Positions 1-64,000 of a DNA stretch of 64,000 nucleotides are shown in pieces. The position numbers and the translations under genes were made by a program. The notes under the pieces are model-generated. The model saw nothing but the letters and a program-made list of their open reading frames with translations, did no database searches and had not been told where the DNA came from. Within the stretch, counting starts at the first letter, position 1, and each line of letters begins with the position of its first letter. The stretch is from Dehalococcoidia bacterium (GTDB lineage Bacteria > Chloroflexota > Dehalococcoidia > Plut-88900), in assembly GCA_965207225.1 (NCBI GenBank), contig CBDBLV010000001.1, forward strand, positions 186,239 through 250,238, written 5' to 3'.

Positions 1-1364
1 GCGCGAGCCATGTCCGCGTACTCCCCCTCCGGGTCGATGACGTAGGCGGTGACGCCGCGCGTCAATCCCCTGAGCACGCCCAGCTTGGTTGCGAAAGACT
101 TGCCGCTGCCCGACCGTGCGAGGACTGCCGTGTTGGCGTTGAGATGGGTGCCGTCCCAGGGGTCGTAGACCACGGGGGAGCAGGCCCGCATGTCGATGCC
201 GTAGAGGGTGCCGCTTCTTGTGTCCAGGTCCGGCGGCGAGAAGGGGAAGAGCCTCGCAAGGCTGGACGTGTCCAGGGTCCTCCACTCGGCCACGGCGTTC
301 AGGGCAAGGGGCAATGTCGATAGCAGCCCCTCCCGCTGCCTGAACGCCAGGTTGTCCAGCTTGCCGAGAGTGGCGGCAAAATGGGCCTTGGCCCTCTGGG
401 TCATCTCCTTCAGCGACGCCTCGTCCTTCGCGTGGAGGGTCACGGATAAAGAGGAGTGAAATAGGCGCTCCCTGCCCCTCTGCACCTCGTTCCTGAGCCT
501 GGTCACGTCCTCCAGGGCGATCTCGGCCTCGGGCGACATGGTTCGCCCCCGCTTGAAGGAGAGTGATTGCGCCGACTCGAATCTGACCTTCTGCCATTCG
601 AGGGTGCGGGCCGCCTGCTCGGCGGGGATCGGCCCCAGATGAATGGACAGGTCCATGGGCGCTCCCGCCGCCATGAGTCCTTGCAGGAACCCCGGGGCCA
701 GCGATCTCGGCCACTTGCCCAGGTGAAGGGAGCGGATGAGATGCGTGCCAATGCGCATGTCGCGCCGGTTGACCTGCACCTCGATCTCTTCGTTCTCGTC
801 CACGTCAACAGGCGAGCCACCCAGGGCTGCGGCTACAAGGAACATTCGAAGCTGCCTGCCCCTGAGGGGGTGGACGGAGAGTCCGGCCCTCGCCAGCAGA
901 CCCCGCAGCTCGTCGATGCGGGCGTGCCCGCAGACGGCGTAGAAGCGCCGGTCCAGGATGCCGTCCCGGGCCTCCAGGTCGGTCAGCAGCCGGTTCAGCG
1001 AGTCGGCGGCGGCTCTCGTCTGCGGCGGCAGGTCGTCGGGTTGGGCCGCTTGCAGCTTCTCCCGCAGACCGCCAAGGCGCGGCGGGTGCTGGCGCATGAG
1101 CAGCTGCACCGGGAAGTCGAGGGCGTTGAGCGCCCCGGCGAAGGCCCCCAGCTTCGGCTCGTCGATCTCAAGCCCCATCACCTCGCACACTCCCACCTTC
1201 ACCCCGTCCAGCCGCACGGGGCCGTCCTCCTCCAGGTGCGACAGCATGAAGAAGAAGGGCAGACCGGGCGGCGGCTTCGGAACCGGAGCGGTCCCTTCGG
1301 GCGGCGCGGCGTCCGCCGTCCGCTCCGTGTTTCGTCTCTTGATTCGTTCAAGCAGCTCTTTCAA
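1..1364 (-). CDS. VirB4/ConE-like conjugative T4SS ATPase (runs off window start)
   Basis: Translated by hand (not in ORF track): TTG at 1364 after GAAGGAG; open to window edge; Walker A in NANTAVLARSGSGKS followed by VIDPEGEY, typical of VirB4. Confidence 0.9.
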   Translation of the reverse strand, partial: MKELLERIKRRNTERTADAAPPEGTAPVPKPPPGLPFFFMLSHLEEDGPVRLDGVKVGVCEVMGLEIDEPKLGAFAGALNALDFPVQLLMRQHPPRLGGLREKLQAAQPDDLPPQTRAAADSLNRLLTDLEARDGILDRRFYAVCGHARIDELRGLLARAGLSVHPLRGRQLRMFLVAAALGGSPVDVDENEEIEVQVNRRDMRIGTHLIRSLHLGKWPRSLAPGFLQGLMAAGAPMDLSIHLGPIPAEQAARTLEWQKVRFESAQSLSFKRGRTMSPEAEIALEDVTRLRNEVQRGRERLFHSSLSVTLHAKDEASLKEMTQRAKAHFAATLGKLDNLAFRQREGLLSTLPLALNAVAEWRTLDTSSLARLFPFSPPDLDTRSGTLYGIDMRACSPVVYDPWDGTHLNANTAVLARSGSGKSFATKLGVLRGLTRGVTAYVIDPEGEYADMAR

Positions 1365-1383
1365 CTCGGTTGTCTCCTTCGTG

Positions 1384-1701
1384 CTAGGGGGTGGGGAACG
1401 GGCCGATGCCGCTGCGCAGCAGTGCGGCGACGGCCTTGGCCAGCAGCACCAGCACAAGGCCCACGGCTGCCATGACCACGGCGGTCCTGGCCCTGCCGCC
1501 GCCACGCTCCTCCGCGCCCTCGGCCATCAGGACGAAGCCCGCCCAGACGACGGCGAAGACGGCGAGTCCGGCGGCGGCGTAGGCCATTGCGGTCAGCACC
1601 GCGTCGAAGGCGGCCAGCATCGCTTCCTTCTCCGCCGGGGCCGCGCCGACGGTCGCCAGCGCAGCCCAGGCAAGGAGGATTGCCGTCCATGCCCGTCTCA
1701 C
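1384..1701 (-). CDS. TrbC/VirB2-like pilin
   Basis: Signal-like N-terminus, two hydrophobic helices with GFVLMAEGAEE...ARTAVV loop; GTG start overlaps upstream stop (track start 1716). Confidence 0.6.
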   Translation of the reverse strand: MRRAWTAILLAWAALATVGAAPAEKEAMLAAFDAVLTAMAYAAAGLAVFAVVWAGFVLMAEGAEERGGGRARTAVVMAAVGLVLVLLAKAVAALLRSGIGPFPTP

Positions 1702-3377
1702 CAGGGCCACTCCCATCCCAACCGGCGGAACCAGTCGGTCAGGTCGCCGCCGGGCGTCTGCTCGGCGGGCGGGTCTTCGGGCTCAGGCTGAGGCAGTGCC
1801 AGCAGGGCAAAGGCGTCGTCGGAACCGATTTCCGAGGCCAGCGATAGCGACTCTTCCCTTGTCCTGGTGAGGGGTTCTCGGTCGGTCGTCTCAGCCTTGA
1901 CGTGCTCGGGATGGACGATGGTGAGGGTCACGTCCCTCTGCACCGTCTCGCCGGGCACCGACAGGGTGGCGGAGACGGTGTGCTCCGTGGTAGTTCCGTC
2001 ATCGTTGGTGACGGTGACCGTTTCGCTGACGGTTTGGGTCGTCCCCGGCCTCCACAGACTCACCGTCTCGGTGCGCTTCTCCGTCCGCTCCGGGTGGTGG
2101 GTGAGCGTCGTCAGCGGAGGGATGGGGATGCGGAGGGTAGCCTCAAGACTCACGTCCAGGCTCACGGCGTGAATCGCCTCGCCGGTGGGCGCGGCGAGCC
2201 GGAAGCTCGTCTCCCCGTCGGGGACGAATGCGACGCTCGCGGTCGATGCTCCCGTCGTGGCAACGACCGTTCCCGTGATGGCAGTCACCCCGGCGTCCAT
2301 GAGCGCCGTCTCGGTGACGCTCTCGTGTCCGGCCACCGTCTGAAGCTCGACCGGGTGCTCGACGGCGTCAACGCAGTCGGACTCGACGACGCCGGTGACG
2401 ATCCCCGGCGTCCAGCCGAAGGAGATCACGTTCAGGTTGCACAGCTCGCCCTCGACTTCGGGGAGCGGGTACGGTATCCGGTCATGCTCCCAGGTGAGCG
2501 CTCCCGCCTGTCCCAGCGCGTCCTCCCAGGAAACGGCAAAGGAGGGCATTGGTCCGTTGAGGGGCAGCGAATAGTCGATGCTCTCTCCCTCTGTCAGCGT
2601 CGCCGAGCCCCAGAAGCGCAGGGTCGTGCCCTGGCCGCCGCCGAAGGCTCTCACCCGGATGTCCAGGTCGGTGGCCGCTCTCAGGGTCACTGCGGCCCGG
2701 TCGCCGGAGACGGTAAGCGCCTCGACGAATATCCGCCGTCCCTCCACCGGCTCCGTGACCTCGAAGTCGATCTCGTCCCGCCAGGGCTCGTGGCCGTCGG
2801 CAAGGACCGACTGGGGGACGGTCGCGGCCATCGCCACTGCGACGACCGCCATGACCGCTATCCAGCCCTTCGGTCCGTGGCCCTGGCTGTCGCGGCCCGC
2901 CTTGCGGGAACGGCGCTTGCCGAACCAGCAGTGGGGTCGGAATGGCTTTCTTTCACCGTTGCGCTTCTGCTTCCTGCGGCGGCGCAGCCTCTTGAGGGTC
3001 TTTCCGGCCCGCCTCGCCATCAGCCGCAGGGGGCCGGGGCCGCCCTTCACCGGCTGCAACGTGACCGGCGGCTCAGGACGCACCAGTTGGGACACAGGCC
3101 CGGCGTAGACCCTGGCTCCCAGCCGGTACTTGAGCAGGTCGGCGGCCACCAGCGGCAGCCGCCGACCTCCTATCTTTCCCACCACTACTGCGATGCCCAT
3201 CAGCCCGAACAGGACGGCGAATCCCATCCGCACCTCGTTCGGCCCAACGGGGGCGTAGCGGTATGCGCCGTAGGACAGGGCGCACACCGCCACCACCGCC
3301 ACGATCTGCGGGAAGGTGAACCACAGCAGCACCCTGTCCTCGGCCTGCACGTGGGTCGGTACCTCGTGTTCTCTCAT
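1698..3377 (-). CDS. PrgI-family protein with large C-terminal extension
   Basis: N-terminus HEVPTHVQAEDRVLLWFTFPQ plus 2 TM and GGRRL resembles PrgI/VirB3-like; lies upstream of VirB4. Confidence 0.7.
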   Translation of the reverse strand: MREHEVPTHVQAEDRVLLWFTFPQIVAVVAVCALSYGAYRYAPVGPNEVRMGFAVLFGLMGIAVVVGKIGGRRLPLVAADLLKYRLGARVYAGPVSQLVRPEPPVTLQPVKGGPGPLRLMARRAGKTLKRLRRRRKQKRNGERKPFRPHCWFGKRRSRKAGRDSQGHGPKGWIAVMAVVAVAMAATVPQSVLADGHEPWRDEIDFEVTEPVEGRRIFVEALTVSGDRAAVTLRAATDLDIRVRAFGGGQGTTLRFWGSATLTEGESIDYSLPLNGPMPSFAVSWEDALGQAGALTWEHDRIPYPLPEVEGELCNLNVISFGWTPGIVTGVVESDCVDAVEHPVELQTVAGHESVTETALMDAGVTAITGTVVATTGASTASVAFVPDGETSFRLAAPTGEAIHAVSLDVSLEATLRIPIPPLTTLTHHPERTEKRTETVSLWRPGTTQTVSETVTVTNDDGTTTEHTVSATLSVPGETVQRDVTLTIVHPEHVKAETTDREPLTRTREESLSLASEIGSDDAFALLALPQPEPEDPPAEQTPGGDLTDWFRRLGWEWPW

Positions 3378-3395
3378 TGCTTTCTCTCCCTTCAC

Positions 3396-3680
3396 CTATT
3401 CCTCGGGGGTGGGTGTGGCTGGGTTGGGCACGTCGATCTCCACGGGGTTGCCCACCACCGCGTTCATCACCAGCTCGACGACCCCGTAGGCCACCATCGC
3501 CAGGACGATGCCCGCCAGGGCGGTCATCATGGCGCTCTTGCCCCGCTCCATCTGGTGGGGCGCTCCCGATGCCGTCAGGTACAGGTAGGCCCCGTAGATG
3601 AAGAAGCCCACGCCCACGACTCCCACGATCCCCAGCAAAATGCCCACCAGGTTCGATATGGTCTGTGTCAGGTCTTCCAT
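3396..3680 (-). CDS. TrbC/VirB2-like pilin
   Basis: 94 aa, two TM helices with YGAYLYLTASGAPHQMERGK pilin-type loop. Confidence 0.75.
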   Translation of the reverse strand: MEDLTQTISNLVGILLGIVGVVGVGFFIYGAYLYLTASGAPHQMERGKSAMMTALAGIVLAMVAYGVVELVMNAVVGNPVEIDVPNPATPTPEE

Positions 3681-3836
3681 CTGTTTTCGCTCCTCTCGTT
3701 CTTCGAGCCTTTCGCTCGTCTCTATCGGTCTCGTTCTCGTTGTCCTTCTAGCTGCACATCTCTCCCCCTCCGTCGTCGCGTTGGTCGGCGCACTCTTTGC
3801 CGCGCCTTGGTGATTTCGTTGTCCTTGTTGTTGAGG

Positions 3837-4817
3837 TCACTCGTTGGCGCTCCTAGGAGCCTCGCCGCCCGCGTCTCCACCGCCCGACGGGGTCGCCATC
3901 GAAGCCGCCGAGCTGAGGCCGCCAGCCGCAGCCGACAGCCCCGCGCTGGCCGCAACCGCTCCGACCGCAACGCCTCCAGGCCCGCCCGCCGCTCCCCCAG
4001 CCATCAGCCCGATGGTCCGGGCCGACCGCACCATCGACGCGGGCAGGTTCATGCCGAAATAGAGCATCGACAGCCAGCTATCGAAGGTGCCGGCGTTGCC
4101 AAGCAATGACGGCACCCTGGTCGCCATGTAGACGAAGGCCAGACTCATCAAGAGCTTCCAGACCAGGTCCTGCACCGGCTCGAAGGCCGCTATCTGCGCC
4201 ACCTCGTTCAGGAACCCGAACCCCAACGCCAACGCGATGAGCTGGATCGCCTGCTGGAAGGTGGTCGTCATGAAGAGCCTGAGCCAGTGCCTTCCCCATC
4301 CCGCCGTGTGCGGCAGAATCCACAGACCCAGGGCTATAGGAGCCAGGGCGAGAAGAATGTCGATCAACGCAAGGCGTAGGATCATCTGCACGATGACGTA
4401 GAGGACGAAGAAGCCGTAGACCAGGTAGAGAAGGGCCAGCAGCAACGCCATGCCCACGCTCCCCGCCTGAACTGCGGTGAGCAGAGTCTTGAGGGTGGAG
4501 CGGAGCATGTCCCCGGCGGTGACGTTCAGAGATACCGCGACGAAGCCGGACACGGCGTCGGCAACGTCGATGACCAGCGCGCACCACCACAGGGAGGACG
4601 CGGCGGCCACAAGCCCCAGCACCAGACGGGGGACCATCTCCCGCCATCCGGCCTGACGGCTGCCAAGGTGCTCGCTGACGATGAACGTGAGGCCCATCCA
4701 GCCCAGGATCACAATGAGCGCGCCCGACGTGACGGCCCAGACGACCATCCACGCCTGCTGGACAAGGTCGTGGGCGTAGGTGAGGTCGGGAGGAGTCCCG
4801 GTGAGGATGTCGCTCAT
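3837..4817 (-). CDS. TrbL/VirB6-like conjugal transfer membrane protein
   Basis: Polytopic; ILLALAPIALGLWILPHT...WLRLF motif; Gly/Ala-rich tail. Confidence 0.8.
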   Translation of the reverse strand: MSDILTGTPPDLTYAHDLVQQAWMVVWAVTSGALIVILGWMGLTFIVSEHLGSRQAGWREMVPRLVLGLVAAASSLWWCALVIDVADAVSGFVAVSLNVTAGDMLRSTLKTLLTAVQAGSVGMALLLALLYLVYGFFVLYVIVQMILRLALIDILLALAPIALGLWILPHTAGWGRHWLRLFMTTTFQQAIQLIALALGFGFLNEVAQIAAFEPVQDLVWKLLMSLAFVYMATRVPSLLGNAGTFDSWLSMLYFGMNLPASMVRSARTIGLMAGGAAGGPGGVAVGAVAASAGLSAAAGGLSSAASMATPSGGGDAGGEAPRSANE

Positions 4818-4820
4818 GAG

Positions 4821-5435
4821 CTAACTCCCCTCACAGTTGTCGGCGTCCTCCCCCGAGGCCCGCTCAACGACACCGCACAGCGTCCCGTGGACTCCCTCGA
4901 TCACCCAGCCGGCTGCGGCCCTGGCCCAACGGGAGGGGTTGAGGGCGCTCAGAATCTTGTCCCAGATGCGTCCCGGCTCGTGGATGGGGACGACGGCATA
5001 GAAGTCGCCCCGGTTGCCGTCCTCCGCCACCGCCAGCATGACCAGCAGGTAGGCGCGGTCCGGGTCGAGGTCGGGCTGCTCGTCCAGCTTGGGATACTCC
5101 CAGGAGTACTCCCAGCCGTCGGAGTGCTTCTTCTCGCCGCCCCGGACCCGGTACATGGCGGATATCCAGTCGCCGGTGTCGGCGTCTCTGACGGCGTAGA
5201 AGAGGTCTTGGAGCTTGCGGTCGAAGAGGGGCCGTGCGACGAACTCGCCGCCCTTCTTGCGCTCGACGAATTCTCTGTCGGTGTTGACCAGGGTGATGTC
5301 GCCAGCGGGCGGCGATTGGGCCAGGGCGAGGTTGCTGGTGGGGACGGCCACAAGCGCCGCCAGCAGCAGCGCAATCGCCGTCGGAATGAGCCGCCCTGCC
5401 GGCCGGAGCTTCGATTTCTGCGCCAAGACGTTCAC
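4821..5435 (-). CDS. Secreted hypothetical protein, first gene of transfer operon
   Basis: Signal peptide ending ALA-Q; 3 nt upstream of TrbL. Confidence 0.65.
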   Translation of the reverse strand: MNVLAQKSKLRPAGRLIPTAIALLLAALVAVPTSNLALAQSPPAGDITLVNTDREFVERKKGGEFVARPLFDRKLQDLFYAVRDADTGDWISAMYRVRGGEKKHSDGWEYSWEYPKLDEQPDLDPDRAYLLVMLAVAEDGNRGDFYAVVPIHEPGRIWDKILSALNPSRWARAAAGWVIEGVHGTLCGVVERASGEDADNCEGS

Positions 5436-5702
5436 CTCTCTGCGGTTTCGTGCGGCCTATCGGTTTGGGCCGCCGCAGGAGAGTGTGAACAAATCAAACG
5501 CCGAAAAAGACCCCACGCATGGTGGCACCATCCATGCCCTCTTATCTGAGGCCCGTTTCGTGCAGTATTGGGGGTGTACAGGAAATGGACTTTTGTGACT
5601 GAGTGGTCAAAGTCGTGATTTCGTAGCTAAATCAGGGGCAAAACCCCCTCTACAGGAGGTGAACGGTGAGCAATCTGATGAAAGGGCGGAGTCCGGTCTC
5701 CA

Positions 5703-5799
5703 ATGACAAAAAGAGGCTTGAGGTGGGGGTGCATGACGCGGCCAAAATCGACGGCCCGATGACAAAAACGGCCGAAAAGTCCGCTTGAGGTGGGGGTGC
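5703..5799 (+). repeat. Direct repeats in ICE divergent intergenic region
   Basis: GCTTGAGGTGGGGGTGC at 5716 and 5783; ATGACAAAAA at 5703 and 5759. Confidence 0.8.
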
Positions 5800-5884
5800 G
5801 TTACGCGGGGCGAGAGATCGGGCGAATCACGGACTTGGTGGAATTCATAGCTGGAACGAGTTTTCGGAGAAGGAGGAAATTGCC

Positions 5885-6742
5885 ATGAAGACGACCGAAC
5901 ACGGCATCGAGGACAGCAGAGACGTGGAGAACATGTACCACATGAGGCTCATGACGTTGCTGCAAGAGCTGGTGCGGGAGCGGGGATACAAGGGCGCGGC
6001 GCGGGTGTTGGAGATCGACCAGCGCACGGTGGCCGAGAGCGCCAGGACGGGACGGCTGTCGCGGCGGATGCGGGAGGCCCTGGAGCGGGCCTTGCAGGAG
6101 GGCGTGGGTTCTGCGGCGGCCCGCCAGCGAGAGCGCAACGACGCCTTGGAGGAGCGCCTGGGGGAGTTGGAGAACGCGGTGGAGTCGCTGGGCAAGGAGG
6201 CGCGCAGGCGGCTGTCCAGGGTGGAAGGCGCGGTGGAGGCTCTGGCAAAGGAGGGCACAGTGAGTCCGAAGACGACCGGGGCCGGTCACGCCGGCGCCGG
6301 TCCCTCGGAGCAGAGCGCTGATAAAGGAGAGGATGCAGGGTCAGTGAGCGAAGGAAGTCCTGCGTCAAAGTCCTCGATGCGGCGCGAGTACCCCGAGCTG
6401 GTGACCCTTGAGCCCGCCGATGACGACGAGGAGGTCTTCGGAGACGCCTGGTCCCTGATCGTCCGGTGGCGGGCGTTGAAGGAGTCTCACCCCAACGAGG
6501 GAAGGGGTTTTGAGTGGCTCGTCGAGCGAGAAAGTCTGCTGGAGGTAGAACTGGCGCTCCTCGAAGAACACGGGATGACGCTCCCCCCGGAGAAGCAGCC
6601 CCTGCACGGCCTCGACCGCAGCGGCCAGGTCAGCTGGCGCAGGAAGGCCCTCTTCGATACAAAGAAGGCGCTGGCCAGGCGCGAGATCGTGGGACGGGTC
6701 GTGGGCTTTCTGACACTGAAGTGGTCGCGGCCTTCGCCGTGA
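5885..6742 (+). CDS. Hypothetical ICE protein with N-terminal HTH-like motif and coiled coil
   Basis: AGGAGG RBS; GYKGAARVLEIDQRTVAES HTH-like segment. Confidence 0.65.
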   Translation: MKTTEHGIEDSRDVENMYHMRLMTLLQELVRERGYKGAARVLEIDQRTVAESARTGRLSRRMREALERALQEGVGSAAARQRERNDALEERLGELENAVESLGKEARRRLSRVEGAVEALAKEGTVSPKTTGAGHAGAGPSEQSADKGEDAGSVSEGSPASKSSMRREYPELVTLEPADDDEEVFGDAWSLIVRWRALKESHPNEGRGFEWLVERESLLEVELALLEEHGMTLPPEKQPLHGLDRSGQVSWRRKALFDTKKALARREIVGRVVGFLTLKWSRPSP

Positions 6743-7159
6743 TGCTCCGCATTGCGGATGCGGGAGTGAACTTTGAAGCAATTTTCGGGGTGGGGGCATG
6801 CGTGGGGTCTTTTCGGCGTCGGAGACCTGCGATAATTGCCTCACTGTTTGGCTTTCTCCAAGGTTTCCGACCATAGAAACCTGGGTGCGTGATCCCTGTT
6901 GCACGGGCTTTGCCCAAGAGGGAATGCTGGCAATGCGGAGTTTGACGTTGGTCCTTCGCAACCAGCGCGGGCCGATTCGACGGAGTTGACGCAAGGGCCT
7001 CCGTCCCCGGCTCAGTCCGGCGGTTGAAGTTTGACGTTGATCCCTCACCCGCTGGGCATAGGTCTGACGGCTGGGGTTGATCGCCTCATCCGTTGGGCCA
7101 AGGAGGACGGGTGCGCATGAGCGCCTCGTCCCCGGCAAACTGGTCGAAGTGCGCCTGGA

Positions 7160-8888
7160 GGCTGTCCCATAAGTGGGAAGTGACGGATAGCGCCCCGGCA
7201 GCTGTTCCGACGCGACATCTACGAAGAGATGAAGATGCCGCTTAGACCAGGGTTCGCTTTTACGACCCCAGCCGGGAAGTGATAGGGGAATGCTGGATTG
7301 AAGGGTGAGAGTTGTGTAGTAGCGGCAGTTGCTGTGAGAGAGTGGGGAGAGGCACTAGGCCGCGGATACTTGAGTGGAGGGGTCGGCTCCGGGTCTCCAC
7401 GCCTTCCAGATAGTGCGGAGGTTGAAGGCGATGGCAAGCACCGTCCATTCGGCCTTCACGTTGGCAAGGCCACGCAACAGGAACCTCCGAGCCCTCAGTT
7501 GTTCCTTAAAGATCCCGAAGACCGGTTCGACCAGGTACTTCCTCCGTTTGTAGGCCGTCGTGGCTGCCTCGGTAGACATCCATTCTCTGTGAGCGCGCAG
7601 TACATGGTCGCGTGCCCCGATTTCTAGCTTGCGTCCCCGTGGGTAATCCTTGGTGCAGACCCCAAATGCGGGGCAACTGCGGCAGGCCGAGGCAGAGGCT
7701 GCTCGGTATACCCGGACCGGCGTTCCGGCGTTTGTGGACGAGCTGGAGAAGCGCAATATCTTTCCATGAGGACAGACGTACCTGTCGTTGCCCTCGTCAT
7801 AGGTGAATCGGTCCTTGTGATAGGGATTGTCCAGTGGTCGGGCCATATCCGGCATTGCCACTTGCTGACCTTTACGGTGACTCGCCTCCAGGTTCCGGCC
7901 TCCACAATAACCGGCGTCTGCCAACGTCAACGGAGTCCTGGTTCCTGTAACACCCTCTGCCTGTTCCATCATCGGGGTCAACTGGAGGGCGTCATTGACT
8001 TGGTCCACAACGTCTACGGCGGTCAGCAGCATGCCGGTCGTCTGTCCGCCTGGTGCCAGCGGTGACACCATAGCTTGGGCGTTGTAGCTGGGCATGAAGC
8101 CCTGACGGGTCCTCATGAGTTTTGCATCCCGATCGGTGAGGTTGATGCGCTTGCGATTCCGCTCAGAAGCCAACTCGTCCATCGCATGACGAATCTGCTC
8201 CCTCAGCGTTTGCTTGTTGGCTAATTCTTCCGGCAGATGTAATGCGGGGGTATCCTCACCTGCTTCGTTCTGAGCTTCAAGGTCGGAGATCGCCTTCTCC
8301 ACCCTGTTCAATAACCGACCCAACTCCCCCGCATCGTAGGTCCTATCTCTTGCCGCATTGGCCCCCACCTTAGTTCCGTCAACCGCCTGCACCGCCAGAT
8401 CCACCAGCTTCATCGTCACCGCCGTGCGCACAGTGCGCTCGAACAGCTTCCTCATGGACTGCCTGTGTTCCTTGTAGAACCGCCACAAGGTGTTGTGGTC
8501 AGGATGCTGCCAGCCGGTCAGCCACAGATACGGTATCTGGTCCCGGCAGGCCGCCTCCAACTTGCGGCAGGAGCGCACCCCGGTCATGAAACCGTACAGC
8601 CACACGCTCAACAAAGCGCGGGGATGGTAGGCCGGCGCTCCCATCGGGTCGCCGTCTATCTCCACGCCGAGTTCAGCCCAGCCTTCCCTATCCAGTGCGT
8701 CCACAAACTCGGCCACGAATCGGGCTGGATGGTCTAACGGCAACAGATCGTCAAGAGTCGGGGGCAACAGCCACATCTGTTCTCGGTCCATATCTCGAAG
8801 CGGCATCTCCATCTCTCCTTCGTCGATGTCGCTTCAAAGGTACACCTAACAAGGTTCCATTCACCACTCCCCAACTTCTGAGACAGGC
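7160..8888 (-). mobile_element. IS1182-family insertion sequence
   Basis: Imperfect terminal IRs GGCTGTCCCATAAGTGGG / GCCTGTCTCAGAAGTTGGG around transposase; no clean target duplication. Confidence 0.85.
7355..8812 (-). CDS. IS1182-family DDE transposase
   Basis: REQMWLLPP...HPARFV, GAPAYHP, AVDGTKV, TDRDA, ADAGY, VEPVFG motifs. Confidence 0.95.
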   Translation of the reverse strand: MEMPLRDMDREQMWLLPPTLDDLLPLDHPARFVAEFVDALDREGWAELGVEIDGDPMGAPAYHPRALLSVWLYGFMTGVRSCRKLEAACRDQIPYLWLTGWQHPDHNTLWRFYKEHRQSMRKLFERTVRTAVTMKLVDLAVQAVDGTKVGANAARDRTYDAGELGRLLNRVEKAISDLEAQNEAGEDTPALHLPEELANKQTLREQIRHAMDELASERNRKRINLTDRDAKLMRTRQGFMPSYNAQAMVSPLAPGGQTTGMLLTAVDVVDQVNDALQLTPMMEQAEGVTGTRTPLTLADAGYCGGRNLEASHRKGQQVAMPDMARPLDNPYHKDRFTYDEGNDRYVCPHGKILRFSSSSTNAGTPVRVYRAASASACRSCPAFGVCTKDYPRGRKLEIGARDHVLRAHREWMSTEAATTAYKRRKYLVEPVFGIFKEQLRARRFLLRGLANVKAEWTVLAIAFNLRTIWKAWRPGADPSTQVSAA

Positions 8889-8890
8889 TG

Positions 8891-9769
8891 GGATGGGACT
8901 GCGACCCATTCGAGGCTAGGGTGGAAGACGGCAGGTTGTATGGTTTAGGCTCAGTGGATATGAAGGGCGCTCTTGCGGCGACCCTCATCGCGGCAAAAGC
9001 CTACGCCGGCCTGGATACCGGCGAACCCTTAACCCTGATTTACACCACCGATGAGGAAACCGACACCCAGGGAGCGCGCCGCATCGTCGACGAATCAGAA
9101 GTGCTTGGTTCCGTCGGGCCCCGGTACTGCATAATCGCCGAGCCGACGAACCTGCAGGTAGTCAATACTCACAAGGCGGCTATCACCTTCAAGGCCACGG
9201 CTCAGGGGAGGGCGGCCCACAGCTCCAGTGGCAAAGGTGTGAATGCGAACATCGCGATGATCCCCTTCATCCACGAAATGGGCAGGCTCTATGAAGAACT
9301 GGTCGAGGACGAGGCGTACTGGGACCCGGACTTCGAGCCTCCGTTTCCGGACTGGAATATCACCATAGACAACCACGGCACGGCAGCCAACGTGACCGTG
9401 CCCCTGAGCACTTGTCGGGTGAATTTCCGCTACAGCCGTGCCTTGGATCCGGGGGCAGTGATGGCTAGAGTCAGGGAGTCGGCAGAAAAGGCCGGTGTAG
9501 AGCTGGAATCCTGGAGCAGCGGACCCCCGCTCTATCTCCCGCCCGAATCCGAACTCGTGCAACTTGCGCTGGAAGTCACGGGCGAACAGGCGCCCATTTC
9601 CGTGCCATACCGAACGGATGGCTGCATGTTGGCCGAAGCTGTCCCATGCATCGTGGTTGGCCCCGGCGATCTCAGGCAGGCCCATACGGTAAATGAGTGG
9701 GTAAGCGTGGAACAGCTTCACCGGAGTGTCGACCTATATCTGAAGTTCATTCAGGCCGTCTGCCGCTAG
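8891..9769 (+). pseudogene. M20-family (ArgE-like) deacylase, 5'-truncated by IS
   Basis: Frame reads GWDCDPFEARVEDGRLYGLGSVDMKG from IS end; DEE, EPT, AH motifs present; upstream HxDxV metal motif missing. Confidence 0.8.
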
Positions 9770-9806
9770 GGCGGCTTCTCGCCTCAAGGAGGCCGAAATG
9801 TGTGCT

Positions 9807-10901
9807 ATGCGTTACCCGACATGGGACGAATTCCTGGGCGACTGGGAAGAATTCATCAAGGGCAGTTTTGGGGACAGGCCGATGTTCCCGACCCTTGCGC
9901 CCGAAACACCCACGTTCATGGGCCTGCCCGAGGCCAAGTCCCCTGAAGACCTGAAAGACGTGGATGCAGCGATTATCGGGGCGCCCTACGTAGCTACCAC
10001 CCATGAGACCTATGCGGGCGTAGACCGGAACGAATGGCTTTCGGCGCCGAAGAGAGTGAGGCAGCAGTCTGCCCGGTATCAGTCGGGGTACATCCAGGAA
10101 TTCAGGATGGACGTGTTCGACCATCTGAAAGTGGTCGACTACGGAGACGCCCCAATACCCGAAGAGGTGATGAAGGTGCAGTCCCCCGAAAACATCCTCA
10201 AGGCCCAGGCCGCAGTGGAGATGAAGGTGGGACAGGTGCTGGATGCAGGGGCCATCCCCGTGGTAATCGGGCAGAACTCGCCTTGCGGCTCCTATGCCAT
10301 CGCAAAGCCGATAGCGGAGCGCACGGAGGGTTCGGTGGGGTGCGTAAGCCTCGACACCCACTGGGACATTCAACCCCTGGATTTCCTGTCCCAGGACCCG
10401 AGGATCGCGGGGTCTGCGAGCTGGAAGCACAAGATGTACGAGTTCCACGAAAACATGCACCCCCAGCATCTCGTCGAGATCGGTGAGAGGGGGATGCTGG
10501 AGAGGAAGGACCTGGTAGAGTCGTACATTGACCGAGGGGCAAGGTTCATATCATCGTGGGAGGTGCGGGACGATCTGGGGATGAGGGGTGTGGCCCATGA
10601 ATTGGACCGTGCCTACAACGGCACCAAAGCTGTTTACGTCCACTTCGACATGGACGTAATGGGGGGTGCAGGTCCGGCTCCCGGGGATATCCTTGGGGAG
10701 GCGGTTGAACCCATAGGACTATCGGATTTTGAGATAATCAAGATAGCACACGAGGTTGGAAAGCGAGGGGTGTCGGGGTTCTCGTTTATCTGCATTCCCC
10801 CGGGGTCGGCGGTGGTCTACCGGGTGATCGTATACGTGATCATGTACATGCTGGCCGGGGTAGCGATGGCCAAGAGGGATGGGACGTACCTCTTGAAGTA
10901 G
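9807..10901 (+). CDS. Ureohydrolase (agmatinase/arginase family), atypical active site
   Basis: PTFMGLP, DYGD, DTHWD, HFDMDV motifs. Confidence 0.8.
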   Translation: MRYPTWDEFLGDWEEFIKGSFGDRPMFPTLAPETPTFMGLPEAKSPEDLKDVDAAIIGAPYVATTHETYAGVDRNEWLSAPKRVRQQSARYQSGYIQEFRMDVFDHLKVVDYGDAPIPEEVMKVQSPENILKAQAAVEMKVGQVLDAGAIPVVIGQNSPCGSYAIAKPIAERTEGSVGCVSLDTHWDIQPLDFLSQDPRIAGSASWKHKMYEFHENMHPQHLVEIGERGMLERKDLVESYIDRGARFISSWEVRDDLGMRGVAHELDRAYNGTKAVYVHFDMDVMGGAGPAPGDILGEAVEPIGLSDFEIIKIAHEVGKRGVSGFSFICIPPGSAVVYRVIVYVIMYMLAGVAMAKRDGTYLLK

Positions 10902-10918
10902 GGATATGGGGTGACGAA

Positions 10919-10955
10919 GGGAAGGGTCGGCCGGCTCTGCCGGCCGACCCTTCCC
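10919..10955. terminator. 17-bp perfect hairpin between convergent genes
   Basis: GGGAAGGGTCGGCCGGC-tct-GCCGGCCGACCCTTCCC. Confidence 0.75.
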
Positions 10956-11001
10956 GTTTCGGTTGAGAGAGATAGACCCAACCCAAGTGTTACTCGGCTC
11001 C

Positions 11002-12360
11002 CTATGCCTTCCTGAACCCCGAGCCGTACATGATATTCCCGTAGTAGTTGAACGATTTTCTCGCCGCGGGGTCATCGAAGTGGTAGTCGGCGCCCAGCTG
11101 TCTTGCGGTGGCGAGGCCGCTGACGAGGCAGGTCTCCTGGCTGTTGATCAACGTGTGTGCTCCGCAGTGCCATGTTCGTCTCCTGCCCTGGATGAATCGG
11201 AATAAGGGGACAAGCAACGCAACGTGGCGCACGTCATGGACTATATGCTGAAAGGAGAACTTTGCCAGTACCTTTCTATCGTCAATGGGCTTGTGAGGGT
11301 TATAGGTTACGAGGCAAGGCTTGTCGGAGTTACCGGCCCAGGGCTGCTGGTTATGCATGATGTAGGTGATTTCATAGTTGTCCGGTTTCTCACCGTACTG
11401 TTCGATGTGGTTGCTGCGGGTGGTGAGGGGTTGGGCTTCGTTGTCGGGGAGGACTGAGGAATCGTGATGCACGACGGCCTTGTGATGGATCTCGCCGTCG
11501 TACCGGGTGGACGAAAGGATGTAACGCTCCAGGGACGTGGGCTTGTCGAGAATCCGCAGGGTCTGGTCCGCGTTGCATGCTAAGACAACCTCGTCGAACT
11601 CCTCTAGATCCCCTGCTTCGTCTTCTACGACGGCCCGTGAATTTTCCCTGTAGAGCTTGTGGACGGGGCGACTCAGGTAGATCTTGTCTCGGAAGTTGGC
11701 CGTCAGGTTCTCGTAGATGCGTCGGGTGCCCTGGTCCCAGGTCTGCATAGGGGTGGCGGACTCTATGTTGAAGAATTCGAGGTACCGGGCGAACAGTGCG
11801 GCAGGCATATCGAAAATGTGTGTCGCCAGCACAAAGTTGATGAACATTGGCTTGAGGACCTTGTACCTGAAGTCGTCGGAGAATCTGCCCAGGTCCAGAA
11901 CCCTGCCCATGCTTATGTAGTTGAAGGGGTTGACTGCATTCAACAGCTGTGATTGAGAGCGGGTCAGCCAGCCAAACCAGTGCAGATACCTCAAGAGCCT
12001 CTGAAATCGCTCGATCTCGGGTTGCAGCTGCCGCCTGATGTCGGAATCAAAGTCATGGGCGTAGATGCCTTCGCCGTACTTCACGCTGTAGCTGAACTTA
12101 GTGTCGACCAATTCAATGCCGAATTTCTTCATAAGTAGGACGATGTGGTCGTAGACCGAGGGAATGCAGGCGGTCACGGAGATATCGAATGGGATTGAAC
12201 TGCCGTCGTCCTGGGGCATATCGACGGTGATGGCATTGCCGCCGACCTGTTCCCGGGCCTCGAACAGACGAAAGTCAAAGCGGTCGGGGTGATGATGCAA
12301 CGCCCACGCCGCCCCCAGCCCCGATACCCCTCCTCCGATGATGGCGATTCTGCGTGGCAT
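11002..12360 (-). CDS. FAD-dependent oxidoreductase (COG2907-like)
   Basis: IAIIGGGVSGL dinucleotide motif, EA...GGNA, HCGAH...QE near C-terminus. Confidence 0.85.
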   Translation of the reverse strand: MPRRIAIIGGGVSGLGAAWALHHHPDRFDFRLFEAREQVGGNAITVDMPQDDGSSIPFDISVTACIPSVYDHIVLLMKKFGIELVDTKFSYSVKYGEGIYAHDFDSDIRRQLQPEIERFQRLLRYLHWFGWLTRSQSQLLNAVNPFNYISMGRVLDLGRFSDDFRYKVLKPMFINFVLATHIFDMPAALFARYLEFFNIESATPMQTWDQGTRRIYENLTANFRDKIYLSRPVHKLYRENSRAVVEDEAGDLEEFDEVVLACNADQTLRILDKPTSLERYILSSTRYDGEIHHKAVVHHDSSVLPDNEAQPLTTRSNHIEQYGEKPDNYEITYIMHNQQPWAGNSDKPCLVTYNPHKPIDDRKVLAKFSFQHIVHDVRHVALLVPLFRFIQGRRRTWHCGAHTLINSQETCLVSGLATARQLGADYHFDDPAARKSFNYYGNIMYGSGFRKA

Positions 12361-12533
12361 AGCCTTGGCGTTTAGCTCGCCTCCGGGCCTGGTTCGGCCT
12401 TCGGCCCAATCACGGTTATGAATTCGAGCCTAGTCCTATGTGTGTCACCGACAATAAAGCGGCAACGCCGGAATCACTGTGAAAGCCTAATAAAGAGAGG
12501 ACATAAATTGAGATGCGAAAGGGTTGTCAGTTT

Positions 12534-12887
12534 TGGTGGAGACGGGGGAGGGTCGAACTCCCCGTCCAGAAGGTGGCCCCCAGGGCGTCTACAGGCTTAG
12601 ACGGAACTTAAATCTCACCTACCGGGCCGCAACCGACGACGGTGCCGGTAGACCAGCTGATGAGTCTTAGCCTGGCCCTATCAGCGACGGGACAGGAGCA
12701 CCTCGATTTGCATCGCCCTGAGACGGCCTTCGAGGAGAGACCGAACAGGACGGGTTACCTAGTGTCTAGGCAGCCAGTGCCAACTGACGTTTGCCAGTTA
12801 TATCTTTGCCGTTGGTTTAACGAGTCCCACGGCGCCTCGGCCTGCAACCCTGGGTAACCGTGGCTCCTGTCGAACCCACGCGTCCCC
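12534..12887 (-). ncRNA. ssrA: tmRNA
   Basis: 5' GGGGACG...GGGTTCGAC, 3' GTTCGACCCTCCCCGTCTCCACCA; tag frame GKRQLALAA*; adjacent to smpB. Confidence 0.95.
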
Positions 12888-12944
12888 ATGAGGCAACAAT
12901 GAATTTTAGCATAACGGACCAGCCGGGTTGTGGCGGGCCGTCGA

Positions 12945-13403
12945 CTAGCTGCGCCGGACGGCCTCCTTGAGGACGGCCCGCTGCATCTGGCGGTCGGCCT
13001 CCCGACGGGCGATTGCCGCTCGCTTGTCGTAGAGCCTGCGGCCTCGGGCCAGGCCCAGCTCCACTTTGGCCCTGTGGTTCTTGATATACATCCTCAGCGG
13101 CACAAGGGTCAGGCCTTTCTCCTGCACCTTGGAAGTCAGGTCGTCAATCTGGCCCCGGTGCATTAGGACCTTGCGAGGGCGCATTGGTTCGTGATTGGCC
13201 CTGTTGCCGTTCGCATAGGGGGCTATGTGAGCGTTGAAGAGCCACAGCTCACCGCCTTCGGGTCGGGCGAAGGCGTCCCGTATGTTAACCCTGCCGTCTC
13301 GTATGGACTTAATCTCCGTACCCGTAAGGACGAGTCCGCCTTCGATGGACTCCAGGATGTCGTATTCGTAACGGGCTCTGCGGTTGACGGTTATGGTCTT
13401 CAT
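12945..13403 (-). CDS. smpB: SsrA-binding protein
   Basis: NRRARYEY, GLVLTGTEIKSIR, RPRKVLMH, LARGRRLYDKR. Confidence 0.98.
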   Translation of the reverse strand: MKTITVNRRARYEYDILESIEGGLVLTGTEIKSIRDGRVNIRDAFARPEGGELWLFNAHIAPYANGNRANHEPMRPRKVLMHRGQIDDLTSKVQEKGLTLVPLRMYIKNHRAKVELGLARGRRLYDKRAAIARREADRQMQRAVLKEAVRRS

Positions 13404-13418
13404 TGCAGCCCCGATGCA

Positions 13419-14885
13419 CTAGCCCGAAATGGCAAGCAGGTGCTCCACGGCCGCTTCCAGTTGGACGTCCTTCTGGGCTGCAAGGTCGGCCTCTGTGAAG
13501 GAAACGAGGATGTCGGGTTCGATTCCGAAGCCCTCGATGACATCACCGTCGGGGGTGAACCAGCGGGCGAAGGTGACGTACAGGCCCGACCCGTCTGACA
13601 GGGGGTTTAGTCTAGTAACACTGCCCTTGCCGAAAGTGGGCAACCCAATGAGCTGCGCCCGACCTCGGTCCTGGAGTGCACCTGCCAGCACCTCGGCGCC
13701 GCTGGCGCTGTGGGCATCGACCAGGACGGCCAGCGGGATGTCCAGAGCAACGCCGCCCGACGTTGCATTCCAGTCGGTACGGGTGCCGTCCCTCTCCATT
13801 TCAATCAGGACCAGGCCGCCATCCAGGAAGATGTCGGCAACCTGCACCGTTTCCCTCAGAAGGCCTCCCGGGTTCTGGCGCACATCCAGTATTACTCCCC
13901 GAGCTCCTTGCTCTATAGCCTCTTCCAATACTGACTCAACCTCGGATGGGGTGCGTCGGGTGAAGAGATTTATCCTGATGCGGTAGATGCCATCGTCAAG
14001 GGTCTCCGAATAGACGCTGTCGATGGGGATGTTTCCTCGTACGATGACCACGCGCTCGGGATCGTGTTTCAGCAGGTGCTTGATCAGGAGCTCGACCGGT
14101 GTGCCCTCTGGGCCGCGGATGCGCAGTATCGACTCCTGTAGGCTGATGGTATTGGCCTCTACGCCATCGATTTCCAGGATGATGTCGCCGGCCAGGATGC
14201 CGGCGGCCTCGGCGGGGGAGTTCTCCATGGGGGAGATGATTATCGGGTACCCCTCGCTGTTGGTTCCCACATAGGCGCCGATTCCATGGAAGGAGCCCTC
14301 GAGGTCCGACTGGTCAAGCCGCAGGTCGTCACGGGACAGGTAGGCGGTGTATGGGTCGGCCAGGGCCCCGACCATTCCCTTGATGGCAGCGATGTTCAAG
14401 TCGTAAACATCCAGCCTCTCATCCTCCGGTCGGGTGTAGGCATAGGCGAACACTTCATAGGCCTCTTCAAGCTCATCGCCGCCTGGAACGGAGAAATAAT
14501 TCTCCTCCAGCTCCAGGTCGTACTCAAGGGCCCGGGCCTGGGCAATCGAAAGAGTCGATTCCTCCATCGCATCAAGGATGCCGAAAATGGCGCCGTCGCT
14601 CAGGACACGTGGGTCAATGTTGTCGATGTCTACGTACTCCCGCTGGACAATGCGCCAGGCCTCGAAAAGGGCCCGGGTCTCGTCGGGGAGGGCGATAGTG
14701 CGGGGTTCCTCCGGGGGAGCGACGGTGGCCGTCGGGGGAGATTCGGAAGGGGAGTCGGAAGACGGTGATTGTGCGGTCGCAGGGTCTTGAGGAGTCGGGT
14801 CTACTCCATTTCCGCCGCATGCGGCGGCGAACAAGAATAGGGAAGATATCAATAGAGCTAGGACAGTGCGTTTCACAGTTAACAT
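13419..14885 (-). CDS. S41 C-terminal processing peptidase, lipoprotein with PDZ
   Basis: Lipobox FAAAC; DPYT, GIG PDZ, DVRQNPGG, SASGAE, TFGKGS. Confidence 0.92.
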   Translation of the reverse strand: MLTVKRTVLALLISSLFLFAAACGGNGVDPTPQDPATAQSPSSDSPSESPPTATVAPPEEPRTIALPDETRALFEAWRIVQREYVDIDNIDPRVLSDGAIFGILDAMEESTLSIAQARALEYDLELEENYFSVPGGDELEEAYEVFAYAYTRPEDERLDVYDLNIAAIKGMVGALADPYTAYLSRDDLRLDQSDLEGSFHGIGAYVGTNSEGYPIIISPMENSPAEAAGILAGDIILEIDGVEANTISLQESILRIRGPEGTPVELLIKHLLKHDPERVVIVRGNIPIDSVYSETLDDGIYRIRINLFTRRTPSEVESVLEEAIEQGARGVILDVRQNPGGLLRETVQVADIFLDGGLVLIEMERDGTRTDWNATSGGVALDIPLAVLVDAHSASGAEVLAGALQDRGRAQLIGLPTFGKGSVTRLNPLSDGSGLYVTFARWFTPDGDVIEGFGIEPDILVSFTEADLAAQKDVQLEAAVEHLLAISG

Positions 14886-14992
14886 TTGAACCGGGCCTCT
14901 AGGACGTGCGAGGAACAGTAGTTTTCCTAAATGTGACCTACGAAAAGTTTAGCACGGTCATCGTGGTGCTCCAATTTCCAATAAGGATAACG

Positions 14993-15022
14993 TTGACACT
15001 AGGGAAAGGGTGTCCATAGAAT
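14993..15022 (+). promoter_or_regulatory. Sigma70-type promoter
   Basis: TTGACA-18nt-TAGAAT upstream of 15073. Confidence 0.6.
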
Positions 15023-15072
15023 CTTAGTCCCCCGATTCCCCTGGCCAAAGCTCACCCGTTGGAGAGGCTGAC

Positions 15073-15774
15073 ATGGCTGTCGGCAGACAGATTTACGAGT
15101 TGCACCTGCTCGATGCTTCCATTATCGATACAGAAGCTGGGTTGGCCTCGGTCAACCGGAAATTGGCGGACGAATCGGAGGTCCGCGTAGCCGAGGCCAA
15201 TCTGCAGCGCGCTAGGGAGAAGCTGGCTGAAGTTGAGCGCCGCCAACGGGAATCCGAGGCCCTGATAGCTGATATACAGGCGAGGCTCGGGCCCCTGGAA
15301 AAGAGGACCTACGATGGCAGCGTCACGAACTCGCGCGAATTGGAAGGTATGCAAAGAGAGGTCGAGAACCTTAAGGGGCGCCTCTCCGATGCTGAGGACA
15401 ACTATCTCGGAGTACTGGATGAACATGACACTGCATCGAAGTTCTTTGCTGAAAGGGAAGTTCAACGATCTGACACCGAGAAGAAAAGGAAGACAGACGT
15501 AAAGGACTTGACGGAAGAGAAGGACAGGTTGGAGTTCGAATTGCTGGAGCTATGGGAGAAGCGCGACGGCAAAGCTGCCGAGGTGGACGGTGCTCCCAAG
15601 GGTCTGTATGAGTCACTGCGGAAGTCACTGGGTGGACTCGCCGTAGCTACTATAGGAAGAGGGATGTGCAACAACTGCCGGCTATCCCTGCCGATGAACG
15701 TGGTGCAGAAGGCCAGGGCTGGAAGGGAACTGTCCCAGTGCCCAAGCTGCACGAGGATCCTGTGGGTTGAGTAG
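15073..15774 (+). CDS. Coiled-coil protein with C4 zinc ribbon (COG1579-like)
   Basis: Long coiled coil; CNNC...CPSCTRIL; family often adjacent to rnpB. Confidence 0.9.
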   Translation: MAVGRQIYELHLLDASIIDTEAGLASVNRKLADESEVRVAEANLQRAREKLAEVERRQRESEALIADIQARLGPLEKRTYDGSVTNSRELEGMQREVENLKGRLSDAEDNYLGVLDEHDTASKFFAEREVQRSDTEKKRKTDVKDLTEEKDRLEFELLELWEKRDGKAAEVDGAPKGLYESLRKSLGGLAVATIGRGMCNNCRLSLPMNVVQKARAGRELSQCPSCTRILWVE

Positions 15775-15963
15775 ATGAGGACTGGATGTGGGGCAATAGG
15801 CCGGAATGAATAGGGTTACAGTCAATTGGGATGAGCATTCCCAGCTTCCGATTCCTCTCTCCGATCCGCCTGTCCTTCGCTAATCCAAATGCCAACTGGC
15901 GACCCCAGACAATCGCAGTGTTTGACCTGACCGCTTGCCTAGAATAGTCTTGATTGGGACATT

Positions 15964-16301
15964 GGAGACTGGGCGGTCGCCTGCCCTTGGGCGGGAGGAA
16001 AGTCCGAGCTCCACCGGGAAGGATGCTGGGTAACTCCCAGGAGGGGAAACCCTACGGAAAGTGCCACAGAAACATACCGCCCGCCTCAGGCGGGTAAGGG
16101 TGAAATGGCGAGGTAAGAGCTCACCAGTAGACCGGGAGACCGGCTAGCTAGGCAAACCCCATCCGGAGCAAGGCCAAATAGGAGGACTAAGGGACCCGGC
16201 CCGTCCTCGGGTTGGCTGCTTGAGCCCGACGGCAACGTCGGGCCCAGATAGATGGCCGCCGTCCGCCTCTGGCGGATACAGAACTCGGCTTACAGGTCTC
16301 C
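15964..16301 (+). ncRNA. rnpB: RNase P RNA (type A)
   Basis: GAGGAAAGTCCGAGCTC, GAAAGTGCCACAGAAA, AGAACTCGGCTTA; P1 GGAGAC/GTCTCC. Confidence 0.96.
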
Positions 16302-16311
16302 GCAAGTCCCT

Positions 16312-16345
16312 GCGGGGTGGCGCTTGCGCCGCCCCGCGCTTTCTT
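16312..16345 (+). terminator. Intrinsic terminator after rnpB
   Basis: GCGGGGTGGCGC/GCGCCGCCCCGC stem then T-rich tract. Confidence 0.65.
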
Positions 16346-16411
16346 GAATACGCAATACGCGGACATATATACTGAGCTATCGCCCTCGTTTAGCCTTGCC
16401 GGGAGGCAGCC

Positions 16412-18382
16412 ATGACCACCTTGAAAAAGGCCCCTGAAGTCACCGAGATCGACTCCTCCTCTTCCCATCCCCTCGACCCCCTGTCCGCCGACGAGATTCT
16501 TCGCGCAGTTGCGATATTGAACCGCGACGAGAATATCGGGGCACGGGTGAGGTACGAGACCGTCGTACTCAACGAACCTCCCAAGAATGCCGTCCTGGAC
16601 TACGACGGAACACATACCTTCCCCAGGGAAGCTTTCATCTGTCTCCTGGATAACGACAGCCGTCGCACTTATGAGGCCGTCGTCTCCCTGTCTGATGACA
16701 AAGTGAAGTCCTTTACCCACATCCCCGGGGTCCAGCCCAAGATAATGCTGGATGAGTTCTATGAGTGCGAGCAAGCTGTAAAGGCCGACCCGGCCTTCAG
16801 GCAAGCTCTCGCCATGCGGGGTATCACCGACATCGATCTCGTCATGGTTGACCCGTGGTCAGCGGGGAACTACGGGATAGAGGGCGAGGATGGGATGCGG
16901 CTGTCCTACTCCCTTTGCTGGCTCAGGTCCAGTCCGAAGGACAACGGCTACGCTCGCCCTATCGAAGGTGTAGTGCCCGTAGTGGACCTCAACGAGATGA
17001 AGGTGCTGCGGGTTATCGACCATGGTGTCGTACCCCTTCCGCCTAACGATGGCAACTACTCCCAGAACTTCATCCACGATTTTCGAAAGGACCTGAAACC
17101 CATCGAAATCACCCAGCCCGAAGGCCCGAGCTTCACCGTGGACGGCTGGCACGTCTCCTGGCAGAAGTGGGAGATGCGTCTCGGCTTTACGCCGAGGGAG
17201 GGGTTGGTCTTATACGACATTGCATACCGAGACCAGGGGCGTCGGAGGCCTATCATCTACCGGGCGTGCCTATCCGAAATGGTCGTTCCCTACGGTGAAC
17301 CTAACGGCCCGCACTTCCGCAAGAACGCCTTCGACGCTGGTGAGTACGGCATCGGCAACTTGACCAACTCTCTGACCCTCGGGTGCGACTGCCTAGGCGA
17401 GATCTACTATTTCGACGCCGTGACTAATGACACCCAGGGCGGCGTCATGGAGATCCCGAACGCTATCTGCATGCACGAAGAGGACTACGGCATCCTGTGG
17501 AAGCATGTCGACTGGCGTACGGGGGAGACGGAGGTGCGCAGGTCCCGGCGCCTGGTGGTCTCCTTCATCTCCACGGTCGGCAACTACGAATACGGCTTCT
17601 TCTGGTACTTCTACCAGGACGGGACTATCCAGTACGAGGTCAAGCTGACTGGCGTGGTCAACAACGCGGCCGTGCCCCCGGGGCACGAGCCTGAGCACGG
17701 GACCCTGATAGCACCCCAGCTGGCCGCCCATATCCATCAACACTTCTTCAACGTCAGGATGGACATGGCCGTGGATGGGCAAAAGAACTCGGTCTACGAA
17801 GTGAATACTCACGCCAACCCCCCCGACGAAAACAACCCCCACCACAATGCCTTCTACGCGGAGAGGACACTGCTTAAATCCGAGCAAGAAGCTCAACGCA
17901 ACATCGACCCTTACTCCGCCCGGTACTGGCTGATAGCCAACGAATCGGAGACCAACTATCTCGGTCAGAAGACCTCCTACAAGCTGATGCCGGGCGAAAA
18001 CGTGCTGCCCTTTGCTCAAGATGATGCCTCCGTCATCAAGAGAGCAGGTTTTATGACCAAGCACCTATGGGTCACCCCTTATGATCCAAGTGAGATGAAC
18101 GCCTCCGGCGACTACCCCAACCAGCACCCAGGCGGAGGCGGTCTCCCTGCGTACACCGAAGCCAACCGCAGCGTTGAGGATATCGACCTAGTGGTCTGGT
18201 ACACCTTCGGTCATCACCACGTCCCCAGACCCGAGGACTGGCCCGTCATGCCGGTAATGTACTCGGGATTCAGCCTGAAACCCGTGAGTTTCTTCGACCG
18301 GAACCCGGCCCTGGACGTTCCTCCTTCGCATCACCTGAACGGGCATGGCAGCAACGGGCAACACAGGTCTTGCCATGCATGA
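16412..18382 (+). CDS. tynA: Copper-containing primary amine oxidase
   Basis: HPLDPL, GNYEY (TPQ site), HIHQH, HVPRPEDWPVMP. Confidence 0.95.
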   Translation: MTTLKKAPEVTEIDSSSSHPLDPLSADEILRAVAILNRDENIGARVRYETVVLNEPPKNAVLDYDGTHTFPREAFICLLDNDSRRTYEAVVSLSDDKVKSFTHIPGVQPKIMLDEFYECEQAVKADPAFRQALAMRGITDIDLVMVDPWSAGNYGIEGEDGMRLSYSLCWLRSSPKDNGYARPIEGVVPVVDLNEMKVLRVIDHGVVPLPPNDGNYSQNFIHDFRKDLKPIEITQPEGPSFTVDGWHVSWQKWEMRLGFTPREGLVLYDIAYRDQGRRRPIIYRACLSEMVVPYGEPNGPHFRKNAFDAGEYGIGNLTNSLTLGCDCLGEIYYFDAVTNDTQGGVMEIPNAICMHEEDYGILWKHVDWRTGETEVRRSRRLVVSFISTVGNYEYGFFWYFYQDGTIQYEVKLTGVVNNAAVPPGHEPEHGTLIAPQLAAHIHQHFFNVRMDMAVDGQKNSVYEVNTHANPPDENNPHHNAFYAERTLLKSEQEAQRNIDPYSARYWLIANESETNYLGQKTSYKLMPGENVLPFAQDDASVIKRAGFMTKHLWVTPYDPSEMNASGDYPNQHPGGGGLPAYTEANRSVEDIDLVVWYTFGHHHVPRPEDWPVMPVMYSGFSLKPVSFFDRNPALDVPPSHHLNGHGSNGQHRSCHA

Positions 18383-18387
18383 AGCGG

Positions 18388-20733
18388 ATGAGTAGAGCTG
18401 AAAATGGAACGGTCGGTCCTGAACTATTCAAGACCGCCGTCCCAGACCTATCAGGCAAGCTGGAACTAAGCGGTCTAGAGGGCCCGGTTACTGTCTTCCG
18501 GGACAAGTGGGGCATACCCCACACCCGCGCTTCCTCCGTAAACGACGCCTTTTTTGCCCAGGGCTTCGTCACGGCGCAGGACCGGCTCTGGCACATGGAC
18601 TGGGACCGGCGTCGGGCGATGGGGAGATGCGCGGAGATAGCGGGGGTCTCGGGGGTGGAGCAGGACAAGATGATGCGCCGCTTCCGGCTGGTCGCCAGCG
18701 CGAAGTCCGACTTCGAGGTGGTGAGTCCTGAGACCCAGGCGATGCTTAAGAGCTACGCCGAGGGGGTCAATGCCTTCATAGATACTGCCAGTGAACTGCC
18801 CATCGAATACCGCATCCTGAGTTCGAGGCCAGAACTGTGGGAGCCGTGGCACTCTATGCTCGTATTCAAGGTACGCCACATCTTCATGGGTGTATTCGAA
18901 CGCAAACTGTGGAACGCTCGAATGGTGAATCGTCTCGGGCCTGAGAAGGCGCAGGCAGCCATACCCGTTTCCCTGCCAGGTGAGCTGCTTGTGGTTCCAC
19001 CCGGCGCCGAATATTCCGGCGCCACGGACAAGTCTCTGCCGGACTTTGTCGAGGGGGCGGAATGGCCCGGGCTTCCTGCCTGGGAGGAGGGCGGGAGTAA
19101 CAACTGGGCTGTACACGGGAGCCGGACGGCATCGGGTGTACCGCTTCTGGCAGGGGACCCGCATCGAGGCCTGGAGGCGCCCAGCGTCTACTATCAAAAT
19201 CACATCGCCTGCGATGAGTTCGATGTCGTTGGGCTTTCATTCCCCGGAGTGCCGGGGTTTCCGCACTTCGGCCACAATGCCCGTGTGGCGTGGTGCGTGA
19301 CCCACGCCATGGCCGACTACCAGGACCTCTACATAGAGCGTTTCAAAGAGGTCGATACTGCGTCATACGAGTTCATGGGCAAGTGGGAAACCGCTGATGT
19401 TACAACGGAGTCGATCAGCGTTGCCGGTGGCGCCAAGGAGGAGGTCCAGACCTTTGCAACCAGGCATGGGCCGGTAGTAGCCGGAAACCCGGGCGAAGGA
19501 GTAGCCCTGGCATTCAGATACACCGCCACGGCCGAGCCCATCAAGGCGTTTGACTCCATCAGGCAAATGCTCACTGCTGCCTCCGTCGACGAATTGGATG
19601 AGTCGATGAAGGAGTGGGTCGATCCTGCCAACAACTTCCTCTGTGTGGATGTGCAAGGCGACATAAAGTACCTTACTCGGGGTCGACTCCCAATAAGACC
19701 AAAGGCAAATGCGTGGCTGCCGGTGCCCGGTTGGACCGGCGATTACGAATGGACAAGGTACGTTCCTTTCGAAGAGATGCCCCGCTCCCGGAACCCGGAT
19801 ACCGGGTTCATAGTCACGGCCAACAACCGGATTGTGAACGAGGACTATCCTCACTACATAGGCCTCGACTACGATGGCGAACACCGTACCCGTTGCATTT
19901 ACAAAGCGCTCCAAGGGACGCCGAGGGCCACGGTAGAGGATATGGCCGGGGTCCATGCTCTGCGCACTTCCATCCCTGCGGCGGCAATATGCCCTCTACT
20001 GAAAGAGGTAGAAGCATATAGTGAAGCCGCCGTTGAAGGAAAGCGTCTTTTGCTGGCCTGGGACCACAACATAGACAGAGATCGTCCCGAACCGACTATC
20101 TTCACTACCTTCCATGACGCACTTACGGACGCCCGTATAACTGCATTACTCGGCGAGATGGCGCACGATGTGGCAGGGGAGAGTGGCAGGGGTGCGCCAT
20201 CGTGGGTTGGCCGAATAAAGTCGGGGTTGCACCACTGGCTGGATTCCTTGCCCACCTCCGAGAGAAAAGGCCTCCTTGCCCATGCGTTGGAAGTGGCGGT
20301 GACAAGGCTGCGATCAATCCTTGGCGAGGACATCAGTGATTGGGCATGGGGTCGGGTGCACAGGACGAACCCACAGCACGCTCTTTCTGATGTCTTTCCC
20401 GAGTTATCTGAAAATCTGAATCCGCCTTCCGTAGCGGCCCACGGAGATGGGTTCACGCCGCTGGCAGGCTCCTATTCGACTGCAGAGCCATATATCATCA
20501 CTTCTACCTCAATGGCACGGTATGTCTTCGACGCCTCGAACTGGGACAACTCCCGTTGGGTAGTACCTCTGGGGGCGTCGGGGCATCCTGGGAGCCTTCA
20601 CTACTCCGATCAGGCGGAGACCTGGGCTGACGTCAGCCTGATCCCCATGTTCTATGACTGGAATGTAGTGTCCAGGGAAGCCGAGACCAGACAGTTCCTT
20701 TGCCCACTTGCGACTGCACGAAAAAATGGGTAG
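18388..20733 (+). CDS. Penicillin acylase family (S45) Ntn-hydrolase
   Basis: RDKWGIPH, AQDRLWHMD, GSNNW, LAGDPH, GASGHPGSLHYSDQ. Confidence 0.93.
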   Translation: MSRAENGTVGPELFKTAVPDLSGKLELSGLEGPVTVFRDKWGIPHTRASSVNDAFFAQGFVTAQDRLWHMDWDRRRAMGRCAEIAGVSGVEQDKMMRRFRLVASAKSDFEVVSPETQAMLKSYAEGVNAFIDTASELPIEYRILSSRPELWEPWHSMLVFKVRHIFMGVFERKLWNARMVNRLGPEKAQAAIPVSLPGELLVVPPGAEYSGATDKSLPDFVEGAEWPGLPAWEEGGSNNWAVHGSRTASGVPLLAGDPHRGLEAPSVYYQNHIACDEFDVVGLSFPGVPGFPHFGHNARVAWCVTHAMADYQDLYIERFKEVDTASYEFMGKWETADVTTESISVAGGAKEEVQTFATRHGPVVAGNPGEGVALAFRYTATAEPIKAFDSIRQMLTAASVDELDESMKEWVDPANNFLCVDVQGDIKYLTRGRLPIRPKANAWLPVPGWTGDYEWTRYVPFEEMPRSRNPDTGFIVTANNRIVNEDYPHYIGLDYDGEHRTRCIYKALQGTPRATVEDMAGVHALRTSIPAAAICPLLKEVEAYSEAAVEGKRLLLAWDHNIDRDRPEPTIFTTFHDALTDARITALLGEMAHDVAGESGRGAPSWVGRIKSGLHHWLDSLPTSERKGLLAHALEVAVTRLRSILGEDISDWAWGRVHRTNPQHALSDVFPELSENLNPPSVAAHGDGFTPLAGSYSTAEPYIITSTSMARYVFDASNWDNSRWVVPLGASGHPGSLHYSDQAETWADVSLIPMFYDWNVVSREAETRQFLCPLATARKNG

Positions 20734-20874
20734 GCTTACAATAGTCCCGGCAGACTATTGACCGAAGCGCCCGGCATGTGCGATGCTATGGCCGCAGTGG
20801 ACGGGGCCGAGAAGCAATGAGTTAATCAATTTGCTGACGGCCCCGAAAGACTATCAAAAGGTAGGGGTTTTAAT

Positions 20875-21018
20875 ATGCAAGGCTACTGCGTTAAGTGTCG
20901 AGCGTCCCAGGAGATGAAGGACGCAGAGCAGATCACCATGAAGAATGGCCGCCCGGCAACCCGTGGTGTCTGCCCGGTCTGCGGGACGAAGATGTTCCGC
21001 ATCGGCAAGTCCAGCTAG
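20875..21018 (+). CDS. Small zinc-binding protein (DUF5679-like), 47 aa
   Basis: Below ORF-track cut-off: MQGYCVKCRASQEMKDAEQITMKNGRPATRGVCPVCGTKMFRIGKSS. Confidence 0.85.
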   Translation: MQGYCVKCRASQEMKDAEQITMKNGRPATRGVCPVCGTKMFRIGKSS

Positions 21019-21029
21019 TTTCGCTCTGA

Positions 21030-21061
21030 CCCCGGGTCGTCTGCATTGGGACGGCCCGGGG
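21030..21061. terminator. GC-rich hairpin between convergent genes
   Basis: CCCCGGGTCGTC...GACGGCCCGGGG. Confidence 0.55.
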
Positions 21062-21165
21062 ATGACCTCCAATCCCAATCGTTTCCCGCCGCACTTCTGC
21101 GTCTATTGTATGAGGCGTGTGGGGACAGTCCAGTTCCCCCTTATACCAACCTTATCGGCGTGCGG

Positions 21166-23133
21166 CTATCGCTTCTCGACAGTAACTGCAACCGGTAGAT
21201 GGTCCGAGGCCTGACTCTCTGCCGAGGAGTAGTTCCTAGACTTCAGGTCAGGGCTCGTCCATACATAGTCGATGCGCCTGCTGGGACCGTCGGACGGGGA
21301 TGTGAACCCCGGACCCGTCTCCCCTGCGTCCACGAATGAGTCGAGGAGGCCGGCCTCTTCGAGCATCTTGATTTCCCGGTCCTCGGGTGTTCCGTTCAGG
21401 TCTGCCAAAAGCACTGTTTGAGGAACCCCGCCCCACCTTGCAAGCACGGCCTCCGTCTGGGGGATTCGGTACTCAGCCTCATCACGAACGTGGTGGAAGT
21501 GTGTTGCGATGACGCGCAGCGGGGCCTCGTCCCCAACGTCGATCTCCACCCATAGGAACGCTCTGTTCAGGGGGAAGTCATCGTTATTGGGCATTTCCTC
21601 GTTCTCGTAGTGCAATATGGGGTAACGAGTGAGCACGGCATTTCCCCATGCAGAGTCGGCGGCGGGGCCCCATGCGTATTCCATGTCCAGTCGCTGAGAG
21701 AGCCAGGACAGGATGTCCACGGCCCCGTCGACCAGCCAGGCCCGGGACACCTCCTGCAAAGCCACGACGTCGGGTGATTCCGCCTCAATCACTTGGGCGA
21801 TCTCCTCCAAAGTAAAATCACCGGCTGTGCCGAAACCCTGGTGGATGTTATAGGCCATGACTCGCACAGGAAGCCCGTCTCCCGGCTCGACTTCAGGCTC
21901 CGTCCAGAATATGGTGAGTATAATCGGCGCCAGCATCATGAGTGCTACGAGACGACCGGCCCAAATGAACGGGGCCCGAGGGAGGGGCCCGGTCTTTGTC
22001 CAGATCACCATACCTACAGGCAACGCCACCAGAATCGTTGCTGCAATCACGATTGTACGTTGAGTCACGCCCACGTCTATGTCGTAGGCGGCGTAGTACA
22101 GAAAACCCAGAACTAGGAACAGCAGCATCCCCAGGAAGGAGATTAGCGTCGCCAGGGAGTATGACTTGCGTTCCTCATCGGGGTTGTCCCGGGAAGCGAG
22201 GATGGCGAGGAGCAAAACCAGCAACAAGTGTCCCGCGGCCATTATCGTCGCGGCCAGGGCGCCGGACTGTTCTTCCAACAACATCACTATGAGCAGCACG
22301 GTCACTGCCGGTGCGAGAAGCACAACCACGTGTCTGGGTAACCGCATTGCCAGTGGAACAAGAGCAATACCGACGAGGTTCGCTGCCACTATCAATGACA
22401 GGATTCCCGGCTGCTCCCAGCCGATCAAGGCGGTCTGTTGCCCGACGTTCTGGAATAAGAGCATCCCCAGGAAAAGAAAAGGGCCAAGCGCCAGGAGCGG
22501 AAGCGAGGCCCGGGGCCCGGGTGGCAGCGCCTCCTGACCTCTACTCCTCATAGCAACGAGTTTCGCCGTCGTCGTAAGGCCCAAAGCAAGCAGTACCGCT
22601 ACGATATCCGCGCCTGTATTGTGGTGAAATGACAGGTCGACTGTCCCGAAGGCGCCCTTTATTGCCGTGTCCAGGGCGATGCCCGTGAGAAGACCCAACA
22701 GCCAGGTGGCCCCTGTTATCCGCCTTCCGCTGGAAGCAATAGAGGTGCTCGCAGGAATTGCCCATAGGAACAGGACCGTGCCGACAATGGACAGGGCGAA
22801 GTCGGCGGCGGCGACCTCCATAAATTGGACGATGATCCGGGTGACGAAGATACCCAGAGCACATAACTGCAACAGGCCCCCAGGCCCGATGCCGCGAGCC
22901 AGTACAGGCGCCAAAAGGGCGGCAAGGAAGCACAGCAGCGCAATCCCTCCCACCTGGACTGTTGAAAACTCCCGGGCCTCCCTCAGGTAGAAGACCACGC
23001 TCGACATGAAGAGCCGCAGCATCTCGATGCCCAGGGCGAAGAGAAGCATTACGAATACAAATTGGAGTATCTCTGCCCGCGCCCCGACACTTTCCTTGCC
23101 GCTCGAAATTTGAGAGGTGTTGGCGGTAGTCAT
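21166..23133 (-). CDS. Polytopic membrane protein with C-terminal endonuclease/exonuclease/phosphatase domain (CWH43-like architecture)
   Basis: About 12 hydrophobic segments then MAYNIH, LQEV, ADLN, RIDY, SDH. Confidence 0.85.
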   Translation of the reverse strand: MTTANTSQISSGKESVGARAEILQFVFVMLLFALGIEMLRLFMSSVVFYLREAREFSTVQVGGIALLCFLAALLAPVLARGIGPGGLLQLCALGIFVTRIIVQFMEVAAADFALSIVGTVLFLWAIPASTSIASSGRRITGATWLLGLLTGIALDTAIKGAFGTVDLSFHHNTGADIVAVLLALGLTTTAKLVAMRSRGQEALPPGPRASLPLLALGPFLFLGMLLFQNVGQQTALIGWEQPGILSLIVAANLVGIALVPLAMRLPRHVVVLLAPAVTVLLIVMLLEEQSGALAATIMAAGHLLLVLLLAILASRDNPDEERKSYSLATLISFLGMLLFLVLGFLYYAAYDIDVGVTQRTIVIAATILVALPVGMVIWTKTGPLPRAPFIWAGRLVALMMLAPIILTIFWTEPEVEPGDGLPVRVMAYNIHQGFGTAGDFTLEEIAQVIEAESPDVVALQEVSRAWLVDGAVDILSWLSQRLDMEYAWGPAADSAWGNAVLTRYPILHYENEEMPNNDDFPLNRAFLWVEIDVGDEAPLRVIATHFHHVRDEAEYRIPQTEAVLARWGGVPQTVLLADLNGTPEDREIKMLEEAGLLDSFVDAGETGPGFTSPSDGPSRRIDYVWTSPDLKSRNYSSAESQASDHLPVAVTVEKR

Positions 23134-23513
23134 TGCTGGCTCTCTCCCATCAGCTCGTCGAGGCGCTCATCGCTTATGCCGAAGAAATGGCCTACCTCGT
23201 GGACCACGGTGTGCCTGACTTCCTCTGCGATCTGCCCTTCGCTTTCGCAGATGGCCTCTATAGGGCGCTGGAAGATAAAGATGCGGTCGGGCTGTACCCC
23301 GGTGTGGAAAACACTGCGCTCGGTAAGAGGAATACCATCGTAGAGGCCCAGCAGTTCCAATGGATGGTCCAGACCGACCGAACGGAGTTGCTCCTCGGAT
23401 GGGTAGTCCTTGACGACGCGAACAACATTGCCGTCGCTGAGAATTTCAGCAAACTCCGCTGGAAGGTCCGCAAGTGCCTTGTCCACCAGGGCCTCAAAAA
23501 GGCTGCGCTCTAT
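23130..23513 (-). CDS. Zincin-like metallopeptidase (DUF1025-like)
   Basis: LLGLYDGIPL, PDRIFIFQRPI, HEVGHFFG; start probably ATA at 23513 (track GTG 23486). Confidence 0.88.
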   Translation of the reverse strand: MERSLFEALVDKALADLPAEFAEILSDGNVVRVVKDYPSEEQLRSVGLDHPLELLGLYDGIPLTERSVFHTGVQPDRIFIFQRPIEAICESEGQIAEEVRHTVVHEVGHFFGISDERLDELMGESQQ

Positions 23514-23701
23514 GACTCATCTCCTGGTACTAGCTGTTCCCAGGGCATTATACGGGTTGCGGTACCGACAAACCCGATAGCCAGTCGAATCGCGGACGTG
23601 GTCGAGGCGCTATCGGGAGGTGGCAACGCGTGTAAGTTATGGGGGTATTAAACCCGTAGTGGAGGCAACACAGGCAGAGCGGAGGTGGTAGAATCGTCCG
23701 G

Positions 23702-23893
23702 ATGTTGGTAAGAACTCTCAGGCTTGTCATCCATGCGTTGCTGTTCCTGATCGCCATCGTAGTGTTTTTCCTCGGGCTGGGAATTGGGCTGCAATACAGC
23801 CCGCAGTTAGGGACGGCTTTATGGATCGCTGCGGGGCTTCTCGCGGCGCTTAATCTTGTCTGGCTACTCCGCCGGAGGCCGACGCCAGGCTGA
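23702..23893 (+). CDS. Small two-TM membrane protein
   Basis: 63 aa, two hydrophobic helices, TGATG coupling to next gene. Confidence 0.6.
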   Translation: MLVRTLRLVIHALLFLIAIVVFFLGLGIGLQYSPQLGTALWIAAGLLAALNLVWLLRRRPTPG

Positions 23894-25593
23894 TGACCAA
23901 AGCCCACGAAATGATCGCGGACGTGCTCCAGGAGGCGGGCGTCGAATACGTTTTCGGTATACCTGGCGGCGGCACGGGGGCCATCTACAACTCCCTGTAT
24001 GACCGGCCAGCCGTTAAACCCATCCTGGTTCGCCACGAACAGGGCGCCGCAATCATGGCCGACGCCTATGGACGGGCTACCGGCCGCCCTGCTGCTGTCA
24101 TGGGTCAGGGCCTTTTCATAGGGTCTAATGCTTCTTTCGGCATCATGGAGGCCCAGCTCAGCAGTTCTCCCATGGTGGTCATCACCGACACCTCGGACGG
24201 GGACATGGCCCAGCACCCGGCTAATCAGTCGGGGTCTGGAGAGTATGGAAGCGTCGACCTGTTGACCATATTCCGCTCCATGTCCAAGTACACAACGCTG
24301 GCCACTTCGCCCAAGGAAGCAGTGGTCGGGCTGCAGTTGGCCATAAAGCATGCAACCAGCGGACGCCCGGGCCCCGGGGTGGTGCTGATGCGAAGCCGCT
24401 CGATTGTCGGGGAAGTTGATGTCGAATCGCCACCTTTCATCCATCCCACCCTGGGCTATTTGAACACCATGCCGTCCGTCGCCCGATCCGAGGACGTGGA
24501 GGGGGCCGCTTCCCTTCTCGCCGATGCCAAGTTTCCCGTCATAGTTGCCGGGAATGGTGTTCACATGGCCAACGCTCACCCGGAGTTGACACGCCTTGCC
24601 GAGATGCTGGGTGCTGGGGTAGCAACCTCCTACAAGGGCAAGAGCTCCATTCCTGAGACCCACGCCCAGGCCCTTGGGATGGTGGGCCAGTACGGTCAAC
24701 AGGCTGCCAACACCGCGGTTGGACGGGCGGACGTCGTGCTGGTGGTCGGGGCCAAGCTGACGAGCCAGGAGACCGTCGGGGAGACGCCATCGCTATTCGA
24801 TCCCAAGAGGCAGACGATTATTCAGATCGACATCGAGGAGCGGAATGCTGGCTGGTCCTTCCCAATAGACCTTGGTCTGATAGGCGATGGCAAGGAAGTG
24901 CTCTTGCAGATAATCGACGCTTTGGGCGTCGATGGGCGGGACAACTCTGAAAGGGTCGGGGCCCTGGCCTCCCTGAAAAAGAACGCCCTTTTTTACAAAG
25001 ACCCCGAGCTCTTCATGGACTCCTCTCCCGTAATGCCCCAGCGTCTGGTACGGCTCTTGCAGGAAACCCTGGACCCTTCCACCCTAATCAGTCTTGATGC
25101 AGGCAACAACCGGGTCTGGATGTGTCACCACTACCAGTCCCAGGCAACCAAGACATTATTTGCTCCGGGCGGTATGGCCGGAATGGGGTGGAGCCTTCCC
25201 GCAGCCCTCGCTCTAAAGTTGGCATATCCGGAGAGACCGGTTGTCGGGGTCACGGGCGACGGGGGCTTTATGATGTCAGTCCACGCCATTTCAACTGCCA
25301 TACAATATGACCTGCCGGTGGTCTACGTTGTGCTGAATGACTCTGCGCTCGGCATGGTCAGGCACCACCAGGGTGACAAGGTAATCTCTGCGGAGTTTGC
25401 CGAGACGGACCACGGCGCCATCGCACGCTCCATGGGAGGCTTCGGGGTGCAGGTGTCGGATTCCAGGGAAGTACCCGGCGCCCTGAGGGAAGCCTTCGCA
25501 TCGGGCAAGCCGGCCGTGGTGGATGTGATCATAGACCGGGGCCCCAACCCAGACGACTTTCGGGCCACGGCCCGTCGATTGACGGATACCTAG
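23893..25593 (+). CDS. Thiamine-pyrophosphate enzyme (acetolactate-synthase superfamily)
   Basis: VFGIPGG, RHEQGA, GDGGFMM...LND motif. Confidence 0.92.
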   Translation: MTKAHEMIADVLQEAGVEYVFGIPGGGTGAIYNSLYDRPAVKPILVRHEQGAAIMADAYGRATGRPAAVMGQGLFIGSNASFGIMEAQLSSSPMVVITDTSDGDMAQHPANQSGSGEYGSVDLLTIFRSMSKYTTLATSPKEAVVGLQLAIKHATSGRPGPGVVLMRSRSIVGEVDVESPPFIHPTLGYLNTMPSVARSEDVEGAASLLADAKFPVIVAGNGVHMANAHPELTRLAEMLGAGVATSYKGKSSIPETHAQALGMVGQYGQQAANTAVGRADVVLVVGAKLTSQETVGETPSLFDPKRQTIIQIDIEERNAGWSFPIDLGLIGDGKEVLLQIIDALGVDGRDNSERVGALASLKKNALFYKDPELFMDSSPVMPQRLVRLLQETLDPSTLISLDAGNNRVWMCHHYQSQATKTLFAPGGMAGMGWSLPAALALKLAYPERPVVGVTGDGGFMMSVHAISTAIQYDLPVVYVVLNDSALGMVRHHQGDKVISAEFAETDHGAIARSMGGFGVQVSDSREVPGALREAFASGKPAVVDVIIDRGPNPDDFRATARRLTDT

Positions 25594-25630
25594 ACTGTCA
25601 AACTGATTTCCTTAATCAAAGTGGTGAAAC

Positions 25631-27169
25631 ATGGCTAACGATTTTGACGCAATCATCATAGGCGGCGGGCACAATGGGCTGGTAGCCTCCGGTTACATGG
25701 CCAAGGCCGGGATGAAGACTCTTGTATTGGAACGTCGGGACCAGGTCGGCGGGGCATGCATAACGGAGGAGCTTATTCCTGGGTTCAAGTTCTCCTCCTG
25801 CTCCTACGTCTCATGGCTGCTGCAGCCGAAGGTTGTTAAGGATCTGGAGCTTTACAAGCACGGACTGGAGATATTCGGGCTTGATCCCCGTTCGGCCCAT
25901 CCCTTCCCCGATGGCGCCGGGATGCTCTTCTGGGACGAGGATGAGCGGAATAAAGAAGAGATTGCCAAGCTCAGCCCGCCCGACTCCGAAGCCTACAATG
26001 CTTGGAACGCATTCTGGGACAAGGCCGCCGAGATCATGGGGCCATACATGCTCGAGCCTGCACCGACGTGGCAAGAGGTCGACGAGAGAGTCCGGGGCAC
26101 CGAGCACGAGGAGATACTAAACACACTTCGTACGGTCAGTATGGGCGATCTGCTGGACCGGTATTTCGTGTCCGAGAAGGTCAAGTCCTGCATGGTCTAT
26201 TCGCCCGACCCCAGGGGACTGTACGTAGTTGGCAATGCTCTGCCATCGGCCTACTATGCCTGCAACCGGTACGTGGATCCCGCCGACACCGGACTCCCGA
26301 GAGGGGGGATGGGTGGCCTGACTCGGGCGATGGCAAACTCGGCGCGATCAAGGGGAGTGTCCATAAGGACCGATTCCAGGGTGAAAAGGGTGATCATCAG
26401 CGAAGGCAAGGCGGTCGGTGTGGAGTTGGAGGACGGGGAGCAGATCGAGAGTGATATCGTCGTTTCCAACGCCGACCCGTTGCATACGTTCAACCACTTG
26501 GTCGGACTTGAAAACCTGGACTCAAACTTCGCTGCCGGTCTCGCGGAGGTGAAGACCAACCTGACACACCTGAAATTCCACTGCGCCCTCAGTGAAGCCC
26601 CCGACTTCTCTCGTTTCTTCCCTTCACTGCAATCCAACCAATACCTGGGCATGCTGGATATCTGTGATTCTCCGGCATACTTTCAGAAGAGCTGCGCCGA
26701 CACCGCAGAGGGCCGATTCACCGATTGCCCCGTCATCGAGCTCCAGGTGCCGTCGGTCTACGACAATTCCCTGGCGGCGGAGGGCAATCACCTGCTCTCG
26801 GCCTTTGTGCTGCACGCTCCCCGGGAGCTAGCCTCCGTGTCCTGGGACGACGCCCGGGAGCAGGTCGCGGAAAGCCTCATCGACAAGATTACCGAATTTG
26901 CCCCCAATTTCCGGGACGCCCTCATCGACTGGGTGCTGATCAGCCCCGTGGACATGGAGAGCAGGGTCGGGCTGACAAATGGGAACATTCATCACCTGGA
27001 CCTCGTGTCAACTCAGATGCTCTCTGATCGGCCTATACCTGGCTGGTCCGACTACCGTACACCAATAGAGGGGCTATATCTCTGTGGCGCCGGCACCCAT
27101 CCGGGCGGAGAGGTTACCGGCGCCCCTGGGCACAATGCTGCCCACAGAGTTATAAATGACTGGGCCTGA
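25631..27169 (+). CDS. Phytoene-desaturase-family FAD oxidoreductase
   Basis: GGGHNGLV, GGACITEE, GGMG, GNIHH, CGAGTHPGGEVTGAPGHNAA. Confidence 0.9.
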   Translation: MANDFDAIIIGGGHNGLVASGYMAKAGMKTLVLERRDQVGGACITEELIPGFKFSSCSYVSWLLQPKVVKDLELYKHGLEIFGLDPRSAHPFPDGAGMLFWDEDERNKEEIAKLSPPDSEAYNAWNAFWDKAAEIMGPYMLEPAPTWQEVDERVRGTEHEEILNTLRTVSMGDLLDRYFVSEKVKSCMVYSPDPRGLYVVGNALPSAYYACNRYVDPADTGLPRGGMGGLTRAMANSARSRGVSIRTDSRVKRVIISEGKAVGVELEDGEQIESDIVVSNADPLHTFNHLVGLENLDSNFAAGLAEVKTNLTHLKFHCALSEAPDFSRFFPSLQSNQYLGMLDICDSPAYFQKSCADTAEGRFTDCPVIELQVPSVYDNSLAAEGNHLLSAFVLHAPRELASVSWDDAREQVAESLIDKITEFAPNFRDALIDWVLISPVDMESRVGLTNGNIHHLDLVSTQMLSDRPIPGWSDYRTPIEGLYLCGAGTHPGGEVTGAPGHNAAHRVINDWA

Positions 27170-27211
27170 TTTCCGAGGCCCGCAAATTTCACGAAACGGA
27201 GAACAATCCGA

Positions 27212-28342
27212 ATGGCCAGAAACGGGTTCAAGGTCCTGGACAGCGACATGCACGTCATGGAGCCGCCCGACCTGTGGCAGACCTATACCAGCGCAGACTT
27301 TCGGGACCGCGCCCCTGAATTCCGGGGAGTCGCCACGAGCCACGGGTTTACGAACAAGTGGATCGTGGAGGACAGGATCTTCCCTGCCTATTCGGACAGA
27401 AAGCCCCGGACCGAGGTGCTGTCGGGGCGGCACGAGGCCATAACCGACAGGTTTGCGAAGGCTCGGGCGGCTAAGTTTGACAACGTGACACAACTGGAGG
27501 CCCTGGAGGTCGAGGGGATAGACGTGGCGGTCCTCTTCCGCACGTTCGGCGCCCACGTAATCGCCCTGGACGGCATGGACCCCGACCTATCTCTAGCCAT
27601 CTGCGCCGCCTTCAACGACTGGCTCCATGATTTCTGTTCAGCGGACCCATCTCGGCTGAAGGGCGCCGCCCAGATGCCCATGCACGACGCCCAGAAGGCC
27701 GCCCACGAGGCCCGACGCGCAGTTAACGACCTGGGAATGGTCGCCCTCGTCCTCCCCTCCAACCCCGTCAACGACAGACCCTGGTACGACCCCTACTACG
27801 ACCCATTCTGGCAGGAAGCCGAATCCCTGGGTGTGCCGGTCTGCTTTCACGGGATCCAGGGAGCGTATCAGCAACACATCGGGACCCGGTTCCTGGATGC
27901 CTTCGTCATTGCTCACGCCGCCACTCACCCCATGGAACTGATGCTGGATGTTGGGAGCATGATCGGAGGAGGTGTGCTGGAGCGGTTCCCGACCCTCAGG
28001 GCCGGGTTCCTGGAGGGCAACTGCAGCTGGCTCCCCTGGTGGCTTTGGAGACTTGATGAGGAGTGGGAGACCTTCGGCCCCTGGGAAAGGACGAAGCTCC
28101 AGGGTCCGCCCTCGGACTACTTCCGCCGGCAGAGCTTCATCTCAGTGGACGTGGACGAGTTCATGGTCAAGAACGTCATCGACACGGTCGGGGACGACAA
28201 CCTGGTACTTTCCACGGACTACCCCCACCATGACTCCATGTACCCGAACGCCCTGGACACCTTTCTTGAGATGGATGTTGTGCCCGAGGCTTCTCAAAAG
28301 AAGATCCTCTGGGACAACTGCGCCAGGTTATACGGGATATAA
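27212..28342 (+). CDS. Amidohydrolase_2 family (decarboxylase/hydratase-like)
   Basis: DSDMHVMEP, FLEGN, STDYPH, ILWDNCARLY. Confidence 0.9.
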   Translation: MARNGFKVLDSDMHVMEPPDLWQTYTSADFRDRAPEFRGVATSHGFTNKWIVEDRIFPAYSDRKPRTEVLSGRHEAITDRFAKARAAKFDNVTQLEALEVEGIDVAVLFRTFGAHVIALDGMDPDLSLAICAAFNDWLHDFCSADPSRLKGAAQMPMHDAQKAAHEARRAVNDLGMVALVLPSNPVNDRPWYDPYYDPFWQEAESLGVPVCFHGIQGAYQQHIGTRFLDAFVIAHAATHPMELMLDVGSMIGGGVLERFPTLRAGFLEGNCSWLPWWLWRLDEEWETFGPWERTKLQGPPSDYFRRQSFISVDVDEFMVKNVIDTVGDDNLVLSTDYPHHDSMYPNALDTFLEMDVVPEASQKKILWDNCARLYGI

Positions 28343-28366
28343 CGATTTACATAAAGAGAGGGATAG

Positions 28367-29524
28367 ATGGACGTATCTAAGATAAGGGCCCAGATACCGG
28401 TTTGTAGTAACTTGACATATCTGAACACTGGCTGGTCCGGGCCGTCTCCCCAGCCGGTGATAGATGCAATCAAGGCAAGGGTAGAGTACGAAGCGGCAGA
28501 AGGCCCGACCAGCAAGCCCGTCCGGGAGTCGGTCCAGGTCATCGAGGACGATACGCGGCAAGCTGCAGCAACCCTCCTGAACGTCACCCCCGACGACCTC
28601 TGCCTCACCCAGAACACCACCGAGGGCCTGAACATCGTGATGGCCGGTTTCCCGTGGCAGCAAGGCGACGAGATAATCACCTTTGATATCGAACACCTCT
28701 CTGTAATGATCCCCTGCCTTTACGCAGAGAAGAGGTACGGCGCAAAGGTGCGGGTGGTGGAACTCGCAACCAACGACGACTGGGACACGATCCTGAGCAA
28801 GATAGAGGCCCAGATAAACTCCCGCACCCGGATGATCGCCTTCAGCCACATCCAGTTCTCCTGCGGCCTTCGCATGCCCCTGGAGGGCATCCGAGCCCTG
28901 ACCCGGGACAAGGGCATTTACATGCTGGTCGACGGAGCCCAGACGCCGGGGCACATAGCCCTGGACCTTTCGGGTTGGGACGTGGACTTCTACGCAACCC
29001 CCGGCCACAAGTGGATGCTCGGCCCCGAGGGCACGGGCGCCCTGTACATCAAGAGGGAACACATCGAGATGATTAACCCTTCGTACGTCGGGCACAGCGC
29101 GGTCGACCCCGAGAAGAAGCCCCTGGAATTTGACCTGTCCGGCATGTCAAAGTTCAACGTTAGCACAACCAGCACGGCCCTGATTGCCGGGTACCGGGCA
29201 GCCATCGGTTTCATCAGCGATGCGGACCCTGCGGACATCGAGGCCCGGACCGTGATGCTCTCCGGCTACCTCAAGCAGAAGCTGCTGGAGCGCGATGGAT
29301 TCGAGGTTCTGTCTCCCCTGGAAGGCCCCGGGGTCTGCGGTTTGACTTCCTTCCGGGCAAGGGGAGCTGACTACCAGGACGTAGTAGACAGGCTGTGGGG
29401 AGAGCACAGGATCGTAGCTAGGCCCGTTGGGGGCGTGGAGTGCGTCCGCGTCGCCTCAGACTTCTTCAACACGGAAGAAGAGCTCGACAAGCTGGTCGAC
29501 GCCCTTTCGGGTATGGTTGCCTAG
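28367..29524 (+). CDS. Class V PLP-dependent enzyme
   Basis: YLNTG, NTTEG, EH, DGAQ, GHKWMLGPEG. Confidence 0.9.
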   Translation: MDVSKIRAQIPVCSNLTYLNTGWSGPSPQPVIDAIKARVEYEAAEGPTSKPVRESVQVIEDDTRQAAATLLNVTPDDLCLTQNTTEGLNIVMAGFPWQQGDEIITFDIEHLSVMIPCLYAEKRYGAKVRVVELATNDDWDTILSKIEAQINSRTRMIAFSHIQFSCGLRMPLEGIRALTRDKGIYMLVDGAQTPGHIALDLSGWDVDFYATPGHKWMLGPEGTGALYIKREHIEMINPSYVGHSAVDPEKKPLEFDLSGMSKFNVSTTSTALIAGYRAAIGFISDADPADIEARTVMLSGYLKQKLLERDGFEVLSPLEGPGVCGLTSFRARGADYQDVVDRLWGEHRIVARPVGGVECVRVASDFFNTEEELDKLVDALSGMVA

Positions 29525-30786
29525 ACGGTAAGTCTGCGCTCGACTAGCTGTCCCCGTTTGAAGACGGCCGCAACGTTGGCCAGGCTGCTGGGGTCAGCCA
29601 AAGGGTCGCCGTTGACGACGAGGACGTCGGCCTGCTTCCCGGCCTCCAGGGTCCCGACCCTGTCAATGATGTTCAGCGCCCTTGCTGCCTCGCTGGTGCC
29701 CGACATCAGGGCCTCCATGTTTGTAAGTCCTGCCCTGGCCAGGGCCTCGACCTCTCTCACGAAATAGCCAAAGGGGTATGCGCCCCAGCCGCAGTCCGAC
29801 CCTGCCACGAATTTGCCGCCCATGTCCCTCAGGCGTCCGCATTCGTCTATCCGCTCTTGGATGGCCCGCTCGCCCTTGGCGACTTCCTGATTTTCTTCCT
29901 CGGTCAGCTCCTGGCCCTCGGCTTTCTCCCTCAGGAGCCTGAGCCTCGACTCCCAGATGGCGAGGGTAGGGTTATTCCAGACACCGTTCTCCACCAGCTT
30001 CTCGGCTACGGCCTCATCAAACTGATAGCTCTCGTCGGGAGCGGCGAAGACGCAGTGTGCAATCATGGAAAACCCGGCTTCAACGGCCATGTTTATGCCG
30101 GCGGAGCACCGTGCGTGCCCCACGGTATAAACCCCCGCCTCCCGGGCAGCGCCCGTGATAGCCTGCAGCTCTTCCAGGCGGAATGCCGCCGCATAGGGCT
30201 GGCTCCCGAGGGTGCTTCCTCCCGTGGTCATGGCCTTCAGGAAGTCGGCGCCCGCGGCCAGGTGCTCTCCGGCCTTCGCCCGTGCCTCCCCGGGCCCCGA
30301 CACTTCCGATCCCATGAACCAGCAGTGGCCCTTTCGGATGGTGATGGGGTTGCCGCAGGCCAGCACGTCGGCCCCTGCAACAATGCCCGCCGCTAAGTCG
30401 GCCTTTAACCGGAATCCCAGGTCATTCCACGCACCATTGTCACAAAGCGTCGTGACGCCTGTCTCCAGGGCAATACGTACGTTTCTATAGGAGCGGTATA
30501 AACGTAGTTCGTCATCATCATGGGCGTTGACGTCTTCGCCACGTCGGCTGTTGCCGGGCATGTTGGTATGGGTGTGACAGTCGATAAGTCCCGGCACAAC
30601 GGAAGCGCCCGGATATTCGAGGACCTGCGCGTTCGCGGCTGCACGGGCCTCGCCCTTGCGCATAACACCCTTAATCGAATCGCCTTCCAAGACCAGCGCC
30701 GACTCCTTGTCCGCCGCACCGCCGAGGCCATCTATGATGCGGTCCGCAACTATGATTGTTTTGGATTTTCCATCTTTGTCAGGCAA
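29521..30786 (-). CDS. Metal-dependent amidohydrolase (prolidase/imidazolonepropionase-like)
   Basis: PGLIDCHTH, GADFLK, GSDCG, GKQAD; TTG after GGAGG. Confidence 0.88.
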   Translation of the reverse strand: MPDKDGKSKTIIVADRIIDGLGGAADKESALVLEGDSIKGVMRKGEARAAANAQVLEYPGASVVPGLIDCHTHTNMPGNSRRGEDVNAHDDDELRLYRSYRNVRIALETGVTTLCDNGAWNDLGFRLKADLAAGIVAGADVLACGNPITIRKGHCWFMGSEVSGPGEARAKAGEHLAAGADFLKAMTTGGSTLGSQPYAAAFRLEELQAITGAAREAGVYTVGHARCSAGINMAVEAGFSMIAHCVFAAPDESYQFDEAVAEKLVENGVWNNPTLAIWESRLRLLREKAEGQELTEEENQEVAKGERAIQERIDECGRLRDMGGKFVAGSDCGWGAYPFGYFVREVEALARAGLTNMEALMSGTSEAARALNIIDRVGTLEAGKQADVLVVNGDPLADPSSLANVAAVFKRGQLVERRLTV

Positions 30787-30824
30787 TCGCGAATACCTCC
30801 GAATACGGCCTACTAGGCAGATGG

Positions 30825-30983
30825 TCAGCCGCGTTCCCCTTGTGTCTGCCGGTTTCTCGCGGCGTTTATCTGCCACTGGCGGTCCTGCAGCCAGAGCATG
30901 GTTACCGCCGCAGCTGCAATTCCCACAGCCGATACAGCCATGAGCCCAATAAATGCCAATGAGTACAAGACGAATTTGCCCAT
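30825..30983 (-). CDS. Small membrane protein, 52 aa
   Basis: GGAGGAG RBS, ATG at 30983, single TM. Confidence 0.5.
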   Translation of the reverse strand: MGKFVLYSLAFIGLMAVSAVGIAAAAVTMLWLQDRQWQINAARNRQTQGERG

Positions 30984-31054
30984 CTCTCTCCTCCCTGGGG
31001 GCCCAGGTACTGGCGCCTCCCTTGAAGCGTCGGCATTCCGGCCTGTTGCACTGC

Positions 31055-31129
31055 TGGTCGGGGTGGCCGGATTTGAACCGGCGACCTCATGGTCCCAAAC
31101 CATGCGCGCTTCCCCTGCGCTACACCCCG
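31055..31129 (-). tRNA. tRNA-Pro(TGG)
   Basis: CGGGGTG acceptor, CATGG-TTTGGGA-CCATG anticodon arm, GTTCAAATCC T-arm, encoded CCA. Confidence 0.95.
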
Positions 31130-31268
31130 TTCTTTGAAATCATATTCCCGCCCCCTATGACGGTCAAGAACCGAATGCCACACTTCCGGGTGCGTGGACA
31201 TGCAATTGGCATGTACTTAGAATTGGCACTAGGGGTTGAAGTTATTCGGGCATGCAGGGCGCAAGACC

Positions 31269-31409
31269 ATGAAAAACCGCAAGATATTGCTGGTATTCGG
31301 GGCGTTCCTGCTAGCTGTCGTGCTGAGCCTGATTGTGAGGTTGCTGGACGCCCGCAAGGTAAAGGACTGCCGGGATTCGCCTGGTGCCGCTTCGAGATCA
31401 GACGGATAA
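31269..31409 (+). CDS. Possible small membrane protein, 46 aa
   Basis: MKNRKILLVFGAFLLAVVLSLIVRLL: basic N-terminus plus TM. Confidence 0.35.
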   Translation: MKNRKILLVFGAFLLAVVLSLIVRLLDARKVKDCRDSPGAASRSDG

Positions 31410-32117
31410 ATCTCTCCTGGAGAATATCGCCAGCGCTATGGCATGTCCCCCCACGGTGATCCCCGCGAGAATTGCTATGGCCGGCCAGCGCACCACCCCA
31501 TCTTGCATCAGCTGGACCGGGTCGTAGTAGTGAAAGATGGACATGTCGGCCAGCCAGGACATTCCTTCATAGCTGGACCCGATCACGTTCATAATGTAGC
31601 CGATGAAGGTAGCCAGTGCGCTGAACGCCAATGCGCTTCCCTGGGTTGAGCACCACGCAGATATCATTAGCGTATAGCTGTATACGGCCAGGACAAGCAG
31701 GAGTCCTATAGAGGCCGAGATGGTCAGATAGCCAACTTTGAGGTCCGATTCCACAATGCCTCCCGCCACGGCTGTGGAAAACCATCCGACGACCACCAGT
31801 CCCAGAAGGGCCAGGGCAAAGAAAATCGACTTTCCGAGGGCTATCTGATGGCGACGCATGGGAAGAGTCCCCAGTATCAAGAGCAGGTCATCACTGAGCC
31901 GGCGCGCCAGGCATCCTGAACCGAAAATCAGTGCGTAAAGGACCAGGTAGATTGGGACCGATCCCAGAGTGGGATAGGGCAGGAATGCCGTCTCCTGCTC
32001 GGCGATGCCGGGAGCCCAGAAAACTGATAGCGCTCCGAATACGAATAGCGCCAGCGCCCACGAAGCCAGGGCCAGCCTGCTCATCTTCAGGTGGAGAAGG
32101 AAAAGAGGGACATTCAT
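31398..32117 (-). CDS. ABC-2 type permease
   Basis: Six TM; SIFHYYDP and FSRRDL C-terminus. Confidence 0.85.
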   Translation of the reverse strand: MNVPLFLLHLKMSRLALASWALALFVFGALSVFWAPGIAEQETAFLPYPTLGSVPIYLVLYALIFGSGCLARRLSDDLLLILGTLPMRRHQIALGKSIFFALALLGLVVVGWFSTAVAGGIVESDLKVGYLTISASIGLLLVLAVYSYTLMISAWCSTQGSALAFSALATFIGYIMNVIGSSYEGMSWLADMSIFHYYDPVQLMQDGVVRWPAIAILAGITVGGHAIALAIFSRRDLSV

Positions 32118-33022
32118 ACGTAGGGCCCCGGGCCATGGCCGCGTACCATGTCCATCAATATGTCTTCGATAACGTCCTCCACGATCTCAACGTCTTCGAC
32201 TGAGAATTTCCCAAGCCTCTTGAGCAGGCTTCCCGCTTCGCCGTCGAGTGTTACGACCCACTCCCTGCCGTTCCGGCTGACTACTGTCAAGTTGTGGGCA
32301 ATAAAATCCTGAAGCTCCACGTCTTCTCTAAAGACTATCTTCAGTCTCTTGCCGAGCTTTCTATTGAGCCTGCTAATGCTTCTGACGAAGGTCAATTCAC
32401 CGTTTACCAGGGTCCCGACCCTGTCACCGTGACGAGCCGCTATTCGTGGAGAATCGGTGGTGAGCAGGACTGTGATGCCATTTCGTCGCTCTTCTTCCAA
32501 CAGGTTGAAAACGACCCTGCGGGATGATTCGTCCAGATGATGGAACGGATTGTCGAGCAATAGAACCATGGGACTGTGCATCAAGGCCAGGACCCAGGCC
32601 AGACGGGTCACTTCGGCATCCGCAAGGTTGCCGATTTTTTCGGACTCGTTGATCTTGAGCCTCTCCACCAATTCCGAACGTCGGGGGCCTTCGGACCTGA
32701 AGGCTGCCAGGCTAAGGTCCATGTACTCCCGACCTGTGAGGCCCGGGTAGAATCGCTGGCTTCCCAACACGCAGCCGACTCTCTTTCTCACTTCGACGGA
32801 TTCCGACGAGCAATCGAATCCCAGGATTTCAGCATTGCCGCGCGTTGGTCGCTTGAGGCCCAATAGAAGGTGGAACAGGGTGGTCATGCCTGAGCCGCTC
32901 GGGCCGAGGATGGTAAAAGTCTCACCCTCGATGACTTCGAAGTAGACGCCTTCCAAGGCCACGACGTTGCCGAAGTGCTTGGTAAGATCGTGGGTCTGAA
33001 TTATGGGCTGTCTCCTGGACAT
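32114..33022 (-). CDS. ABC ATP-binding-like protein with degenerate motifs
   Basis: ABC fold recognisable, but GPSGSGMT, LADAE, LLLDNP, TTDS. Confidence 0.8.
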   Translation of the reverse strand: MSRRQPIIQTHDLTKHFGNVVALEGVYFEVIEGETFTILGPSGSGMTTLFHLLLGLKRPTRGNAEILGFDCSSESVEVRKRVGCVLGSQRFYPGLTGREYMDLSLAAFRSEGPRRSELVERLKINESEKIGNLADAEVTRLAWVLALMHSPMVLLLDNPFHHLDESSRRVVFNLLEEERRNGITVLLTTDSPRIAARHGDRVGTLVNGELTFVRSISRLNRKLGKRLKIVFREDVELQDFIAHNLTVVSRNGREWVVTLDGEAGSLLKRLGKFSVEDVEIVEDVIEDILMDMVRGHGPGPYV

Positions 33023-33074
33023 ATCCGGTGGAATTGTATCGCTTTTGCCCGAGCCCCGCCGCTAGGATTCGGTG

Positions 33075-35648
33075 TCAGTTCACTGAGAAGAAGGATCCCT
33101 GCTCCGTTTTGACAACCTGGATACGGGCGGGAAAGGCCTCTTTGAGTTCGTCGATGTGGGTTATCACGATTATGCGGTCGAAGTCTTCCTGTATTGAGTA
33201 GATGGCGTCCAGCAGCTTCTCACGCCCCGACCCATCCTGGGTGCCGAAGCCTTCGTCGATAAACAGGACCCTGAGCGGCGCGCCGGCCCGTCGGGTGAGC
33301 AGCCGAGATATTGCGACCCGCAGGGCGAAATTTATTCGGAAAGCTTCGCCGCCGCTGAACATTTCGTAGGGCCGGGCCCCGAGCTCGTCGGCGATGTTAA
33401 TGTCCAGGGTCTCGATGGAGCCTCCGGTGCGCCTTTCCCTCTGGGTCTCGATTTTCACGTGCATCCGGTTGTCTGTCATGCGGCTCAGGAGCCGGTTGGC
33501 CTCTTCCTCGATATCAGGGAGAACGGTCTCGATGATCAGGGCCTGGACACCGCCTTTACCGAAGGCCCGGGCCAGCTCGCCATAGCTCCCCATTTCCCTG
33601 CTAGCGCGGTTCAATCGAGTCCGCAGTACCCCGGCCTTCTCCTCCAATGCGCGAATGTTCTGGATTCGCTCTCGAAGACCGGCGAGACGGTCACGACGCT
33701 CCCTCAATGCCCGGTTGACGTTGTCCAGTACGGACTCAGTTTCTCTTAGACGCTGAACAATTCCCGGGAGTTGAGATGCTTGCTCTTCTATCTTCTTTAT
33801 GGTGTTCCTGTCACCTTCCAGACGGAACTGCAGTTCTTCAATGCGGTCTTGGGAGGTCTGAATGTCCTGTCGCGTCTCGTCGCTCCTGGCGCGAGCCTCC
33901 TGCAGCTTGAGCCACGAAATGTCGACGCCCTGGAGGGACTGGACCTCTTTGGAAGTCCTGAGATGGGCGTCGGGATCATAGGCAAGAATCTCCAGTTTTC
34001 TGTTCAGCTCGTCGATGCTGCTGCGCACATCCCGGCCGAACGATTCATCGGCCAATGCAGACGCCAGCGCCTCAAGCTCGTCAGTCAAAGGTGCAAGTTG
34101 CGCCGAGGCCAATTCACCCTCTTTAACGTCCCTCTCAAGAACTGCCACCCTGGCCTGAAGGTCGCGTCGCTTCTCCTCTGCGAGTGTTTGAGACTTCCTC
34201 AGCTCCGATCGACCCGAATCCCGTGCCGCTGCCAGTTTAGTGATTTCTGCCTTGTTATGGTCAAACCTGCGGCGCCTTTCCGCGCCCTCCGAGTTGAGCG
34301 CGGACCTTACGTGTTCGATGCCCACCTCTGCTAGGGAGGTGCCGCACGTTGGGCACTGCGAGACTCCCTCCGCTAACAGGTCGACCTTCTTCCGCAGCTC
34401 CTTCATCTCTTCTACCAGGTTTCGGTTCTGCGACTCCAGGGACCCTATTTGCACTGAGATCTCCTCGACCCTCTGGGACTCCTGGCCAAGTTCCAGCAGC
34501 TGCTCATCGACGTCGACCAGTTGGACCGCGCTCTCGGCCAAGCCCTCTTCCGACGCCCCAATTCTTGACGCCTTCTCTTCCAAAGCTCGGGACTCGGCCT
34601 TTATCCGCTCCAGCCTTGCGGTAAGAGTCGCCTTTTCGGCATCCAGCTGCCGTTCGAGCTTGAAGCGCTGGTCTGTAAGGAGACCCTGTTGCATCAGCGC
34701 GTCCGAGAGGCGTTTTTCCTGCTCCATCGCCTTTTGGAACTGAGCGTACTTCTCCTCAAGGACATCGGATTGGCTTATGAGGCGGTCATATTCGGCGAGC
34801 CGGGTCTTGTAGCGATCAATGTCTGCCTGGGTTCGGGAGAGGTCATCTTCGATCCCTTGCAGCCGAGCCCTGAGGCTTTCCAATTCCGACACAGTCGCCT
34901 CGATGCGAATCTTGTGGATTGTCAGGTCTTGCACTGCTCTTCGCTGCTCAGCTTCACGCTCCTCCAGCTCCTCCACCTCACCGTTGAGAACATGGAAGTC
35001 GGCCTCCAGCGCGGGGCGAGTTCCTATCTCCACCTCGATTTCCCGCAGCGAATGCTCGTACTGGGCGGCTTCTCTCTCCCGGTCCCGGGCCTTCTGCCTG
35101 GAAAGGCTCTCCAGTTCGTCGTAGAAGGAAAGGTCAAGGATGTCGGCCAGCACTTCCTTGCGTTCCCTGGGTGTACGCAAGGTGAACTCGTCCGCCCGAC
35201 CCTGTCGGAGGAAGGCGCTGTTGACGAAGGTGTCGTACTCCAGCCGGATGAGGCGGTTGATCTGTACCTGGGTCTCGGCGATGGTGTTTCCGGTGATGGG
35301 CCTGAACGCACCTTCGCCCCCCGCCCCCGAGACCTGGAGCTCCAACACACTCGCCCCCGATCCCCGGCCTCGGGCCCGCTTCCGCTTGCGAATCACCCTG
35401 TAAACATCTTCCCCGTTGGAAAATTCCAGTTCGACCTCCATGTCGGACTCGCCAATGTGGATAAGGTCGTCGACTCCCCGTCCCCGCGCTTTTCCCCAAA
35501 GGGCCCAAGTCATGGCGTCCAGCAATGCCGATTTGCCGTGGCCGTTGTCGCCGCAGATGCAGGCTACGTGGATTCCCTCCAGGGGGAGCGGCTCCGGGAC
35601 ATCCCGGTAGCACATGAAGTTCTTGACCCGGAGTTTGAGGGGTATCAA
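33075..35648 (-). CDS. sbcC: SbcC/Rad50 SMC-family ATPase
   Basis: GDNGHGKS, LRQG, CPTCG zinc hook, FSGGE, FIDEGFGTQD, ITH. Confidence 0.92.
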   Translation of the reverse strand: MIPLKLRVKNFMCYRDVPEPLPLEGIHVACICGDNGHGKSALLDAMTWALWGKARGRGVDDLIHIGESDMEVELEFSNGEDVYRVIRKRKRARGRGSGASVLELQVSGAGGEGAFRPITGNTIAETQVQINRLIRLEYDTFVNSAFLRQGRADEFTLRTPRERKEVLADILDLSFYDELESLSRQKARDREREAAQYEHSLREIEVEIGTRPALEADFHVLNGEVEELEEREAEQRRAVQDLTIHKIRIEATVSELESLRARLQGIEDDLSRTQADIDRYKTRLAEYDRLISQSDVLEEKYAQFQKAMEQEKRLSDALMQQGLLTDQRFKLERQLDAEKATLTARLERIKAESRALEEKASRIGASEEGLAESAVQLVDVDEQLLELGQESQRVEEISVQIGSLESQNRNLVEEMKELRKKVDLLAEGVSQCPTCGTSLAEVGIEHVRSALNSEGAERRRRFDHNKAEITKLAAARDSGRSELRKSQTLAEEKRRDLQARVAVLERDVKEGELASAQLAPLTDELEALASALADESFGRDVRSSIDELNRKLEILAYDPDAHLRTSKEVQSLQGVDISWLKLQEARARSDETRQDIQTSQDRIEELQFRLEGDRNTIKKIEEQASQLPGIVQRLRETESVLDNVNRALRERRDRLAGLRERIQNIRALEEKAGVLRTRLNRASREMGSYGELARAFGKGGVQALIIETVLPDIEEEANRLLSRMTDNRMHVKIETQRERRTGGSIETLDINIADELGARPYEMFSGGEAFRINFALRVAISRLLTRRAGAPLRVLFIDEGFGTQDGSGREKLLDAIYSIQEDFDRIIVITHIDELKEAFPARIQVVKTEQGSFFSVN

Positions 35649-35694
35649 TTCTCTGGTCTCCGGTGATGCACCGAAAGGCCGGTGGCGGATAGCA

Positions 35695-36378
35695 TCAGTT
35701 AGGCTTGACTACTATCTTGCTCGCGGTATCCGTGCTGATCACGATCTCGTGGCGGTCAACTTCCAGGGTGATGGTGCCCTTAAAGTCCGCAACGTCCAGC
35801 ACTTTCATGGTCCAGGAGGGGGAGACGTTGTGCTCTTCCAGGTATTGCAGGAGTTCGACGTCCTCTTCCGGCACCCGTTTAACCGTTACCGTGGTGCCTT
35901 CTCTGACTTCATTCAGAGACTTGAGGTGGGAACGCACATGCTTTGTGTTCGCGTATCCTTCGCTGCCCGGTATCGGGTAGCCATGGGGGCAGGTCGTCGG
36001 GTTATTCAAAAGTGCGGCCAGCCCATCAGCGACTTCGTGGGAGATGCCGTGCTCAAGCCGGTGGGCTTCGGAGTAGGCTTCGTGCCAGGCAAAATTCAAA
36101 ACATCGGTTAGGAAGCGCTCCGCCAGCCTGTGACGACGGATCACCTCCTCAGCCAATTTGTTGCCGGAGACGGTCAAGGAAATCACCTTCTTCCGGGAGA
36201 CCTTGATAAGCCCGTCCCGAGCCATCCTCCTGACGGTGCCGAAGGCGGTCGCGGGAGAAACCCCGAGGGTCTCGGCAAGGCGCGCGGAAATTACGGGCTT
36301 TCCTTCCTCCGTAAACCTGAAAACGGTGGTCAGGAAATCATCCGTCGCGACAGACGTCGGTTTTGCAACTCCCGCCAT
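35695..36378 (-). CDS. DtxR/MntR metal-dependent repressor with FeoA domain
   Basis: IRRHRLAERFL, EAHRLEH, CPHGYPIP. Confidence 0.95.
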   Translation of the reverse strand: MAGVAKPTSVATDDFLTTVFRFTEEGKPVISARLAETLGVSPATAFGTVRRMARDGLIKVSRKKVISLTVSGNKLAEEVIRRHRLAERFLTDVLNFAWHEAYSEAHRLEHGISHEVADGLAALLNNPTTCPHGYPIPGSEGYANTKHVRSHLKSLNEVREGTTVTVKRVPEEDVELLQYLEEHNVSPSWTMKVLDVADFKGTITLEVDRHEIVISTDTASKIVVKPN

Positions 36379-36472
36379 GAACTTCTCTTTAGCGTCTCAC
36401 CGGTCTCACCCGACCTCAATCTTAAGTGCTGGCAATCGTGCAAATTCGCACGAAAATTGCCCTGCAAAGGTG

Positions 36473-36503
36473 TTGACGTACTCTATAAATTAGTCTAGCC
36501 TAA
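36473..36503 (+). promoter_or_regulatory. Promoter with DtxR-family operator
   Basis: TTGACG-17nt-TAGCCT; near-palindrome TTAGTCTAGCCTAA (36490-36503) over the -10, between regulator and Fe ABC operon. Confidence 0.7.
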
Positions 36504-36574
36504 TCCACAACTTTTTGCGGTTGAACACCCTCATGGTGAAACACAAAGTAACGGAATTATAGCACGACCCCCTT

Positions 36575-37705
36575 TTGAACATTCCCAATGAAGAAGGGAC
36601 GACAACCTCCGTGAATCACGTAAGTTTCCATAAATCGGTAGCTCCCTTGGCCCCTCTGACCCTGCTGCTGGTGATCGTGGCCATGATCGCTTTGGCATGC
36701 GGTAGTGACCCGACTCCGACCCAGTCATCTCAGCCAGGCCCCACCCAAGCCCCCACAGTAGACGAATCTCAGGCCGACCCCGGAGAACTGGTCATTTACT
36801 CCGGCCGGGAGGAGGACCTGATTGGCCCGATAGTCGAACAGTTCGCGACCGCCACTGGAATAGACGTCAAGGTAAACTACGGCTCCAACGCCGCACTGGT
36901 GGCCACAATCCAGGAGGAAGGACAGAACAGCCCCGCGGACGTTTACTACGGCTCGGATCCCGGGTCCCTCGGCGCTCTGGAGACCAGGCTCCGAGCCCTG
37001 CCCGACTCCGTATTGGCAAAAGTCGACTCCAAGCTCTCATCCAGGCAAGGCAAATGGGTCGCAATTTCCGGGCGGGCTCGGACTGTCGTATACAACACTG
37101 AGGCCCTAACAGAGGCTGACCTTCCACCCTCCATCCTGGATTTCACCGAACCCCAGTGGAAAGGACGCATCGGCTGGGCCCCGACTAATGGCTCTTTCCA
37201 GGCCTTCGTCACGGCCCTGAGGTTAACTCAGGGTGAAGACGCTGCTAAGGCTTGGCTGGAAGGCATACAGGCCAACGAGCCTCGGGTCTACCCCAAGAAC
37301 ACCCCCATAGTCCAGGCCGCGGCCGACGGTGAGATAGACGTTGGGTTTGTTAACCACTACTACCTCTTCCGCTTCCTGGCCGAAGAAGGAGAAGGATTCC
37401 AGGCGCGGAACTACTACCCGACCGGTGGAGATGTTGGGTCGACGATATTGGTGTCAGGCGCAGGGATTCTCGATTCTTCCGAAAACGAGGCCAATGCACG
37501 CAGATTCATCGAGTTCCTGCTTTCGACGGTGAGCCAGCAGTACTTCGCAAGCCAGACCTTTGAATATCCGCTGGTGGAGGGAGTGAAGACTCACCCCGAG
37601 CTCCTGCCTCTCTCCGAGATCGACGTTCCGGATGTGGACCTCGGTTCACTCCAGGACCTGGAAGGCACGTTGGAGTTGTTAAGGGACACGGGGATAGTCC
37701 CTTAG
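36575..37705 (+). CDS. Fe3+ ABC substrate-binding lipoprotein (FbpA/AfuA-like)
   Basis: Lipobox IALAC; YSGR, EEGQNSPADV, VNHYY; true start may be downstream. Confidence 0.92.
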   Translation: MNIPNEEGTTTSVNHVSFHKSVAPLAPLTLLLVIVAMIALACGSDPTPTQSSQPGPTQAPTVDESQADPGELVIYSGREEDLIGPIVEQFATATGIDVKVNYGSNAALVATIQEEGQNSPADVYYGSDPGSLGALETRLRALPDSVLAKVDSKLSSRQGKWVAISGRARTVVYNTEALTEADLPPSILDFTEPQWKGRIGWAPTNGSFQAFVTALRLTQGEDAAKAWLEGIQANEPRVYPKNTPIVQAAADGEIDVGFVNHYYLFRFLAEEGEGFQARNYYPTGGDVGSTILVSGAGILDSSENEANARRFIEFLLSTVSQQYFASQTFEYPLVEGVKTHPELLPLSEIDVPDVDLGSLQDLEGTLELLRDTGIVP

Positions 37706-37712
37706 GCTTTCC

Positions 37713-39377
37713 ATGAGGGTAACGCGGGCAGCAGACAACACGGCGTTCCTTCGAGGTCCCGTAGCCGGGGCCCTTGGGCAGATCATGCCCGGGGCCCCGG
37801 CCTTTGTCTGGGTCCCGGGCCTGCTCATAGCCGCAGCCCTGGCCCTTCCTCTCATCTATCTGATTCTGCGCGCCCTCGGGGCAGAGGGGGGATTGTGGGA
37901 GGTGATAGTCCGGTGGCGGACGCTGGAGATCCTCGGGCGTTCAGCCCTGCTTGCAGTGACCGTCACCTCCCTGAGTGTGGCTGTGTCTGTCCCCTTGGCA
38001 TGGCTTACCGTCCGCTCCGACCTTCCGTTCAAACGGTTCTGGTCCGTGGCGACCGCCTTGCCCCTGGTCATCCCTAGCTACCTGGGGGCCTTTGCACTAA
38101 TCGCGGCTTTTTCGCCCCGTGGCATGCTCCAGCAGCTGTTCGGAGGCTTATTCGGGCTGGAGCGCCTGCCGGACGTTCACGGCTTCTGGGGGGCTACGTT
38201 GACCCTGACCGTATTGAGCTTCCCTTACGTTCTCCTGCCCGTGCGTGCAGCCATGCGCAACCTTGACCCGGGCGTCGAGGAATCCGCGCGGGTGCTGGGG
38301 CACGGGCCCTGGTCGGTCTTCTTCCGCATCACCTTGACCCAGCTGCGTCCCGCAATCATTGCGGGGGCGCTTCTCGTGGCGCTCTACACTCTCAGCGACT
38401 TTGGCGCCGTGTCCCTTCTCCAGTACGAGACCTTCACCTGGGCTATCTATCTTCAGTTCAACTCCGCCTTCGACCGAGGCATCGCTGCAGGCCTCTCCCT
38501 GGTGCTGGTTGCGTTGGCCGTGGGCGTCCTGTTGACCGACGCCTGCACCCGAGGCAGGTCTCGATACACCAGCAAGGGCGCAGGGGGCAGCAAGCGCACC
38601 TCCCAGGTGCAACTGGGTGGCTGGCGATGGGTTGGCTTCGGGTTCTGCTCGATGGTATCCCTGTTGAGTCTCGGGGTGCCGATGGCCGTGTTGTCCTACT
38701 GGCTGGTCAGGGGCCTGGCGGCCGGTGAGCGGTTCGGGGCGGTCTGGGATGCGGCGGTGAACTCCGTCTACGCCTCGGCGCTGGCGGCGGTGGTTTGTGT
38801 GGCCGCTGCGGTGCCCGTGGCCCTGCTGAGCGTCCGATACCCCAGTCGATTCTCTTTCCTTGTCGAGAGGTTCAGCTATCTCGGGTTTGCGCTGCCGGGG
38901 GTGGTGGTGGCCCTTGCGCTGGTCTATTTTGGGGCGAACTATGCACTGCCCCTCTATCAGACCCTGGCTATGCTGGTGTTTGCCTACGCAATCCTCTTCC
39001 TTCCGCCCGCCGTGGGCGCCATCAGGGCGCAGCTTCTCCAGATCGATCCCAAGATGGAGGAAGCAGCCCGAAGCCTGGGACTATCACCTGCGAGGGTGTT
39101 CTTGACTATCACTTTGCCTCTCATCAGGAGCGGCGTGCTGGCAGGTGCGGCGCTGGTTTTCCTCATCACTATGAAAGAGCTCCCAGCGACGCTGCTGCTG
39201 GGCCCCATCGGTTTCAAGACCCTCGCCACCAGCGTATGGAGCGCGTCCGAGGCGGCATTCTTTGCAAGAGCCGCGCTGCCGGCCCTGTTGCTGGTGCTGC
39301 TGTCTTCGGTGCCGATGGCGGTCCTGGTGCTGGCTGACGGCGGAGGCGACCGGACTCTTCAGCGAGTCAGGAAGTGA
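37713..39377 (+). CDS. Fe3+ ABC permease (FbpB-like)
   Basis: Duplicated EAA motifs (EESARVLG, EEAARSLG), KELPAT. Confidence 0.92.
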   Translation: MRVTRAADNTAFLRGPVAGALGQIMPGAPAFVWVPGLLIAAALALPLIYLILRALGAEGGLWEVIVRWRTLEILGRSALLAVTVTSLSVAVSVPLAWLTVRSDLPFKRFWSVATALPLVIPSYLGAFALIAAFSPRGMLQQLFGGLFGLERLPDVHGFWGATLTLTVLSFPYVLLPVRAAMRNLDPGVEESARVLGHGPWSVFFRITLTQLRPAIIAGALLVALYTLSDFGAVSLLQYETFTWAIYLQFNSAFDRGIAAGLSLVLVALAVGVLLTDACTRGRSRYTSKGAGGSKRTSQVQLGGWRWVGFGFCSMVSLLSLGVPMAVLSYWLVRGLAAGERFGAVWDAAVNSVYASALAAVVCVAAAVPVALLSVRYPSRFSFLVERFSYLGFALPGVVVALALVYFGANYALPLYQTLAMLVFAYAILFLPPAVGAIRAQLLQIDPKMEEAARSLGLSPARVFLTITLPLIRSGVLAGAALVFLITMKELPATLLLGPIGFKTLATSVWSASEAAFFARAALPALLLVLLSSVPMAVLVLADGGGDRTLQRVRK

Positions 39378-39429
39378 CAGCCGTACCGTCTTCCCCGAGT
39401 TGATATGTAGGGCGTGGGCGTGAGAAACT

Positions 39430-40581
39430 TTGGCTGTCCGTAGCGAAAGGACGCCATCGGTTTTGGCCTCGAATTCCCACACATCGCTTTCGGTAGTAGA
39501 GCTCAAGCAGGCATCTAAGACCTATCCGGGCACCTCTTTTCCTGCTGTCAACGACCTTTCCTTTTGCCTTAAGGAAGGCGAGATCATTTCCATCCTGGGC
39601 CCGAGCGGCTGCGGAAAGACGACTATCCTCCGCCTGATCGCCGGTTTCGAGGTCCCTGATAATGGTGAAGTCTTCCTGCGGAACACCCGGGCCTCCGGGA
39701 ACGGATCTCATGTTCCTCCCGAGAAACGGGGCGTGGCAATGGTTTTCCAGGACTACGCTCTTTTTCCTCATCTTTCGGTCTCGAAGAATATCGGATTTGG
39801 ACTCAGGAGGATGAAGGCCTCGGACAGGAAGCGAAGGGTCGAGGAGGTGCTGGATACCATAGAGATGACGGGTATGGGGCACCGGTATCCCCACCAGATA
39901 TCTGGTGGGCAGCAGCAGAGGGTCGCATTGGGTCGGGCGTTGGCCCCTCGGCCGGTGGTGGTGCTTCTGGACGAGCCCTTCAGCAACCTGGACGCGGCAA
40001 TGAGAGGCCAGATGCGTCGGGAGGTGCAGGCGATCCTGCGCCGGGAGGGGGCCACGGCGATCCTTGTCACCCATGACCAGCAGGAGGCGCTCTCATTCGC
40101 CGACAGGGTGGCTGTTATGAATCGGGGAAGGCTGGAGCAGATCGGGACCCCGGAGGAGATCTTCCGGGAGCCGGCCACCTCCTTTGTTGCCACCTTCGTG
40201 GGGCATGCCAGTTTTATTCCGGGCGACGTTGATGGGGAAGAGATCGAGACCGAGATTGGCCGCTTCGCCCACAATGGAGACCTGTCGCTTACCGAAGTCG
40301 TGGTCATGATCAGGCCCGACGATGTGAAACTGACGCCCGACCCCCAGGGCCAGGGGACTGTAATGTCCAGGGAGTTCCACGGGTCACGGAACTTCTATTT
40401 CATCGAGCTGGACTCGGGGGTAACGGTGAGGAGCAGGCAGCGCTCGGGGACTATCTATGCGCCGGGGCTAAAGGTGAAGGTCGAGCCGAAGAAGTCGGCG
40501 GACCCGGTGGTGTTTCCTAAAGACCAGCCGGGGCTCAAACCCAGGGATGTGCCGCCCCCGTCCTCGGCTCCGGGCTTCTGA
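39430..40581 (+). CDS. Fe3+ ABC ATPase (FbpC-like, TOBE)
   Basis: GPSGCGKT, ISGGQQQR, LLDEP, VTHD. Confidence 0.92.
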   Translation: MAVRSERTPSVLASNSHTSLSVVELKQASKTYPGTSFPAVNDLSFCLKEGEIISILGPSGCGKTTILRLIAGFEVPDNGEVFLRNTRASGNGSHVPPEKRGVAMVFQDYALFPHLSVSKNIGFGLRRMKASDRKRRVEEVLDTIEMTGMGHRYPHQISGGQQQRVALGRALAPRPVVVLLDEPFSNLDAAMRGQMRREVQAILRREGATAILVTHDQQEALSFADRVAVMNRGRLEQIGTPEEIFREPATSFVATFVGHASFIPGDVDGEEIETEIGRFAHNGDLSLTEVVVMIRPDDVKLTPDPQGQGTVMSREFHGSRNFYFIELDSGVTVRSRQRSGTIYAPGLKVKVEPKKSADPVVFPKDQPGLKPRDVPPPSSAPGF

Positions 40582-40612
40582 TTCTCACCTTGTGTCGGCT
40601 GCAAAGAAAGTC

Positions 40613-41293
40613 ATGCCCGATAGCGAGCCCGTCATAGCCATAGACGGCCCTGCCGCCGTGGGTAAAACGACCGTCGGGAGGATGTTGGCCCAGCGCATGG
40701 GATGCCTGTTCGTGGATACCGGGGTGATGTACAGGGCGGTAACGGCAAGAGCCATTGAAGAAGGCATGGACATGGAAGATGAGGATGCGGTCACAGGCCT
40801 CGCGGAGTCGATTGGTATCCGTATAGTGGGCGATCGTGGGCCCGACTCCCAGAGGGTCTTGGTGGACGGGCAGGACGTGACGGACAAGGTCCGGACCCAA
40901 ACCGTGGACAGGAATGTCTCTGCCGTCTCCAGCTATGAGGGTGTTCGGGATGCGATGGTCGCCCAGCAACGGGAGATGGCATCGGAGGGCGGGGTGGTGA
41001 TGGTCGGGCGGGACATTGGGACCGTGGTACTGCCGGATGCCGGGCTGAAGATCTATCTCATCGCTTCCCTTCAGGCCCGGGCGCGACGCAGGCATACGGA
41101 ACTGGAGGCCAAGGGCTCCGAAGTCGCCCTGGAGGATACACTGGAAGACATGGAGCGTCGGGACAGGATAGACTCCGAGAGGGAGCATTCGCCCATGAAG
41201 CCCGCGTTGGATGCGATACTCGTTGACACGTCCCACTTCACCGCTGCCCAGGTAGTGGATCGCATCGTGGAGCTATGGCGGACAGTAAGCTGA
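40613..41293 (+). CDS. cmk: Cytidylate kinase
   Basis: IAIDGPAAVGKTT, DTGVMYRA, GRDIGTVV. Confidence 0.96.
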   Translation: MPDSEPVIAIDGPAAVGKTTVGRMLAQRMGCLFVDTGVMYRAVTARAIEEGMDMEDEDAVTGLAESIGIRIVGDRGPDSQRVLVDGQDVTDKVRTQTVDRNVSAVSSYEGVRDAMVAQQREMASEGGVVMVGRDIGTVVLPDAGLKIYLIASLQARARRRHTELEAKGSEVALEDTLEDMERRDRIDSEREHSPMKPALDAILVDTSHFTAAQVVDRIVELWRTVS

Positions 41294-41306
41294 CGGACTT
41301 GGAAGC

Positions 41307-43151
41307 ATGTGTGGCATCGTAGGATATGTAGGCGCCCGACCCGCCGCCCCCATACTCTTCGACGCACTGCGACGTCTCGAATATCGGGGTTACGACAGCT
41401 CCGGGATAGCCGTGATCAACGGCACGGGCAAGGCGGTGGTGGAGAGGAGCGCAGGGAAGCTGTCGGCCCTTGTGGAGAGCGTGGGAGACCGGATGCCGGA
41501 GGGTTCGACGGGGCTGGGACACACCCGCTGGGCCACCCACGGCAGACCCACGTCCGGCAACGCCCACCCCCACTCCGACTGCACCGGCAAGTATCTTGTT
41601 GTCCATAACGGCATCGTCGAGAATTACCGTGAGCTGAAGATACGGCTGGTGGAGTCGGGCCACGAGTTCACCTCGGACACCGACTCCGAGGTGATAGCGC
41701 ACCTAGTAGAGGACAAGCGGGCCTCGGGGTTGGGGTTGCAGCAGGCAGTTGCCGGGAGCCTTGACCGGCTTGAAGGTGCATTCTCCGTCGCAGTGGTGGC
41801 GGCGGACGAGCCTGGCAAGATAGTGGCCGGGAGGGTGGGGAATGGGGGAGGCATAGTGGTCGGCTACGGTCAGGATGAGATGTTCCTTGCCAGCGACCTT
41901 CCGGCAATCTCCCCCTACGCCCGAGACGCGGTCTACCTCAAGACCGGCGAACTGGCCGTAATGGACGCCTCCGGCGCACGATACTTTGACAGGGAAGGCG
42001 CGCCCATAGCCCGGGCCCCGGCGCCTGTAGTTGTCGGTGACGTCGCCTTTGCCAAGGGCGGATACAAGCACTTCATGCTCAAGGAGATCATGGAGCAGCC
42101 CGAGTCGGTGACCAACCTGCTCAGGGGCCGCATCAGCTTCGACCCCGCGGATATCCTGCTCCCGGAACTCGCGGGGCTCGATGACAAGCTGACTGACATA
42201 GACCGAGTGATCATCATAGGTATGGGGACGAGCCTGCATGCGGGAGCCGTCGGGAGCCGGATGTTCGAGGCCCTGGCACGGCTCCCCGCCACCGCCGAAA
42301 ACGCCTCCGAGTTTCGCTACCGGGACCCGGTCATAGATTCATCGACGCTGGTGATTGCGGTGTCCCAGTCCGGCGAAACCGTCGACACCCTCGCTGCGAT
42401 GGAAGAGGCCCGGGAACGCGGGGCTTGCCTGATGGCCGTGACCAACAGTGAACACAGCCAGGCGTCGGTACTGGCGGACTGGTCGCTGGACATAAGGGCC
42501 GGGCTTGAGATAGGGGTGGCAAGCACGAAATGCCTGACCAATTCCATATTGGCGCTGTATCTGGTAGCCTGTTACGCGGGTCGGGCCCGGGGCCTGGTTT
42601 CCGGCGAACAAGTCACTGAAATAGTTGACAACCTGGCCAGCGTCCCCAGCCTCGTGAGCCGCAGCCTGGAAACCGACGCCGCAGTACAAAAGCTTGCCCG
42701 AAACCATTACCGGACCGACAACTACCTCTTTCTTGGGAGGGGGATAAGCTATCCGGTCGCCATGGAAGGCGCACTCAAGCTCAAAGAAGTCAGCTACTGC
42801 CACGCCGAGGGCTATCAGGCAGGCGAGATGAAGCACGGGCCCATAGCCCTGATCGATGAAGACATGCCCGTGGTGGCGCTGGCCCTGCAGGACGCCCTGT
42901 ACCCCAAGATGGTGAGCAACATAGAGGAAGTGAAGGCGAGGAACGGAAAAGTCATCGCCATCGCCACCGAAGCTGACGAGACCATCTCATCCATCGCCGA
43001 CCACGTTGTCCGCGTACCTCCCGCCCCCGACCTGCTTTCCCCTCTGGTGTCGGTGATTCCCCTTCAGTTGTTCGCTTATCATGTGGCCGTGACCCGGGGC
43101 TGCGATGTTGACCAGCCCAGGAACCTGGCCAAATCCGTAACCGTCGAATAA
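41307..43151 (+). CDS. glmS: Glutamine-fructose-6-phosphate aminotransferase
   Basis: MCGIVG, HTRWATHG, SQSGET, PRNLAKSVTVE. Confidence 0.98.
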   Translation: MCGIVGYVGARPAAPILFDALRRLEYRGYDSSGIAVINGTGKAVVERSAGKLSALVESVGDRMPEGSTGLGHTRWATHGRPTSGNAHPHSDCTGKYLVVHNGIVENYRELKIRLVESGHEFTSDTDSEVIAHLVEDKRASGLGLQQAVAGSLDRLEGAFSVAVVAADEPGKIVAGRVGNGGGIVVGYGQDEMFLASDLPAISPYARDAVYLKTGELAVMDASGARYFDREGAPIARAPAPVVVGDVAFAKGGYKHFMLKEIMEQPESVTNLLRGRISFDPADILLPELAGLDDKLTDIDRVIIIGMGTSLHAGAVGSRMFEALARLPATAENASEFRYRDPVIDSSTLVIAVSQSGETVDTLAAMEEARERGACLMAVTNSEHSQASVLADWSLDIRAGLEIGVASTKCLTNSILALYLVACYAGRARGLVSGEQVTEIVDNLASVPSLVSRSLETDAAVQKLARNHYRTDNYLFLGRGISYPVAMEGALKLKEVSYCHAEGYQAGEMKHGPIALIDEDMPVVALALQDALYPKMVSNIEEVKARNGKVIAIATEADETISSIADHVVRVPPAPDLLSPLVSVIPLQLFAYHVAVTRGCDVDQPRNLAKSVTVE

Positions 43152-43163
43152 GGAGACCCCTGA

Positions 43164-43379
43164 ATGGACATATCCAAGTTCGGAATCTACCTGAACCCCA
43201 GGGAAAAGACAGTCGTTAGGATCAACTCTCCCTACTGGATCCCCCCCGCCGAGGAATGGACATACCTGACCCCCGAGGTGAACATGACCCTGCTCAAGAT
43301 AAGGGACCTGGCCCGGGACAAGGGCCTGAGCGACTCCCCCGACGAGATCATGTGGACCACCATTCCCCTCCTCGATTAG
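43164..43379 (+). CDS. Hypothetical protein, 71 aa
   Basis: AAGGAG RBS directly after glmS; plausible composition. Confidence 0.7.
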   Translation: MDISKFGIYLNPREKTVVRINSPYWIPPAEEWTYLTPEVNMTLLKIRDLARDKGLSDSPDEIMWTTIPLLD

Positions 43380-43430
43380 ATCCGCAGCCTTCATATCGGA
43401 GCATGAGAACGGCGCATTGAGTAACACCAA

Positions 43431-43814
43431 TTGAGGCCGACAGGCGCCCCCGAGCGTTTATGCCCTCGCTGCAAGTCCGGGGAATTCCGGCGGGGATTCA
43501 GTACGGTGACGGGCTACTGGGCAGGACAGCTTATCGTGCCGGTGATATGTTCACGGTGCTATTACAACGTAGGGTTTGGGATCGAGTCGGCGCTTCCGAG
43601 ATTCGAGCCTGCATCCGGAGGCACCACGCAGGCGGCCGGAAGGTCGCACTCGCCGGGGACGACGTATGTTGAAGGGCGGGGCCGGGTGTGGGGCGAGGAG
43701 CGCAGCGGGAGCTGCGTCCGCCTGGGTGCCATGCGGGACTGGGTGGTGCTGGGGGCGGCGGCAGCTATAGTAATCGTTATTTTCCTGGGTTACCGGGCCA
43801 TCGGCGCAGGATAG
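43431..43814 (+). CDS. Hypothetical zinc-ribbon protein with C-terminal TM
   Basis: CPRC...CSRC and terminal hydrophobic helix. Confidence 0.5.
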   Translation: MRPTGAPERLCPRCKSGEFRRGFSTVTGYWAGQLIVPVICSRCYYNVGFGIESALPRFEPASGGTTQAAGRSHSPGTTYVEGRGRVWGEERSGSCVRLGAMRDWVVLGAAAAIVIVIFLGYRAIGAG

Positions 43815-43831
43815 ACGGAGGGCACAGCAAT

Positions 43832-45391
43832 ATGACCCAAACACCGTTGCCGGACCGACTCCAGCAGGAAAACAGGGACGCCATCAACCGCTTGAGCGAA
43901 AGGGCGTCCTATCTCTCTCCCGAGGCCCTCTGGGAAAATGCGGTGCGGAACGAGGAAGGTGTTGTGGGGCGGGGTGGTGTCCTTGTGGTCAACACCGGCA
44001 GGTATACGGGCCGTTCTCCGAAGGACAAGTTCATCGTGAGGGAGCCCTCCTCGCAGGACGATATCTGGTGGGGCCCGATAAACAGCTCGATGGAGCAGGA
44101 GACCTTCAGTGCGCTGCTGGGTCGGGTGCTGGGGCATCTGAGGACCAGGGACCTGTACATGCGAGACTGCTGGATCGGCGCCGACCCCCGATACCGCCGT
44201 CGGCTCCGGGTCATTACTGAAAGCGCCTGGCACAACCTCTTCGCAGCCAATATGTTTCTGCCCATGCCCCGGGAGGAAGTGGGGGTTGGCGACGCGGACT
44301 TCACATTCATCCATGCGCCGGGCTTCATGGCCGACCCCGACCGGGACGGCACCAACTCCGAGGCCTTCATAGTCATCGACTTCGGCCAGCGCATCGTGCT
44401 GATAGGTGGGACCAGCTATGCCGGAGAGATCAAGAAGTCCGCGTTTACGGTGATGAACTACCTGCTCCCGAAACAGGGCGTGCTCCCGATGCACTGCTCC
44501 GCCAACTCGGGGCCCGAGGGCGACGTGGCCCTGTTCTTCGGCCTTTCGGGGACGGGGAAGACCACGCTCTCCGCGACCTCGGACAGGACGCTTATCGGGG
44601 ACGACGAGCACGGCTGGAGCGATGGGTCGGTGTTCAACTTCGAAGGCGGGTGTTACGCAAAGGTTATCAGGCTGTCCGAAGAGGCCGAACCGGAAATCTA
44701 TGCCACCACCCGGATGTTCGGCACCATTCTTGAGAACGTGACCATTGATCTGAATACCCGGGCCCTGGACCTGGACGACGACTCCGTGACGGAGAACACA
44801 CGAGGCTCCTACCCCCTTTCGAGCATCCCCAACGCCGACCCCGAGGGAGTCGGGGCGCCGCCGAGGAACATCTTCTTCCTGACCGCCGACGCCTTCGGCA
44901 TCATCCCTCCCATCTCCCGCCTCACGCCTGAACAGACCCAGTACCACTTCCTATCCGGCTACACCGCCAAGGTGGCGGGGACGGAGAGGGGGATCGTCGA
45001 GCCGGTGGCGACCTTCAGCCCATGCTTCGGGGCGCCCTTCATGCCCATGCGGCCCCGGGTGTACGCGGACATGCTGGCCCGCAAGCTGCAGGGCGCGGAG
45101 GTCAACGTGTGGCTGGTGAACACCGGCTGGACGGGCGGGCCCTACGGCGTGGGCCACCGGATGAGGATCGAGTACACGCGGGCGATGGTGAGGGCGGCTC
45201 TGGACGGGTCGCTGGACCGCATTTCGACCGTGACCGACCCGGTGTTCGGGTTGCAGGTCCCGGTGGGCTGTCCGGGAGTCCCCGCCCAGGCGCTGAGGCC
45301 CCGGGACTCGTGGGAAGACGCTGATGAGTATGACAGGCAGGCGCAAAAGCTCCTGGCCATGTTCAACGACAACTACCGGAAGTTCGGGTAG
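43832..45391 (+). CDS. pckA: PEP carboxykinase (ATP)
   Basis: TGRSPKDK, YAGEIKK, GLSGTGKTT, IGDDEHGW, NTGW. Confidence 0.97.
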   Translation: MTQTPLPDRLQQENRDAINRLSERASYLSPEALWENAVRNEEGVVGRGGVLVVNTGRYTGRSPKDKFIVREPSSQDDIWWGPINSSMEQETFSALLGRVLGHLRTRDLYMRDCWIGADPRYRRRLRVITESAWHNLFAANMFLPMPREEVGVGDADFTFIHAPGFMADPDRDGTNSEAFIVIDFGQRIVLIGGTSYAGEIKKSAFTVMNYLLPKQGVLPMHCSANSGPEGDVALFFGLSGTGKTTLSATSDRTLIGDDEHGWSDGSVFNFEGGCYAKVIRLSEEAEPEIYATTRMFGTILENVTIDLNTRALDLDDDSVTENTRGSYPLSSIPNADPEGVGAPPRNIFFLTADAFGIIPPISRLTPEQTQYHFLSGYTAKVAGTERGIVEPVATFSPCFGAPFMPMRPRVYADMLARKLQGAEVNVWLVNTGWTGGPYGVGHRMRIEYTRAMVRAALDGSLDRISTVTDPVFGLQVPVGCPGVPAQALRPRDSWEDADEYDRQAQKLLAMFNDNYRKFG

Positions 45392-45436
45392 GCGCAGTGG
45401 CGTTCGGGGCGAGATGAACATGCGGGTCCGGCGCTG

Positions 45437-46339
45437 ATGGGCCAACTGCTTCCCCTCCTGGCCGCAATGCGACCCAGGCAGTGGACGAAGAACTTCGTCG
45501 TTCTGCTGCCTCTGGCCTTCACCATCAACCTGTCCTGGGACCCGGGTGACGCCGACCAGGTGCTCGAAGTCGTTGGCTACACTGCGGCGGCGTTCGGGCT
45601 GTTCTGTCTGCTCTCATCGGCGGTCTACCTGGTCAATGATTTGGTGGACGCAGAGCGGGACCGCCTGCACCCGAGAAAGGCGGGGAGGGGGGTGGCGTCG
45701 GGACGGGTGTCCAGGTGGGTGGCCGGGTCTGCGGCGGTGGTGTTCGTCGGGGCGGCACTGGCCCTGGGTTTTCTCCTGGAGGTCAGCTACGGCTGGGCGC
45801 AGGTTGCGTATATCGGCATATCAACTGTTTACATAATCGCACTCCGGCAAGTGGTGATACTGGATGTCTTCGGCATATCCGCCGGCTTCGTAGTTCGGGC
45901 GGCGGCAGGGGCGCTGGTCATCTCCGCCGAGCCGTCGCCGTGGCTTTACATATGCACGGGCCTGGGGGCGCTGTTCATCGGGTTTGCCAAGCGGAGGCAG
46001 GAGCTGCTGACGCTGGAGGACGACGGCGCCGGGCACCGGGCCAGCCTGGGCTTCTACTCTATCCCGATGCTCGACCAGCTGATAACGATGCTCATGGCGG
46101 CGACCCTCATCGCGTATATCCTCTACACCTTCACGGCCGACAACCTGCCGCCCAACGATGCGATGATGTTCACCATCCCCTTCGTGGTTTTCGGGATAGC
46201 CCGGTACTTCTACCTCATCCACGCTAAGCAGGCGGGGGGCAGCCCGGAGGATATCCTGATCAGGGACGTCCCGATACTGCTCACGGTGGTGGGATGGGTC
46301 GCCGCCACGGTGGGGATACTGCTGGCGTACCGGGGGTAA
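45437..46339 (+). CDS. UbiA-family prenyl-phosphate phosphoribosyltransferase
   Basis: RPRQWTKN, NDLVD..RDRLHP.K, KRRQE. Confidence 0.9.
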   Translation: MGQLLPLLAAMRPRQWTKNFVVLLPLAFTINLSWDPGDADQVLEVVGYTAAAFGLFCLLSSAVYLVNDLVDAERDRLHPRKAGRGVASGRVSRWVAGSAAVVFVGAALALGFLLEVSYGWAQVAYIGISTVYIIALRQVVILDVFGISAGFVVRAAAGALVISAEPSPWLYICTGLGALFIGFAKRRQELLTLEDDGAGHRASLGFYSIPMLDQLITMLMAATLIAYILYTFTADNLPPNDAMMFTIPFVVFGIARYFYLIHAKQAGGSPEDILIRDVPILLTVVGWVAATVGILLAYRG

Positions 46340-46374
46340 ATGCCCGCCCGTGGAGCGGGGGGTATCCCCTCCTT

Positions 46375-46666
46375 GTAGGGGCGATCGACTGGTCGCCCTC
46401 CCAGGGCGGAGGGGCCGCTCATGCTGAGGCCACTCGAAGTATGAGCGGGGGGAGGCCCACGCAATTCTCATCCGTCGCGCCCTTCCACCCCCCCCACCCA
46501 GAACATTTGACTTCTTAGCACCCCCATTCTATAATCTCCCCCAGACCCGGATCCCGACCCGCCGCATCGCCGAAAAAACTGAACTGCCGAACCGGCCGAA
46601 AGGACTGCCGTATGACCAACAAGTCCCCTGTACTCTCCCCTGTAGGGGTGCCCCTCGTGGGTACCC
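46375..46666 (+). repeat. Two GTAG-led REP-like hairpins
   Basis: GTAG-GGGCGA..TCGCCC (46375-46398); GTAG-GGGTGCCC..GGGTACCC (46642-46666). Confidence 0.55.
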
Positions 46667-46845
46667 TGGGCGCCACCCAGGCGAAGACCCCACAAAACCC
46701 GCAACCAAACCTCTTGACACATAACGCACAATAGTGCTATCATACCTGCCGACCGACCCGGGCCCCGACCCCTCGGACCCGCTGCATCGCCGAAACAAAC
46801 TGAATTGCCGAACTGGCTGAAAGGACTGCCGAATGAGCAGAAAGA
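46507..46845 (+). promoter_or_regulatory. Tandemly duplicated promoter-leader-RBS unit
   Basis: TTGACT-17-TATAAT (46507-46535) and TTGACA-18-TATCAT (46714-46743), each followed by near-identical GCATCGCCGAAA...GAAAGGACTGCCG-N-ATG leader (ATG 46612, 46833). Confidence 0.8.
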
Positions 46846-47237
46846 CCCGTACCCCCTCCCAACCCCCGCGCCCCGAGTCCAAAGAACCCCAGGGCAACCA
46901 GACCCAAAAGCCCGGCGCCCCGGACGACTCCCCCAACCCCAACCAGAGCCCCGGAATCACGGGCGAAAGGACCTTCGAGTCCCGAAGCGCCCCCGGCCTG
47001 GACAGAGAGATATCCATGCTCCGCGGCCGTCTCCGAAAGTTCATCAAGGCCAAGAAGGTCCGCAACAGAGACGCCCAACTGACTAAGACCCTCGATCTCC
47101 TGATTCGCGCCCTCGCCGCCAAGGCTCGCCTCTACCCTGGCTCCTCCGCACCCACCGAGGAGAGCATCGAGAATATGCTCAAAGGAGCCTCCGAAAAGTT
47201 CGGCCTCAAGATAATCCCATGGGAATCAAACTGCTAA
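46833..47237 (+). CDS. Putative terminase small-subunit-like protein
   Basis: AAAGGA RBS; helical GLDREISMLRGRLR core; position ahead of TerL (function inferred). Confidence 0.5.
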   Translation: MSRKTRTPSQPPRPESKEPQGNQTQKPGAPDDSPNPNQSPGITGERTFESRSAPGLDREISMLRGRLRKFIKAKKVRNRDAQLTKTLDLLIRALAAKARLYPGSSAPTEESIENMLKGASEKFGLKIIPWESNC

Positions 47238-47455
47238 TCAACATCATGAACATCCTCCAACGTAAACCCCACACCGCCCCGCCCCCGGCCATCAAGCCCG
47301 AGTCCACCTTTGACGCCGTCCTCGAAATGCGCCTCGCAGAGCTCCAACGGCATGTCGCCGAGATCAAGGGCCGCATCAACACCCTCTTCTTCTTTGTCAT
47401 GATCGCCGCCATCCTCCAGTTCGTCTTCGGCATCACCGGTGTCACCCCTTGGTAG
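47219..47455 (+). CDS. Small coiled-coil protein with C-terminal TM anchor
   Basis: RLAELQRHVAEIKGRINTL then hydrophobic tail; overlaps both neighbours. Confidence 0.65.
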   Translation: MGIKLLINIMNILQRKPHTAPPPAIKPESTFDAVLEMRLAELQRHVAEIKGRINTLFFFVMIAAILQFVFGITGVTPW

Positions 47456-48837
47456 CTTTCGACGACCTCAGGCCCTACCAGAACCGGATAGCCCAGGCTG
47501 TCTTCGATAGCGTCCAGTTCCACAAGGGCCTTACCTTCTCCGTCATGGTAGCCCGCCAGGGCGGCAAGAACGAGATTTCCGCCTGGATCGAAGCCGCACT
47601 CCTTTCCGCCTATGTCCGCTCCACCGTGACCGCCATAAAGGCCGCCCCCACCTTTCATCCCCAGGCCCTCATCAGCATCTCCCGACTCGAAAAAGTCCTA
47701 CGGCGCATGGACGTCTATTACCAACTCGAACGCGGCCGTTCATTCCACGTCGGCCGCGCCCGGCAGCTATTCCTCAGCGCCCACCCCACCAGCAACGTTA
47801 TCGGCAATACCGCCAGCCTCCTCCTCGAAATCGACGAGTCTCAGGACGTCTCTCCCGATAAGTTCAACCGCGACTTCGTTCCCATGGCAGCCCATAACAA
47901 CGTCACTACCGTCCACTACGGCACCGCTTGGAGCGACCATTCCCTCCTCGAGCAGGTCAAACAGTCCAACCTCGAGATTCAACGCTCCGACGGCATCCAG
48001 CGCCACTTTGAGTTCGACTGGCAGGCCGTAGCCCAGCACAACCCTCACTATCAGCGCTTCATCGAGGCCGAACAGCAGCGCCTCGGCAGCGATCACCCCC
48101 TGTTCCTCTCCCAGTACTGCCTCACTCCCGTTTCCGACGATGGAAGGTTCCTGGACAATACCCGGCAGGCCCTCCTTAAGGGCAATCACAGCCGTTGCAG
48201 CGCACCCTTGGAAGGGCGCACCTACGTGGCCGGCATAGACCTTGCTGGCGAATCGGAAGAGCCCGCCAACCGCGGGCTAAGGGCCTCCGAGCCCTTGAGA
48301 GACTCCACTGTCGTCACCATCGGCGAACTCCGCTACCTTGACGACGGGTTCGGGTCTAAGCTTCCCACCCTTAGTGTGGTCGAGCACTTCTGGTGGACAG
48401 GTAAGCCCCACACCGAGATCTTCTCGACCCTCGTTCACATCCTTAAAAACGTGTGGGCATGCCGCAGGGTAGTAGTCGACGCTACTGGTGTCGGTGCAGG
48501 CGTCGCCGCCTTCCTGCGTAAGTCTCTGGGAACCTCCATCGTCAAACCCTTCACCTTCACCGCCAAAAGCAAATCACAGCTGGGCTTCGACCTCCTCGCC
48601 GCCATCAACTCCGCCAGGCTCCACACCTACAAGCCCGACGGCTCCCCCGAATCCACCGAGTTCTGGTCCCAAATCTCTAAAGCAAAGAGCGTAGTAAGAC
48701 CCAACCAGACCATCAACTTCTTCGTAGACCCCTCCGAAGGCCACGACGACTTCCTCTCCTCCCTCGCCCTCCTCGTCCAGGCCTCCCACTACATCCCCCG
48801 CCGCGCCACCGGCCGCCTGAGGCAAGGCTATGAATAA
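47449..48837 (+). CDS. Phage-type terminase large subunit
   Basis: LRPYQ, Walker A ARQGGKN, Walker B LLEIDESQ, YGTA, nuclease GIDLAG, VVVDATGVG, HDDFLSSLAL. Confidence 0.85.
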   Translation: MVAFDDLRPYQNRIAQAVFDSVQFHKGLTFSVMVARQGGKNEISAWIEAALLSAYVRSTVTAIKAAPTFHPQALISISRLEKVLRRMDVYYQLERGRSFHVGRARQLFLSAHPTSNVIGNTASLLLEIDESQDVSPDKFNRDFVPMAAHNNVTTVHYGTAWSDHSLLEQVKQSNLEIQRSDGIQRHFEFDWQAVAQHNPHYQRFIEAEQQRLGSDHPLFLSQYCLTPVSDDGRFLDNTRQALLKGNHSRCSAPLEGRTYVAGIDLAGESEEPANRGLRASEPLRDSTVVTIGELRYLDDGFGSKLPTLSVVEHFWWTGKPHTEIFSTLVHILKNVWACRRVVVDATGVGAGVAAFLRKSLGTSIVKPFTFTAKSKSQLGFDLLAAINSARLHTYKPDGSPESTEFWSQISKAKSVVRPNQTINFFVDPSEGHDDFLSSLALLVQASHYIPRRATGRLRQGYE

Positions 48838-48882
48838 TCCCACCCCCAAACCCTCCCTTTTCCCTTCCCCCAGTACTGAACT

Positions 48883-48968
48883 AGGGGCAGACGTTGGCGC
48901 TTCAGCGCCAACGTCTGCCCCTGTTCTTCTCTCCCCCTCTCCCTTGAAGGCCCTAAGGGAGAGGGGGA
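48883..48968. repeat. Two long hairpins after terminase (REP-like/terminator)
   Basis: AGGGGCAGACGTTGGCGC-ttca-GCGCCAACGTCTGCCCCT; CCCCCTCTCCCTT...AAGGGAGAGGGGG. Confidence 0.75.
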
Positions 48969-49105
48969 CCAAGGGGTAGAGGGTTCCCCTCGCGTACCTT
49001 AAACAATCAAAGCCGTGCCTGAAAACGCAAAACAATCATATCGCCCAAGCCCTTTCATCTGGGCTCAATTTGAACGCCACCCCGCTCGGAGACGGGTGGG
49101 TGAGA

Positions 49106-49135
49106 TTGACAGGTGGAGGGTGGGCAAACTATAAT
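49106..49135 (+). promoter_or_regulatory. Consensus sigma70 promoter of rpmH operon
   Basis: TTGACA-18nt-TATAAT. Confidence 0.8.
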
Positions 49136-49160
49136 CGGCATCCCTAAACGAGTCTGAAAC

Positions 49161-49298
49161 ATGCCTAAAAGGACATACCAACCGAAGAGGCTGCCTCGAA
49201 AGAGGAAGCACGGATTCCGGGCCCGGATGAGTACGCGCGGCGGACGATACGTAATACAGCGGCGTCGGGCGAAGGGCCGGACCAGACTGGCCGTTTAG
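49161..49298 (+). CDS. rpmH: 50S ribosomal protein L34
   Basis: Hand-translated [45 protein letters not shown]. Confidence 0.97.
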
Positions 49299-49338
49299 GG
49301 CTTACTACTTCGAACATTAAAGAAAGGGGAGCCCGCTG

Positions 49339-49704
49339 CTGAAGGGTGCGGCCAGGGATCGGCGGCTTCGCAAGAGCCGCGATTTCGATCGGGTCCTTAG
49401 GAGGGGCAAGCGCAGGGCAAACGGGTTTCTGGTACTTGGCGCGATTCCCAACGGTCTTGAAGTCAGCAGGTCCGGATTTTCGGTGGGGAAGAGGGTGGGC
49501 AACGCCGTCCGGCGCAATCTGATGAAGCGAAGGTTGCGGCAAATCGCGGCCGAGCTGGTCGGGCATGACGGCTGGGACCTGGTCGTAATCGCCAAGAAAG
49601 AGGCCGCCGAGGCCGGATACCGGGACCTGAGGGATGCGCTGGGCCGGCTGCTCAAGTCATTCGGGCTGCTGGCCGGCCAGAAGCCGAAGGCTTTTCGAGC
49701 ATGA
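49339..49704 (+). CDS. rnpA: RNase P protein component
   Basis: [33 protein letters not shown]; needs a CTG start. Confidence 0.92.
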
Positions 49705-49922
49705 TCCCGAAGCGCTTTGTCCTGGGCCTGATCGGCTTCTACCGGCAGTTTCTTTCTCCGTACTATGGCCCCGGCCCCACGTGCCGATACCTCCCAACCT
49801 GCTCCGAATACGGCCAGGACGCGGTCGAAAGATACGGAGCGCTCAAGGGCGGCTGGTTGACGATCCGACGCATAGGCCGGTGCCATCCACTCTCAGCAGG
49901 CGGGTACGACCCGGTACCCTGA
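49701..49922 (+). CDS. yidD: Membrane protein insertion efficiency factor
   Basis: [10 protein letters not shown]...RIGRCHP...GGYDPVP. Confidence 0.95.
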
Positions 49923-50002
49923 AAGGCCATCTCGTTAACTCTGGTAATACACGCCCTGATGAAAGGGCGTCCGTCAACGGCGCACTGAGCCTGCCCCGAC
50001 TT

Positions 50003-51235
50003 GTGTCCGGCAGACTGCTGCTAGTCCTTTCGGTCGCTGCACTCCTGGTGCTGACGGCCTGCACCGGGGCGGGCCTGGGCATCACGTTCCAGGGGTGGGG
50101 AGGGCCGAGCCCGATAGGCAATTCCATTTATGTACCGACCAAGCGTGACTCGGACCAGGCGACCCTGCAGATCTTCGACGCGGTATCCGGGGCGCTGAAT
50201 AACAGCTTCATCGTCACCGGGGAGTCGACGGCGATCTATGGGTCGCCGGTGGCGGGGCCCGGGCTTGAGGGGCAGACGACCTTTGTGTCGGTCATATACA
50301 CGGCGGACGGGGAAGACTACAGTCGGGTGTACGCCATCGGGGCGGAGGGATTCGACAACCCGATCTGGCAGTTCCCGGAGCCGGGGTTGAACTCGGTGGG
50401 GGTGATATTTGGTGGGGTCGCATACTCGCAAGCGAGCAACACGGTCTACTTCGGCTCAGACAACGGGATGTTGTATGCCCTGGACGCGAATACGGGAGAG
50501 TCCAAGGCGGGCACTGCGGGCGGGGTCTTCTTCCCGGCGCAGAGTCCCATCTGGGGCGCACCGATGGTACAGGGCGGGGTGGTCTACTTCGGGACGATGG
50601 ACGGCAGGCTCTACGGGGTGAGTGAAAACGGGGGCAAGACCCTGGAGTTTCGGGCGGGGGGCGCCATTGCGGCGACACCGATAGTGGAAGGCGGGGTGGC
50701 CTACGTAGGCTCCTTCGACAAGAGCTTCTACGCCGTGCCGGTCAACGGGGGCCTGAATGCCAGGGAGACGTGGAAGTACACGACCAACAGCTGGATATGG
50801 GCCGACGCCCTGTTCGGGGAATCCCGAGGGCAGGACCTGATCTTCATCTCCTCGCTGGACGGGAGCGTTCAGGCGGTGGATGCGGCGTCGGGCTCACTCC
50901 TGTGGGCGGAGCCGTTTATAGCGACCGAGGGCATTCGCGGGACTCCGGCGCTGGTAAGCAAAACGGGGTCGGGCACGCAGTCCACGACCCTGTCAGACAA
51001 GGTGCTGGTGGTGGGGTCAAGGGACGGTCGGGTGTACGGGCTGGACCCGCAGACGGGGGCGCCGGCGTGGGACTCGCCGTTCAACACGCGGGAGTTGGGG
51101 GACGGCGGGGGGCAGATACTGGCGCCGGTCGGGCATCGGGGGAACACGGCGTACATAGTGACGAACAAATACGATATATTCGCAATCGATGCGAACACGG
51201 GCCAAGGGCTGGCGGGTTTCTCTCCTGCACAGTAG
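50003..51235 (+). CDS. PQQ-type beta-propeller lipoprotein
   Basis: Lipobox LTAC; repeated VYFGSDNG.LYALDA.TG..W blades; start uncertain. Confidence 0.85.
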   Translation: MSGRLLLVLSVAALLVLTACTGAGLGITFQGWGGPSPIGNSIYVPTKRDSDQATLQIFDAVSGALNNSFIVTGESTAIYGSPVAGPGLEGQTTFVSVIYTADGEDYSRVYAIGAEGFDNPIWQFPEPGLNSVGVIFGGVAYSQASNTVYFGSDNGMLYALDANTGESKAGTAGGVFFPAQSPIWGAPMVQGGVVYFGTMDGRLYGVSENGGKTLEFRAGGAIAATPIVEGGVAYVGSFDKSFYAVPVNGGLNARETWKYTTNSWIWADALFGESRGQDLIFISSLDGSVQAVDAASGSLLWAEPFIATEGIRGTPALVSKTGSGTQSTTLSDKVLVVGSRDGRVYGLDPQTGAPAWDSPFNTRELGDGGGQILAPVGHRGNTAYIVTNKYDIFAIDANTGQGLAGFSPAQ

Positions 51236-51253
51236 GAGAGTGAAAGAGCAGGC

Positions 51254-52171
51254 ATGGGCATAATCATCGACATCTGGGATGCGATTCTTCTCGGGCCCAT
51301 GCTGAATGCGCTGATATTCCTGTACGGGATACTGGCCAGCAACTTCGGGTTGAGCATAATCGCGTTCACCATCGTGGTGAGGATTGCGATGTACCCGCTG
51401 ACGCGGAAGCAGATCAACGCGAGTCGGGCGATGTCCCAGCTGCAGCCGAAGATCCAGGAGATCCGGCAGAAGTATGGCAAGGACTCGCAGAAGGTGACGC
51501 AGGAGACGATGAGGCTGTACAAGGAGGAGGGCGTCAACCCGGTCGGGTGCCTGGGGCCGATGGTCGTGCAGCTGCCGATCTGGATAGGGCTGTACCAGTC
51601 GATAATCCAGGCGCTGCCCCAGAACCCGGAGCGGCTGGTGGACCTTTCGCAGAAGCTGTATTCGTGGCTGCCGGGGGTTCACACGGCGGTGCCGCTGAAC
51701 AAGGGATTCCTGTGGTTCGATCTTTCGGAGCCGGACCCTACGAGGATCATGCTTCCGTTGCTGGTCGGGGGTTCGATGTGGGTGCAGCAGAAGATGATGG
51801 CGAACCCGTCCACGGACCCGAGGCAGATGCAGATGAACCGGATGATGCAGTGGATGATGCCCGTGATGTTCGGGTTTATCACCATCCAGTTCCCCAGCGG
51901 GCTGGCGCTTTACTGGGTGGTATCGAACGTGATTGGGATAGCATTGCAGTATCGGGCGACGGGGTGGGGTAATTTATTGCCGTCGGCGGAAGGCGGTGGT
52001 CGGACGGTAGAAGCCAGTGCAAGCAAGGGAGCCGATAGCTCAAAGGAGATGGTAGTCCATGGAGAGCCTGGAAGTGTCGGCCAAGACAGTGGAGGAGGCG
52101 ATCGACCTGGGTCTGAAACAGCTCGACGCAGATCGCGCAGAGGTCGACGTCGTCGTCGTAACAGAGGGTAG
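51254..52171 (+). CDS. yidC: Membrane protein insertase
   Basis: FGLSII, LQPKIQEI, GVNPVGCL, PSGLALYWVVSN. Confidence 0.95.
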   Translation: MGIIIDIWDAILLGPMLNALIFLYGILASNFGLSIIAFTIVVRIAMYPLTRKQINASRAMSQLQPKIQEIRQKYGKDSQKVTQETMRLYKEEGVNPVGCLGPMVVQLPIWIGLYQSIIQALPQNPERLVDLSQKLYSWLPGVHTAVPLNKGFLWFDLSEPDPTRIMLPLLVGGSMWVQQKMMANPSTDPRQMQMNRMMQWMMPVMFGFITIQFPSGLALYWVVSNVIGIALQYRATGWGNLLPSAEGGGRTVEASASKGADSSKEMVVHGEPGSVGQDSGGGDRPGSETARRRSRRGRRRRRNRG

Positions 52172-52706
52172 AGCGGGCATACTAGGTATAGGCAGTGAGC
52201 CCGCCAGAGTAAGAGTCACACCGAGAGAAAAGACCCCCGAGGCGATTTCCATAGCCCAAGAAGTCCTCGAGGAGATGTTCGACCTGATGGAGGTGGATGC
52301 GGAGGTGCGGCTGAGGACGAACAGCATCGCGGGGGAAGATCTGTCCATCGACATCATGGGAGATGACTCGGGGCTGCTGATCGGGCGGGGGGGCACGACG
52401 CTGTCCTCGCTGCAGTTCATGGTGAACTTCATCGTGAGCAAGCGGCTGACGGAGTGGACGCCGGTGAACATCGACGTGGAGGGGTACAAACAGCGCCGGT
52501 ACAAGTACCTGGAGACGCTGGCGCAGAGGCTGGCGAAGCGGGTACGGAACACGGGGAAGCCGTTCACACTGGACCCTATGCCGGCGAACGAGCGTCGGGT
52601 GATCCACATGGCGCTGGCCAGGAATTCGCAGGTGACGACGGAGAGTACGGGAGCGGGGAGCGAGCGCCGGCTTTCTATCAGGCCGGCGGGTCGGGGGAGG
52701 CGGTAG
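52059..52706 (+). CDS. jag: Jag/EloR RNA-binding protein (KH, R3H)
   Basis: AKTVEEAI, LIGRGG.TL.SLQ, PMPANERRVIH. Confidence 0.93.
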   Translation: MESLEVSAKTVEEAIDLGLKQLDADRAEVDVVVVTEGRAGILGIGSEPARVRVTPREKTPEAISIAQEVLEEMFDLMEVDAEVRLRTNSIAGEDLSIDIMGDDSGLLIGRGGTTLSSLQFMVNFIVSKRLTEWTPVNIDVEGYKQRRYKYLETLAQRLAKRVRNTGKPFTLDPMPANERRVIHMALARNSQVTTESTGAGSERRLSIRPAGRGRR

Positions 52707-52777
52707 GGGCGAAGGGGTCGGGTGGGGAGGGGTGGGTATAATGGGGAGGTGTCGCGGGTATTGTGAAAGGACGGGTT

Positions 52778-53047
52778 ATGCTCACGCACGTAAAGGCGAG
52801 ATTCTGTAACGGGGCGCTGGTGCCGCTTGAGCCGCTGGACCTGGAGGAAGGGCAGGAGGTCAGGGTGTCGGTGGAAGGGGCTCCAAGGAAGATTATAGAA
52901 GAGAAAGAAGGTCCTCTGTTGCGCATACTGCGCAAGATCCAGGAACGACAAGCGGAGTTGCCTCCGGACACTTGGGACGACCTCCCCACCGATCTAGCCA
53001 AAAACAAGAAACACTATCTCTACGGTCATCCTAAAGAAGAGGAATGA
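52778..53047 (+). CDS. AF2212/DUF104-like antitoxin
   Basis: KARFCNGALVPLEPLDLEEG...PTDLAKNKKHYLYG. Confidence 0.8.
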   Translation: MLTHVKARFCNGALVPLEPLDLEEGQEVRVSVEGAPRKIIEEKEGPLLRILRKIQERQAELPPDTWDDLPTDLAKNKKHYLYGHPKEEE

Positions 53048-53130
53048 TGCGAAGGCTCTTTGCGGATTTGGGATACTTAGGTAGCGATTATGTATCGGGT
53101 ATCCGGGTGGTCGGTTGGGACGGGAGATAG
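53044..53130 (+). pseudogene. Remnant of PIN toxin 5' end
   Basis: MMRRLFADLGY mirrors MMREIFADAGY of the intact toxin, then diverges and stops. Confidence 0.6.
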
Positions 53131-53142
53131 GAGAGACAGGAC

Positions 53143-53397
53143 ATGACTACAAGTGTGAGAGCAAGGTACTCCAATGGCGTGCTTACGCCCCTTGAGCCCC
53201 TGGACTTGGAAGAGGGTAAAGAGGTGATAGTGTCCGTTGAAGAGGCCCGTGTTACGGGCAGGGGTGCACAAGCCGTTCTGGAAATATTCGAAGAACTACA
53301 CAGATCCATTCCCCAAGTTGGATATGAGGATGCGCCAACCGACGGGGCAAGAAACCACAAACACTACTTATATGGCCGGCCCAAAGAGGAGACTTGA
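53143..53397 (+). CDS. AF2212/DUF104-like antitoxin (paralog)
   Basis: RARYSNGVLTPLEPLDLEEG...PTDGARNHKHYLYG. Confidence 0.8.
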   Translation: MTTSVRARYSNGVLTPLEPLDLEEGKEVIVSVEEARVTGRGAQAVLEIFEELHRSIPQVGYEDAPTDGARNHKHYLYGRPKEET

Positions 53398-53813
53398 TGA
53401 GGGAAATCTTCGCGGACGCGGGGTACTGGATCGCACTCTTGCACTCCGGAGACCAGCATCACGTGAAGGCAGAGGCGGTGGCGTCCGGGTTGGGGAAAGC
53501 CTTAATTGTGACGACGCAAATGGCATTGACGGAAGTGTTTAATGCGACTGCGAGGATGGGCGAGGACGCCCGACGCCATGTCATCCAGTTATCGGATGAC
53601 CTTGAAAACGACCCTAACGTTGAAGTCATCCCGCAGACTGATGATCAGTTCAGGGCGGCGGTGGAGCGATACGCTTCCCGGAGCGACCAGCGATGGAGCC
53701 TTACGGACTGCGCCAGCTTCCTGGTAATGGAAGAGCGGAAGATAAGCGAGGCCCTAGCGTACGACCGAGATTTCGAGCAAGCGGGGTTCTCGGCGCTGCT
53801 GAGGGAGATTTGA
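53394..53813 (+). CDS. vapC: PIN-domain VapC toxin
   Basis: FADAGY, DQHH, LTE, SLTDCASF, DRDFEQAGF. Confidence 0.9.
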   Translation: MMREIFADAGYWIALLHSGDQHHVKAEAVASGLGKALIVTTQMALTEVFNATARMGEDARRHVIQLSDDLENDPNVEVIPQTDDQFRAAVERYASRSDQRWSLTDCASFLVMEERKISEALAYDRDFEQAGFSALLREI

Positions 53814-53880
53814 TGGTGGGGGGATGTGGGGTTGGGGAGGCTTGGTGTGATGACAACAAATTGATCAGGAAAAATCAGAA

Positions 53881-54192
53881 ATGACACTTACGAAGAAAGT
53901 AAAGGCCCCGGTGCTGGAGAGTGCGGTGGAGACTATCAAGGGGTTGGATGGGGTAAAGAGGCTCCGCGAGCGGTTGGCCGAGACGCACGCTGTCTGGCAA
54001 CGCATAAAACAAGAGAGGGAGACCCAGCTCAAGACGTACCCCGACAAATGGGTGGCGATGAGCAAGGATGGGGTTGTGGCGGCCGACGACTCGTTGGAGG
54101 GCGTTTTTGCAAAGGTTGATGCTCAAGGAATGCGCCGCAGCGCCGTCAAGGTCAAATTCTTCGATGCGCAGCCCAAGACACTGATCCTGTGA
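53881..54192 (+). CDS. DUF5678-like small protein
   Basis: YPDKWVAM..GVVAA.DSL motif. Confidence 0.6.
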   Translation: MTLTKKVKAPVLESAVETIKGLDGVKRLRERLAETHAVWQRIKQERETQLKTYPDKWVAMSKDGVVAADDSLEGVFAKVDAQGMRRSAVKVKFFDAQPKTLIL

Positions 54193-54425
54193 TACCAGGC
54201 GGGTTTGACAGCGCCGGATGGGCTTCGAGAAGAGACCTTTGCGTGACCTGCTCACCACTGGGACACTCCCTGGAATCCGATTGACCCCCTTTGGCGGGGC
54301 TCAGGACATACTTCGGGAGCCTCAGCACGAGTGGTCCTACCACCCGCGGGATAGGTTATGCAAATGTCTCATCGTGTGCGAGACTTTGACCAGATAAACA
54401 TACTCGTCGACTTGGATATTGCTTG

Positions 54426-54881
54426 ATGTACTGCCCGACTTGCGAGTCGAGGAACTCCGATACGGCCCGGTTCTGCGGAAACTGCGGGCAGACGCTGCAG
54501 GAGCGGGCTCCTCGGGAGCAGGCACCGGGTCCAGAACCTCCGCCACCGCCACCTACCCCGGAACCACCGTATGACAGCGGGCCGGGATACAGGCCCTTCA
54601 GAGATGCGGGCGTTGCCTCTACCCGCGTCCCAAACTACCTTGTCCAGGCGATCCTGGTGACCCTGTTCTGTTGTGTGCCGTTCGGGATTGTTGCCATCGT
54701 GTATGCGGCCCAGGTGAATGGGAAGGTCGCAATGGGCGATATGGAAGGGGCGTGGCGGACGTCCCGGAGCGCGAAGAACTGGGCGTGGATTTCCTTCGGG
54801 GTGGGGCTGGTGATAACGGTAGGCTGGGTGATCCTGATCTTTGTCGGGGCTGGGGGTTCGGAGTCAGTGCTGGAGGAATGA
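54426..54881 (+). CDS. Zinc-ribbon plus CD225/dispanin protein
   Basis: CPTC..FCGNCG; PNYLVQAILVTLFCCVPFGIVAIVYAAQV. Confidence 0.88.
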   Translation: MYCPTCESRNSDTARFCGNCGQTLQERAPREQAPGPEPPPPPPTPEPPYDSGPGYRPFRDAGVASTRVPNYLVQAILVTLFCCVPFGIVAIVYAAQVNGKVAMGDMEGAWRTSRSAKNWAWISFGVGLVITVGWVILIFVGAGGSESVLEE

Positions 54882-55064
54882 ACTGTCATTATTGTCAGCA
54901 CGATGTTCACACGCTCACTCGGAGGCCTTCAGCGTGCTGCGGGTCTGGCAATGAGGAAATGTACCAGTTCCGTGCCGACTGGGTGCAGGAACCTCACGCG
55001 AAGGGATAACCTCCCGAGCTTGATTAGCAGTGGACGCATCAATGAGTCTTGAATTTGAACTCTT

Positions 55065-55763
55065 ATGGCCACAAATGACGACTATTACAAGTTCCTTGAC
55101 GTGTCTCCGACTGCCTCCCAGGAAGAGATCAGGAGCGCGTTCCGGCGGATGGCGTTCAAGTACCACCCCGACCACAACAAGGACCCGTGGGCCGAGGCTA
55201 TTTTCAAGCAGATCAACGAGGCGTACCAGGTACTCGGCAACCCAAGCAGCCGAACAGCGTACGACGCAGAAAGAAGAGCCAGGGCCCAGCGTGCGGAGGA
55301 GGCCCAGCGTGCCGCTCGCGAGAGGCAAAGGTACGGGGAAAGCTCGGGGGCGAGGGGAAGTGGATATGAGAGGGGCGGCGCGCATTCGTCGGGAATCAAT
55401 ATCTGCCCGTTCTGCGGCCAGCCCAACTACCAGGACAACAGGTTCTGCAGCAACTGCGGGAGAGAACCGGGAGGCAGGCGCTACACGGGGCGCTATGGGG
55501 GCGACGACGCAGAATCTGTGCGTCCTGTCATACCCAACTATCTCGGCAGGGCGATATTTACAACCCTGTTGTGCTTCTGGCCTGCGGGAATCGTATCCCT
55601 TGTATTCGCGGCGCGAGTCAATGGAAAAATTAGAAGTGGGGACATCCAAGGCGCTGTGCGGTCCTCCCGAAATGCAAGGATCTGGGCGTGTGTATCCTTT
55701 GGGCTGGGGATCCCATTTTTCTCATTTTCCGCACTGGGCATTCTCACCAACCTTGCCGGATAA
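55065..55763 (+). CDS. J-domain, zinc-ribbon and CD225/dispanin fusion
   Basis: KYHPD J-domain; CPFC..FCSNCG; PNYLGRAIFTTLLCFWPAGIVSLVFAARV. Confidence 0.85.
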   Translation: MATNDDYYKFLDVSPTASQEEIRSAFRRMAFKYHPDHNKDPWAEAIFKQINEAYQVLGNPSSRTAYDAERRARAQRAEEAQRAARERQRYGESSGARGSGYERGGAHSSGINICPFCGQPNYQDNRFCSNCGREPGGRRYTGRYGGDDAESVRPVIPNYLGRAIFTTLLCFWPAGIVSLVFAARVNGKIRSGDIQGAVRSSRNARIWACVSFGLGIPFFSFSALGILTNLAG

Positions 55764-55871
55764 ATGGCGTGTTAACTAAGGCCGAAACAATGCCCGTTAG
55801 TCATACAGGTACAGGATAAGGGATTGCTGACGACCGACCACCATAGATCCATAGTGGTGCAGGGGCGAAGG

Positions 55872-56270
55872 GTGTCGGAAAGGGCGCAATACGTGCTCGC
55901 CGGCGCTTTGATTCTTACGGCTGCAGCAGTGCTCTACGTCCTGGACCCACGGGAGCCGGGGAACTACCCGGTGTGCCCGTTTCTCGGGTTGACGGGGTAT
56001 CATTGCCCGGGATGCGGGACTCTGCGGGCTTTGCACCAGCTGCTTTACGGGAACCCGATGAGCGCCCTGGGGTACAACCTGCTCACCGTGTTGTCCTTGC
56101 CGTTTCTGGGCTATGCGTTTGCCGTGGGGGCACTGAGGGCTTTCCGGATACCGGCTCCGGCGTCGGTATTCATCAACTCGAAGTTGATTTGGGGACTGGT
56201 CTTCGGCATAGTGACATTCTGGGTGCTGCGCAACATTCCCGTAGAGCCTTTGCAGGCACTGGCTCCATAA
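55872..56270 (+). CDS. DUF2752 membrane protein
   Basis: CPFLGLTGYHCPGCGTLRA...YN, WVLRN; start uncertain. Confidence 0.85.
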   Translation: MSERAQYVLAGALILTAAAVLYVLDPREPGNYPVCPFLGLTGYHCPGCGTLRALHQLLYGNPMSALGYNLLTVLSLPFLGYAFAVGALRAFRIPAPASVFINSKLIWGLVFGIVTFWVLRNIPVEPLQALAP

Positions 56271-56289
56271 CAAGACTGAAAGCAGGAGA

Positions 56290-57678
56290 GTGGCCGTGGC
56301 CAATGCAACAACAAAGATAGACAACATTCGATACATCCTCACGCTGGACGGCGGACGGATGATCATCCGGGACGGGGCAATCGTGGTGGAGGGGTCGAGG
56401 ATCAGTCACGTAGGGAAGGCTGCGGACCTGAGGGATGTCGGGGCTGAGCGGGTTATCGATGGGTCGGAGATGGTGGCGACGCCGGGGTTCATCAACGGAC
56501 ACCTACATATTTCATACGCTCACGCCACACGGGGGATATTTCCGGATACGCTGGAGCCGGTCGACTATCTGACCAACGTGTTCAAGCTGGCCCTGCAGAT
56601 GAGCCCCGAGGAGGAGTATCACACATCGCTCCTGGCACTTACGGAGTGCCTCAAGTACGGGACGACCACGGTTGTAGACCCGGGCACGACCCGGAACCCG
56701 GACGTGTGCATGAAGGCCTACGAGGAGTCGGGGGCGAGGGTGATAATCGGGGCGTCGGTGACGGACCTGCCGAATGCGATCAACGTTCCGCTGATCGGGC
56801 TGCAGGAAGCGGAGCAGCTGATGGAGAGCACGGTGAAGGAGTTCGACGGGGCGCTGGATGGTCGGGTGCGGGCGTGGACGATGCCGGCGGACGTGGGATC
56901 TTCGTCGAAGGAGATGCTGCAGGCTGCGAAGCGGATAGCGGACGAGAACGGGGCCTGGATGACGATCCACTGCGTGAACTCGCCTGAGGCGGTGCAAGGG
57001 CATTTGGACAAATTCGGGAAACGGCCTATTGAATGGCTGGAGGAGATCGGGGTGCTGGGGCCGAACATGCTGCTGGCGCACGTGGTTGGGCTGAACGAGT
57101 CGGAGGTGGAGTGCGTGGCAAGGACGGACACCAAGATGGTGATGTGCCCGACGGCAGCGTTGAAGATGGGCGCCGGAACGACGTTCAGGGGCAAACTGCC
57201 GGAAATGATCGAGCGGGGTGTTACGGTCGGGCTGGGCACGGACTCGGGGAACAACTCGTGCGTAGCGGAGGTGATGAGGTCGATGTACCTGGCGGCGGTG
57301 CTTTACAAGGACGGACGGGGGTCGACGAGCATGGTGCCGGCGGAAAAAGCGCTGGAGATGGCGACCATCGACGGGGCGCGGGCGGTGGGGCTGGAGTCGG
57401 AGATCGGGTCGCTGGAGGAGGGAAAGAAAGCGGACATTGTGCTGTTCGACACTCGCCGGCCGGAGTGGCGGACTCTGTTCAACCCGGTAAACAGCCTAGT
57501 CTACAATGCGGACGGGAGGAGCGTTCACACAGTGATGGTCGACGGTCGGGTGGTGGTGGAGGGGCAGAAGCCGACCTTCGTGGACGAATGGGAGCTGATG
57601 GAGAAGCTGCAGGGCATCGGGGCGGACATGCTTGAGCGGACGGGGACCAGTGTCCCTCAGTCGTGGCCGATAGTGTAG
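56290..57678 (+). CDS. MtaD/SsnA-like metal-dependent amidohydrolase
   Basis: PGFINGHLH, LAH, CP, LGTD, GKKADIV. Confidence 0.88.
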   Translation: MAVANATTKIDNIRYILTLDGGRMIIRDGAIVVEGSRISHVGKAADLRDVGAERVIDGSEMVATPGFINGHLHISYAHATRGIFPDTLEPVDYLTNVFKLALQMSPEEEYHTSLLALTECLKYGTTTVVDPGTTRNPDVCMKAYEESGARVIIGASVTDLPNAINVPLIGLQEAEQLMESTVKEFDGALDGRVRAWTMPADVGSSSKEMLQAAKRIADENGAWMTIHCVNSPEAVQGHLDKFGKRPIEWLEEIGVLGPNMLLAHVVGLNESEVECVARTDTKMVMCPTAALKMGAGTTFRGKLPEMIERGVTVGLGTDSGNNSCVAEVMRSMYLAAVLYKDGRGSTSMVPAEKALEMATIDGARAVGLESEIGSLEEGKKADIVLFDTRRPEWRTLFNPVNSLVYNADGRSVHTVMVDGRVVVEGQKPTFVDEWELMEKLQGIGADMLERTGTSVPQSWPIV

Positions 57679-58461
57679 ATGTCAAGGAAAGCGCTGATAA
57701 TCCGGCACGCTGCGCCGGAGACACTGGCTGGCAACTACACCGCGGTGCTGGAGGGGCTCGGGTTTGAGCTTGTGTCGCTGAACGTCTTCGAAAGCGCACC
57801 TACCTTTAACAGATTTGATGCGCCGCCGTTGGGAGAAGTCGACTTGATAGTTGCGGTCGGAGGGCCGCAATCGGCGAACGACGATTTTCCTGCAATTCAC
57901 GCTGAGCGGGAGTACCTGGGCGAGGCGATGGACTCAGGGGTGCCGGTATTCGGGATCTGCCTGGGGGCGCAGATCATGTCCCGGGCGTTGGGAGGGGCGG
58001 TGGGGCCGACGGGAGGGTACGAGGTCGGGTTGCGGAAGATATGGGTTACGGAGGAGGGGAGTCGGGACCCGGTGTTCGGCAAGCTGAGAGTGCCCCTGGT
58101 GCCAACGCTGCACGGGGAACGGTTCACGGTGCCGGACGGGGCCTCGGAGCTGGCGTACGGTTATATGCTGTGTCGGGATGGGTCGTTTAACAAGTTGAGC
58201 ATGGCGTTTCGGTATGGGAACTCGTATGCATTCCAGTTCGAGCCGCAGCTGACACTGGAAGAGCTGAAGGTTTGGAATCGGGAGCTTTTCGACGATTACA
58301 AAATGATGGGTGCGGCTTTCGACCCGGAGTCGGAAGCGGATACGAACTTGCGGGAGTTCACGGCATATTCGCCGATATACGAGGCGCAGTCGAGGGAGAT
58401 GTTTTTGGCCTTTCTTGAACACGCAGGCCTAACACAGGCAGGAAGCGGAGAGGGAAGATGA
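57679..58461 (+). CDS. Class I glutamine-amidotransferase-like protein
   Basis: GGP, GICLGAQ; QFEPQ in place of QFHPE. Confidence 0.82.
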   Translation: MSRKALIIRHAAPETLAGNYTAVLEGLGFELVSLNVFESAPTFNRFDAPPLGEVDLIVAVGGPQSANDDFPAIHAEREYLGEAMDSGVPVFGICLGAQIMSRALGGAVGPTGGYEVGLRKIWVTEEGSRDPVFGKLRVPLVPTLHGERFTVPDGASELAYGYMLCRDGSFNKLSMAFRYGNSYAFQFEPQLTLEELKVWNRELFDDYKMMGAAFDPESEADTNLREFTAYSPIYEAQSREMFLAFLEHAGLTQAGSGEGR

Positions 58462-59693
58462 GAGCGCTGATAAATGCTTACCTGATTGACGGGACAGGGG
58501 GTCCGACTAGGGGAGGGCAAACCGTATTGATTGACGGGGAGCGGATAGCGGAGGTCGGGGGGCGGGATGAAGTGACCATACCGCCTACGGCTGACGTCAC
58601 GGACCTGGGCGGGATGACGCTTCTGCCGGGGCTGATCGACTGCCATGACCACATTGCGGGTTCGGTGTACGGGCTGGTGGGGAGGTGGGAATTGGATGCT
58701 CCACCGAGCCTGCGACACCTTCGAACTGCCGAGGTGTTGAGGAAGACACTGGATACCGGATATACGGCGATGAGGGATGCCGGCGGGCTGGACAAGGGTT
58801 TTCAGACCGCAATTGAGGAGGGCCTTATCCCCGGGCCCCGGATGGTGCTGAGTTTGAGCATCATGTCGCCGACGGGCGGGATTGGGGACTGGGCGAGTCC
58901 GTCGGGGCATAGGCGGCCTAAGCCGGGGAACGTAAGCCTTCCGCCGGGGGTGGCGAATGGGGTCGATGCGGTAAGGGCGAAGGTGAGGGAGCTAGACCGG
59001 ATGGGGGCGGATGTAATCAAGTTCGCCACGACGGGCGGGGCGAGCTCACGCCCGGGGCACGGGCCCAAGGATATTGCGTTCGGGAGAGATGAGATATTCG
59101 CGATCGTCGAAGAGGCGCATGCGCTGGGGAAGAGGGCGATGTGCCACGCCATCGGGGGGCTGGGGCTCAGGCTTGCAGTCGAGGCGGGGGCAGACAGCAT
59201 AGAGCACGGGAGCTATCTGGACGAGGACCCGGAGCTTCTCCCGATGATGGCGGAAACAGGGGCGTTCTTTGTGCCGACGCTGACGGTGTATGCGTTTCAT
59301 CGGGAGGCGCCGGAGCCGCACTTCAGCGCTCGGGCCAAGGCGATGTACATGCATCAAGTCGAGAGCATACAGAAGGCGCTGGAACTGGGCGTTAAGGTCG
59401 TTGCGGGAACGGATGCTGGTGGATACGAACATTACATAAATGCACAAGAATTGCAGTGGCTGGTGGAGCACGGCGGGATGACGAATGTACAGGCTGTAGT
59501 GTCGGCGACGGGATGGGCGTCGGAGTGCCTGGGGCTGGAGAAGGAAATAGGGACGGTGGAACGCGGGAAGCTGGCGGATTTAATGGTTGTGGACGGGGAC
59601 CCGTTGCTAGACATAAAGGTACTGCAAGACCAGGCTCGGGTGAGGATGGTGATCAAGGGAGGGGAGACGCACATTTCGAAGCAGGGGCGGTGA
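58458..59693 (+). CDS. Metal-dependent amidohydrolase (prolidase-like)
   Basis: PGLIDCHDH, GADVIK, SIEHG, AGTDAG. Confidence 0.9.
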   Translation: MRALINAYLIDGTGGPTRGGQTVLIDGERIAEVGGRDEVTIPPTADVTDLGGMTLLPGLIDCHDHIAGSVYGLVGRWELDAPPSLRHLRTAEVLRKTLDTGYTAMRDAGGLDKGFQTAIEEGLIPGPRMVLSLSIMSPTGGIGDWASPSGHRRPKPGNVSLPPGVANGVDAVRAKVRELDRMGADVIKFATTGGASSRPGHGPKDIAFGRDEIFAIVEEAHALGKRAMCHAIGGLGLRLAVEAGADSIEHGSYLDEDPELLPMMAETGAFFVPTLTVYAFHREAPEPHFSARAKAMYMHQVESIQKALELGVKVVAGTDAGGYEHYINAQELQWLVEHGGMTNVQAVVSATGWASECLGLEKEIGTVERGKLADLMVVDGDPLLDIKVLQDQARVRMVIKGGETHISKQGR

Positions 59694-59724
59694 GTGAGAG
59701 TTTGGAGGGAGGGGGTGGGAGGGG

Positions 59725-61395
<1,671 letters not shown>

Positions 61396-61435
61396 GGCTT
61401 CTCCTTCGTATCGGTCATACTGTTCGGCGTCGTTC

Positions 61436-62554
61436 TCACCGCGCTGGACTGGCTCCCCAACACTCCGTCAGGGCCTGTTCGGCGTCGATGGACGGCACCC
61501 CGGCGACCGGCTCCGCACCCACCAACGCCACGCCCGTATCGTGGAAGCCGAGGTCGGTTGCGGGCTGTGGCTTCTGTCCGGTCCTGGCGAACTCGACCAC
61601 GGCCTCGACGCCGAGGGATGCCATGCGAACCGGAAACTGCATTGCGGTGGCTCCAAGCTCGCCGCTGGCGACCCTGCTCACGCCGGGACAGGCTCCGTCG
61701 ATGGTGACGATCAGCACCTCCCGCTCCAGCCCCATGGAGCGGAGCGCCGTATATGCTCCCGCGGCAGCGGGCTCGTTGATGGCGTACACCAGTCGGATCG
61801 ACGGGTCCATGCGCATCAGTCGCTCCATCGCGCTGTGCCCGCCCGCCTCCGCGCCCATGGTCAATGCGCTGCCGGCGATGCGCGGGTCGTCCTCGTCGTA
61901 TTTCCTCTCCGGGTCCTTGATGTCGATGCCGAAGCCGTGGAGGAAGCCCTGGTTGCGCATCACGTCGACGGTGACCGGCGTCTCGTAGCCGTCCAGCGTC
62001 GCGATCCGCGTCCGGGCCGCCAGCGGCCCCAGCTTCTCCCGCGCCCAGGTGCCGACTAGTTCACCGGCCCGGAAGTTGTCGGTGGCGAAGGTGGCGTCAA
62101 CCGTGTCCGGCGGATCGAAAGGTGTGTCGAGGGCGATCACCAGCACGCCCTCCGAACGCGCTTGCGCGACCGACGGGGCGAGGGCCAGCGGGTCCGACGG
62201 GGTGATGAGGATGCCCTTCGCGCCCGCCTCGACCAGCTTCTCGATGGCCCCTATCTGCGCCTGCGTGTCTCCGTCGTAAGCGCCGCTGTACGTGCGCAGC
62301 TCGACGTCAAGCTCCTCGGCGCGCTGAAGCGCCGCATCGGCCATGGTGACGAAGAAGGGGTTGCCCTCGGTCTTGGTAATCAGTCCCACGAGCACAGGCT
62401 CGGACTCGTGGGAGCCGGATTCCTGAGCGCAACCGGCAAGAATCACGACGACGAGGCAGAACGACACGGCGACGAGGGACTGCACCCTGGCGTAGAGGGC
62501 AATGGGGGTGCAATCCTCCTTCTGCTTCATGGGTGCGTTCTCTTCTCGGTTCAT
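61436..62554 (-). CDS. Sugar ABC substrate-binding lipoprotein (FrcB/RbsB-like) with recombinase-derived N-terminus
   Basis: LITKTEGNPFF, VIALDTP, ATDNF.AG, YAINEP, TIDG, MQFP; lipobox ILAGC; start 62554 or 62530. Confidence 0.82.
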   Translation of the reverse strand: MNREENAPMKQKEDCTPIALYARVQSLVAVSFCLVVVILAGCAQESGSHESEPVLVGLITKTEGNPFFVTMADAALQRAEELDVELRTYSGAYDGDTQAQIGAIEKLVEAGAKGILITPSDPLALAPSVAQARSEGVLVIALDTPFDPPDTVDATFATDNFRAGELVGTWAREKLGPLAARTRIATLDGYETPVTVDVMRNQGFLHGFGIDIKDPERKYDEDDPRIAGSALTMGAEAGGHSAMERLMRMDPSIRLVYAINEPAAAGAYTALRSMGLEREVLIVTIDGACPGVSRVASGELGATAMQFPVRMASLGVEAVVEFARTGQKPQPATDLGFHDTGVALVGAEPVAGVPSIDAEQALTECWGASPAR

Positions 62555-62781
62555 CGCTGTTCGTCCCGGCCTGAGCGCCGCCGCTGCATTCGTTCCTTGA
62601 TACGCCACTCCCGTTCCTCCATGTAGAGGCGGATGGCCTCCCGGAGCACCTCGCTCAGGGTGCGGCTCTCGTCCTTCACCACCTGTCGCACCTGTTGGGC
62701 CATCTCCGGGGGCAGGGAGAAGGTGATGGTGTCGGTGTTCCTCGGCTTGACGGGCAACGTACGCTCCCCATTTTTGTTCAT
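62551..62781 (-). CDS. CopG/ribbon-helix-helix regulator
   Basis: TITFSLPPEMA...ESRTLSEVLREAIRLY; start may be TTG 62757. Confidence 0.85.
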   Translation of the reverse strand: MNKNGERTLPVKPRNTDTITFSLPPEMAQQVRQVVKDESRTLSEVLREAIRLYMEEREWRIKERMQRRRSGRDEQR

Positions 62782-63000
62782 TGATATAGTGTAGCGTCTT
62801 ACTCTCTATCATCCCCCATCGGCAGTCCTGCCGTCAAGGGAGAGATGGCAGGAACCGGGCCGGGAGACCCTGACCCTGGGATCTTGCTGCGACAGTGTTG
62901 CACCATTGCAGCGAGCAATCTGCCAGCGTGGGCAAGGTCCGTCTCAGGTCGTCTGGAGCCGTCAAATGACTCCCCGGATGCCGGATGTAATGTGCTACCC

Positions 63001-63455
63001 GTGTACAAGGATTTGTGTCAGTTCCCAAAAGGGAAGTCGGGGCTGTTCTGAAGCTGAATCAGGCCGAAACGGAGGGTGTTGCTAAACGAGAGCGAGCACT
63101 TCGATATAAGGGCAGGTTCACCCGATTCGGGCAAGACTTCCCAAAAGGGAATTCAGGGCATGGGGCGCGTGGGTCGGGTCTTCAGCAACATAGGAGCCAC
63201 AACGCAGCGAGCGATCCGGCGGGGCCGGTTAAGGCGGCCGATACGCCTTCTGAAGCTGCCCGGAGCTCCTTCGGGGGCCGGTTTTGATGTCAAGGGGGTG
63301 TACAGGGATTGGCGTCAGTTGCAGAAATGCAAGTCGGGGGCGTCTCCAACCTGAAATCGGGCGAAAGGGAGGGGAGGTTGGCAAGTGAGCAAGCAATGTT
63401 TGGTCAGGGCGTGTTCTACGGCGTTGGGTGAGAGTTGCAGAAATGCAAGTCGGCA
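63001..63455. repeat. Diverged tandem units (offset 297 bp), each with two identical palindromes 116 bp apart
   Basis: TTCCC-AAAA-GGGAA at 63022 and 63138; TTGCA-GAAA-TGCAA at 63319 and 63435. Confidence 0.8.
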
Positions 63456-63587
63456 AGATGGCCACATCGGAGCCGCATCGCAGCAAGCGATGCCGAGGCC
63501 CTCTGGGACGGCGACAGTACGATGGTTGACACGTCACGCGGCCGAGAGCGCCCTCCAGGCCGAGAAGGAGATGGGCGGCGCTCCCGC

Positions 63588-63853
63588 CGGTTCTGCAACG
63601 AATTGTACTTTTGGGAGCTGTTGGGGGCTGACACGGTAAGTGATGGGAATGCCCTTTTATCCCCTATAGGAAGTCCTGGGAACGGCTCGGTGGGGAAGTT
63701 GGAACATGCTCCGGTGGCAAGTTGCGGCTGAGTACGGGTCCTCCGAGTAAGACTGCTGTAGGCAGGGATCGTAGCTGAGAGACGAGGGAGCAGGGGTTGT
63801 GTGACGCATTGGCGAAAAGGGCCTGACCGGTCGGTTCTGCAACGGATTGTACT
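63588..63853 (+). repeat. 22-bp direct repeat pair
   Basis: CGGTTCTGCAACG(A/G)ATTGTACT at 63588 and 63832. Confidence 0.8.
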
Positions 63854-64000
63854 GTGGTGGGCGGAAGCGGAGATTGGTGACCGGTCACGTGGGCGAGTTG
63901 TCCCAGCAAGGCTGCTGGGACAGCCCCTATTGGAAGGGTTCGGAACGGAAAGGGCGGTCATTGCGCAGGCTGATACGTCAGAGCCAGGGGCCTTCTGCGG

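What the first reader, a model, noticed from the sequence alone, without database searches (positions are those of the whole stretch)
46833..48837. Stand-alone terminase module in core chromosome: candidate domesticated, GTA-like DNA-packaging system
Seen: three overlapping genes (small helical protein, TM-anchored coiled-coil protein, TerL with intact ATPase and RNase H-like acidic motifs) between ubiA and rpmH. There is no integrase, att repeat, portal, capsid, tail or replication gene nearby, and the promoters are host-type. Known: gene transfer agents are host-regulated, often split across loci, and keep terminases under purifying selection; a membrane protein between terS and terL is atypical of phages. 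Inference: part of a dispersed Chloroflexota GTA-like system, or a terminase repurposed as a membrane-tethered DNA translocase or phage-interference factor.
Basis: partly seen in the sequence, partly recalled or inferred. Interest (0 to 1): 0.85.

Follow-up and report, generated by a model that had tools for sequence, protein, structure and literature searches.

The report
Spare terminase cassette of domesticated phage
The three genes are an intact extra copy of the DNA-packaging genes of a small phage-like particle gene set that many Chloroflexota carry in their chromosomes without an integrase, which makes it a candidate gene-transfer-agent-like system.

Summary
Three overlapping genes lie between ubiA and rpmH: orfA (134 aa, helical, basic), orfB (78 aa, tail-anchored) and a true large terminase (TerL) with all catalytic motifs. 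No portal, capsid or integrase lies nearby.

The cassette is not alone in the genome. Contig C5 holds a second cassette (TerL 77% identical) next to a portal, with scaffold, capsid, adaptor and a tail protein 8 kb away.

The module is widespread. TerL was found in 107 of 151 genomes of the class and 76 of 201 of the phylum, usually once. No integrase lay within about 8 kb in the 74 loci fetched for the class and phylum surveys. TerL and capsid genes are often far apart (up to 718 kb) yet intact. The TerL tree partly tracks the RpoB tree.

Integrase-bearing relatives of about 18 kb exist in IMG/VR and form one clade.

Only the window's genus has 2-4 cassettes per genome. Eight of 9 genomes have one at ubiA-rpmH, in either orientation. 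All 21 copies are open, with dN/dS about 0.29, and they do not group by locus.

Verdict: a spare terminase cassette of a probably domesticated, GTA-like module. Particle production and host-DNA packaging are untested.

The parts
45437..46339 (+). Left flank: UbiA-family prenyltransferase gene (host gene, not part of the cassette).
   Evidence: Pfam PF01040, E 1.7e-15. It is the conserved left neighbour of the cassette in 8 genus genomes.
46350..46500 (.). Dispersed REP-like repeats between ubiA and the cassette.
   Evidence: blastn against the own genome finds 36-68 copies.
46507..46535 (+). Promoter-like site P1 (TTGACT, 17 nt, TATAAT).
   Evidence: 11 of 12 matches.
46540..46627 (+). Leader copy 1. 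It is followed by a stub of an orfA start (40-aa ORF 46612-46734).
   Evidence: 81.5% identical to the second leader at 46757-46848. The same tandem arrangement is seen at the C5 cassette and in other genus cassettes.
46635..46688 (.). Short dispersed repeat inserted after the stub.
   Evidence: About 20 copies in the genome at 84-96% identity.
46714..46743 (+). Promoter-like site P2 (TTGACA, 18 nt, TATCAT, with TG before the second hexamer).
   Evidence: 11 of 12 matches. Homology with the C5 cassette starts at 46708.
46750..46832 (+). Leader copy 2 (5' untranslated region of orfA).
   Evidence: 88-98% nt identity among genus cassettes, against 78% for the coding part. In the own genome it occurs only at the two cassettes. 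No stable fold: z -0.56.
46833..47237 (+). orfA: small, basic, helical protein; TerS-like by position only.
   Evidence: Lies directly upstream of TerL in 69 of 80 IMG/VR loci and in most chromosomal loci. Three helices in the model. No family or fold match.
47219..47455 (+). orfB: 78-aa tail-anchored membrane protein.
   Evidence: Hydrophobic stretch 57-75, KD 2.34. 81% identical to the C5 copy. Detected in 25 of 54 class loci.
47449..48837 (+). TerL: large terminase, with an ATPase domain and an RNase H-like nuclease domain.
48039..48564 (+). Part of TerL (about residues 197-372) that also occurs as degenerate non-coding fragments elsewhere in the genome.
   Evidence: blastn at 70-72% identity to C5:1617191, C4:456472 and 5 shorter places. 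The fragments lie inside composite repeats.
48850..49000 (.). REP-like repeat right after the TerL stop. It holds a 19-bp perfect hairpin (48883-48922, followed by a T-rich tail) and a 14-bp hairpin (48932-48968).
   Evidence: 123-127 copies in the genome; hairpins; terminator-like call.
49161..49298 (+). Right flank: rpmH, followed by rnpA, yidD and yidC-like ORFs (host genes).
   Evidence: ORF list. Conserved right neighbour in 8 genus genomes. The gene names are read from the sequences and from my own knowledge; no family search was run on them.

Best explanation
SHOWN.
The window holds an intact unit: promoter, leader, orfA, orfB and TerL. It is a paralogous copy of the packaging cassette of a small phage-derived particle gene set: orfA, orfB, TerL, a small HTH protein, an SPP1-type portal, scaffold, an HK97-type capsid protein, an adaptor and a 663-aa tail protein. 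The only portal, capsid and tail genes of the genome, plus a second cassette, lie on contig C5.
The set is chromosomal and lacks an integrase. It is found through the class and in other classes of the phylum, usually in one copy. Its genes are often scattered over the chromosome yet intact. The TerL tree partly follows the host tree.
In the window's genus the cassette was multiplied to 2-4 per genome. One copy sits between ubiA and rpmH in either orientation, and the copies exchange sequence between loci.

INFERRED.
The set is domesticated and makes a small tailed particle, in the manner of a gene transfer agent. orfA acts as the DNA-recognising small terminase. TerL cuts DNA and pumps it into procapsids built from the C5 genes. 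orfB holds the complex at the membrane.
The spare cassettes differ most in orfA (27-76% identity, against 74-86% for TerL). They would offer alternative DNA recognition, or alternative expression, for one and the same capsid.
For: TerL identity.
- Catalytic residues are invariant.
- The fold matches solved large terminases, E 2e-16. A profile hits the G20c and P74-26 nuclease domains, E 0.005.
- 31.8% identity over 96% of its length to the terminase of Bacillus phage vB_BboS-125, which is followed by a portal gene.

Second cassette and the rest of the set on C5.
-, with Pfam and PHROGs hits: SPP1_portal 2.7e-17, phrog_64 2.6e-30, phrog_212 2.5e-72, SU10_adaptor 3.7e-11, phrog_1887 1.6e-5.

Spread.
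- TerL in 107 of 151 class genomes. Capsid protein in 89 of 151: both 87, TerL only 20, capsid only 2, neither 42.
- 76 of 201 phylum genomes. Most of the families outside the class that the tally lists by name read nearly all or none, e.g. 11/13, 7/8 and 3/3 against 0/13, 0/13, 0/13, 0/11 and 0/8.

No integrase.
- No L136-type integrase in 0 of 58, 0 of 54 and 0 of 20 chromosomal loci. The 54 include 14 of the 58, so 118 different loci.
- No tRNA gene next to the module in 10 of the 11 chromosomal loci scanned. The eleventh, L033, has a tRNA-Glu about 5 kb beyond orfA.

Synteny.
- HIT and/or HD genes beside orfA in 7 families and in 7 of 9 canonical genus loci.

Scatter.
- Of 42 genomes with TerL and capsid on one contig, 25 are within 15 kb, 10 at 15-100 kb and 7 beyond 100 kb, up to 718 kb.

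Host tracking.
- 10 of 13 host families with several members are single clades on the TerL tree.
- 17 of 38 splits are shared with RpoB, against a shuffle mean of 0.2 and a maximum of 2.
- Mantel rho 0.38 (0 of 999 permutations as high); with one genome per family, 0.33 (22 of 999).

Selection.
- All 21 genus copies are open (L058 is cut by a contig end).
- dN/dS median 0.29 over 171 pairs; window against the others 0.19-0.32.

Genus dynamics.
- ubiA-rpmH cassette in 8 of 9 genomes: 4 in the window's orientation, 4 inverted.
- One clade per locus is rejected: AU p 0.0003 and 0.0024.
- The window cassette has GC3 skew -0.43 to -0.55 among neighbours at +0.08 to +0.38. This is the signature of the opposite strand, like the C5 copy.
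- The cassette's read depth equals that of its flanks.
Against: - No particle, no packaged DNA and no transcript was seen.
- Free relatives with an integrase exist: 37 of 80 IMG/VR loci. One is an 18.4-kb contig with a 62-bp terminal repeat, an integrase, an HNH nuclease, a methylase and a lectin-like fibre. Reinfection could therefore explain part of the spread.
- Congruence with RpoB is only partial: 21 of 38 splits differ, and only 3 shared splits span several families. Phages bound to a host lineage would also cluster by host family.
- 42 of 151 class genomes have neither gene and 20 have TerL without the capsid gene.
- At least 5 of 107 best TerL matches carry in-frame stops: G010, G092, G097, G098 and G126.
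- dN/dS of 0.29 is looser than is usual for core genes (my own knowledge).
- orfA has no detectable kinship with any small terminase.
- The AU groups were named after a first tree had been seen.
Confidence: 0.55

Rival explanations
1. Ordinary decay. The module is a cryptic remnant of a small temperate phage that lost its integrase. The window cassette is a functionless duplicate, spread by recombination between the many dispersed repeats, and is on its way to erosion.
For: - Integrase-bearing relatives exist.
- In-frame stops occur in some genomes, and some genomes have TerL but no capsid gene.
- Degenerate TerL pieces lie in repeats at 7-10 places in the genome.
- orfB is missing from 5 of 8 ubiA-rpmH cassettes, and the HTH gene is missing at the own C5 locus.
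- The cassette is flanked by REP-like repeats.
Against: - All 21 genus copies are open, with every catalytic residue kept, and dN/dS is 0.29.
- TerL and capsid genes remain intact when up to 718 kb apart.
- Conservation across class and phylum, with capsid identity of 52-74%. By my own knowledge of prophage decay, this is far longer than a dead prophage lasts.
Confidence: 0.15
2. A living mobile element. The chromosomal modules are prophages or satellites of a still active family of small temperate tailed phages. The extra cassettes redirect packaging, as satellite small terminases do.
For: - 359 IMG/VR contigs encode the TerL.
- The 80 fetched show a compact order: orfA, TerL, portal, scaffold, capsid, adaptor, tail. 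37 of the 80 have an integrase upstream.
- L136 looks complete and circular.
- Three host groups are not single clades on the TerL tree.
Against: - No integrase in any chromosomal locus examined.
- All integrase-bearing elements fall in one clade of 88 rows, while most chromosomal copies form host-family clades outside it.
- Genes scattered over tens to hundreds of kb cannot excise as one unit.
- The cassette has the depth of its chromosomal flanks and shows no excision joint.
- No replication or primase genes were seen at the cassettes.
Confidence: 0.15
3. Exaptation to another task. The stand-alone cassette no longer fills capsids. It works instead as a membrane-tethered DNA translocase or nuclease, for example against invading phage DNA or in DNA uptake or export.
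For: - It stands alone, far from the portal.
- A tail-anchored membrane protein is translationally coupled between orfA and TerL.
- It has its own strong promoters.
- orfA varies strongly between copies.
Against: - No PADLOC family matches orfA, orfB or TerL.
- orfB is also part of the portal-linked canonical cassette in many families, and it is absent from 5 of 8 ubiA-rpmH cassettes.
- Stand-alone and portal-linked TerL copies intermix on the tree and keep the same motifs.
Confidence: 0.1

Closest known systems
Gene transfer agents of the RcGTA type (Rhodobacter capsulatus and other Alphaproteobacteria). Comparison from my own knowledge; no paper was read.
   Same: A phage-derived head and tail gene set in the chromosome without an integrase. 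It is shared by a large host clade, under purifying selection and partly co-diverging with the host. Its genes are split over several loci and sit behind host-type promoters.
   Different: - A different phage lineage: the TerL is nearest to that of Bacillus phage vB_BboS-125 and the capsid protein falls in phrog_212.
- Only about 9-10 genes, with one large tail protein and no tail tube or tape-measure gene recognised.
- A membrane protein lies between the terminase genes.
- The terminase cassette is multi-copy in one genus.
- Integrase-bearing free relatives still exist.
- Packaging of host DNA is not shown.
Large terminases of tailed phages: Sf6 gp2, HK97 TerL, D6E TerL, T4 gp17 (PDB 4iei, 6z6d, 5oea, 3cpe).
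   Same: The two-domain fold, Walker A and B motifs and the acidic nuclease triad.
   Different: - Sequence identity is only 11-20%.
- Walker A ends in GKN instead of the usual GK[ST]; the usual form is recalled from memory, and N41 is invariant here.
- The window copy has no portal gene next to it.
Phage-inducible chromosomal islands and other satellites that carry their own small terminase or capsid genes. From my own knowledge.
   Same: Packaging genes in the chromosome apart from a full phage, and variable small subunits that could redirect what is packaged.
   Different: The cassette has no integrase, no replication module and no repressor. It holds a fixed position between core genes across a genus, and a capsid gene set of the same origin is present in the same genome.
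Small temperate elements in IMG/VR, such as L136 (18.4 kb).
   Same: The same gene order from orfA to the tail protein. TerL is 50-56% identical to the window's.
   Different: They carry an integrase, HNH nuclease, methylase and a lectin-like fibre. They mostly lack orfB (2 of 80) and have few HTH matches, 17 of 80 anywhere in the stretch.

Membership tests
Large terminase subunit (TerL) of tailed phages | N-terminal ASCE ATPase with Walker A and Walker B motifs | tested here: met
   R36 Q37 G39 K40 N41 and E127 D129 E130 are invariant in 29 sequences. The ATPase domains of P74-26 and T4 are among the fold matches.
Large terminase subunit (TerL) of tailed phages | C-terminal RNase H-like nuclease with three acidic residues | tested here: met
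   D264, D344 and D434 are invariant. A profile aligns D344 and the GHDD motif to the G20c nuclease, E 0.005. PHROGs TerL families match residues 332-435.
Large terminase subunit (TerL) of tailed phages | Overall fold like solved large terminases | tested here: met
   Foldseek top hits are Sf6, HK97, D6E and T4 TerL, E 2e-16 to 1e-14, with TM up to 0.67. The model has pLDDT 87.5.
Large terminase subunit (TerL) of tailed phages | Encoded beside a portal gene and works with it | tested here: not met
   No portal gene in the window. The only portal gene is on C5, beside the other cassette. The feature is met for the paralog and for 32 of 54 class loci.
Large terminase subunit (TerL) of tailed phages | ATP-driven DNA packaging activity | not testable with these tools
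   Needs biochemistry.
Small terminase subunit (TerS) | Sequence or fold kinship with a known TerS family | tested here: not met
   - No Pfam, PHROGs or NCBIfam hit.
- PDB profile best E 0.14, to an unrelated protein.
- BFVD best E 0.076.
- The Atlas gives only weak leads, T5_Terminase_small at 0.81.
Small terminase subunit (TerS) | Small gene directly upstream of, and coupled to, TerL | tested here: met
   orfA precedes TerL in 69 of 80 IMG/VR loci and in most chromosomal loci.
Small terminase subunit (TerS) | Binds TerL and DNA as an oligomer | not testable with these tools
   Needs pull-downs and DNA-binding assays.
Gene transfer agent (viriform) | Phage-like structural genes in the chromosome without integrase or replication genes | tested here: met
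Gene transfer agent (viriform) | Vertical descent with the host clade | tested here: inconclusive
   - Host families are mostly single clades on the TerL tree.
- 17 of 38 splits are shared with RpoB, and Mantel rho is 0.33-0.38.
- Synteny with HIT and HD genes in 7 families.
- But 21 splits differ, and a mobile sister clade exists.
Gene transfer agent (viriform) | Purifying selection on the structural genes | tested here: met
   TerL dN/dS median 0.29. Capsid protein 52-74% identical across families, with open frames.
Gene transfer agent (viriform) | Genes split over several loci | tested here: met
   Own genome: three loci. 17 of 42 genomes have TerL and capsid genes more than 15 kb apart.
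Gene transfer agent (viriform) | Particles carry random host DNA, less than the length of the gene set | not testable with these tools
   Needs particle purification and sequencing.
Functional temperate prophage | Integrase, attachment repeats and a contiguous genome | tested here: not met
   - No integrase at any chromosomal locus.
- No flanking inverted or direct repeat pair at the window cassette.
- Genes are scattered.
Known anti-phage defence systems (PADLOC) | Match to a defence protein model | tested here: not met
   0 families for orfA, orfB and TerL.

The most novel reading that the evidence does not exclude
Chloroflexota carry an ancient gene-transfer-agent-like particle system, shared across much of the phylum and derived from a small short-tailed phage. 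In one genus its terminase has become a swappable, multi-copy cassette. Several promoter-orfA-orfB-TerL units, with divergent DNA-recognition subunits, recombine between fixed chromosomal sites (one beside rpmH, and invertible). Together they decide which DNA the single capsid set packages. The dispersed TerL-derived fragments may serve as packaging start sites.
Probability: 0.25. Interest if true: 0.9.

Novelty: new variant of a known kind. Interest (0 to 1): 0.72.

Why it matters
Gene transfer agents are known from a handful of lineages, chiefly Alphaproteobacteria (my own knowledge). Seven full-text searches found no paper with a GTA of Chloroflexi, Chloroflexota or Dehalococcoidia in its title or abstract (listings only).

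If confirmed, this would be a second, independently domesticated system spanning a class or a phylum. It would sit in a group that includes organohalide respirers and abundant marine and sponge-associated lineages, and it would point to a route of gene exchange there.

It would also explain why hundreds of 'viral' contigs in IMG/VR carry this module.

The multi-copy terminase cassettes, which vary in orientation between species, offer a natural experiment on how packaging specificity evolves once a phage is tamed.

Tried and rejected
- Complex prediction of TerL with orfA returned no verdict (score 0.00, controls not run). It counts neither for nor against binding.
- The look-up of sequencing runs listed no RNA holder, so nothing can be said on expression.
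- Read laying used contigs only. A 726-nt skipping joint had only 21 letters on its shorter side, and I put it down to the TerL-like repeats.
- The orfA fold search in BFVD gave nothing below E 0.076, from a low-confidence model.
- The PDB profile for orfA gave nothing meaningful.
- phmmer of TerL against PDB found nothing. NCBIfam gave only chance hits.
- Rfam found nothing above gathering score in 46200-49300; the weak hits fall on the REP hairpins.
- The leader shows no stable fold (z -0.56).

Ideas dropped:
- A terminase-like transposase. The partial TerL matches first suggested a multi-copy mobile gene. They turned out to be degenerate, non-coding pieces inside composite repeats.
- Terminal inverted repeats around the cassette. 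None was found.
- A tRNA attachment site. No tRNA gene lies next to the module. The one tRNA seen, a tRNA-Glu in L033, lies about 5 kb from orfA.
- The same leader at the capsid genes. It is not there.

Supplements of papers were not opened, and no paper was read beyond search listings and abstract starts.

Rows left out:
- The big tree kept 7 of the 21 genus copies.
- The RpoB comparison used the 41 genomes for which both genes had been fetched. It took the C5 copy for G000 and the first of two copies for G095. G010, G012, G017, G021 and G035 were not included.
Full report
1. WHAT IS IN THE WINDOW

One search lists three overlapping ORFs on the + strand:
- orfA, 46833-47237 (134 aa)
- orfB, 47219-47455 (78 aa)
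- TerL, 47449-48837 (462 aa)

They lie between a UbiA-family gene (45437-46339; Pfam E 1.7e-15) and a 45-aa ORF that I read as rpmH (49161-49298). ORFs that look like rnpA, yidD and yidC follow it. Those gene names come from reading the sequences, not from a family search.

Pfam recognises none of the three proteins. PHROGs gives two weak terminase-large-subunit hits on residues 332-435 (E 1.5e-4 and 7.8e-4).

The terminase call nevertheless holds:
- A 29-sequence alignment (A1, 39-100% identity to the window protein) keeps these residues invariant: R36 Q37 G39 K40 N41, E127 D129 E130, G158 T159, D264, D344 and D434.
- A profile of A1 hits the nuclease domains of the G20c and P74-26 terminases (E 0.005).
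- The AlphaFold2 model (pLDDT 87.5) matches the large terminases of Sf6, HK97, D6E and T4 first (E 2e-16 to 1e-14, TM up to 0.67).
- The nearest cultured phage protein is the terminase of Bacillus phage vB_BboS-125 (31.8% identity over 96%, E 2e-47), which is followed by a portal gene.

orfA is basic (pI 10.2). Its model has a disordered proline-rich first 50 residues and three helices.

orfB has one hydrophobic stretch at its very end (residues 57-75, KD 2.34), that is, a tail anchor.

Two strong promoter-like sites precede orfA, and a perfect 19-bp hairpin with a T-rich tail follows TerL.

2. THE CASSETTE IS A COPY, AND THE REST OF THE SYSTEM IS ELSEWHERE

tblastn against the whole genome finds a second cassette at C5:241272-243287. 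It is 32% (orfA), 81% (orfB) and 77% (TerL) identical.

Homology starts just upstream of promoter P2 (46708) and ends exactly at the TerL stop. The tandem promoter-leader duplication is present at both loci.

Beside the C5 cassette lies an SPP1-type portal gene (PF05133 2.7e-17; phrog_64 2.6e-30). About 8 kb away lie:
- a scaffold-like gene
- an HK97-type capsid gene (homolog: phrog_212, 2.5e-72)
- an SU10-type adaptor (homolog: PF24175, 3.7e-11)
- a 663-aa protein whose homolog matches a tail-protein family (phrog_1887, 1.6e-5)

Each of these genes occurs once in the genome. Glycolytic genes, a transporter and dehydrogenase genes flank them.

3. THE MODULE IS WIDESPREAD, INTEGRASE-LESS AND OFTEN SCATTERED

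The protein database holds more than 3330 relatives. The best 120 are at 54-100% identity. Many come from assemblies that NCBI names Dehalococcoidia or Chloroflexi.

Distribution:
- Whole-genome searches find TerL in 107 of 151 genomes of the class (85 of 124 of high quality), nearly always once.
- The capsid gene is in 89 of 151. Both are present in 87, TerL only in 20, capsid only in 2, and neither in 42.
- In the phylum sample TerL is in 76 of 201 genomes. One of these, G194, is unpublished. Most of the families outside the class that the tally lists by name read nearly all or none.

Gene order in 54 chromosomal loci from more than 20 families:
- The common core is orfA-orfB-TerL-HTH-portal.
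- orfB was detected in 25 of 54 and a portal gene within the stretch in 32 of 54.
- HIT and/or HD genes lie next to orfA in 7 families.

No integrase like that of the free relatives was found in 0 of 58, 0 of 54 and 0 of 20 chromosomal loci. The 54 include 14 of the 58, which makes 118 different loci. No tRNA gene adjoins the module in the 11 chromosomal loci scanned. One of them, L033, has a tRNA-Glu about 5 kb beyond orfA.

Where TerL and the capsid gene share a contig (42 genomes), 25 are within 15 kb, 10 at 15-100 kb and 7 beyond 100 kb, up to 718 kb. Both frames stay open.

4. FREE RELATIVES EXIST

IMG/VR holds 359 contigs with this TerL. In the 80 fetched, the order is orfA-TerL-portal-scaffold-capsid-adaptor-(small gene)-tail protein. 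orfB appears in only 2 of 80, and 37 of 80 carry a tyrosine integrase upstream.

One contig, L136, is 18.4 kb with a 62-bp terminal repeat. It encodes an integrase, an HNH nuclease, a methylase and a lectin-like fibre besides the module.

On a tree of 139 TerL sequences, all integrase-bearing elements fall in one clade of 88 rows (support 99). Most chromosomal copies form host-family clades outside it. Ten of 13 families with several members need a single change.

5. HOST TRACKING

For 41 genomes I compared TerL with RpoB:
- 17 of 38 splits are shared. Label shuffles give a mean of 0.2 and a maximum of 2.
- Three of the shared splits span several families.
- Mantel rho is 0.38 (0 of 999 permutations as high). 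With one genome per family (21 genomes) it is 0.33 (22 of 999).
- Median TerL distance is 1.2 times the RpoB distance.

This is real but partial congruence. It fits mainly vertical descent with some transfer. It also fits phages that stay with one host lineage.

6. WHAT IS SPECIAL IN THE WINDOW'S GENUS

Only this genus has several full cassettes. The 9 genomes examined hold 21 copies, 1-4 per genome, and 8 of the 9 have at least two.

- Eight of the 9 have a cassette between ubiA and rpmH. G004 showed none with this query.
- Four of these are in the window's orientation (G000, G003, G005, G006) and four are inverted (G001, G002, G007, G008).
- Between G005 and G007 a 1.9-kb block is inverted at 90.5% identity while the flanks stay collinear.
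- orfB is missing from 5 of the 8 ubiA-rpmH cassettes.
- All genus copies form one clade. Inside it they group neither by locus nor by genome.
- Trees that hold the ubiA-rpmH copies, or the portal-linked copies, together are rejected (AU p 0.0003 and 0.0024). The groups were named after a first tree had been seen.
- The window's nearest relatives are the portal-linked copies of G002 and G006 (TerL 85%; orfA of G002 76%). They are not the ubiA-rpmH copies of other species (74-81%).
- The window cassette carries a strong C-over-G bias at third codon positions (-0.43 to -0.55), although its co-oriented neighbours are positive (+0.08 to +0.38). The C5 copy, on the other strand, has the same bias, as do its own neighbours. 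I read this as a recent flip or copy.
- The ~85-nt leader is more conserved among cassettes (88-98%) than the genes are. It has no stable fold. It could be an operator or a recombination arm.
- All 21 copies are open. dN/dS has a median of 0.29 (range 0.10-0.43, 171 pairs).
- orfA varies most (27-76% identity), mainly in its N-terminal half and in a variable insert.
- Independent contigs of one sample tile the locus at the depth of its flanks.

7. READING

Shown: an intact, selected, extra terminase cassette of a conserved chromosomal particle gene set.

Inferred: the set is domesticated and GTA-like, orfA is its small terminase, and the spare cassettes give alternative specificity or regulation.

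The main rivals are plain decay, a still mobile phage or satellite, and exaptation to another task. They are weighed in their own sections. No defence family matches.

8. NOVELTY

Searches of the paper library found no description of such a system. None of the listed papers has a GTA of these groups in its title or abstract (listings and abstract starts only). I rate the finding a new variant of a known kind, and a candidate until particles and their DNA are seen.

Noticed in passing
window 48850-49000, 46350-46500 and 46635-46688: The genome is full of short hairpin-forming dispersed repeats: about 125, 36-68 and 20 copies of these three units. They fill the intergenic DNA on both sides of the cassette.
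   Followed up: partly
G000 C4:456243-457418, C5:1617003-1618472, C5:1894624-1896294, C5:1307607-1309421, C4:332434-334116, C2:254359-255789, C3:315299-316774: Degenerate copies of the middle of TerL (about residues 194-374) share the same 5' junction. Some carry an internal tandem duplication. They sit inside composite repeat arrays. Similar partial matches abound in all genus genomes. Their origin and any role, for example as packaging sites, are unexplained.
   Followed up: partly
window 46507-46743: A tandem duplication of promoter plus leader plus the first codons of orfA. A dispersed repeat is inserted between the two copies. The same arrangement is seen at the C5 cassette and in G005 and G008.
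   Followed up: partly
L136 (IMG/VR contig, 18,400 bases): A probably complete, circular small temperate element. It carries an integrase, an HNH nuclease, a methylase, a DNA-polymerase-beta-thumb protein, the head and tail module and a Laminin_G_3 fibre. No replication gene was recognised.
   Followed up: partly
G000 C4:457320-458200; also C4:503419, C5:1203745 and C1:39614: An element of at least 800 bases present in four copies at 96-99% identity, next to one TerL fragment. It is probably an insertion sequence.
   Followed up: no
loci L146-L148 (G058, G126, G078; genus g48): In this genus of small genomes (1.4-1.5 Mb) the module is rearranged. TerL carries a stop in G126 and is shortened in G078, and no capsid gene was found. 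Here the set looks decayed.
   Followed up: no
window 12534-12887: A tmRNA gene with the tag peptide GKRQLALAA.
   Followed up: no
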